This document shows, one piece after another, positions 1-64,000 of a stretch of DNA of 64,000 nt. A model generated the notes under the pieces. That model was not told the DNA's origin. It did not search any database and saw nothing but the letters and a program-made list of their open reading frames with translations. The DNA is from Eledone cirrhosa (lineage: Eukaryota): assembly GCA_964016885.1 (NCBI GenBank), contig CAXHJY010001642.1, positions 1-64,000 of the forward strand. Reading direction: 5' to 3'. Position 1 is the stretch's first letter, and every line of letters starts with the position of its first letter. A program made the position numbers and the translations under genes.

Positions 1-55
1 ATGTGTGTGTGGTGTGTGTGGTGTGGTGTGGTGTGGTGTGTGGTGGTGGTGGTAG

Positions 56-132
<77 letters not shown>

Positions 133-164
133 TGTATGTGTATGTGTATGTGTGTGTGTATGTG

Positions 165-3100
165 TGTAGTTTTCGTGTGATTCAACCAATAAACACAGCA
201 GTTTACCGACTAAAAAAAATAATTTTTGTCAATAACATTTACACCTAACGGCCGATTTCCTTCAAATTCGGAACACACATTCATTATCTTCCCGACTTCA
301 TTTTGGATTCAGTACATTTTGTCTAGTGCACCCACTGGACGAGATATAACAAATAAGAAAAGCCGCATCGTTATAACGCCTCCAGTTTGCGACTGCATCC
401 TACCTTTCCCCTTCACTGGAAGTCCACGCTACATGCATGAGAGAACTCAGGATGCGATGAAATATGTACGTCATTACGGCAGGCCTGATCTGTTTATAAC
501 TTTCACTTGTAATCCTAAATGGAAGGAGATTGAGGCAGAACTCTTCCTCGGTCAACAGGTCAAAGACAGACATGACCTCCTAGCCCGAGTCTTTCGACTG
601 AAGTTAATCAACCTTATGGACCTCATCAAGAAAGGGAAAGTCTTTCGACCTGTACAATGTCACATGTACACAATCGAATGGCAGAAAAGGGGCCTTCCAC
701 ATGATCACATTCTGATTTGGTTATCAACCAAGATAAATTCCAATGACATTGACAAGATAATCTCTGCAGAGCTTCCCGACCCATCCAGCGACAAAGACCT
801 CTACGATATAGTGAAGACAAACATGGTACATAGTCCATGTGGACGTGGCTTCAATCTAAGCTCGCCCTGTTTGAAAGACAATGTGTGCACCAAAAGGTTT
901 CCCAGGAAGTTCCTTATGTAAACCCAGGCTGGTATTGATGGATATCCATTATACAGACGACGGAAACCAGAAGATGGCGGTTTTACAGCAATGGATTGTT
1001 CTGTACTGCCCACTCATATCCAAAACATTCAGCGCCCAAATCAATGTCGAGTTTTGCAATTTTGTCAAGTCTATCAAGTACATATGTAAGTATGTAAATA
1101 AGGGTACCGATGCTGCTATGTTTGGCCTTCAACAGGAAAACAGCCGGGATGGAGTAACACAGTACCAGGTCGGACGTTGCATGAGCAGAAATGGGGCTTT
1201 CTGGCGTATTTTCGGCTTCTCTTTACACCAAAGGCACCCTTCTATCGAGCAGCTTGCATTACACATGGAAAATGGTCAAAGGGTTTACTTCCCCGATTCC
1301 AATGCTGCTTAGTTGGCAGAGGAACCAAGGCAAACCACACTTACTGCCTTCTTCAAGCTTTGTCAAGTCGATCCATTCGCCCAAACCTTGCTATATCCTC
1401 AGGTGCCGTCCTACTATACATGGAATAAAAGAAAATGGGTTCTAAGAAAGGCAGGTCAAGCTGTTGATGGACATCCTGGCATTAAGTTTGACAATTGCTT
1501 TGGGAGAGTTTACACAGTGCATCCCAGCCATCACGAGTGGTTCTATCTCATCTGCTACTGCATGAGGTCAGATGACCACGATCTTTCAAGCACCTAAGAA
1601 CTGTTGACGGGTATGTGTGTGCCACATACAGGGAAGCATACTTTAAACATAGTATGTTAGAAGATGGTGCACAGTGGGATGCAACTTTGTCAGAGGCTGC
1701 TGTATCACAAACACCAAAATGTCTCAGGGCTTTATTTGCATTATTGTTGCAAACATGTGAAATGTGTAATCCTTCGTATTTGTGGTTCAAGTACAGAGAT
1801 GATCTTTCTGAGGATTTTAAACATCTGGCACAACTGCAGTACCCTGACATGGAAGGTACTAGCGATAAAGTCTACAACAGAGCAGTCATTGATATAGAAG
1901 ACAGGATTGTTTCACTCGGTGGAAATGATTTGCCCACATATGGCCTGCCCCAAACATTCCGAACAGGGTCGAACGTACATCCTACAGCCATTCCACGAGA
2001 AACATCCTACGGCATTGATGCTCTTTCCCAATATGTTATCGACACTGAACCACAACTACTTCCGGACCAACAACGGGCTTACAGTACTATTGTCGACAAT
2101 GTGCGCCACCAAAAAGGAGGTATCTTCTTCCTGGATGCACATGCAGGGACAGGACAAACTTTTGTAACGAAGCTCCTCCTTGTAAAAGTTCGGCTGCATA
2201 GGGATATCGCGGTAGCTGTTGCCTCCTCTGGGATTGCTGCTACTTTGCTGCCCGGTGGCAGGACAGAGCACTCGACTTTTAAACTCCCCCTGAATTTAAC
2301 AACATCTGAAACACCTGCAACATCAGTAAAAGCTCAGACCAGGGTCAAGTCCTCAAACGGTGTCATCTCACTGTGTGGGGTGAGTGCACCGTGGCCCACA
2401 AAGGAGCTCTGGAAGCAGTAGATAGAACCCTTAAAGATATCAGAGATTGTCATGCTCCAATGGGAGGTGTAACGCTTCTGCTGTCTGGTGATTTCAGACA
2501 GACACTTCTCATCATTTCCAAAGGCACCAGGGCAGATGAAGTCCAGGCATGCCTTAAATCCTCTCCATTGTGGTGACACCTTACGACCCTGACTCTTACC
2601 ACTAACATGAGAGCTCAACTACATGGTGACCACATGTCTGCCAGGTTTGCACAGGACATTTTGACACTTGGCGATGGCAAGATGCCTCTCGACGTTGCCG
2701 GAGAAATGGACGTCTGGCCATTTTGTACCATTGTTAATTCTGTGGAGGAGCTGAAAGACCAAGTGCTTCCGAACTTGACAGAAAATTACTAAAGTCACAA
2801 TTGGCTATGCGAAAGAGCAATAACGGCTCCAAAAAACATTGCTGCTAATAAACTCAACGAACAGTTAATGCTGTCTCTTCCAGGAAATCTTCACACTTAC
2901 AAGTCTGTCAACACAATCCCGGATCACAATGAAGTGGTGAACTATCCTCCAGAATTTCTCAATTCATTGGAGGCTCCCGGACTACCTCCCTACATATTAG
3001 GACTTAAAGTTGGAACTCCTGTAATGCTGCTTAGGAATCTAGATCCGCCAAGACTGTGCAATGGGACACGACTGGTGGTAAAGAAAATGATGTCACATGT

Positions 3101-4663
3101 TATCCAGGCAACAATTCTTTCTAGATGTGGAAAAGGTGATGACGTCTTCATTCCGAGAATCCCTCTCATTCCATCGGGAGCAGAAATTCCCTTTTCATTC
3201 AGACGTCTGCAATTTTCAATTCGTGTCAGCTTTGCATTGCCCATTAATAAATCCCAAGGTCAGACCCTGTCCGTGGTCAGACTTCTCTTGGAAAGGACAT
3301 ATTTCTCACACGGACAATTGTATGTTGGGTATTCCCGAATGGTAAGCAGAGTAAACCTTTTCGCATTTGCACGGCGCGGAAAAACAAAACATTGTTTACA
3401 ACGAGGTGTTATAATAAAAAAAATACGAGGAGGTAGGTAAGTATTTACCTTTTATTGCACAACCCTGATTATTTCTTATTTCCCTTGCTAACCAAAATCA
3501 GTTTCTTTTGTCTTACGTAAAAGCCGTCAAAGAAGAGATGCTACTGATTCGTAGTTATCTGTATGTAATGAATAAAATAGATGACTCAATGGCTACTGAC
3601 TTATTCCATCCTAGCACTTCTTCTCATTTGGGTTTTTCCTACCAGTCTCGAGCAACGCCGGGATTCACCTTCGTACGAACTCGTTACATTTTCAAATTTG
3701 TGTCTACTGAGCCCTCTACAAGAGAAAACCCGACTTAAAAAAATCATTTGTGTAAATAACTTCTACAGTTTACATCCGATTTCCTTCAAATTTGGAACAA
3801 ACATGCATTATGCTCCCGACTTTATTTTGGACTCATAACATTTTGTTTAGTGCCCCCCTCCCTGGACTAGAAAAAACGAATCGAAAAAATCCGCATCGTT
3901 ATAACGCCTACAGTTTGCGACCGATTTCCTTCAAATTTGGAACTATGCCTCATGTACTAAACATTATTTTGGACTAACCGATTTTTCGAGTTGTTATCTA
4001 ATTCGGGCCCTGTGAGAGAAAAACTAAATAAAAAAAAAGTATCGATGTCAATATCTACACATACAGATATGTGATGTGAGACGGGTGTGTGTGAATGTAT
4101 GTCTGTGTGTGTCTGTCTTAGTATATGTATGTGAGTGTATGTGAGAGTGTGTGTGAGTGTATGTGAGAGTGTATATGTGTGTGAGTGTGTGTGTGATAAT
4201 TTTTATTTTAACGTTAGGCCTCAGAGAATTAAACACACACATATATATAGCGTCAGTAAGTTGCATACACATTATCTTCAAACACAGACAATTAAACACA
4301 CATCTACACATACATATACATATGTGGTGACTGACAAGTTATAGGTTTGCGTGAATGTATGTCTGTGTGTGTCTGTCTTAGTATATGTATATGAGAGTGT
4401 ATGTGTGTGAGTGTGTAGCAACAATTTCTTCATTTGGACAGCACCAAAAAATTACACAATGAATATTGTTTACCCTAAGGTGGTTCAAGATTGACAGATT
4501 TCCATTTCTAAATTCTATTATCATTACAATTTTGATATTTAAAAAAATAAAGTATAGATATTTTGAAATAATTATGAGGAAAAAAAGCATATCTTCATAT
4601 TTATTGTTTACTAATCTGAATAAGAACAGCAGTAACCGGGGCAACGCCGGGTAATTCAGCTAA
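165..4663 (+). mobile_element. Degenerate Helitron (5' boundary approximate)
   Basis: Contains the RepHel remnant. Subrepeats CCGATTTCCTTCAAAT occur at ~252, ~3776 and ~3921. The 3' end has hairpin CCGG-GGCAACG-CCGG (4636-4650) followed by CTAA (CTRR) at 4660-4663. Confidence 0.75.
380..3440 (+). pseudogene. Helitron Rep (HUH endonuclease)/PIF1-like helicase, frameshifted and with stops
   Basis: Rep motifs FTGSPRYM, PDLFITFTCNPKW, EWQKRGLPHxHIL and YICKYVNKG. Helicase motifs FFLDAHAGTGQTF (Walker A K>Q), VASSGIAATLLPGGRT, GDFRQ, NKSQGQ and FSHGQLYV. Spread over at least 7 ORF pieces. Confidence 0.95.
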
Positions 4664-4730
4664 TATATTATAAAGTAAAATGACAGGAGGCCAAATATGT
4701 TGAATTTCCTTAATTATTTATTTCTGCAAA

Positions 4731-4775
4731 CACTATGCACATTTCAGTGGCCAGGTTGCGTGACATCTTCAGGTG
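4731..4775 (-). ncRNA. Possible degenerate hammerhead ribozyme
   Basis: CAC-CUGAAGA-(poor stem II)-GAAA-UGUGCA-UA-GUG. A 13-bp tandem duplication overlaps the core. Confidence 0.35.
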
Positions 4776-5015
4776 ACATCTTCAGGTGTGAATTGCGTAA
4801 TAGATGTATATAAACGGAATGATGGTAAACCCACTCCAAGAGGCAAAGAAAAAAAACAGAGACGAAAAGAAAAGTATGTTTATGTTTTTGACCCAGAGAT
4901 GAACGAAGCAGCATGTTATAATGCCCCGTAGTCTCAGAGTACTTTTCTCATATTACATCATAATTAACATTGCAGAATGAAATTCTACCCAGTGGCAAAC
5001 TACCAAATTTAAACG

Positions 5016-5293
<278 letters not shown>

Positions 5294-5371
5294 AATATAC
5301 ACTGCTGTGCGCCAGCATCGCGTGCTCAACTGGCATATCGCCTACGGACGCATTTACCTGCAACCTGAAGC

Positions 5372-5429
<58 letters not shown>

Positions 5430-5431
<2 letters not shown>

Positions 5432-5838
5432 TGGTTGCCAACTCGATTTCGAGTACGGCCACTACTTTATATCCATGTAGGAGAACCCCTACCGATGCGC
5501 TGAACGAGTGTGACTTTTTAGTCCAGCCAGCGACTTGAAAACTCTGGTACAAACACTACACTTGTGACAATTATTGACACATAGTGCTGGGCCCATGGTA
5601 CCATGTGACAACAAGTGCAGAGAGATTTTCAGATATAAAGCAATGCCTGTGCCGTGAAGCTTTTAGGGTGAGCAAAAGCACTGCACAAAGCCAGTCCCAC
5701 TCTCTTAACCAAGATGATATTTACCAAAAAGAAGAACAAGTCAACATCATTGGATATCATCAGGGTTGCAGGTGTTATATCAGAGTTTTCCTTCTCCTAG
5801 AATTCTGCCTTGACAAAGGCTAAGGGGTCATCTATACA

Positions 5839-5841
<3 letters not shown>
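5430..5841 (-). mobile_element. Interspersed element with a C2H2 zinc-finger remnant (probable 5' part of a non-LTR retrotransposon), flanked by (TA)n
   Basis: Related copies at 13608-13908, 14398-14673 and 26417-26845 (+). Encodes CSVCTRVFKSLAGLKSHTRSAH (C-x2-C-x12-H-x4-H). Confidence 0.6.
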
Positions 5842-5874
<33 letters not shown>

Positions 5875-5943
5875 TACATATATATATACAGTATATATAA
5901 ATAGGATTTCGCTTCAAGCATAGCTTTATACAGATATGTATAG

Positions 5944-6244
5944 AAATTTCGTATTTCTAAAGAAACACGGTTTTAGGAAGCCGTAGCTATGCAAACACCG
6001 GGGCCAACGCCCTCTGGTGGTGTCCAGCCATCTGGTTTACACAGACGAGAAAACTATATATTCTCAACTGTTTTCAAGTCCAGCAGTTGCAAGCGGGGGG
6101 CGTCCTGAGGAAGGCCAGTCCAGCCTGAAATGCATAGACGGGTTGTCCCCTTTGCTTCTGCTGGACACCACCAGAGAGCGTTAGCCCCGGTGTTGGCATA
6201 GCTACGGCTTCCTAAAATCGTGTTTCTTTAGAAATACGAAATTT
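5944..6244 (+). mobile_element. Short HHR-bearing PLE-like insert with an inverted copy of its 3' end
   Basis: Inverted arms of ~85 bp (5944-6028 / 6160-6244) surround a hammerhead; (TA)n follows. Confidence 0.8.
6101..6140 (+). ncRNA. Minimal type I hammerhead ribozyme
   Basis: CGUC-CUGAGGA-AGGC/CAGUCCA/GCCU-GAAA-UGCA-UA^GACG. Palindromic stem III (AUGCAU). Confidence 0.9.
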
Positions 6245-6262
6245 ATATATATATATATATAT

Positions 6263-6332
<70 letters not shown>

Positions 6333-6434
6333 GAATGAATTTGGAAAGTGTGACACCAAGAAAAGCGACCAAGTGCATATTGGTGGGTGATACAGTTACA
6401 ACAACAACGATAAATAAGGGAAGAGTAATTGAAA

Positions 6435-6893
6435 TATATATATATATTAATCAACTACCATCACGAGTGCTAATAATATGCGAATCACCATGTCCGTTTC
6501 AAGGTACGACTCTCAGTAATAGAGTGCATAAGCTCTTCGATTACATATTTCCTTGAGGTTATTTAGATAATATACATACATTCTGATGAAAAACTAACTA
6601 GGTTTGAAAATAGATTAACGGTATTTATCATATTTTCAATTTACAATGAAATGCGTATATATGCAAAATATACGGATTTCATTGTAAATTGAAAATATGA
6701 TAAATACCGTTAATCTATTTTCAAACCTAGTTAGTTTTTCATCAGAATGTATGTATATTATCTAAATAACCTCAAGGAAATATGTAATCGAAGGGCTTAT
6801 GCACTCTATTACTGAGAGTCGTACCTTGAAACGGACATGGTGATTCGCATATTATTAGCACTCGTGATGGTAGTTGATTAATATATATATATA
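6435..6893. repeat. Near-perfect ~460-bp palindrome between (TA)n tracts, with convergent HHR motifs (6576-6624 +, 6704-6752 -)
   Basis: The arms are reverse complements, so the ORF track shows the same peptide on both strands. Motif CUGAUGA-AAAAC..GUUU-GAAA-AUAGAU-UA; stem I has 2 mismatches. Confidence 0.85.
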
Positions 6894-6894
6894 T

Positions 6895-7210
6895 TAAATT
6901 GACTCTATTCTGCATATATACAGATTTAACTTTATCATATATCCCGGTTGATTTGCGCACAGCTTAATATATAATTGTAAATACAAGTTTCTAAAAGCCT
7001 TCGCCTCCCTGCGGACAACTGACGCTGCACACCAGGTCCGAACACGGAAGAGCCGAACTCCCAATGTCATCATCTCCATCTCTCTCGTCCTCCCCATCTC
7101 TCTGTATTATGAGCTAATGGGTTCTACGTGCTGGCTACCCCACGGACCCGGCGAACAGAATGGAGAAGGCGTTTCCCTGGAGGATGGTAAGGGAGAAGCG
7201 CTAAACAGAG
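6895..7210 (-). mobile_element. 3' end of a CRE-like (restriction-like endonuclease, REL) non-LTR retrotransposon
   Basis: Minus strand gives RFSLTILQGNAFSIL, similar to the C-terminal FQRxSIAxQRGNA motif. Homologous to 33040-33290. Confidence 0.6.
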
Positions 7211-7969
7211 AACTAGTCATTAGAGTTGTCAAACATAATATATACTAGATTTATCAGCCGTATTTTAAACAAAAAGCATTAAATTATTTTTGTATATGAT
7301 GTTTTTCATAGTTTCGTATTCTAGTATCCTTATAAAATCAGACAATATTAAGTTTCTTATGGGACATGAATTACTTCTGCAAACTGTAGGCATAGTAAAC
7401 AGAGATGTGGTAATGGCATTTACTTGGATTAATGAAAGAAGTGCGGTTGTTACTGTTTATATTTAATTCCAGGTCAGATTTCATTGTGTGAGCATGTGAC
7501 CAAGGATGTCTTGACAAATTAGAATATCTATTTTATTAACAAGTTTCTATTTCTATTTAGCCCCAGGTTAAACATAATCGCACATGTTATTAAAGGCGTT
7601 TTTGTTATGCATAAAATATTTAAGGTGTGATTTAAGAAAGATTTCGTCGGTGTTTCTAGAAAAACGAACGAGAATGTAGAATGAGCAGCTTTTTCAAGAA
7701 TGCAAGAATGAGCAACACATTTTCTTGTTTTTCTACAAAGGAATTATGTGTATCTCATTGACCACTGATCCCATAATTCCTGATGGAGTCAGAGGCGCTG
7801 TCATACAGCATGTCTTGGTCATTTTAAGAAAGGTAATGGCCAACCTTCAGCTTTTGACCATAACCAATTTCTTCTGGAAGAAGAGTGCTAGGTAGAGAGA
7901 TATACACCTACTGAATTTAGGTATGGAATGTTCGTTCCTTTTCATTTTTATATATACCTAGACATTTGC

Positions 7970-8005
<36 letters not shown>

Positions 8006-8009
<4 letters not shown>

Positions 8010-8665
8010 GGAAAAAATGAAACGAAATTTCATTTCCCACTCTTAGTACGGCTGTTATTTAAATATAAGTATGTACACATACATACATATATGTATACAG
8101 ACGTACAGTAGTATGTATATATATATACATACATGAACACATATATATATATGTACGTATGGATTCACCGAACATTTATTATAATGCTCGGTGTGTTTGT
8201 AAACAAACATCCCGCATTAAGCCGTAGTGTCTAGCAACCATCGTTGCTCGTTTGTTCAACGTACTAAGAGTGGGAAATGAAATTTCGTTTCATTTTTTCC
8301 GTTTATCGTTTTCGGTGCACCCGGCCGATTAACCCACTCGATATGCAAATTGGACTACTGAGCCGTTAATATGCATAAGGTAAGTATATACGTTCAACAA
8401 TCTGGCAGGAAGGTATACGTTGGTGAAGATAGCTAATAAGCTTGAAACTAGTACAGCGTTCCTTTGTCAGTGTTGAACAAACGAGCAACGATGGTTGCTA
8501 GACACTACGGCTTAATACGGGATGTTTGTTTACAAACACACCGAGCATTATAATAAATGTTCGGTGAATCCATATGTACATATATATATGTGTGCATGTA
8601 TGTATATATATATACATACTACTGTACGTCTGTATACATATATGTATGTACGTGTACATACTTAT
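8006..8665. mobile_element. Retrozyme-like family C insert (inverted plus head-to-tail); HHR at 8418-8458 has C3G
   Basis: Homologous to 9239-10225, 26847-28150 and 56975-57470. Core reads GUGAAGA. Confidence 0.8.
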
Positions 8666-8724
8666 ATATATATATACATATATATATATGTGGGAAAAAC
8701 CACAAACCCTCCATCTCAACTCTA

Positions 8725-8760
8725 CTTTTGAAAAGCAGAAGAACTGAGAAACCGGTAAAG
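8725..8760 (+). ncRNA. Minimal hammerhead with U3:A8 core
   Basis: CUU-UUGAAAA-G CAG/AAGAA/CUG A-GAAA-CCGG-UA^AAG. Confidence 0.55.
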
Positions 8761-8997
8761 GAACCAAATAAATATATATATTTAAAAAAAAAATAAGACT
8801 CCAGTTGCATTTTCGATTTCATCTTCTTTTCTTTATACTTCCACTCGTGTAGGACACCTCGGTTATTTTTCATTTTGTAAAAAAAGTCTCACTTTCTAAT
8901 ATATATATATATACACACATACATACATATATATATATATATATATGATTCGATTGTTCATCTGCTATAGTGTAGCTACAACTTCGGTTATACTCAT

Positions 8998-9120
<123 letters not shown>

Positions 9121-9477
9121 TATATATATATTGTTATACAAGTATAACAATATTTGTTTCGACACGCGATTTCATATCAAAAACCTTGCAAAACAAATTC
9201 ATTGCCGTCGTTATATATATATATATATATATATATATAAGTATGCATGTATACGTACATACATATATGTATACAGACGTACAGTAGCATGCACATATAT
9301 ATATATATATACATATATACATACATATGCATACAGGTACACATACATATATGCACGTATCAGTTTAGCGGCGCTAACGTCGCTTTGTTCGTTTGTAAAC
9401 AAACTGAACAGCCTGAATTTATGCCATACGGTGTTAAGGCAACCACGTCACCTTTTTGTTCAACACTGACACAGGAA

Positions 9478-9518
9478 CGATGTACTAGTTTCAAGCTTGT
9501 TAGCTATCATCAGCACCG
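9478..9518 (-). ncRNA. Minimal hammerhead (family C)
   Basis: Reverse complement of 9881-9921. Confidence 0.85.
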
Positions 9519-9880
9519 TTTACCCATCTGCCAGATAGTTGAACGTTCGAAAGTATACACTTTACTTATGAAAATTAACGGCTGAGCAGCCTAATTTGCA
9601 TATTGAGTGAGTTAAATCGGTCAGGCATACCGAAAACGATAAATTGAAACCGTTTTCGGTATGCCTGACCGATTTAACGTATACATGCATACTTACATTT
9701 AAGTAAGTGCCATACTAAGAGTGAGAAATGAAATTTCGTTTTCATTTTGTTTCAATTTATCGTTTTCGGTATGCCTGACCGATTTAACTCACTCAATATG
9801 CAAATTAGGCTGCTCAGCCGTTAATTTTCATAAGTAAAGTGTATACTTTCGAACGTTCAACTATCTGGCAGATGGGTAAA

Positions 9881-9921
9881 CGGTGCTGATGATAGCTAAC
9901 AAGCTTGAAACTAGTACATCG
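9881..9921 (+). ncRNA. Minimal hammerhead (family C)
   Basis: CGGUG-CUGAUGA-U AGCU/AACA/AGCU U-GAAA-CUAG-UA^CAUCG. Confidence 0.85.
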
Positions 9922-10320
9922 TTCCTGTGTCAGTGTTGAACAAAAAGGTGACGTGGTTGCCTTAACACCGTATGGCATAAATTCAGGCTGTTCAGTTTGT
10001 TTACAAACGAACAAAGCGACGTTAGCGCCGCTAAACTGATACGTGCATATATGTATGTGTACCTGTATGCATATGTATGTATATATGTATATATATATAT
10101 ATATGTGCATGCTACTGTACGTCTGTATACATATATGTATGTACGTATACATGCATACTTACATTTAAGTAAGTGCCATACTAAGAGTGAGAAATGAAAT
10201 TTCGTTTTCATTTTGTTTCAATTTATATATATATATATATATATATACCCCTGGCTTAGTAAATATGTAATGAGTCATGATTTTCCAACAAAGAAATGGT
10301 AGTATTTATTTACATGTATA

Positions 10321-10387
<67 letters not shown>

Positions 10388-10992
10388 ATATATATATATA
10401 TATATGCATGTATGTATATATCTTTGTCTAATTCCACATTATAGCAAATAAATACGGTCGCATTTAGATTTATCCACTGATATGTGGGTGTCTGCAAAAT
10501 ATATATATAAATTTGTATACACAGGTATACATTCATATATAAACGATTTGCACATATACATACATATATGTTTAAAAGTAATTATTCATACATGCAATTC
10601 AATGTCTATAGTTGCAGTAGTGTTTCTGAGAAAGAGAGATAGATAGATAGATAGAGAGAAGTGTAAGAGCTTGTGTGGTTTTGTTCGAGGAGTTGGCGGT
10701 GACCACAAGCTTTGGAAAACTTTGCGAGCCAATCTGATAGGAAATCATTCACCAGACTGTAACTTTCTCCCTTGTGTGCTGTGTGCTATTGTAGAACACA
10801 GGGCCTTTGTTGACAATGTTAATGTGGTTCTCTATAGGATATATTTAGGAAAAAGGTGAGAAACGAGTAAATTGATACACAGATATTAAAAGCATCGTAA
10901 AGTGTTAGAGAGAAACAACAACAATCAGACTGAAATAATGGCTGTTTTACAAAGCACACCCTCACATAGACACGCGCACATATCTATCTATC

Positions 10993-11385
<393 letters not shown>

Positions 11386-11951
11386 TCTGTGTGCTTGTGT
11401 ATATGCATACAAAAATATGTATATTTGTTTATATACAAAGGTGATTGCCGATGTATATCGGGAGGTGACCACTGTTAAAAACGGTACTTAATACGTTAGT
11501 ATACGATAGGCATATTTAGTTGTTTTTATACAATCGTTTCATTCGTAAGAAATGATTAGGTATGCCAGGCAATTTTTGTCAGCTTCAGTAGTTAGAGTTT
11601 CTTTGGTGTGGGTGTTAAGAGGAGTGAGTGAAGGAAATGGGTTGATAGTGGGGGATGGATAGAAAGAGAAGGATGTGGTGTAGTAGGCAGTGGGGTAAAG
11701 TTGAATCAGATGGAGGGCGAAATAATAGAAAGAGAAGGGGGAGGAGGGGAGGAGGGGAGGAGAATAATAATAATAATAATAATAATAAGAAGAAGAAGAA
11801 GAAAGAAAGAAGTAGGCGTTAATAGAGAGCGAGGAGATAAATAAGAAAGGGAAAGAAAAGGTGTGGGTGAAAGGTAATGTGTTAGAAATATATATCTGAA
11901 AGTGCATGTTTATAAATACACACGTGTATATGTGAAGTAAGAGTTTGTCTC

Positions 11952-12103
<152 letters not shown>

Positions 12104-12375
12104 TATATATATATATGTGAAATATGTGAGTCCCGGTTCAATACTCAATACATTAGTTAAGTCTTTACAACAAATTTATTGTAGAAATGGCGGCTTCTAC
12201 AGGACTAGAACACACACACACACACACACACACCCACATTGCTATGGAATGCGGATAAGAATCCAGCGTTTTGTGATTGATCCTTCATGTCAGAGAAACT
12301 GTTATTTCAAAATTTGAAACTTTGTTTGATCCCGAAATAGCAGAAACTTTTAATCTCTCTTTCACACACACACAT

Positions 12376-12410
<35 letters not shown>

Positions 12411-12720
12411 CACTCGCGCCCGCACACACACACAGACATGCACGCGCGTGCACACACACACACTTATATATCGCCGCTTATCTTTGTGGTTAGACAGTTC
12501 GGATCCCGATGAGAGTTCGATTCATTGCGGGACATTGTGTCCTTCAGCAATATATTTTATTTTATGTTGCCTCAATCCACTCGGCTGGTAAAAAAAACCA
12601 GTCGTACCTGTAATTCTAAGGACCAGATTCGGTACACATCATGTGTCATGATCTGTTTCCCTATCACAAACTACATTAAGTTTACACGTGTTTATGGACG
12701 TGACCACAGCGTTGCGAATA

Positions 12721-12874
12721 TCCTTCCTGGAGTGCATTGAAGCATGCTGCAAAAAAGGACGGGAAAGTGCGTTAGAGTCGAGGGGGATTTTTTCGAAGAG
12801 GTAAAATTGTAGTTTGTAATTTGGATTTGAAATATCTTTTTGCGATCCCTGTCATGTTTTCTGACACATCTCGT
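12721..12874 (+). mobile_element. Mariner transposase 3' remnant with a degenerate TIR
   Basis: Translates to KCVRVEGDFFEE (similar to WxKCVxxxGDYFE). Ends ...TTCTGACACATCTCGT. Confidence 0.6.
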
Positions 12875-13136
12875 TTATGTTTGTATATATATATTATTAC
12901 GTAATATTTCCACGATGGTCCAGGTAATTGTCAAAAATTTTCCTGAGTCGGTTTTTTTCGTTGTTCTGGTACTAACGGCTCGCATGCCGGTCGCTGTCTT
13001 CAATTTGCATAGCTGTCTAAACGTAATGTTATAACACTAAGGTAACATTCCTTATAGAGTGCTTTTGGCTGCACTTTCCGACTGTATTCGTTAGCTTGCC
13101 CGCAACGAGAGCTTCGATTATGCTGTACTACCTTCT

Positions 13137-13176
<40 letters not shown>

Positions 13177-13330
13177 GAGCTATTTAATTGTAAGAAACTA
13201 TTTTTAGGCTACTATTTTTAGCGGCATAGGTTTTCGAGACACGCTAGGCTCTGAAGACATGTTCGTTATTTCATATCGCACACAATTCAGTCTTCTAAGA
13301 TTTTTAGAAGTGGAAGGATCGCTAATTTTT

Positions 13331-13412
13331 ACACCTACTGATGAACAGAGAGTTGGTGATGCCTTCGCTTAATAATAATTTTGCGGAACAGTTTCTACAA
13401 CTGTCTAGGTGT
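13331..13412 (+). ncRNA. Degenerate hammerhead (family E; GAAA>GGAA)
   Basis: ACACCUA-CUGAUGA-...-GGAA-CAGUU/AACUG-UC^UAGGUGU. Homologue of 61668-61747. Confidence 0.7.
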
Positions 13413-13904
13413 TTTCAAGGAGTTGCCCAATATAGGTTTGTTATTCTTTTTCTTAATTTACTACTTTGAATTAAGTCTGGCAAACCATAATGTTATAGTT
13501 AGTATTTTTTTCACTCTAGCAACACTGGTCCTTTACAATTCGAACACATGTAAGTTTATATTTGCGTTTATCTCTCCTGTATATTCAACTATGTATATAT
13601 ATATATATGGTGGCTGCAAACTCTGCAAAGAGTATTGCAATCGCTTGTCAGATTACAGAAAATGGTGCACCTTTAGGCTACAGCCAGCTACATGTATCTG
13701 TAACATATATTGAACAAGCAATGCCTGTGATTTGAAGGTTTTTTAAGTGGGGAAAGGCCTTGCACTCGACTAACCCCACTTTCTGAGCATCGAAAACACT
13801 ACCCAAAAAAGGAGAACTGGTCAACATCATCGGATGCTTCCGAAGCCGCGGTTTTTTTTCTGAGTTTCCCTCTCATAGAAAGGTGTTGTAACAACAACTA
13901 GGGG

Positions 13905-13952
<48 letters not shown>

Positions 13953-13954
<2 letters not shown>

Positions 13955-14346
13955 GATATTAACAAATGGAAACTATATTTATAAAACCATATTTATTTTA
14001 TTATACATATTTCAAGGACACCACGTTAAATTATGGTGTGCTTTCATCAGACAAAATACAATATAGATCAGTTTATTAAATAAATATTGACATACCCTTA
14101 AAAAATGCAACCATTGGAAGCTCCCAGATTTATTTATAAAACTGATCTATATTGTATTTTGTCTGATGAAAGCACACCATAATTTAACGTGGTGTCCTTG
14201 AAATATATATAATAAAATAAATATGGTTTTATAAATATAGTTTCCATTTGTTAATATCGTATGTTTACTCCAAATGCTTGTTGAGTGCTTTATATTAGTT
14301 ATAAAAATATTTGCTTGTTGTATCCCAACAATTTAAATAGAACTTT

Positions 14347-14350
<4 letters not shown>
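13953..14350. mobile_element. Family D fold-back insert in (TA)n with divergent HHRs (13994-14058 -, 14155-14219 +)
   Basis: UAUUUUGU-CUGAUGA-AAGCACACCA..UGGUGUCCUU-GAAA-UAUAUA-UA^AUAAAAUA. Confidence 0.88.
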
Positions 14351-14397
<47 letters not shown>

Positions 14398-14399
<2 letters not shown>

Positions 14400-14670
14400 T
14401 GGCTGCCAACTCGTTTTCGAGTAAGGCCACTACTTTATATCCATGTAGGAGTACCCCTACCGATGCGCTGAACGAGTGTGACTTTTTAGTCCAGCCAGCG
14501 ACTTGAAAACTCTGGTACAAACACTACACTTGTGACAATTATTGACACATAGTGCTGGGCCCATGGTACCTGTGACGACAAGTGCAGAGAGATCTCCAGA
14601 TATAAAGCAATGCCTGTGCCGTGAAGCTTTTATAGTGAGCAAAGGCACTGCACAAAGCCAGTCCCACTCT

Positions 14671-14673
<3 letters not shown>
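14398..14673 (-). mobile_element. Second copy of the C2H2-ZF element in (TA)n
   Basis: Near-identical to 5430-5705. ORF 14457..14648 ends in the zinc finger. Confidence 0.6.
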
Positions 14674-14749
<76 letters not shown>

Positions 14750-14870
14750 ATAATAATAAATTTGAAGACTAAAATCCAAAGAGGGCTCGATAAGAATAAA
14801 TATATATCAAATGTATATGAACCGTAGAGCAAATATTTATTAAAATAATAGATTAAAGTTTAATCTGTTA

Positions 14871-18540
<3,670 letters not shown>

Positions 18541-18587
18541 ATATATATGGATATGGATATGCATATATATATAAAATATATGGATAT

Positions 18588-18875
18588 ATCATCATCATCA
18601 TCATCATCATCATCATCTATTGCCTCTTGCTTGATCGGACTGGTGCCAACTTTGTCAGCGGTCGCTGAGGCCTCATCATGCGTAGAGCCAGCCAAATCCA
18701 CCTGTGCCCTATATCACTGGGGGGGGGGGGGTCTTGTGCCAGCCCTACAGTGACCTCCAAAGGGACGTTGATCCTCTGGAGATCTTCCTTAATTACGTCC
18801 TGCCACGGGGCCTCTTTCAGCTCGCCGCTGTTGCGTCTAACGAGAGTAAGGCCCCGGAAAAGAGGTGGAGGACAT
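18588..18875 (-). mobile_element. RTE-type LINE 3' fragment with (GAT)n tail
   Basis: Minus strand gives [26 protein letters not shown], followed by (GAT)n. Confidence 0.65.
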
Positions 18876-19160
18876 GTGTATACATAAATATATATGAGTA
18901 AAATTATGTTATAAAAGACCGATATCTCACAATGCTTCGTATTAACTACAACACAACCTCAAGTAAAATTATGTTTTCTTTAACTATATATTTTGCTTCC
19001 TATTTTCTTAATCTTAATATAATATATGATACATTATTATACCTGAATAGAATTGGTATAAAGGAAACTCTGTAAAAATATACTTTTAGCCTGTGCTATT
19101 TATGGTATGATATGATGGAAATAATGTTCATCTTATCTTGATCTATTTTTATATGTATAC

Positions 19161-19213
<53 letters not shown>

Positions 19214-19240
19214 AATACATATACGCATATATATATATAA

Positions 19241-19282
<42 letters not shown>

Positions 19283-19417
19283 TTATATATATATATGCGT
19301 ATATGTATTTACATATATATATATATATATATATATACATACATATATATATGCACGTATACATACGTACACATAAATACAAATGTAAATATATATATAT
19401 ATATAGAGAGAGAGATA

Positions 19418-19448
<31 letters not shown>

Positions 19449-19787
19449 GCTTTCAAAGATAAAAGCATCTATGTACACACACACACACACACACACACTC
19501 ACACATATATATATATATGCACACACATGTATAAATGAATAAAAAATATATGTGAAAAGCGTGTGTGTATGTAAACACTCCCAGGCTAGTTTATACTAGC
19601 TTCTGTATAATTAAACGTGATCTGCCTCTTTGCCTACCAGCAAATAACGTAAACCGCCCACATACTGTAGATATACCAATGATGATATATATATATATAA
19701 TACTACGAGGCGACAATGTATGTACTGTAAGTAGCGATGATGATATATATAGCACGTGGTGATGATATAGTGTGTAATCATGATGAT

Positions 19788-19828
<41 letters not shown>

Positions 19829-19838
19829 CTTCTATTTT

Positions 19839-19887
<49 letters not shown>

Positions 19888-20218
19888 TATGTTGCGATGA
19901 TGATGTATATACACTCATAGTCAAAGTCATTAAACCATTTAAATATATCAAAAGATGGCGTTTGAAAATAACTCTGAACTAACATTGCCTTATTAAAGAG
20001 ATTACATATAATGAAGTATAATATTGTAAAGCTTTTGATGTCAGAATTGTAGGTAAGTGTTATAAATACACCACATGATGTCGCCCACATCACTCCATAT
20101 GCAGCCATATGCAAATAAACTTGTAAACATAATGATATAGAAACTCTTACAGAAAATAAATACCGCACACACACACACAGAAACACACACGCATGCACAC
20201 AGACACACACACACAGAG

Positions 20219-20301
<83 letters not shown>

Positions 20302-20724
20302 AATATACAGCCATCACTCTTGAGCAATCAAAGACACCCCCTTGACGCCCCTACTTTGGATTCAGCGAAATATACACGATGTGACAGCAGGGAATGGAAT
20401 AAAGACGCCTGCACTAGAACTCCGCTGATACTTTTACTTATCGGCGCCCCAAAAGAGTGAAAGACTAAGTGTATCTCAGCGACATTTGAAATCAGAGACC
20501 ACAGAACCCGAACAAATATCAAACGCTTTAACACCCCTTGGCAAACCGACGCCCCACCATATATATCGTGTTTATCCGCAGTACTAGATCCAAGAATTAT
20601 AATTTTTCGTTCGTCTGACTAACTGTCATCCCGATCATTAACATATACTGATATACGGTGGGTTCTGGGTGTATTTAAACTTGGTGAAGTCCATTTCTCT
20701 TAATGTCCAAACAGAACGATTATA

Positions 20725-20849
20725 TATGTATGTTGATGCCCTAAGGACAGACACTGGTCTGTTGGAGATGCAGGACATGGCAGCGATAATGAGGGACAGA
20801 GACCGCTGGAGAGAACTCGTCCATGGATCTCGGGAATTTTACCCACCTT

Positions 20850-20862
<13 letters not shown>
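20725..20862 (+). mobile_element. RTEX/RTE-like LINE 3' end with (TAGA)n tail
   Basis: YVDALRTDTGL...AAIMRDRDRWRELV, then stop and (TAGA)n. Confidence 0.65.
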
Positions 20863-20908
<46 letters not shown>

Positions 20909-21299
20909 TGGTGAAGGGGAAGATGGGTCCCAACACTAGATAGGTAGGTTCTTTATCAACTTATCAACCTCGAAATATTGAAATCACATTTGACCTCTGA
21001 GAGCAGAGAGGTGAAAAGAACACAGTAAAGCATACAACATAGAGAAGTAGTAGTTGGTAAAACATAAAGCTTAAACACTAAAATCCGACGAGAAATTGCA
21101 GGCAGTTGCGGTTATAACGATGAGTGTTCCAGTTGTTCGAATAACCTTCTCGTGGTATTTAACGTGTCTAAAAAAAGTCTAAAATAGAACAGCCACGTGT
21201 ACCCTCAATGTAGTTCTAGACGAGATTTAGCATGATGCTGTGTGTGTCAAGGCTGTCCTTTTCAATTTCAAGTGCAGTTCATCCAGTATTATAGTTTAA

Positions 21300-21452
21300 G
21301 AGGCTTTGACGCATAGAGTTACGGCCCTTGCCATTCTGAGTTCAAATCCCGCCGAGGGTAACTTTGCCTTTCTTCCTTACGAGGTCGATAAAATAAAGTA
21401 CCAGTAATGCACTGATTAATTGCTGGCCTTGTACCAAAAGTAGAAACAATTA
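21300..21452 (+). mobile_element. tRNA-derived SINE, family S1 (representative copy)
   Basis: B-box-like GAGTTCAAATCCC plus the core CTTTGCCTTTCATCCTTACGGGGTCGATAAAATAAAGTACCAGT (Deu/Nin-domain-like). Other copies near 21840, 28620, 33990, 35062, 36645, 44290, 44620, 45785, 54665 and 59640. Confidence 0.8.
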
Positions 21453-22547
21453 TAGTTTAAGAGGCTGATCATTCCACAGACATGTATACCCTTCCCATAA
21501 TTCTCAGGGAGATTAAGCATGGCGCAATGTATGACATCGATAGCCTTTTGAATTAAAAATATAACTCATTTTTTAAAGCTAAAGAAAAATAAAATAAAAT
21601 GTCTTACCGAAAGGTATACCACTTCACTGGCAATCACACTCTTGACAATCGTGATCCAAATAGCCGAGTCACTAAGCCACGTGCCTACACGGACAGCCAA
21701 TAGAGATACTAAACCCTCACAAATTGATCCATGTTCTATGATACAAATATGTTTGTTTTACAATATTTATATTTATATAAAAACCTTCCACCATAATTTT
21801 ATGTAAGAACCTTTAAATTAGGTTTCAAACAAAAGCTTAATAATTGTTTCTACCTTTGGCACAAGGCCAGCAATTATTCAGTGTATTACTGGTACTTTAT
21901 TTTATCGACCCCGTAAGGATGAAAGGCAAAGTTAACCTCGGCGAAGCTTAATAATGAAGTCTTGATTATTTTCAAAATTGTTTGAAAATCACAGGAGGTG
22001 TCTTTTGTTAGAAATCTCTAAGGGAAAGAGTTAATAATATATCTATATCTAGAAGATAAATCTCTCCTGTCCTGTATATAAACAAGAAACGGGATAGAAC
22101 GTGACAATTGAATATTTTCAACAGCAATATCTACACGAATGGCATTTAATATTTGCTGGTCAAGTTGACTGTGAGGTCAGATTGAACCAGGCAGGGCCAA
22201 ACAGTCAATAGACATTCAAACAAAGAGCACGGCACTACGAAATTATTGTATGATTGTTCAAAACAACGTCGATGTGCAATAGATCTTTCAAATTCAGGTA
22301 TACAATGGAGGTTATTTCGACATTTATTATTCCAAAAGTTTCAATGGTATATTAACGGGGACTTAATAACACGAGTCTATAGAACATCTTATTCAAAACC
22401 ACTGAAGAGTAGATAACAGTAAAGTAGTCTAAAGAACACCTCAGAAGCATCTTTCCATAAGGATATATTCCTAGTCTAGCAACCTAAAGCATTTCTAAAC
22501 ATTTCTATTAACGGGTATTTATTTATTTTTCGTATACTATACAGAAA

Positions 22548-22640
22548 CCCTCTGAAGAGAAACCATTCTAATAACGGTAGTTATATCAATCTATTGACAT
22601 GGTCTCCGATATTCTTTTGGTTTTGAAACTGCAGTAAGGG
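22548..22640 (+). ncRNA. Type I hammerhead with long stem II (family F)
   Basis: CCCU-CUGAAGA-GAAACCA...UGGUUUU-GAAA-CUGCAG-UA^AGGG. Confidence 0.85.
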
Positions 22641-23025
22641 AACTTAGTGAAGCCCCTTGCTTTACGTTGCTTGAATAGATCTCTTGGGAGAGATGCATGT
22701 GAGGTATTCTTTTAGATTACTATACTGTCATCTACCCCTCAGTGATTTTGTGTAAGATGTTCTATAAGTATTTGCTTCTCTGAGTGAGATTATTTTAGCG
22801 ATCACTTTTATTGAGATGTAATGTATATTCCTGATAGACGGTCTATATTGACTGCTGTTTCTAGTGGCAGTTCAGACTCGTCTCTTTGTTCATCAATACA
22901 AATATTTACCTTGTTAGATCTACGCATGCGTGTAGGACCATTTCTTCAACCACGTGGGTTCGATGAAAAGCAGACACACTTATATTATCAGGTATTTATT
23001 TATTTTTCTTATACCATATAGAAAG

Positions 23026-23118
23026 CCCTCTGAAGAGAAACCGTTCTGTTAACGGTAGCCATACCAATCTATTGAAATGGCCTCCGTTATTCTTAGGGCT
23101 TTGAAACTGCAGTAAGGG
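23026..23118 (+). ncRNA. Type I hammerhead (family F, second copy)
   Basis: Same core, stem I and stem III as 22548-22640, 478 bp downstream. Confidence 0.8.
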
Positions 23119-23229
23119 AACTTAGTGAAGTTGTTTGACTAGGAATATATCCCCAGAGAAAGATGCTTGTGAGGTGATCTTTTAGATTAATTTACTGTCA
23201 TCTACTCCTCAGTGGTTTTGTACAGGATG

Positions 23230-23306
<77 letters not shown>

Positions 23307-24531
23307 GTTGCTAATTACTGAGTTGCTTATTCGTTAGAGTTGTGTGGTGACGTCTCGTTGATAAATAAGTGTAAGCAGATAAAAGCAGTCTACGCCAGTT
23401 GTAAATATCCAAAATTACGATGGTGATTAAATGTGACTGAATTTTTATGTACGAATTAAGATTAAGACAGATGTCATGGTTACATTAGCGTATTTATTGT
23501 TATTATGTACCATAACACCTCTCTTAACACCAATTCATACACAGTGGGACTATTATATACACATATATATAGTAATAATAATAAATGTGAAGACTAAAAT
23601 CCAAAGAGGACTCGATAAGGATAAATATATATCAAATATATAGGAACTAGAGCAAATACGCGAATACGAACCAAGTCTTGATGTGGTAGCTAAGTATATT
23701 TTATGTTTATACCATTACTTATTTGTATAGGTAAGTATACCTTACCCGTATGTTTTGTGGAGGTACGTATACTTTCTCGTACGTATATATGCTTGTATTT
23801 GTTATAGGTGTATATATTATTTATACTAGTATGTGTGTATATGGTTATGTGTATATGTGTATTTCGTGTTTGTGTGTGTATGCGTGTATGCGTGTTTGCA
23901 CGTATGTAAGGTGTGTATCTGAGTTTTGGTATATGTACGTTTGGTGAATATATATGTGTTTATATGTGTGTGTGTGCGTTATACACGAATTTATGTGTGT
24001 ATATTTATATACGTTTATATAATTATACACACACACACACATATTTTTATATGTGTATTTGGTGTATACGTTCGTATGTGGGCGGGTACACGTGTCGCGC
24101 GGGTTTACGTACGTGTGCGCCTGTTTATGTGTACGTGCATGTATATGCATGGTGTGTGTTTTCGCGTCTGCACGTGTATGTACGTATATAGATGTGTGTA
24201 TGTATATATTTAATTATTATTACTTTTATGATTTTAATAACCTCTGTCATTTTCGTTCAACTAATTTATTTACATTATTCTTAACTCCGAAGCCGAGAAT
24301 CATTCGGTTTCCTAAATAGAATATTAGTCTATGACTCCATTTATACCATAACGTGGATTTGTCTTTGCGTGTAATTGTTCTCATCGCTCCTCATTACGAA
24401 GTATTATCTCCACTTTTTTCCGTTCATTGCCAGGGAACATCTTCACGAACCAAAGTATCGTCTTCCTGTTTTCCTTCGGTTGCTATGTTTTTCTAAATAT
24501 TTACTTCTGCGGCCACAGACTGATTTTTTGT

Positions 24532-24572
24532 AGTTTCAGAAGATCCCGTTAAGGGTGAAAGCAGCTTAAACT
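24532..24572 (+). ncRNA. Degenerate minimal hammerhead (U4A) at the 3' end of a ~1-kb insert (23571-24590)
   Basis: AGUUU-CAGAAGA-U CCC/GUUAA/GGG U-GAAA-GCAGC-UU-AAACU, then (TA)n. Both ends of the insert recur at 14747-14880. Confidence 0.55.
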
Positions 24573-24793
24573 TTAATCTGTTATTTTAATATATATATAT
24601 ATATATCTTGATCACCTTGACCGACCAGTCTGTCGGGCGTCATTCGGCGCCGCTGGTCACAGCACGTGCTGTTTTAGCCATACGATGACGCTATCCCACA
24701 AATATAAACATATAGTAGAAAGAAAAAAGATTCTTTCAATAGAAAATGTTGAAGTGATTTTTTTCAGTGAGATATCAAAACATTAATTTATTT

Positions 24794-24831
24794 ACAATAC
24801 CGGTTTCAGCATTAAATGCATTGTCAATTGC
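24794..24831 (-). ncRNA. Minimal hammerhead with U3:A8 core
   Basis: GCAA-UUGACAA-U GCAU/UUA/AUGC U-GAAA-CCGG-UA^UUGU. Confidence 0.75.
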
Positions 24832-25318
24832 GGATATGCAGAATATTGTTAAGTTGCATATTTGTACAAATAGTGATAATAATAATAATGAATAAAATGA
24901 AAATAAAAAGGGGAAGAAAAGTTAATTTTCACATACATGTTCATTCAGAGAAGAGAATTCATTCCTCTGTCCATTCTACTCTGATTATGGCTTGATCAAT
25001 GTTGATATATAATAAGAAAAAATAGTAAGATTTTTTCTTCTTCTTCTTCTTGGCTAATCAATATGTTTTGGCCTCGTCTCTATCTTTTGTTTTTAGTTGC
25101 AGCACATTGATTTAAAGCATATTTTATCTTAACAATTCGTCTTGTCTTGTGTCCAATTCTTACTGTCCCATGTACACTGTAGCCAGTTGTATCGATCTTA
25201 AAGCATGGAAACAACGTGTCCCCAGCGATCGACTAATGAGAGGGGACGGTCTGTATTTCGATCGTTTTCCGTTGTATTCGGCCATATTTTTTTTTATTCA
25301 TTATGTATGTATGTATGT

Positions 25319-26311
25319 TTTCTCTTTCTCTTAATTTCGAGTATATTTTTTTGACCGGCCACCTTCCTGGTGGCAAGGTTGTAAAAGAAAAGAAATTGTC
25401 ATCCCTTGAATCGCAAGAATGTTTTGCAAAATTTGAAGGTGCCAGCTATCGCAGCCATTTGCAGACTATGAATTAGGGAGCTGCGCTTTTTGTCCGCAAA
25501 TCCAAGTTCAGTCATACTTTGGTCCAAGCGGGTTGGTATATAACCCGTAGCACCAATAATGATGGGTATGAAGCTAAAGGTGTATCTTGGATACTGGATT
25601 TGTAAACTCCTCATCAATGGTCCGTAGATGTCCTCCTTCTCCTGTATTTTTCTGACAACGTTTATATCAAGTGGGCAGCTGATCTCCACAACAGAACACG
25701 TTTTCAATGTGTGGTCCCAAACTACAATATCAGGCCGGTTGTGCTTTAATTTGGTGGCAGTTTTTATTTTCAGGTTCCACCAGTATTCCTTAGTTCCATC
25801 TGTCTCAATATATTCTTCCTCGTTTGTTGTTAATTTTGTTTTCCGAAGTGCGTTCCAGATGGTTCTAGCTATCCCATCGGGTCTCATGGGGAGGTAGTAG
25901 CGAGATGACATTCTTTCGAAGCTGGCAACAATGTGGCTTACATCCTCGATCTTTGTTTTACATAGCCTACATTTATTGTCAGCTGCTGGCCCTCCTCTTT
26001 TGTGCAGCAGATATTTGGTAGGGAGTTCTTGTTCCTGTATTGCATAGAGATATCCCTCAAGGTGTGATGTCATAAACTTGTCGGAACTCCATACCAGGCT
26101 TTTTGAGTGGTTTATCCCCTCTATGGTCTGTGTTTTACGCCTCAAGTATCCATGCACAACCTTTTCTGTAAATTGGTCAATTTTCTTATCTTGTTTGAAC
26201 ATTGAATAGGATCTTCCGATTTCTCTGGGTGAGAGATTTATATCAGGCTTTATTCCATATCTCTCCTCCAGATCAGTCGCTATTCTAATGATATTTCTTT
26301 TTTCATGCTCA
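25319..26311 (-). mobile_element. 5'-truncated R4/Dong-like (REL endonuclease) non-LTR retrotransposon; C-terminal frame 25399-26311 is open
   Basis: AIQEQEL, zinc knuckle CRLCKTKIEDVSHIV, YLPMRPD (similar to RHD), NRPDIVVWD..VVEISCP..KEDIY, PIIIGATG. Flanked by (TATG)n on both sides. Confidence 0.85.
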
Positions 26312-26416
26312 GTATGTATGTATGTATGTATGTATGTATGTATGTATGTATGTATGTATGTATGTATGTATGTATGTATGTATGTATGTATGTATGTATG
26401 TATACATATGTATGTC

Positions 26417-26845
26417 AGGTCACCAGTTGGTGCTACTGGTAACATGTATCCCAGTACAACCTGTCCCATGGTTGGGTCGTTGGCGACTAAACTGGTAACC
26501 CCACCAAGGTTTCTTGGTGAGGAGGGTGACTTTGGACATCCTGCAAGACTAAAAACAAAACCTGTCAAAGGGCCAAGGAGCTCTTAAGATTCAATAGCCA
26601 TCCAAAATCACCGGGAGAGATGACCCCTTAGCCTTTGTTAAGGCAGAATTCTAGGAGAAGGAAAACTCTGATATAACACCTGCAAACCTGATGGTATCCA
26701 ATGATGTTGACTTGTTCTTCTTTTTGGTAAATATCATATTGGTTAAGAGAGTGGGACTGGCTTTGTGCAGTGCCTTTGCTCACTATAAAAGCTTCACGGC
26801 ACAGGCATTGATTTATATCTGGAGATCTCTCTGCACTTGTCATCT
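26417..26845 (+). mobile_element. Longest 5' portion of the ZF-bearing element, with a structured leader
   Basis: 26621-26845 is the reverse complement of 5610-5831. Multi-hairpin region at 26419-26530. Confidence 0.6.
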
Positions 26846-26846
26846 T

Positions 26847-26878
26847 GATATACATATATGTATACAGACGTACAGTAG

Positions 26879-26952
<74 letters not shown>

Positions 26953-27461
26953 CATGCACACATATATATATATGTGCGTATCGATTCACCGAACATTTAT
27001 TATAATACTCGGTGTGTTTGTAAACAAACATCCCGAATTAAGCCGTACAGTGTCTAGCAACCATCGTTGCTCATTTGTTCAACACTGACAAAGGAACGCT
27101 GTACTAGTTTCAAGCTTATTAGCTATCGTCAGCAACGTATACCTTCCTTCCAGATGGTTGAACGTCTGAAAGTATATACTTTCCTTATGCATATTAACGG
27201 CTGAGCAGCCTAATTTGCATATCGAGTGAGTTAATCGGCCGGGGTACTCATACTTTCAGACGTTCAACCATCTGGAAGGAAGGTATACGTTGCTGACGAT
27301 AGCTAATTAGTACAGCGTTCCTTTGTCAGTATTGAACAAATGAGCAACGATGGTTGTTAGACAATGTACGGCTTAATTCGGGATGTTTGTTTACAAACAC
27401 ACCGAGCATTATAATAAATGTTCGGCGAATCCATACGTACATATATATATATATGTGAGCA

Positions 27462-27541
<80 letters not shown>

Positions 27542-27960
27542 TACTACTGTGCGTCTGTATACATATATGTATGTACGTATACATATATATATTTAAGTAA
27601 CAGCCGTACTAAGAGTGAGAAATGAAATTTCGTTTCATTTTTTCCGTTTATCATTTTAGGTACCCCGGCCGACTGAAGTCACTCGATATGCAAATTAGGC
27701 TGCTCAGCCGTTAATATGCATAAGGAAAGTATATACTTTCAGACTTCAACCATCTGGCAGGAAGGTATACGTTGCTGACGATAGCTAATAAGCTTGAAAC
27801 TAGTACAGCGTTCCTTTGTCAGTGTTTAACAAATGAGCAAGGATGGTTGCTAGACACTGTACGGCTTAATTCGGGATGTTTGTTTACAAACACACCGAGC
27901 ATTATAATAAATGTTCGGTGAATCCATACGTACATATATATATATATATATGTGTGCATG

Positions 27961-28042
<82 letters not shown>

Positions 28043-28148
28043 CTACTGTAAGTCTGTATACATATATGTATGTACGTATACATACTTATATTTAAGTAAC
28101 AGCCGTACTAAGAGTGAGAAATGAAATTTCGTTTCATTTTTTTCCGTT

Positions 28149-28150
<2 letters not shown>
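26847..28150. mobile_element. Family C inverted plus tandem array; HHRs at 27097-27137 (-) and 27770-27810 (+); deleted HHR at ~27288-27317
   Basis: CGUUG-CUGACGA-UAGCUAAUAAGCUU-GAAA-CUAG-UA^CAGCG. Head-to-tail period ~499 bp. Confidence 0.88.
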
Positions 28151-28183
<33 letters not shown>

Positions 28184-28384
28184 AAGGAAATCTGGTAAGG
28201 AACCAGATGGACCATAACACACCAGAGTACTCAATACTTAGGGTAGTAGAGTGGGGAAACAGGAAAAAGTATGACCCCGACGGCAGAGCTCAAGCCGTTT
28301 CGACGGCTATTTCTGGATCCGAGATGATGAATTCATTTTTCTGTGTGAACGTTAGTATTAGGTGTTTGTCGCATTTAATCAGAT

Positions 28385-28466
28385 TCTCTCGCTGATGATG
28401 CCCGTGGATTATCTGTTACAAACACACTTAGGGTGAAACAGATTAATCCCTAATATGTCCGAGAGA
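28385..28466 (+). ncRNA. Type I hammerhead ribozyme
   Basis: UCUCUCG-CUGAUGA-UGCCC...GGGU-GAAA-CAGAUUA/UAAUAUG-UC^CGAGAGA. Confidence 0.85.
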
Positions 28467-28875
28467 TATAATAGTTATTGAGGCGGTTTGTATAATATAA
28501 TTTTATTTTATTTTATCATTCTGTCTGCTTCATGGTTAAATATTTCAAACAAATGTGGTTCTTCAACCCTCGTAATATTAGACACACGATTTACTGTGTT
28601 TCTTACTACATATATTATTATAATTGTTTCTACTTTTGGCACAAGGCCAGCAATTAACCAGTGTATTACTGGTACTTTATTTTATCGACCCCACAAGGAT
28701 GAAAGGCAAAGTTAACCTCGGCGGGATTTGAACTCAGACCGCAAAGGGACGAAACTATGGTGGAAAGCATGGCGTCCGACCCTCTACCGATACTGCCAAT
28801 CCACCAATGCTCAGTATTTATACTTTGAGCTTGTTAATTACAGGGTTTCAGTATGAGTTATTAACTCTAACTTTC

Positions 28876-28976
<101 letters not shown>

Positions 28977-28991
28977 AGTATACATGTGTAA

Positions 28992-29042
<51 letters not shown>

Positions 29043-29764
29043 AATATGTATGTATACATTATGTATTGTTTTTACCATCTGAATATTATTTATTTACGAT
29101 TCGCCTAGAGTATATGAAATCATTTACCATATTTTTTAAAAGTAACAATTATTTTTTCCTCGAGACAGATTCGACGATCCTTCGCTACACGTTCTTTCTC
29201 TTTGTAAGTGACGGTTCTTTTTTTCCTTTATATTTTCGTTATATATCTATCTATCTAAGTTCGTCTTGTTCGTCATTTCAAAATTTACTCAAACCTCTGC
29301 TGTATCTATCTTGCGGCCATATTATTTCTTCTCCTCTCATCTTTTCTCTATTCATAAGTTTCTAGATACAATATCCATTATAATCAACAACTTATTTCTT
29401 CCTTCCAGTCTTATATTTCGCCAACATTATTCTCTAACCTAATGATGTACTTCTTAGTCAATCATTTTCTTGTCTTTGTTTTATTTTGCCTGATATATTT
29501 TTCTTTTAAAATACCATTCATGTTTTTTCTGTAGAACTGCCTAAGTACATAATCAGTTTGGTTGAGACTTACAAGGAGAAAGAAGTGTTACTAAAACCAC
29601 TGTATATTTCAAGCAATTGATATAGTATTGTTCTCTACTGAAAGCATCATGTTTTACATGGAAACATTTTTACATTGTTTTTTCTTATTTTCTTATCAGA
29701 ATTCTTAATAGCCTACTGGTACGACGTTGACCTTGGAAGCACACTCGCAGGGGTTCCAAGTTTG

Positions 29765-29795
<31 letters not shown>

Positions 29796-29953
29796 ATTTT
29801 TGAATTTTTTTCATTGTTCTATTATTACATCCTCTGTTTTTTGTTTTTTTTACACGCAGAAATGTCCTTTTGTACCGGCCTGTATTGTCCTGTAATGTCC
29901 TGTAATGTCCTTAATGTCTACTTTGTGTAAACCCTTGTGGTTAATAAAGAAAG

Positions 29954-30008
<55 letters not shown>

Positions 30009-30011
30009 GTT

Positions 30012-30500
30012 ATTGCGGTGAATTGGCAGTATCGGTAGAGGGTTGGACGCCAAGCTTTCTAGCATAGTTACGGCCCTTTATGATCTGAGTTCAAATCCCG
30101 CCGAGGTTAACTTTGCCTTTCATCCTTGTGGGGTCGATAAAATAAAGTACCAGTAATACACTGGGATAATGCTGGCCTTGTGCCAAAAAGTAGAAACAAT
30201 TATTATTATTGCGGTGAATTGGCAGTATCGGTAGAGGGTTGGACGACATGCTTTCTAGCATAGTTACGTCCCTTTATGATCTGAGTTCAAATCCCGCCGA
30301 GGTTAACTTTTCCTTTCATCCTTGTGGGGTCGATGAAATAAAGTACCAGTAATACACTCGGATAATACTGACCTTGTGCCAAAAGTCGAAACAATTATTA
30401 TTGGAATGGCAGTATCGGTAGAGCGTCAGACATCATGCTTTGCGGCATAGAGTTATGGCCCTTTACGTTCTGAGTTCAAATCCAGCCGAGGTTAACTTTC
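30012..30500 (+). mobile_element. Three head-to-tail S1 SINE copies after an (ATT)n tract
   Basis: Units start at ~30014, ~30209 and ~30403 and are separated by short ATT tails. Confidence 0.85.
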
Positions 30501-45763: not shown

Positions 45764-47109
45764 ACATGTGTATTATTATTGTTAGCTCACGCAAAGCAAC
45801 GGATTGGTAGTATCTGTAGAACGTTGGACAACATGCTTCGCGACATAGAGTTACGCACCTTTACGTCCTGTGTTAAAATCCCGCCGAGGTTAGCTTTGCC
45901 TTACGGAGTCGATAAAATAAAGCCCCAGTAACACACTAGGGTAGATTTAATCGACTTTCCCCATCCCTTCAAATTGATGGTCTTATACCTAAAGTAGAAA
46001 CAATTATTAATAGCTCACGCTTTTTTATCACCAATACAAGACTAAGAAATGAATTAAATCCATGATTATACTAACATATTTAGAGTCAATAGAAAATCAG
46101 TGTGGTGAAAACCAAAGCATAAATATATTGAAACAAAGGCCCCTTAGTACCGGAAAGCTTGGTTCAGTCTCCTTGGAGGATGATAAACTGAGAGAAACGA
46201 AACAAAGAAAGCGAAGACAAGTGAAAGATTTAAGAGGAGAATTAGAATAATGGTGAAAGACATACAATCATTTATAAAGGTTAACCAGAATATTCAGATT
46301 GATCTTTCTAAAAAAAAAAAAAAAAAAAAAAACCATGCCATCATTTCTTCATAATTATAAATAGTAACTATAGGAGTATCATTTCTTTTTTAATATTTAA
46401 GATTCATTAAATATCGTTCAGTAGTATTTTGAAGAGCGTGACGACTTCCCCCTGTGTACGTGATAATTCTCCTCTTATGTCTAGACTCATACGTAGATAG
46501 TAAGTCATAAGAAAAAAGAAATGTAAAAGGATGAAAAGAAAAGGATTAAAAATATATAGAAAATCCATGTATAATTAAATTTTCATTTCGAACGAATTCT
46601 CATACACAGTATTAACCATACTAAATTTTAAATGCTAAATGAATTTTTTTTTGTTACCACATATATAGTAAATATTGTATTATTATAAGGATTCTCTGCA
46701 CCACCGTTCGATAGCAAATAAGAAATAAATCTGTTTGTTTTAATTTGGTTCACATCTATCTCCTCGTTGGCATGGCTATAATTTGATTGACAGGTGGGGA
46801 GTACATTGGTACATATTGTAGCGTGTTGAATTTAACAGGGACATGTGAAAAACGAGAAATTTTTTTTCTCGCTTGTTAAATAAAGTATGCCTTACTTCCG
46901 CAATCGCAATGTGAATTTGCAAGCCATACCTGCTCTGTCAATGTATCTATCTTACTAAAAACAGGATATTTTTCTGAATGTACATCAGCTATAGAGACAG
47001 AGTGATACTTTATTTTATCGATCTTAAAACGCTGAAAGGAAAGGATGATTTCGGCTGGATTTAAACTCAGAGTAAAGATAGTCTGAACAAATAATGCTAA
47101 AGTATTCTA

Positions 47110-47433
47110 TTGGTTAGGAAGTGATGTTACATCCATCACGTAGCCCTGACTTTGCACCATCAGATTACCATTTATTTAGAAGTTTGCAAAATTCTTTGAA
47201 TGGTAAAACTTTCAATAATGATGATGACCTGAAATCACAGTTGCTTCAGTTTTTGGCTGATAAGGACCAGAAGTTGTATGAGCGCGGAATCATGAAGTTG
47301 CCAGAAAGATGGCTAAAGGTCATCGAACAACATGGAAAATATATAATTGCTTAAAGTTCATTCTTTGTATGGAAAAAAAAATGACTTTTATTTCACATTA
47401 AAAAACCGAAATTACTTTCTTGCCAACCCAATA
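47110..47433 (+). mobile_element. Mariner transposase 3' fragment with right TIR
   Basis: LHPSRSPDFAPSDYHLFRSLQNSL...GIMKLPERWLKVIEQHGKYI. TIR ...AATTACTTTCTTGCCAACCCAA-TA. Confidence 0.9.
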
Positions 47434-48281
47434 CATTCGAACGACTCAGCCAAACACTATTCTATAAAAATGAACAATCCATCACTAAGACATTTACAGG
47501 TAGACAGCTTAGGCAATTAGTATTATTGTTGGAGGAACCAGCACATTGCTCTAAAATAGAAAAGAGTCAACCGTCAAATTGGATAAAATAACACGTTTTT
47601 ATTGATCTGTCCATTGCTAATACTATCTGCCGGTCTTATCTTTTAGAGAAGTAGGGGGATTTGAGTGCATGGAGTCAGATCAGATCAGGCAGAGCACCCT
47701 GTTCGACTGTTTTAAACAATCCTACAAACTTACTAACTCATTGACTGGTATTCTAGTTATCGAAACCGTAAGGATGAAACACAAATTTGACTACGGTAGA
47801 ATTTGCATTTAGAACGAAGAGAGCTGAAACAAATACTGAGGCATTTAATCCGACGCGCAAACATCCTCATATTTTTGTAATTATAGGCAACTTTAAATAT
47901 TGTTTAATATTGGCAGCAGCAAGACGAAACATTGGATTGATTTCAGAATAAAGTACTAGTGATTATTGGTGAACAGTGGATAGAGTGAAATAAATTTACC
48001 CAATACACACTGATGAATTTTTTGATGGCATATGTGACCACATTTTTTCTCTGCAGTATGCCTAATAGATTATACACCCGGCTTCATGCTCTTCCACACA
48101 CACACGCACACGCACACGCACACGCCCCCCCACACACTCTTACACACATACACAAATATGGCGGACGCAGCATGGTGAAGAGGTTAAGGAGTTCGCTTCG
48201 CAATTATTAGGGCCCGAGTTCGATCCTATACGTGTCATCTTTAACAAGTGGCATTTACCTTAACTTCGGTAATATATATAG

Positions 48282-48343
48282 AGACGTTTTTAAGGGTCAT
48301 TGTCCTATTTTATAAAATAGGACAATGACCCTTAAAAACGTCT
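48282..48343. repeat. Perfect 62-bp palindrome within a TA-flanked insert
   Basis: AGACGTTTTTAAGGGTCATTGTCCTATTTTA|TAAAATAGGACAATGACCCTTAAAAACGTCT. Confidence 0.9.
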
Positions 48344-48447
48344 TTAAGAGTCTTCACTCTATTTTATAAGCTATTCTATAGCTTCTTCGTGGATAAGCAC
48401 ATCGCCCTTTATATATATATACATATATATATTACATATATATATAC

Positions 48448-48485
<38 letters not shown>

Positions 48486-48487
<2 letters not shown>

Positions 48488-48674
48488 CGAAGGAAATGTG
48501 GTAAGGTACCAGGTGAACCATAACGCACCAAAGTACTCAATACTTAGGGTAGTAGAGTGAGTAATAGGAACGAGTAGGACCCTGACGGCTGAGCTCAAGC
48601 CGTTTCGACGGCTAATTCTGGACAGAATTAGCCGTCGAAACGGCTTGAGCTCAGCCGTCGGGGTCCTACTCGTT

Positions 48675-48678
<4 letters not shown>
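48486..48678. mobile_element. Fold-back fragment of the HHR family seen at 49580 (also at 28183-28318)
   Basis: Inverted copies of AGAATTAGCCGTCGAAACGGCTTGAGCTCAGCCGTC between (TA)n tracts. Confidence 0.8.
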
Positions 48679-48745
<67 letters not shown>

Positions 48746-48802
48746 CGGCGATGAATTAGTTTTGCGAGGTTTTTTATATGAAATCGTGTGTCGAAACAGA
48801 TA

Positions 48803-49688
48803 TTGTTATATTTGGGGAGGGTCATATTTGCGTAATATTGCCAGAATTAATAACAGAACACACTCACTGTTTGGTTGGTTTTCGCTTCTCGCTGTCTTTT
48901 ATATCTGCGATCTAGCTTACTCGGTCCTCAATGTTGCCATTGACTGACCGGCGGTCAAAAATAATACAGATACAATATAGACACAAACACATATATATAG
49001 TTTACATAATTTACATAAATCTTTCGTTGCACATCTGCAACATCGTCAGTGGTGTTATATTCATTGTTCCTCCTGTTGTGTTGTATGTCTACGCCATTTT
49101 TTTGTTCAGTCTGTCTATATATTTATTTATTTATTATATAGATTATTATATACTAGGTGGTCCCACCTAGTTCTTTTACTTATTTCGTTATTTCTTTATT
49201 TCTTTCTTTACTTCTTTCTTTCTTTATTTATTTATTCTCGCCTAACAATAGCTAGAGACCTAGGTCGTAGAATTTAATTTACTTTACTTTTTTCTTTACA
49301 CTTATTTGCTTTTCTTCACTCTCAGTATTTTTTCTTTCCTATATATTTCTACCCCCCCATTGTTCTACCTACCGTTCCGACTTCCTCCCCCTCCCCCTCC
49401 CCTGTATCTTCTTTGACCTCATGCCCAGCTGTAGCTGGCACTACCAACGCTTGATTGGGTCTACTCCACCCCCTCCCCTCTTTCTCCTACTGGCAGGTTT
49501 AGCCACCATCTCCCCTACTAATTTGCAACCACAGAATTACTACTGATTTTTGACAATCACTTTGACCATATATGGAATTACACCTTGAGAAGATCGGCTA
49601 TTTAAATACCAGGATAAATTTTCATTTAGTCCAGAATTAGCTGTCGAAACGGCTTGAGCTCAGCTGTCGGGGTCTTACTGGTTCCTAT
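48803..49688 (+). mobile_element. Non-autonomous PLE-related insert ending in an HHR
   Basis: The first ~330 bp match 14930-15260. A CT-rich tract, the HHR and (TA)n follow. Confidence 0.75.
49580..49673 (+). ncRNA. Type I hammerhead with U3:A8 core and long stems II and III
   Basis: ACACC-UUGAGAA-GAUCGGCUA...UAGCUGUC-GAAA-CGGC(UUGAGCUCA)GCUG-UC^GGGGU. Confidence 0.75.
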
Positions 49689-49751
49689 ATATATACATAT
49701 ATATTTATATATATTTATCTATATACAAACACACTTGCGCACACACACACA

Positions 49752-49800
<49 letters not shown>

Positions 49801-50109
49801 TAATATACACATACAGGGGACTCAGCTGACTTTACCCTCTCACCAGTCTAGAAAAAAATAAAACCTCGTTTGGGGGAAAGAAATCTATATTACAATCTTA
49901 CATTCTTCTAATCACCAATTCTCTAGTTCTTATAGAATAGTTTTCAGTTTTGCTTCTGAAAGGTTTGATTAAACCAACCAGTTATATGATTTATTAAAAC
50001 GTTATGCGTGTGTCTCTGATTAAAGTAAATTGTGTGAATATATATATATTATATGCGTGTGATGTAATGGTGATGAATGTGTTTATATATGTGTAGAGTG
50101 CTGATGTAT

Positions 50110-50470
50110 ATGTATGGTTGTGTATGATGTATATGTGTGGTTGCGTCGATATATGTATGTGTGGTTGTGTCTAAATATGTATGTGTGGTTGTGACTATAT
50201 ATGTATGTGTGGTTGTGACTATATATGTATGTGTTTGTGTCTATGTATGTATATGTTTGTGTCTATATATGTATGTGTGGTTATGTCTATATATATATAT
50301 GTATGTGTGTTTGTGTCTATATATGTATGTGTGGTTGTGTCTATATATGTATGTGTTTGTGTCTATATATGTATGTGGTTGTGTTTATATATGTATATTT
50401 TTGTGTCTATATATATATGTATTTCTGTCTATATATATATATGTGTTTGTATCTATATATGTATATGCTA
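50110..50470. repeat. Degenerate ~20-24-bp minisatellite (TATATATGTATGTGTGGTTGTGTC)
   Basis: Direct inspection. Confidence 0.85.
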
Positions 50471-51524
50471 ATGTTCATATATAGTTGTGTGTTTCAGTAT
50501 TTATATGAGTTGTGTGGTTGTTTGTATGTTTATGCTTGTCGGCGGGGATGTAATTGTAACAGTGTTTATAAATTTATGTGTATTGTGTTTGTATGCAATT
50601 TTGTGTGGTAGTGTGGTTGGTGGTGTTGGATGCGTGTTTGGTGAAACGACGAATTGTTTCTAAGACGCTTTGGAAGAAGAAAAACCAGAAGAAGCAGAAG
50701 AAGCAGAAGGAGAAGATGATGGCATGTAGCTGTGGACGTTGATTTCAGTATTTAAAGCCCCTTGGGACTGTGGGAATTATTTACAATTCTTCAGATTTTA
50801 AGCCTATTTAAAAGTGAAAGTGGCAAAAGCGTTCAAGTTGCTTTCAGCATAATAAGATTTAATGTAACAGCTTCACTCTCTCTGTCTACTCTCCTTCTCT
50901 CTAACCTTCTCTTCTCTTTTTACCCGCTCCCATTCTCTCTCTGTTTCTGTCTTTTTCCGTTCAACTTCCATCTCTGTCTTTTCCCACCCCACCTTCTCTT
51001 ACAGTGTCGCTGTTCCCACATTTCGCTCTGTCTCCCCCCCCATTCTCTGTATTTTACTGCCTTCCCTTTCTTTTATTCACTTTCTATTTATCTCGTTATC
51101 TCTCGCTCCTCCTCAATGTTTATTCCTCTCCCATCCATCTCTCCCTCTCTTCCGTCCTATCTCTTCCTCACATGCCCTAACTCTCTATCTGTTTGCGACC
51201 GTACTAATGCTCTAAGTAAATCTCTATTCTTATATACGCATCTCTCTTTAATTAATGTTTCGTTCTGAATATATTCATTTTGCAGTTATTTTTTTTTGGG
51301 GGGGGGGGGGGGGGGGTCAGGTCAATCAGGCATGTCATTAAGATTTTAATAAAGGTAATTATACAGAAGAAAATACACACGCTCATACAGCCCTACACAC
51401 ACATACACCCACATCTACATCCCCTATACACATGTTGTTGGACTAACATACACATCACCGAGCATTCCATAGACATATAGAGCCGTTATATGAATTTGCT
51501 TTATTGATGTATATAAAGGATTTA

Positions 51525-52040
51525 TACTATAGGCACAAGGCCAGGAATTTTGCATGACTGGTATTTTACTTTATCGACCCCATGAAAGACAAAGCTAACC
51601 ACAGAGTAATTATAATAATGGTTTGTTATATAGGCACAAGGCCAGCAATTTTTTGGGGCGGGGAAAGTCGATTAAATCGACCTCAGTACGTTACTGGTAC
51701 ATTATTTTATCGACCCCGTAAGGATGAAAGGCAAAGTTAACCTCGGCGGGATTTGAATGCAGAGCATAAAGGGCCGTAACTCTATGCTGCAAAGTATGGT
51801 GTCCGACTCTCTACCGACACTGCCAATCCACCGCCCGAAGAGTGATTTAATAATTGTTTTTACTTTTGGCACAAGGCCAGCAATTACCCAGTGCATTACT
51901 GGTACTTTATTTTATCGACCCCGTAAGGATGAAAGGCAAAGTTAACCTCGGCGGGATTTGAAATCAGAATGGCAAGGGCCGTAACTCCATATGTCAAAGT
52001 ATGGCGTCCGACCCTCTACCGATACTGCCAATCCACCAAG
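51525..52040 (-). mobile_element. Tandem S1 SINE cluster
   Basis: Three copies of the reverse-complement core. A similar pair lies at 54872-55250. Confidence 0.85.
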
Positions 52041-52049
52041 CAGTTTAAT

Positions 52050-52390
52050 AGAAAAAGAAAAAAAATAGATTGAGAAGAAAGAATGGAATGAAAATAAGAA
52101 ACTATAAAAACGGAAAAGAAAGGGAAAGGCAATGGCTTTAGTGTCGCAGAAGAATGAGGAGGGGGAAGGGGAGGGTGATGGGCTCTGGGCCTAGGGTGCA
52201 GCGGTAATGGGGTTGCACCCCGTGGCCAAAGTGGCGAAAGCATTCTCGCGCACAATGGCCACCCCCACCTCGCGGGGCTCCTTCCTTAGACTGGCCACGA
52301 CGTTCCGATCTTGCGGAGGAGCTCGGAAGTACGGAGCCCAGGTACGTCTGAGGTCTCGACGGCAACCGCGTAATATAGTTTCCAGGGTTT
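52050..52390 (-). mobile_element. CRE-like non-LTR 3' end (different family)
   Basis: Minus strand gives YYAVAVETSDV..LLRKIG, a frameshift, then VASLRKEPRE..GVAIVRENAFATL. Confidence 0.6.
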
Positions 52391-52998
52391 GACATGGCTG
52401 GTTCTTTGAACTATAGGTACAACTTATTTTTTGCCAGCTGAGTGGACTGGAGCAACGTGAAATAAAGTGTCTTGCTCAAGGACAGAATGCGCTACCGCAA
52501 ATCTTGCCATCATTAGTAGAAAGATCTAACCACAAAGTTACAGCCCTTCCCTCTATACACATGCACGTACGATGACATGGACACATGTGAATACATACAT
52601 ACAGTCATTTAATAATAAGTTTGCAAACATGTGCAAGCGTACACGTACATATATTCATACATAAACACATGTACGCGAACACGCTCATTTACAATACATA
52701 TTACTATGCACAGATTTACGAGTACAGTTACACACACACACGCGCACACACACACACAGAAAAACGCACACATATATAAATATGTGTAAGAGACACAGTA
52801 AAAATGCTCTCCTCAATCCACATTGTAAATGTCGTTGGTGTTAGGAACGGCATCCAGCCGTAGAAAACTTTACCAGAGACAGTTCCGTACGAGCGAGACA
52901 CGGTCTCCCGACCAATCCCTCATCAAATGGAACAAAACCGTCTAACCTATGCTAACGTGGAAGATGGACGTTAAATGATGATGATGATGAGGATGATG

Positions 52999-53054
<56 letters not shown>

Positions 53055-54616
53055 CATTCGTGGGAAAATGTTTAGTTGTGGGTAAAATATTTATTGATTT
53101 ATAGTAAAATATTACATGGCTGGGGTAATTAACACTTGGTGGTATCCACTTTTCTCCAGGTCGGAACACAGCCAATTTCTTCCATAGAAATAGATAAATG
53201 GATAGATAAATAGATAGATAGAGGGAGAGAGGTAATGAGAAAGAGAGTTTAGAGGACGAATCGTCCCAGATATTCAACTGGTATTTTATACATCGACCTC
53301 GAAAGGATGAAAAGCAAAGTTGACTTGAGCAGAATTTGAACTTCGAGTGCAATGAACCGTAACAAACACCGAGACACCCTAACGACTTTGCCTATTCGCG
53401 GCTTTTTTGTATTACGATAACAACAGTAAAAAACATTATTATTGTTCTCTAAATCCACCGAGTCAACTTGACCTTTCAGAAAATGGAGTATCATTAGTTT
53501 CCCTTTGAGTTACATGTTCCTCTTTCCGTTTACTTTAAACTGCTGCAGGCTGACAGCCTTCGTTTTGAATGAATGCGCTTTTTATTGCAATTGTCGATCC
53601 AAATCGACGAAAAACGTTCCGTTTCAACCATTGCGATGCATCTGTGTCTTGTTGCATAGCGAAAATTTCGATGAGGAAACGCTATTTTCGATATGTTATT
53701 TATAAAGGTTCGTGATCTGAATAATATTACGCACCGCTGATTCACCATCGATATATAGTGTGATCTCTTCTTTCTCTCCCTCTCGCCCTCTCTCTTTTAA
53801 TATACATGCATACATATATATATATATATATATATATACAAACAAAACACGCGTTGTTTAGAAGACGGTGGCGATTGTAATTTTAAAATTCAATTAGCAA
53901 ATTTCACTGTATTTTTTTTTTACTACAGAAATTAGTCTAATAACAGGGCGTATAAGGCCACTTAACGGATATAAATGGCTATTAGTAACCGATATATATA
54001 TATATATATGTATCATTAATACGCGTGTAAAGGTGGAATTTTAAAATCATTTTTAAAAGTTAAATTCATAGGGTTGATAATTACATGGATTTTACTTTTG
54101 AGGGGGGGGGGGGGGGGTTGAAATTCAAGCTAGAATCCAAAGTACCGTATTAGGAGCAGAAGCTCAACTGATCTCTAAACATATAAAAACAAAAACAACA
54201 CAATGACTTACAGTAATAATACCGATTCTATGCATCAAAACACATGACCTAGTAAATAGCAAAATCCATAAACAAGACCGGGTAGCTCTTATGAATATTT
54301 ACACTTGCTCTTTTACCATCAACAGATGTGTAGTGCTCGCTATTATATGATGTTTTACATTAAGCACCAAATATTCGGCTGTAAGCAACAAGCATTCTAG
54401 CTATAGGGCAGCTTCAGTAAGATTGGCACCTTTTTGGGGTAAACTTTCAATTTCAAACATGTATTTGCAATAAATTTATTACGATTTTGTGTTACTTCTA
54501 CATACAGAATGATACCTTGACCCACAAATGTTTGACCTACTATCCGTGAAATACTAGGGTCAACATATATACGAGGTCTATGGAAAATTTCGGAATGTTT
54601 TACCCCAAATATAGGG

Positions 54617-54666
<50 letters not shown>

Positions 54667-54809
54667 CCGAGGTCAACTTTGCCTTTCATCCTTATGGGGT
54701 CGATAAAATAAAGTACCAGTAATGTACTGGTGAAATGCTGGCCTTGTGCCAAAAGTAGAAACAATTAATAATATTAATAAATGGGAAAATATCTTTATAA
54801 AACCATATT

Positions 54810-54869
54810 TATTTTATTATACGTATTTCAAGGGTACTAATATTTAAGTACGTTTCGTCAGATAAAATA
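54810..54869 (-). ncRNA. Hammerhead (family D variant)
   Basis: UAUUUUAU-CUGACGA-AACGUACU..AGUACCCUU-GAAA-UACGUA-UA^AUAAAAUA. Confidence 0.8.
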
Positions 54870-55323
54870 TAACTGTTTCTACTTTAGGCACAAGGCCAGC
54901 AATTATCCAGTGCATTACTGGTACTTTATTTTATCGACCCCGTAAGGATGAAAGGCAAAGTCAACCTCGGCGGGATTTGAACTCAGATCGTAAAGGGACG
55001 TAACTATGCTGGAAAGCATGGCGGCCGACCCTCTACCGATACTGCCAATCCATAAAATATAATTGTTTCTACTTTTGGCACAAGGCCAGCAATTATTCCA
55101 GTGCATTACTGGTACTTTATTTTATCGACCCCGTAAGGATGAAAGGCAAAGTTAACCTCGGCGGGATTTGAACTTAGATCATAAAGGGAGGTAACTCTAT
55201 GCTTCAAAGCATGGCGTCCGACCCTTACCGATACTGCCAATCCACCGCCAATCCATAAAATATAATAATTGGTGTTAAGATAGTGACATATCTTCATGTG
55301 AACTTAATGGTATAAGTCCAATT

Positions 55324-55615
55324 CATCAAATAATGGTAGTTAAAACGGGAATAAATCACCATAATTATTGCATTATATATATTTCTGTTACATGGTTATT
55401 CATGTGACTTCGTCAGATGCTTACGCAATCATTAGTGCAGTTATGCAATAACTGTGATATGCCGGTGGCCATGCACGTCCATCCAGTAGTGAAGTGGTTC
55501 GGCATCTGACGTAAGCATCTGACGAAGTCACATGAATAACCATGTAACAGAAATACATATAATGCAATAAACAATTATGGTGATTTAATCCCGTCTTAAC
55601 TACCATTATTTGATG
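55324..55615. mobile_element. Fold-back insert with divergent HHRs (55370-55420 -, 55515-55565 +)
   Basis: GCAU-CUGACGA-AGUCACAUG/AAUAAC/CAUGUAACA-GAAA-UAYAUA-UA^AUGC. Arms ~100 bp; (TA)n follows. Confidence 0.85.
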
Positions 55616-55769
55616 CATATATATATATATGTATATCAGATTACAAGTATTAGCAAGCAATATCTATATATGTATAGGACCAGCAATATCATTAAGGCCA
55701 TCTTGGCATCCAACTATGCCCTAGAACTCTGTCCAACTCTGATTATCTGACTATTTCTCATTATTAGAA

Positions 55770-56620
55770 GAGTTGGAAAAGAGGAGATTGTGGATTACTG
55801 GACAGGAGAAGAAGGCATCTACCTTCCCAGAGAGCAGAATTCATCAGCTCTTGACCATCTCAGGCCAATTTCTCAACTGAATGTAGATGGAAATATATTT
55901 TTTGAGGTAATTGTCAGGCGAGTGACATCTGTTAAATACTGGTTACCACGGGGTGCATAGAACATGCGAACATGGTCTGGGATGCTATACTGATAGAACA
56001 TTGAGTTGTGTGGCTTGATCTGGCAAATGCCTTTGGGTTATTTCCACATATACTGCTTGATTTTGCCATGAATCTCTTCTGGATCGCTTCCGGGATAGGC
56101 ACACTGATAATGAACTATTAAAAGTTACCACAAAGAACTTTACAACAGCATGACACGAGTTGGAAGTAATATTTCTGTTGGGTGCACAATGTCATTCATG
56201 TGGTTTGTACTTGGAATGGATGTCATCCTGCGAAGCACAAGTTTTCAAGACTCTTTTCAAGATTCTTTCCCCAAAGATAGCCTTCGTGTATAATGTAGCA
56301 ACGTGGGCAAAATAAGTCAATGGTGAAAATACTGAACAGACTGGATGATCTAATTAATTGAGCAAGGATGCGTTTAAAGCAAATAAATCGCATAGTGTGA
56401 CCGTTGTAAAAGGAAGGCAAAAGAAGGAAAGTATGAGGTTGCAGCAGAAGCCATGCCAACGACAGCAGAGAAGTTTGTGAAGAGCCTAGTGAGGTTGTAT
56501 TATGGGTTACTCAATGACAGAAGTAATGGACATAAAATCCAGAAGTGGACTTTCAACGATAGACAGAACATTGCTACCAGGCAAGTTCAAGATTTGGTGT
56601 ATGCAGTTTGCATTGACAAC
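55770..56620 (+). pseudogene. HERO/NeSL-like non-LTR reverse transcriptase remnant (not in the ORF track)
   Basis: Manual translation across frameshifts: WTGEEGIYLPREQNS..LRPISQLNVDGNIFF, GCIEHANMVW, DLANAFG..PH, GCTMS..FVLGMDVI, EKFVKSL, LLPGKFKIWCMQF. Confidence 0.8.
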
Positions 56621-56689
56621 TGATTTTTTATGATATCGCACTAACACGTGTCTAAACCATTGAGTGGAAATACAATATTTCAGGTCGTC

Positions 56690-56962
56690 AAGCAATGAGC
56701 ACAGAGCAACGAACAAGCTTCAAAACTCCGTCAAAAGCACTGAGATTGCTGCAGCAAGTGTATGGAGATGAGACGATGTCACGCCCACGTGTTTTTGAGT
56801 GGTGCAAGAGGTTTAAAGAAGGACACGAGGACGTGGAAGATGACCCCAGGAGTGGAAGGCCCTCAACAAACAGGACTGAGGTCAACGTTGAGTGCGTCAG
56901 GCAGATGGTGCGTAGCGATCGTCGGCTGACTGTTCGACTGATGGCAAATGAGCTGGGCATTT
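56690..56962 (+). mobile_element. Mariner transposase N-terminal (HTH) fragment
   Basis: MSTEQR...VYGDETMSRPRVFEWCKRFKEG..VEDDPRSGRP...DRRLTVR.MANELGI. Confidence 0.9.
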
Positions 56963-57468
56963 CTCACTCTTAGTATGGCTGATACCTAAATATAAGTATG
57001 TATACGTACATACATATATGTGTACAGACGCACAGTAGTATGTATATATATATATATACATGCACACATATATATATATGTACGTATGGATTTACCGAAC
57101 ATTTATTAAAATGTTCCGTATGCCCGGCTGACTAACTCACTCGATATGCAAATTAGGCTGCTCAGCCGTTAATATGCATAAGGAAAGTATATACTTTCAG
57201 ACGTTCAATCATCTGACCGAAAGGTATACGATGCTGACGATAGCTAATAAGCTTAAAACTAGTACATCGTTCCTGTGTCAGTGTTGAACAAAAGGGCGAC
57301 GATGGTTGCCGAGCACTGTACGGCGTAATTCGGGCTGTTTGTTTACAAACACACCGAACATTATAATAAATGTTCGGTAAACCCATACGTATATATATAT
57401 ATGTGTGCATGTATGTATATACATACTACTCTAACGTCTGTACACATATATGTATGTACGTATACATA

Positions 57469-57472
<4 letters not shown>
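56963..57472. mobile_element. Family C insert truncating the mariner; HHR at 57229-57269 (+) has G12A
   Basis: CGAUG-CUGACGA-UAGCUAAUAAGCUU-AAAA-CUAG-UA-CAUCG. Confidence 0.8.
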
Positions 57473-57510
<38 letters not shown>

Positions 57511-57621
57511 TATTGTATCCACTTCCCTTTATTAATTCTACAAATAAGATATATATTAATTTTTTCCGCCAAAGGCATCAAAATCACTTTTACTAATATA
57601 AGTAGGGTGTGTGAACTACGT

Positions 57622-58587
57622 CTCGTCGTCATTGTCGTCGTTGTTGTCGTTGTTGTTGTTGTTGTTGTTGTCCTCGTCATAGTCATCGTTGTCGTCGTCG
57701 TTGTCGTCGTCGTCGTCGTCGTTGTTGGTGTTGTTGTTGTCCTCGTCATAGTCATCGTTGTCGTCGTCGTTGTCGTTGTTGTTGTCGTTGTTGTTGTCCT
57801 CGTTATGGTCGTCGTCGTTGTCCACGTCGTCGTTGTTGTTGTCGTTGTTGTTGTCCTCGTTATGGTCGTCGTTGTTGTCGTTGTTGTTGTCCTCGTTATG
57901 GTCGTCATCGTTGTCCACGTCGTCGTTGTTGTTGTCGTTGTTGTTGTCCTCGTTATGGTCGTCGTCGTTGTCGCTGTTGTTGTCATCGTCGTTGTCCACG
58001 TCGTCGTTGTTGTCGTTGTTGTTGTCCTCGTTATGGTCGTCGTTGTTGTCGTTGTTGTTGTCCTCGTTATGGTCGTCATCGTTGTCCACGTCGTCGTTGT
58101 TGTTGTCGTTGTTGTTGTCCTCGTTATGGTCGTCGTCGTTGTCGCTGTTGTTGTCATCGTCGTTGTCCACGTCGTCGTTGTTGTCGTTGTTGTTGTCCTC
58201 GTTATGGTCGTCGTCGTTGTCCACGTCGTCGTCGTTGTTGTCGTTGTTGTTGTCCTCGTTATAGTCGTCGTCGTTGTCGTTGTTGTTGTCATCGTCGTTG
58301 TCCACGTCGTCGTCGTCGTTGTTGTTGTTGTTGTTGTTGTCCTCGTCGTGGTCATCGTCGTCGTCGTTGTTGTCGTCGTTGTTGTTGTCCTCGTCGTGGT
58401 CATCGTCGTCGTCGTTGTTGTCGTCGTTGTTGTTGTCATCATTGTCGTTGTTGTTGTCGTCGTTGTTGTCGTCGTCGTAGTCGTCGTCGTTGTCGTCGTT
58501 GTTGCCCTCGTCATGGTCACCTTTGTCATTTTGGACGTCGTCGTCATCGTTGTGATCATCGTCGTCGTCGTCGTCGTTGTCGTCGTT
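57622..58587. repeat. (GTY)n trinucleotide array with a 171-bp higher-order period
   Basis: GTT/GTC triplets interrupted by GTCCTCGTTATG and GTCCAC. Blocks at 57901 and 58072 repeat. Confidence 0.9.
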
Positions 58588-58985
58588 TCTCTCTCGCTGT
58601 CACAGATGAGCTTGTACTTCACATTAGGTAGGTCCGTAGATGCCTTAATCCAGGCTCTGGAACGTGGATGACATTGCGGGACTTATGTGTAGCTTGGCTT
58701 GCAAACTTGGTCACCACCAGATATGGTCACCACCAGATATTCACTTAAAATATTCACACGCATTCTCATCATGTATGACAACACAAAGGAGAATCACAAA
58801 ATAACAAGAAAAGTAGTCACTGTGGAAGTCACAGAATGTGTGACGAAAGAGCTTTGACAATCAACAACTAAACAACCATCCGGTTATTAAACTAACCGAC
58901 TGGAAGTTTATAATAAATTAAAGTGAAATTAACAAGTGCGTGTGTTTTTATTGACATCACACTCCCTAAAGTATAACAATATATA

Positions 58986-59041
<56 letters not shown>

Positions 59042-59098
59042 TGTGTGTGTTTTTTTTTTATTTTGTATATCGAATAATATACGCTAAATGTACAGTAA

Positions 59099-59347
59099 AC
59101 ATTTGAAACCCTATAAACGTTTGAAGGGTGTGGCAAGGTGCCACCTAGCGATTTCCAGCAGAAGCAAGGGCAAATTACCGACAGCTGTCTCTGACTTAGT
59201 TTTAAAGCGAGGTAAAGGAGTGCATTACGTTGATAACGACCATAAGTCAGAAAGAGCAGTCGGTAATTTGCTCTTGCTTCTTCTAGAACTCGCTAGGTGG
59301 CGCCCTGCCACCACCTTTTAATATTCATAGTTAAAGGCTTTCAAATG
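59099..59347. mobile_element. Hairpin-type MITE / imperfect inverted repeat
   Basis: CCACCTAGCG..AGAAGCAAGGGCAAATTACCGAC..TCTGACTTA pairs with TAAGTCAGA..GTCGGTAATTTGCTCTTGCTTCT..CGCTAGGTGG. Confidence 0.7.
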
Positions 59348-60561
59348 TGTTTTCGTAAACATACCGTATATTATTCGATGCACAACAGTTACATCCTTAT
59401 ATATATATATATATATGTATATACAGAGCTATGTTGGAGCGAACACGTTAATTATCATTGCTGTGGTATAAGTATGGCCAAATGTATTCGGTCGTTTTTC
59501 TTGGTGTTACACTTTATATTTTTGTGTTTTATCTTAGACGATAATGTTTAGCTTCTCACTCCCTTAACTTCTTTGTGGTTGCCACAAACAACTCGATTTT
59601 ACTTGCTATATGGCGGCTATAACTTCGATTCATACCCACTGGTGGATTGGCAATATTGGTAGAGGGTCGGACGCCATGCTTTGACGCATAGAGTTACGGT
59701 CCTTGCCATTCTGAATTTAAATGCCGCCGAGGTTAACTTTGCCTTTCATCCTTACGGGATCGATAAAATAAAGTACCAGTAATGAACTGGGTAATTGCTG
59801 GCCTTGTGCCAAAAGTAAAAACAATTATTTTATATATATATAAGAAAAACGACCGTCAGTTCTTCCATCACTCGGCCTATGCACGAATATACAAGTATAT
59901 ATAATGAATATCTGTCAATTTCAACGAAGGGTGTTTCAGAACACCCTGTTTATTATATTAACGTTTAAGTAGCTGAACATTCCATAGACCTGTGGGCTGT
60001 TAACGTAATTTTCAGGAGAATTTAGTTCAAAAAAGTGTGAAAAGCCTATCCGACGGGCTGCTAAACAATTTCTGTCTTCTCAATTTCACACACAAGGTTT
60101 GGAATATCGCGAAGATACCATGCATAGCTGTGAAGACAACTCCTTAACAATTTGGATAGTTTTGCCTGTTATATACGGTTTCCAATTCGGGCACTAGGTC
60201 TGCAAGATTGATGTAATGGGAACGTTGATTATATCGAGCCCACTTTTCAGTCTACGGAGGGGGGGGGGGGCTTTTTCTCCATCAACGGCCCTAGTACTAA
60301 TTCTTAAAGCTTGATGCTTATTTTATCGATCATTTTCATCGAGCCGCTAAGTTACGAGACATATACTGAGACACATACACAAACGTAAACCAACACATAG
60401 CACTCATATATATATTAGAAATTTCAGTTGCAACACATTAATCAACCCGAAGATATAGCAGAAGTAGTAGGGACTTGCCCATTGCCCGAGGTGCAACGCA
60501 GTACGACTAAATTCGAATCCACATGTTTCCGAAGTGAGCTCCTTAACCACATACCCATATA

Positions 60562-60660
60562 GAGCGTGTCCCAAAAAATGTATACACACTTTGATTACCT
60601 GTACAGAGAATATTTATTAGAAGGCTGTTGAAGTGTGTATACATTTTTGGGGACACATTG
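60562..60660. mobile_element. 99-bp Tc1/mariner-type MITE
   Basis: TIRs GTGTCCCAAAAAATGTATACACACTT / AAGTGTGTATACATTTTTGGGGACAC, flanked by TA. Confidence 0.8.
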
Positions 60661-61667
60661 TATATTGAGAGAAAGCAACTGCAAATCTTCTTTCATTAGT
60701 TCTTTTGATACCAACCAGCTGGCTTTTGTTCTATGAAACAAAGTCATCCATTTTAAAGAGTTCATATTTAAATCTAAATCTTCCAAAGTAATTTTATATA
60801 AGTATCATATGTTAAATTTTTATATTAGTAATGAAATGATAATTTTAATAAATCCATCAAAATTCTTCATTAAATCATTAAAACAAGAAATGTTTTAATA
60901 GAAATATTGTCACCTAAGGGTTAAGAAAAATAAAACAGTGGGTAATCACATTTGATCATCTCAGAGATGCGTAATTATCGTCTGTGTCATCAGTCTAATT
61001 ATCTTCTGTTTTTAATTGACAATAGTTTATTAACCAGAACTAAGAATGTTCAAACATTCAGACACGACGAGTTGATTAGATGTTAATGAAGATGAAAATC
61101 TGATAAGTAGGCGGAGATAAAAACATTGACAGTTGATGGTAGGAGGAGCTAAAGATGTGATGTAGAACTAACAAGCAAAATGGTTGCTACATTGGTTGGT
61201 GTTAAGAAATGAAAACAATTTAACAGTTGACACACACTTACAGGCAAACTTGCAGCAATAAACAGTTAAACACGTACACGCATACATATACACACCTGCT
61301 TACACACGTGTATATATATGCAAGCATACATAAATATACACACGTACATACATGCATATATATGCACACACACACACGTATATATACACACACACACATG
61401 TATATACACGCACACACATGTACTTCTTTGATTTGTGGTTTTCCCGGTCCCAGTAACGCAGACTATCAATATATATATATATATATATATTATAATTGAA
61501 TATAAAAGAAAAACGAACACAGTTATATACATATGTGTGTTCAAATCGTAAGGGACCAGATTCGCTAAGGTGAAAAGAATACTAACTATAGACAATAGGG
61601 TTTGCCAGACTCAATTTAAGAATAAATCAAGAAAATAAATACAAACCGGAATTGAGGTAACTACCAA

Positions 61668-61747
61668 TCACCCAGACAGCTTTGGTAATGCTGTTTCGCA
61701 AAATTAATTGTGAAGGGGAATGCCAATTCTTGCTCATCAGTGGGTGA
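61668..61747 (-). ncRNA. Canonical type I hammerhead ribozyme (family E)
   Basis: UCACCCA-CUGAUGA-GCAAGAAUU...AAUUUUGC-GAAA-CAGC/AUUACCAAA/GCUG-UC^UGGGUGA. Confidence 0.92.
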
Positions 61748-63727
61748 AGAATTCGTATCCTATACACTTCTAAGTATATTAAGACACTGAATAGTGTGCT
61801 ATATATAATAACGCACATGGTATCTTAGCGTGTCTCACAAACTCACACCACTAAAAATAGCAGCCAGGTTTATTCGACATTTGAATTAGCTCAACAAATT
61901 AACGGAGCCGAATATATCAAAGGTATACATGTGTGTGTGTGTGTGTGTGTGTGTCTGTGTCTGTGTCTGTGTGTATACGTGGTAATTGCAATTCTGTGCT
62001 GGGGATGCTGCTGTACTCCGTCCCCGAATGCAAGAGTTGATGTTTCATCAAGTGGTAAATAATTCTGTAGGTGCTTCGGCCCCCTTCCACTGCGACACCA
62101 TAGCTTCTAAGGGTCACCGACCACGGTAGGCGACGGAACTCCTGCGCAACAGCATAATATTATATGAGTCTAGTGTTGTGACTCCGAGCGAGACATTTCC
62201 ATACACTTCAATGTGTCAGGTGCACCATTCATCTCTCTTGAGCCAGATCAAGTAACTCGATTTCTCAGCTGCTTCTGATAATTCCCTCTAAAGGTGTCTC
62301 CTTTCATTCATCATCTGCCGAAGGCCCCTGTGCTGTGAAAAAAATGTGATTCCGAGAAATCATGTAACACCTACCTCTACAGGGAAATACGATGCCTCGC
62401 ATGCCCTGGTTTCACATACTTCCTAGTCACTGTACTTCATATGTCACTGTACTTCCTAGCCTTTTCTGTTAAATGCATAGTTATTGTTCGCCTCCCAAGA
62501 GTCAGCAAGCTCCACCGTCCTCACCACCTTCATTCCCTTTCCACACCAGACGAGGTCGGTCTCTTGGTCATAAAAACGTCAAGTGGTATTTACTGCCAAT
62601 ACCATCTCACACCTTCCAAATTCTCTTCCTTCTTTCTTGTAATGGCTATCTTGCAGCGTTCTCCCTCTTTACAAAACTTCTTCTTGTCGTTTTGTGCTGC
62701 CTGCAGTCTCACAACGTTGTTCATCCTTTTCACCCTCTCTTCCACTGTATGGTCAGCATGGTTCACTTTTTACTACATTTGTACTTCTCGATTATTGAAT
62801 GGATAGACAATTCTATCGGACCACCATTCTTGTTAGAATCACACATGTAAAGGTTTATGGCAAGCCATATATATATATAACTGGTTATGCACGAGGAGTG
62901 CATTAAGGTTTTCCAGGACACAGTGTTATGTACCGTGTAGGGGAAGGTCAGCTTACAACAGAGTGGTGCTCAACGAAATGCAGAAAATAGGTGTATATTC
63001 CAGTTTAGCTATACTCCGGGGCGTGTATAAAGAATCAAAAAGAATAGAAAGATGCAGTAAAAGAGATTTATTCGGTTCTAACGTACGTTTCAATAGACAT
63101 CAATTTGCATAGATTATATATATATATAAACCTACTAGCCTCTTTATCTATCTTTCTATTCTCTTAGGGGTTGATGGTCAGTTGTACTGTCCATGTTTGG
63201 TGAGAGGTAGTATTGGGACCTGTAAATACTAACACTCTCCCATCCCCTCTGGCTTTCGGCTGACTGCCACAGACGGGATGGGTAGCAGTAAACTATGGTA
63301 CAGGCCTGAATGGGTCATTGTTTGGCTGAGAGGGGGAACTGGCTAAGCGAATTTCGTTGAAATCTGCGGTAGCTAATGGTCAACTTCCTTCGGACATGCG
63401 CCTGCGCAGACCGGTGGGGGTGAATTGGTACTCATAAGGGAACGGATGAAGAACCCAAAAGCACACACTTCGTCCGTACCCATGTCGATTCAATTACAAT
63501 TGCCTCGGAAACATAACCTTATTATGTAACAAGCTGTCTGACGATGTCGCGACACTGGCACACAGAACAGTGTGGCCACTTTCGCCATTGAAATATATAT
63601 CAGCATTATTATTAAAAGACATGAACATCTGAAAGTACTTCGCTTTTCCTTATTCGATATTTACTCCGTCACTCCTATGTGGAATAAGTACGTTGAGTGC
63701 TTGATTTGAATTGCATCAATATTTACC

Positions 63728-63828
<101 letters not shown>

Positions 63829-63911
63829 TATATATATATACACATATATATATATACATATATATATATGTATTTATGTATATATATATAAATATATATA
63901 TATATAAATAA

Positions 63912-63964
<53 letters not shown>

Positions 63965-63969
63965 AATAA

Positions 63970-64000
<31 letters not shown>

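Follow-up and report, generated by a model that had tools for sequence, protein, structure and literature searches.

The window analysed here, a stretch of 64,000 nucleotides of Eledone cirrhosa DNA, carries at 8.0, 9.2, 26.8 and 57.0 kb a non-coding hammerhead repeat termed Family C. The first-pass annotation had placed these four loci in one unit family, and all four do match the Family C unit. Every Family C locus in the window is a head-to-head inverted pair of arms. Two units served as references, uA at 9760-10225 (466 nt) and uB at 27651-28150 (500 nt), which are 73% alike. The window further contains frames at 223-3440 (+) resembling what we take to be pieces of a Helitron Rep and a PIF1-like helicase and, at 25399-26583 (-) and adjoining the 26.8 kb insert, presumably the C-terminal piece of a non-LTR retrotransposon protein. 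The Family C features are as follows.

8005..8260, minus strand: minus arm of the 8.0 kb insert; long 3' end facing (TA)n; older subfamily with an internal deletion
8260..8667, plus strand: plus arm of the 8.0 kb insert; runs through the unit junction (8305/8306) to a short 3' end; substitution in the hammerhead core at about 8423
9212..9237, no strand: left-hand (TA)n target tract at the 9.2 kb insert
9238..9650, minus strand: minus arm of the 9.2 kb insert; made up of unit 456-466 followed by 1-402; short 3' site facing (TA)n; 100% identical to the plus arm
9478..9518, minus strand: minus-arm hammerhead of the 9.2 kb insert; type I, intact core
9651..9678, plus strand: extra piece at the inversion joint of the 9.2 kb insert; unit 2-29
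9677..10225, plus strand: plus arm of the 9.2 kb insert; unit 384-466, then a full 466-nt unit (9760-10225); long 3' site facing (TA)n
9881..9921, plus strand: plus-arm hammerhead of the 9.2 kb insert; type I, predicted to cut at 9916/9917; core intact, stem III of 2 bp, stem II with U-U at its base
10226..10247, no strand: right-hand (TA)n target tract at the 9.2 kb insert
26850..27247, minus strand: minus arm of the 26.8 kb insert; intact hammerhead at 27097-27137; outer end off the standard sites
27250..28150, plus strand: plus arm of the 26.8 kb insert; 1.8 turns; long 3' end facing (TA)n; intact hammerhead at 27770-27810
56958..57122, minus strand: minus arm of the 57.0 kb insert; outer end falls short of the long site
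57123..57475, plus strand: plus arm of the 57.0 kb insert; short 3' end facing (TA)n; hammerhead (about 57234) with its core substituted at 57255

The seamless passage from unit end to unit start, reported earlier for three of the loci, is present at 8305/8306, 9759/9760 and 27650/27651, and a minus-strand junction at 9640/9639 can be added. The reported period likewise holds, being exactly 466 at 9677/10143 and 493-500 at the 26.8 kb locus. Copying for more than one turn had been claimed more broadly; it is found only in the insert at 9.2 kb, with 1.2 turns in 549 nt, and in that at 26.8 kb, with 1.8 turns in 901 nt, and these two arms do not decide whether the template was a circle. The rule of one hammerhead per unit stands for the motif, but not for an intact core, which is present at only four of seven window positions (9513-, 9886+, 27132-, 27775+); the second hammerhead of the 26.8 kb plus arm, at about 27293, has a deletion. 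The extra piece at the 9.2 kb inversion joint is probably the remnant of a template switch.

Across the 3.0-Gb genome, an exact 31-nt stretch of the Family C core has 24,001 matches, as against none for the reversed control, and there are 14,459 head-to-tail junctions and 32,280 tail motifs. The repeat and its hammerhead motif are thus genuine and lie far beyond chance. The unit measures 466-500 nt, is low in GC and contains no ORF apart from TA-repeat frames; arms hold up to 15 units, and up to 19 hammerhead-bearing units follow one another with no intervening ORF. The hammerhead is of type I, with the U-U at the stem II base and the 2-bp stem III seen in the window, and of 473 units sampled from 154 loci, 425 retain all 12 core bases. 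In the sampled units stems I-III are paired, and the covariation noted earlier in stem I is borne out at one pair, 124-160, which occurs in four pairing types (G-T 121, T-G 90, A-T 16, T-A 7) and is paired in 236 of 245 haplotypes. Self-cleavage of the RNA is a prediction from sequence, and an Rfam search returned no Family C match at the gathering threshold. The monomer is predicted to fold at -155 kcal/mol (z -8.0, a score to which a TA-rich hairpin contributes), and 67-74% of it is paired in circular-fold predictions. Unmasked self-BLAST of the window was dominated by microsatellites, and a DNA search with window positions 9960-10060, in which common words are skipped, gave no match. Contigs from four runs, of DNA or RNA, include the Family C unit, although neither expression nor circularity can be read from them; with window positions 9677-10063, run X1 yielded just one contig of the young unit, 470 nt long, which may come from low-level DNA or RNA, and run X2 thousands.

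The architecture of the inserts was mapped in 150 cases, of which five were dropped (three cut at the locus edge, two of low identity). This sample consists of the top DNA matches and the first-listed pattern matches, lies mostly on contig C1 and is not random. Within it, all 83 two-armed inserts are head-to-head. Their 166 outer ends fall at a long site (unit 447-466; 76 ends), at a short site about 60 nt away (395-415; 68 ends) or elsewhere (22 ends), and a long end is combined with a short one in 60 of the 83. A TA-rich flank accompanies 96 of the 144 ends at the standard sites, as opposed to 3 of the 22 others. The first-pass annotation had inserts starting and stopping at varied points of the unit and expected circular permutation of the copy endpoints. 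This has to be withdrawn for the outer 3' ends, which in the sampled inserts are fixed and not permuted; only the inner 5' ends scatter. Exact mapping of a young set gave the combination of long and short ends in 39 of 47 inserts and inner ends compatible with a uniform distribution (KS p 0.08, n=88), with no pile-up at the predicted hammerhead cut (2 of 88, 1.3 expected). An apparent excess of 5' ends at unit positions 1-5 (20 of 166) proved to be a mapping artefact, as exact mapping places none of 88 there. Arms spanning two or more cut sites number 62 of 227. Inversion joints overlap by microhomology in 33 of the 47 young inserts. Target-site duplications are not visible, since insertion into (TA)n masks them.

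The two arms of an insert also agree in haplotype: the state of a 6-nt indel is the same in both arms of all 38 inserts compared, and that of site 320 in 28 of 32. Further, six of 47 long arms stop at 403-415, where short arms start, as against 1.3 expected (p 0.002, the interval having been picked post hoc). Both observations fit two primings of one RNA. The loci L062 (6828-6884) and L064 (2142-2198) have different haplotypes and an identical inversion joint (unit 410 to 121); joint position 121, at the foot of stem I, recurs in L063. At L071 (3794-5407) the unit measures 412 nt, and a deletion of 52 nt recurs in every unit of the two arms.

These ends are the footprint of a PLE, in which, as far as the sections available of Craig et al. 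2021 (PMC8557442) describe it, an inverted 5'-truncated copy accompanies a tail at one end. In the portions of Frangieh et al. 2024 (PMC11167929) compared here, a PLE acting in vitro has two internal start sites, and both strands are cut and extended. That Family C is a retrozyme-like element moved by a PLE RT, as the first-pass annotation held, is therefore well supported by the tail-type ends, the (TA)n targets, the head-to-head arms and one chimera with a young PLE. The argument once drawn from endpoints and junctions for a circular template fails, because scattered 5' ends and junction read-through are, going by what could be compared of PMC8557442, typical of any partial-tandem PLE insertion and do not by themselves imply a circle.

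The chimera (C1:437.956 Mb; L062:8322-8400, also L140) consists of a Family C short-end arm lying head-to-head with a 5'-truncated young PLE, with no TA between them. Its PLE arm ends at the PLE's own long end, so that the long-plus-short rule is kept, and the chimera is one insertion event from two RNAs. The young PLE (L136:1656-4145; also G000:C1692, C3:110.67 Mb and many more, with 141 near-identical matches scored) has an intact 830-codon frame in a 6.3-kb tandem unit, a hammerhead-like motif with a very long stem II, and two ends of its own about 140 nt apart, in (TA)n. A survey of its copies covered 70 loci (two rows being both sides of one insertion), of which 16 reached the ORF start; head-to-head arms occur in 38 of 54 truncated copies. 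A Family C arm was found in none of the 53 other truncated copies, and no significant sequence similarity links the Family C unit to the one young PLE compared. The partner thus is a lead from one young case found by chance, and this PLE is the likely candidate. The PLE's short-end region (L136:1380-1435) is weakly like the long-end region of the unit (430-480), a likeness that for uA is not above shuffled controls. An older Family C joint with a different PLE family is present at L142. Broken PLE-like frames at 15457-18436 (-) of the window have close copies elsewhere, at 93-95% protein identity.

The assignment of the young PLE as Hydra-type was made by motifs read from translations, not by tree. 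The translation contains a CxCX5C linker, a DKT motif, a C-terminal endonuclease and CxxC and CxH near the C end, which, together with the (TA)n targets, it shares with the Hydra clade; two cysteines lie nine apart between GIY- and YIG-like motifs and may belong to a CCHH motif, which the Hydra clade lacks. It differs from Hydra elements, which are generally under 3 kb, in its tandem unit of about 6.3 kb, and it has RWR, not RWK. A 'Neptune' label for the partner was dropped after the motifs had been compared with the Hydra description. Pfam offered no useful family for the PLE frame, and an Atlas search with it returned look-alikes bearing GIY-YIG and RT.

Signs of how the template was used lie in private variants common to all units of an array. 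At L062, six locus-private A>G changes (on the hammerhead strand) are present in all 11 covering units of both arms. A motif with three of the six, specific to the L062 variant, has 12 matches in the genome, 11 in the L062 array itself and one in a different subfamily, and the motif search of this assembly revealed no source array that carries the changes. A second cluster, of four A>G, occupies all three covering units of L244, again in both arms. A strand-biased cluster of A>G changes is a signature of ADAR editing. In a wider count, 84 young inserts were mapped and seven dropped as over-diverged, leaving 77. Among these, 44 arrays had at least three units; excluded were three older arrays and variants in the majority in three or more inserts. 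In these 44 young arrays, 17 of 24 array-wide variants are A>G and 2 are T>C, as compared with 13 and 14 of 153 singletons (Fisher p 0.005). Counted by array the excess is borderline (8 vs 2, p 0.054). When arrays of only two units are also admitted, the ratio is 24:4 for array-wide variants vs 25:23 for singletons, and 12 vs 4 by array (p 0.04). The young-set excess is largely due to the two clusters, and many of the other sites belong to the TA-rich part, which cannot be aligned with certainty. Older subfamilies have no A>G excess, the array-wide A>G:T>C ratios being 2:3 (41 arrays, non-microsatellite part) and 0:1 (20 arrays), and the A>G sites have no clear neighbour or pairing preference. 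Heavy editing of repeats, including in octopus and in a lizard Penelope, is described in the sections available of PMC5625713. A single older-subfamily copy at L235 (3150-3505) has many apparent A>G, some of them at L062 sites.

Identical clusters in all units would hardly arise by separate editing of the units, which is why we infer that one monomer was copied repeatedly. The earlier claim of a circular template can be retained on this ground for some arrays, although its original argument is lost. At L245, five of five hammerhead-bearing units lack the same 7 nt, a gap that may be aligned directly at the predicted cut, as a trimmed and re-ligated circle would give; the gap would also fit a 1-nt microhomology deletion. 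Among the listed matches no clear enrichment of cut-site deletions was seen by eye, so L245 counts as a single case. Other arrays are patchy, with a repeat order of 6, 3 and 2 in L061, L204 and L070, respectively (the L204 pattern being common to both arms), and L205 has a block of six identical units; multimer templates or subsequent DNA duplication therefore occur too. Genomic signs suggest that Family C may form circular RNA, and a circular template is probable for some arrays.

We consider it probable that Family C is a protein-free non-LTR retrozyme found in back-to-back arrays with fixed, unequal outer ends, and that a PLE-like enzyme cuts (TA)n and, starting at the two DNA ends, reverse-transcribes a single RNA that is likely a circle. 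Arrays would be transcribed and cut by their hammerheads to monomers of 466-500 nt, sometimes multimers, which would be ligated, some having been A-to-I edited. The PLE endonuclease would nick both strands, each 3'-OH priming RT at an internal site, unit ~405 or ~466; this step is deduced from the fixed ends and from the in vitro work on another PLE (PMC11167929, as far as its available sections go). In the sequence itself both arms have one and the same haplotype and can extend over many turns. The two cDNAs would each break off at a largely random position, and microhomology would then unite them in the head-to-head joint. A more specific version, towards which we lean slightly, makes each young array the fossil of one RNA circle: a Hydra-type PLE acting in trans would prime the circle from both nicked strands, roll for up to a dozen or more turns and write ADAR edits and the ligation scar into every unit, with patchy arrays stemming from dimer-hexamer circles.

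The same twin priming by a PLE could dispense with the circle if an existing array were transcribed into a long linear multimer that served as the template, a possibility which we regard as unlikely. The higher-order patterns of L061, L204 (in both arms) and L070 would be expected of such a template, long arms halting at the short site fit non-overlapping priming on linear RNA, and the weak hammerhead stems, the lack of an A>G excess in older arrays and, in the portions compared of PMC11167929, the acceptance of uncleaved RNA by a lizard PLE in vitro point the same way. However, independent editing of 11 units would not yield the same six changes in each, the assembly offers no source array for them, and the hammerhead-broken L245 form is, within its subfamily, confined to the L245 array among the 76 matches listed, as judged by eye. 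Identical edits in all units would be explained as well as by a circle if the enzyme jumped from end to end of a hammerhead-cut linear monomer whose ends are paired in stem I, and no ligase would be required. Such a nicked circle is nevertheless quite improbable, as the cut site is crossed cleanly (shortened matches number 76 and 15 on its two sides, as opposed to the 24,001 exact cores), 5' ends do not pile up at the cut and all five turns at L245 bear an identical scar.

Very improbable, in our estimate, is the later expansion in DNA, through slippage or unequal crossing-over, of PLE-type inserts of about one turn. The sections available of 10.64898/2026.07.22.740005 discuss such a route, which would account for the period-6 repeat of L061, the L205 block of six and the array-wide variants of older copies, which resemble ordinary mutations; the array-wide variants of young arrays are strand-biased to A>G (17/24 vs 13/153), unlike DNA mutations, and private variants are common to both arms, across the inversion. 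The reading of the loci as plain pLTR fragments of an autonomous PLE, raised beforehand, has by now been largely refuted, and we give it next to no weight. All end features do match PLE partial tandems as the available portions of PMC8557442 describe them, and about 17% of the 16,515 forward tail motifs lie outside the two exact patterns tested. Yet 7,519 of these motifs enter the unit start and 6,142 enter (TA)n, together about 83%, and with five PLE protein pieces as queries no unit end continued into a PLE frame start in 220 loci, some of them overlapping; these two results tell against pLTR fragments, as do the ORF-free runs of up to 19 hammerhead-bearing units.

Family C can be set beside known systems, which are compared here as the available sections of the cited papers present them. 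Metazoan non-LTR retrozymes were described by Cervera and de la Pena 2020 (PMC7229834) and by Li, Clavereau and Pollet 2026 (10.64898/2026.07.22.740005). Like them, Family C is tandem and non-coding, has one type I hammerhead per unit, is low in GC and strongly self-paired, and occurs in thousands of copies in a genome that also contains PLEs; the U-U at its stem II base and its 2-bp stem III resemble, by description, those of the axolotl HHR_Amex2. By its sequence, Family C is a non-LTR retrozyme in the features examined, namely the tandem non-coding unit, the type I hammerhead and the predicted self-paired monomer. It is longer, at 466-500 nt, than the retrozymes of 170-400 nt in PMC7229834. 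Described retrozymes form tandem copies with target duplications, whereas Family C has head-to-head arms, two fixed ends in (TA)n, edit-marked arrays and a PLE chimera; circles have been demonstrated for the former and are predicted for Family C. With endonuclease-bearing PLEs it shares partial tandems, an inverted 5'-truncated copy, a tail at one end, (TA)n or AT-rich targets and, probably, two RT start sites and the cutting and extension of both strands; it differs in having no ORF, in a tail of about 60 nt vs 30-40 and in arms that may both hold many units. Non-autonomous derivatives of Chlamys PLEs such as MRC1 (PMC8557442) generally resemble the 3' end of an autonomous family, unlike Family C when set against the young PLE, and most Chlamys PLEs are described in that source as being without hammerheads.

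In the literature searched, no description of Family C or of edit-marked retrozyme arrays was found; a prior description is possible. In the sections compared, no earlier report of the two-armed footprint, the edit-marked arrays or the PLE chimera is evident for retrozymes. The idea that PLEs insert retrozymes from a circular template has itself been put forward before (PMC7229834; 10.64898/2026.07.22.740005, in the sections available): circle-rolling RT by PLEs has been proposed since 2020, with no demonstration in the literature compared, and the origin of tandem and inverted PLE insertions is called an open question there. Family C offers a young and abundant test case, in which both priming sites have been mapped, an intact candidate enzyme can be named and the A>G marks common to an array would lead all its units back to a single RNA; it also suggests a route from RNA editing to heritable DNA change in many copies at once.

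Two further features of the window were recorded. A minimal hammerhead-like motif at 39160-39210 (+) is unrelated to Family C, and a repeat of 191-196 nt, SINE-like in size, lies in tandem at 30003-30499 and 54862-55244.

Follow-up and report, generated by a model that had tools for sequence, protein, structure and literature searches.

Background

The layout of Penelope-like elements (PLEs) is one in which two direct pseudo-LTRs (pLTRs) are combined with a shorter inverted pLTR overlapping a direct one (PMC3846280, PMC8557442, PMC8969392). Their pLTRs keep type I hammerhead ribozymes in which a U-rich 5' flank precedes a short helix I, helix II is long and helix III palindromic, and the published motifs include CCCU/AGGG stems I, GUA triplets and stems II closed by G.U, the last of these in the PLE-type motifs of Lottia and Ixodes (PMC4209133). 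A second group of relevance here is that of the non-LTR retrozymes, whose repeat units are given as 150-450 (PMC7229834) or 51-972 bp (bioRxiv 10.64898/2026.07.22.740005). For cephalopods, the only hammerhead that we met among the matches listed is an unrelated Octopus motif of the Hydra clade in a supplement, and the main text of a paper on O. vulgaris repeats does not mention ribozymes (PMC13282606).

Here we describe a locus in a window of 64,000 nucleotides, by which we mean the whole stretch of DNA that was analyzed, with two hammerhead motifs arranged in tandem behind an inverted repeat arm. A PLE-type origin of this locus is very probable. The matches listed in the literature on Penelope and cephalopod hammerheads and on mollusc retrozymes contained no description of its hammerhead family.

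Results

An inverted arm and two direct repeats

The element occupies positions 22380-23231 and is composed of the following parts:

22380-22491, minus strand: inverted 3'-terminal arm, an inverted pLTR-like piece without a ribozyme (blastn, three-way alignments)
22486-22491, no strand: 6-bp microhomology at the inversion junction, at the end of the inverted arm and equal to spacer positions 22967-22972 (judged by eye)
22499-22766, plus strand: direct copy 1, a 5'-truncated, pseudo-LTR-like unit
22767-22975, plus strand: spacer, single copy in the window (blastn, nhmmer), fold z of -0.5, i.e. no unusual structure
22976-23231, plus strand: direct copy 2, a 3'-terminal pseudo-LTR-like repeat
23232-23298, plus strand: (AC)n microsatellite adjoining the 3' end of copy 2

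The direct copies are 82.2% identical over 22499-22761, beyond which the alignment gives copy 1 five extra nucleotides in common with the inverted arm. This arm is the counterpart of the 3' part of both direct repeats, with 84.3% identity to copy 2 (22383-22483) and 77.4% to copy 1 (22378-22491; both blastn), and its outer end extends 5 nt past copy 2. The preliminary description of this DNA had listed an inverted piece from 22375 and (CA)n downstream of the hammerheads; both are present, but clean homology begins only near 22380, and that account did not name a PLE insertion. Divergence among the three pieces amounts to 14-18%, and the Jukes-Cantor (JC) distances of the three pairs are alike (0.16, 0.20 and 0.17). 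The best common word found in the search for a target-site duplication around the element was 4 nt long and lay inside the microsatellite; of a 30-40-nt tail on one element end, 5 nt of extension are recognizable. The (AC)n run at the insertion site fits the PLE pattern, but microsatellites are very common in the window. Tandem Repeats Finder called no array over the hammerhead tandem, which comprises 1.5 units.

Ribozyme motifs

Within and between the direct copies, the following ribozyme features were delimited:

22514-22544, plus strand: U-rich tract with a YAG acceptor-like end, 3 nt 5' of stem I (putative function)
22548-22640, plus strand: hammerhead 1, type I, predicted cut after 22636 (descriptor scans, folds)
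22559-22624, plus strand: extended stem-loop II of copy 1, a long irregular hairpin of 66 nt, folding z of -3.05 against 200 shuffles
23026-23118, plus strand: hammerhead 2, type I, predicted cut after 23114, with core, stem I and stem III as in hammerhead 1
22637-23114, plus strand: stretch from one predicted cut to the other, 37.7% GC over 478 nt, delimited by the ends of the GUA triplets

In both copies the motifs follow the order CCCU, CUGAAGA, 66-nt stem-loop, GAAA, palindrome ACUGCAGU, A and AGGG, and CTGAAGAG is found at 22552 and 23030. The GAAA-stem III-AGGG blocks lie at 22625-22640 and 23103-23118. Position 22636 is the last of one GUA triplet and 23114 that of the other, exactly 478 nt further on, which confirms the two predicted same-strand cut sites of the preliminary description. 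Each copy contains the CUGANGA and GAAA core, the A15.1-U16.1 pair, H17 in a GUA triplet, and an open helix I of 4 bp. Stem III is a perfect 8-nt palindrome suited to a helix III formed in a dimer, and the U-rich 5' flank and short helix I of both copies are traits of PLE-type dimeric hammerheads. Stem II, which the preliminary description had missed, is closed in both copies by a G.U pair at 10.1-11.1 and not by G-C; its base comprises 7 bp in hammerhead 1, whereas in hammerhead 2 it comprises 3 bp followed by an A.C mismatch. The stem-loop II of copy 2 has a folding z of -3.01.

Are these motifs genuine, or could they be chance words in an ordinary local duplication and inversion of no ribozyme ancestry? 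Several observations could be read in the latter sense, since any duplication would double a single chance motif, the thresholds of our descriptor of palindromic type I hammerheads were set so that both copies pass (its four versions gave 9, 4, 7 and 11 hits), and a search of all 64,000 bases at the Rfam gathering score gave no match. With E up to 10, the region 22300-23300 gave six chance matches in Rfam, with no ribozyme among them, and the 66-nt stem-loop II is probably the cause of this miss. On the other hand, the window contains 11 motifs by this descriptor, whereas 100 block-wise dinucleotide shuffles gave 0.01 on average and 1 at most; the z of about -3.0 is reached by stem-loop II in both copies, and the layout recurs in the window with other hammerhead families. 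With up to 3 mismatches allowed, the window contains two occurrences of the 19-mer across the cut site, versus a mean of 0.01 in 100 shuffles. The motifs at 22548 and 23026 are real hammerhead motifs, and a chance origin is barely credible; the models support their classification as dimer-type type I hammerheads. In a collection of bacterial and archaeal genomes the same 19-mer had no exact match, as expected for animal DNA.

YAG acceptor-like ends lie 3-4 nt before stem I at 22544 (CAG, copy 1) and 23021 (TAG, copy 2) and rank in the top 2.4% and 1.4%, respectively, of 2819 YAG sites by a simple pyrimidine score. Donor-like sites are found in the spacer at 22768, 22784 and 22818, and together with a YAG acceptor-like site they could represent a PLE 5'-UTR intron. 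The following were set aside: an alternative hammerhead with AGGG at 23095 as stem I, for which the required GAAA is not preserved in copy 1 (by eye); a 12-codon frame, conserved and with its end at the cut site, which is likely due to chance; and the results of a bacterial promoter and terminator scan, irrelevant for eukaryotic DNA.

Hammerhead loci and transposon remnants across the window

Ten of the 11 descriptor motifs are located in paired repeats, which form five paired loci of three families; the tandem arrangement of hammerheads is ordinary in this DNA. At 26974-27933 (region to 28150), an inverted arm and two direct arms that are 96-97% identical, with cores 482 nt apart and (TA)n runs, constitute a younger insertion, the middle motif of which (27293) has lost GAAA through a short deletion. 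The same family is present at 8153-8571, 9353-10230 and 57114-57391. A further hammerhead family, at 14012-14201, 41486-41867 and 54770-54885, consists of head-to-head inverted arms near (TA)n, with arm identity of 97-100% within an insertion and 83-87% between insertions. A single descriptor match, at 6105, has a 4-bp stem I, a 4-bp stem II and a palindromic stem III, and no partner was found for it. By eye, we also noted an inverted pair at 55321-55618, both arms of which contain a hammerhead-like motif (55416, minus strand; 55519, plus strand) that failed the descriptor. A near-perfect 433-bp palindrome lies between (TA)n runs at 6448-6880, and each of its arms carries a CUGAUGA core and a hairpin with no clear stem III.

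The window is AT-rich and microsatellite-rich and contains remnants of Helitron, mariner-like, non-LTR and PLE elements. The PLE remnant (15457-18071, minus strand) is a broken ORF spread over several frames. It comprises RT-like and GIY-YIG parts together with a stretch rich in asparagine, and its closest named relative is an Octopus vulgaris protein with 58% identity over 67% of the query, which makes it likely that this DNA comes from an octopod. A broken Helitron Rep/helicase gene (Pfam Helitron_like_N, PIF1) is located at 223-3440 on the plus strand. The 3' part of a non-LTR retrotransposon ORF, which we take to be R4/Dong-like, lies at 25399-26583 on the minus strand, with zf-RVT under the curated cut-off (Pfam). 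Mariner-like transposases are represented by a fragment with matched HTH domains (Pfam) at 56656-56973 and, presumably, by a second fragment at 47118-47354. A very abundant repeat of ~190 bp, often in partial tandems, occurs at 21303-21459, 28596-28826, 30003-30499, 51684-52038, 54862-55246, 59640-59835 and other positions, and we presume that it resembles an octopus SINE.

Predicted folding and cleavage at the two sites

A key issue is whether the two hammerheads could release the 478-nt RNA between them, as the preliminary description had proposed. Fold energies were calculated with ViennaRNA at 37 C, using four transcript boundaries for the double hammerhead; such nearest-neighbour energies omit tertiary contacts, Mg2+ and help from proteins, and the hammerhead of an Anolis PLE requires its protein for cleavage (PMC11167929). 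The double-hammerhead fold is a nested structure free of pseudoknots, in which each catalytic half is predicted to cut the GUA of the other copy. It is 6-13 kcal/mol more favourable than two monomeric folds, and the earlier proposal that the palindromic stem III works in a dimer is thus borne out in the model; in the free ensemble, the two palindromes pair with a probability of 0.38-0.52. At the same time, the free ensemble is lower in energy than the double hammerhead by 11-17 kcal/mol. The two copies are unequal, with pairing probabilities of 0.91-0.95 for the stem II base of copy 1 and 0.0 for that of copy 2, in which the 5' strand of stem I is held by a rival helix:

23022-23029 with 23095-23102, plus strand: rival 8-bp helix holding the stem I 5' strand of copy 2, pair probability 1.0

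All eight pairs of this helix can form in copy 2 and six of eight at the same register in copy 1; in the ungapped register, one pair is changed on both sides, from A-U to G-C. With two copies for comparison, the helix may be due to chance or may be a conserved off-switch.

The predicted costs of cleavage are unequal as well. Site 23114 would be cut through the catalytic half of copy 1 at 3.5-6.6 kcal/mol, whereas a cut at 22636 in the dimer would cost 10.6-10.8 kcal/mol, the latter needing the catalytic half of copy 2, with its broken stem II and trapped stem I strand. Cleavage at 22636 may still come from the copy 1 monomer, at a cost of 6.8-9.3 kcal/mol, since an intact-looking motif of another hammerhead family in the window also has a monomer cost of 6.6 kcal/mol. 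For active dimers formed in trans, the energies relative to the free monomers are -4.3 kcal/mol for copy 1 with copy 1, +3.9 for copy 1 with copy 2 and +12.1 for copy 2 with copy 2.

Hammerhead 2 is therefore predicted to misfold, with little 478-nt RNA coming from the present copy, and efficient release of it finds no support in the models; an appreciable release in vivo by this copy is, in our estimate, unlikely. It also seems improbable that the locus is transcribed and cut at both sites (at 22636 co-transcriptionally or by a second transcript, at 23114 by the dimer in cis), followed by release and circularization of the 478-nt RNA. The cores, stems I and palindromes are perfect in both copies, the palindromes pair to the extent given above, and copy 1 is a well-formed dimer-type motif, all of which would suit such a course. 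Moreover, the 478-nt RNA folds better than its shuffles, both as a linear molecule (z of -2.0, 100 shuffles) and as a circle (circular MFE z of -2.3, 60 shuffles; 66% paired), the strongest local signal being stem-loop II, and in coral, mussel and axolotl tandem hammerhead repeats yield circular RNA (PMC7229834). To the obstacles presented by the broken and trapped copy 2 and by the energy of the double hammerhead is added the behaviour of related systems: PLE-type dimers cleave weakly in vitro (PMC4209133), one of nine Xenopus retrozyme dimers was cleaved (bioRxiv 10.64898/2026.07.22.740005), and the reads reported for the Anolis PLE include none that end at its hammerhead site (PMC11167929).

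Divergence of the copies and age of the probable insertion

Another important point is whether the ribozyme has been preserved by selection since the insertion. Between the direct copies, 0 of 27 positions differ in the core, stem I and stem III, compared with 34 of 213 in the remainder (hypergeometric p of 0.012; 0.024 without one badly aligned block), in agreement with the earlier statement that these parts are kept despite the divergence of the surrounding copies. That the core is conserved above its flanks is a claim that stands less firmly in this comparison of two copies, since the p value weakens to 0.08-0.12 after dropping 12 invariant positions, a correction made because the locus was noticed for its two intact cores. 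The 31-nt identical run around the cut site in both copies has a p of 0.13. Among 31 hammerhead pairs compared, in a structure hand-written from single-copy folds, none is compensated, four are changed on one side and six are broken in one copy. RNAalifold gave an inactive consensus fold and no covariation from the two copies, a comparison in which two sequences have no power.

Pure drift explains the better-conserved core only with some luck, and one may ask whether the divergence predates the insertion. The three pieces would then come from RNAs of different active subfamilies joined by template jumps, with the intact cores reflecting selection on the templates. The absence of differences at the 27 core positions would be expected in this case; the pair of the rival helix changed from A-U to G-C on both sides points the same way, as does the other hammerhead family with head-to-head arms, which differs by 13-17% between insertions with its cores kept and has near-identical arms within one insertion. 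This origin is nevertheless very unlikely: stem-loop II shows no compensatory change and six broken pairs of 31, the change on both sides of the rival-helix pair depends on the placement of a 1-nt gap, and mixed templates are not the rule in the window, since the arms of its other insertions are nearly identical. The three equidistant pieces and the 96-100% identity of arms in the younger insertions of the window fit one old insertion followed by drift. The differences between the copies look neutral, and to judge from their sequences the locus is probably a fossil. Half the distance between the pieces is, as a rough estimate that takes the host to be Octopus, near the JC level of 0.09, which was dated to about 25 million years (PMC13282606).

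Coding potential of the spacer

These data raise the question of whether the repeated unit was ever a replicating RNA of its own. Alternatively, an autonomous PLE, perhaps of the Neptune type, could have left two 5'-truncated copies in partial tandem together with an inverted arm, in which case 478 nt would mark the truncation point of the downstream copy and would never have been the length of a replicating RNA. Heavy 5' truncation and partial tandems that include inverted 5' copies are indeed features of PLE insertions (PMC8557442); the spacer, which shows no unusual structure, contains the longest open frame:

22815-23021, plus strand: open frame of 68 codons, frame-length p of 0.08

This frame carries a PxGFD motif in the spacer, at 22950 and some 75 nt 5' of stem I (p of 0.005, post hoc). 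Set beside Fig. S2 of PMC8557442, the motif looks to the eye like the terminal part of Neptune-type GIY-YIG endonucleases, although two conserved residues of the endonuclease motif, Glu and Thr, are absent. The same 3' end would be expected for a deletion derivative, and the frame with PxGFD is a lead that suits a short deletion derivative and a truncated autonomous copy alike.

The protein searches were all blank. Pfam returned no family for any of the nine frames in and beside the element, and the 68-codon frame had no match among 32 candidates of longer proteins, nor among 1.84 billion representatives, in the ESM Atlas or in the PDB. In a tblastn search of the element with 77 proteins, relatives of the other PLE in the window, the best E was 0.11; a profile built from 67 of them, which represents a different PLE group than Neptune, had no positive score in six frames. 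The RT and GIY-YIG ORF of an autonomous PLE was not found in the element, which has no room for it. Four short motifs of the element are absent from the PLE consensus sequences in the supplement of PMC8557442, and a fifth occurs there twice in an unrelated context. Since, in addition, the window contains a second family with a repeat period of about 490 nt, we regard a tandem of truncated autonomous copies as a rather unlikely, if serious, alternative.

Discussion

The locus is assigned to PLEs by its layout and ribozyme type, the searches inside the element having given no homology to PLE proteins. Our preferred explanation, to which we accord slightly better than even chances, is an old insertion of a short non-autonomous PLE derivative (a non-LTR retrozyme in the broad sense), with hammerheads that are predicted to be dimeric and that now would be cut mainly at 23114, yielding little 478-nt RNA. 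With two hammerhead copies of this family present in the window, at one locus in 64 kb, the repeated unit of ~480 nt is itself what we infer from them.

Under this explanation, the palindromic stems III of adjacent units in the ancestral RNA would have paired, each catalytic half cutting the GUA of the other unit; RNA of unit length would thereby have been released and could have been circularized by a host ligase. A PLE reverse transcriptase-endonuclease acting in trans would have begun at a point about 117 nt downstream from the cut; a unit of about 480 nt, multimeric or circular, would have been copied one and a half times, and the inverted end piece would then have been added at the 6-bp microhomology. 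The element does end 117 nt past the cut site; by analogy, this geometry may be compared with reverse transcription in an Anolis PLE, which has an internal start 111-118 nt inside an ORF whose own beginning is at stem II (PMC11167929). After insertion, the pieces likely drifted without selection, leaving a copy in which the catalytic half of copy 1 should still be able to cut 23114, and the 22636 cut would require a weak monomer fold or a second transcript.

If our preferred explanation is true, it has little consequence, since the locus would only add to the many decayed PLE-type hammerhead tandems of this genome. Of practical value is the observation that Rfam overlooks PLE-type hammerheads in DNA as dense in them as this, with 11 in 64 kb. 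More would follow if the family had a fixed unit of ~480 nt and were expressed as circles: non-LTR retrozymes would be extended to cephalopods, and the family could be used to test by what means retrozyme circles escape self-cleavage, a point left open in PMC7229834. In its fullest form, this would be an undescribed cephalopod retrozyme family with a ~480-nt circular RNA moved by PLEs, a 66-nt stem-loop II, an off-switch helix between the 3' strand of stem II and the 5' strand of stem I that prevents self-cutting of the circle, and expression continuing from this locus or its siblings, which we consider quite improbable.

Comparison with known systems

The motifs share with the dimeric hammerheads of PLE pseudo-LTRs the type I topology, the 4-bp helix I, the long helix II base, the palindromic helix III, the U-rich 5' flank, the position near the 3' end of the element and the predicted function as dimers. 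The YAG acceptor-like site just before helix I resembles the intron end in Drosophila virilis Penelope (PMC4209133). They differ in their 66-nt stem-loop II, compared with mostly less than 30 nt and at the longest about 53 nt (PLE-X1_sMoe) among the listed PLE hammerheads, and in the G.U instead of the standard G-C at 10.1-11.1; unlike in PLE elements with pseudo-LTR hammerheads, no RT-endonuclease ORF lies between the repeats. As an insertion, the locus is similar to Pen2a_Av and its relatives (PMC3846280; Fig. 2 legend of PMC8557442) in its two direct repeats (256-268 bp), the shorter inverted arm at the 5' side (112 bp), the 6-bp junction overlap and the 3' microsatellite, and is distinguished by the 209 bp between the repeats, a 5-nt tail instead of 30-40 nt, the lack of a clear target-site duplication and pieces diverged by 14-18%.

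With the metazoan non-LTR retrozymes (PMC7229834; bioRxiv 10.64898/2026.07.22.740005), the locus has in common two consecutive type I hammerheads on the same strand, a unit of a few hundred bases with a GC content below 50%, no confirmed coding capacity and a likely mobilization by PLEs, whereas its 1.5 units, inverted arm and helix I of 4 bp, instead of the canonical 6, set it apart. In the predicted 478-nt circle, self-pairing blocks the hammerhead, whereas most metazoan retrozyme circles leave it free (PMC7229834). The double hammerhead of newt and axolotl satellites offers a further parallel, with a weak monomeric helix III and a palindromic loop that gives a long helix in the dimer (PMC7229834); those satellites form long arrays, whereas here one partner of a single 1.5-unit copy is predicted to misfold. 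A retrozyme assignment would hinge on unit length and expression. By the main features of its layout, the locus reads as a PLE-type insertion and not as an autonomous PLE. Its 66-nt stem-loop II is a minor variant feature among PLE and non-LTR retrozyme hammerheads.
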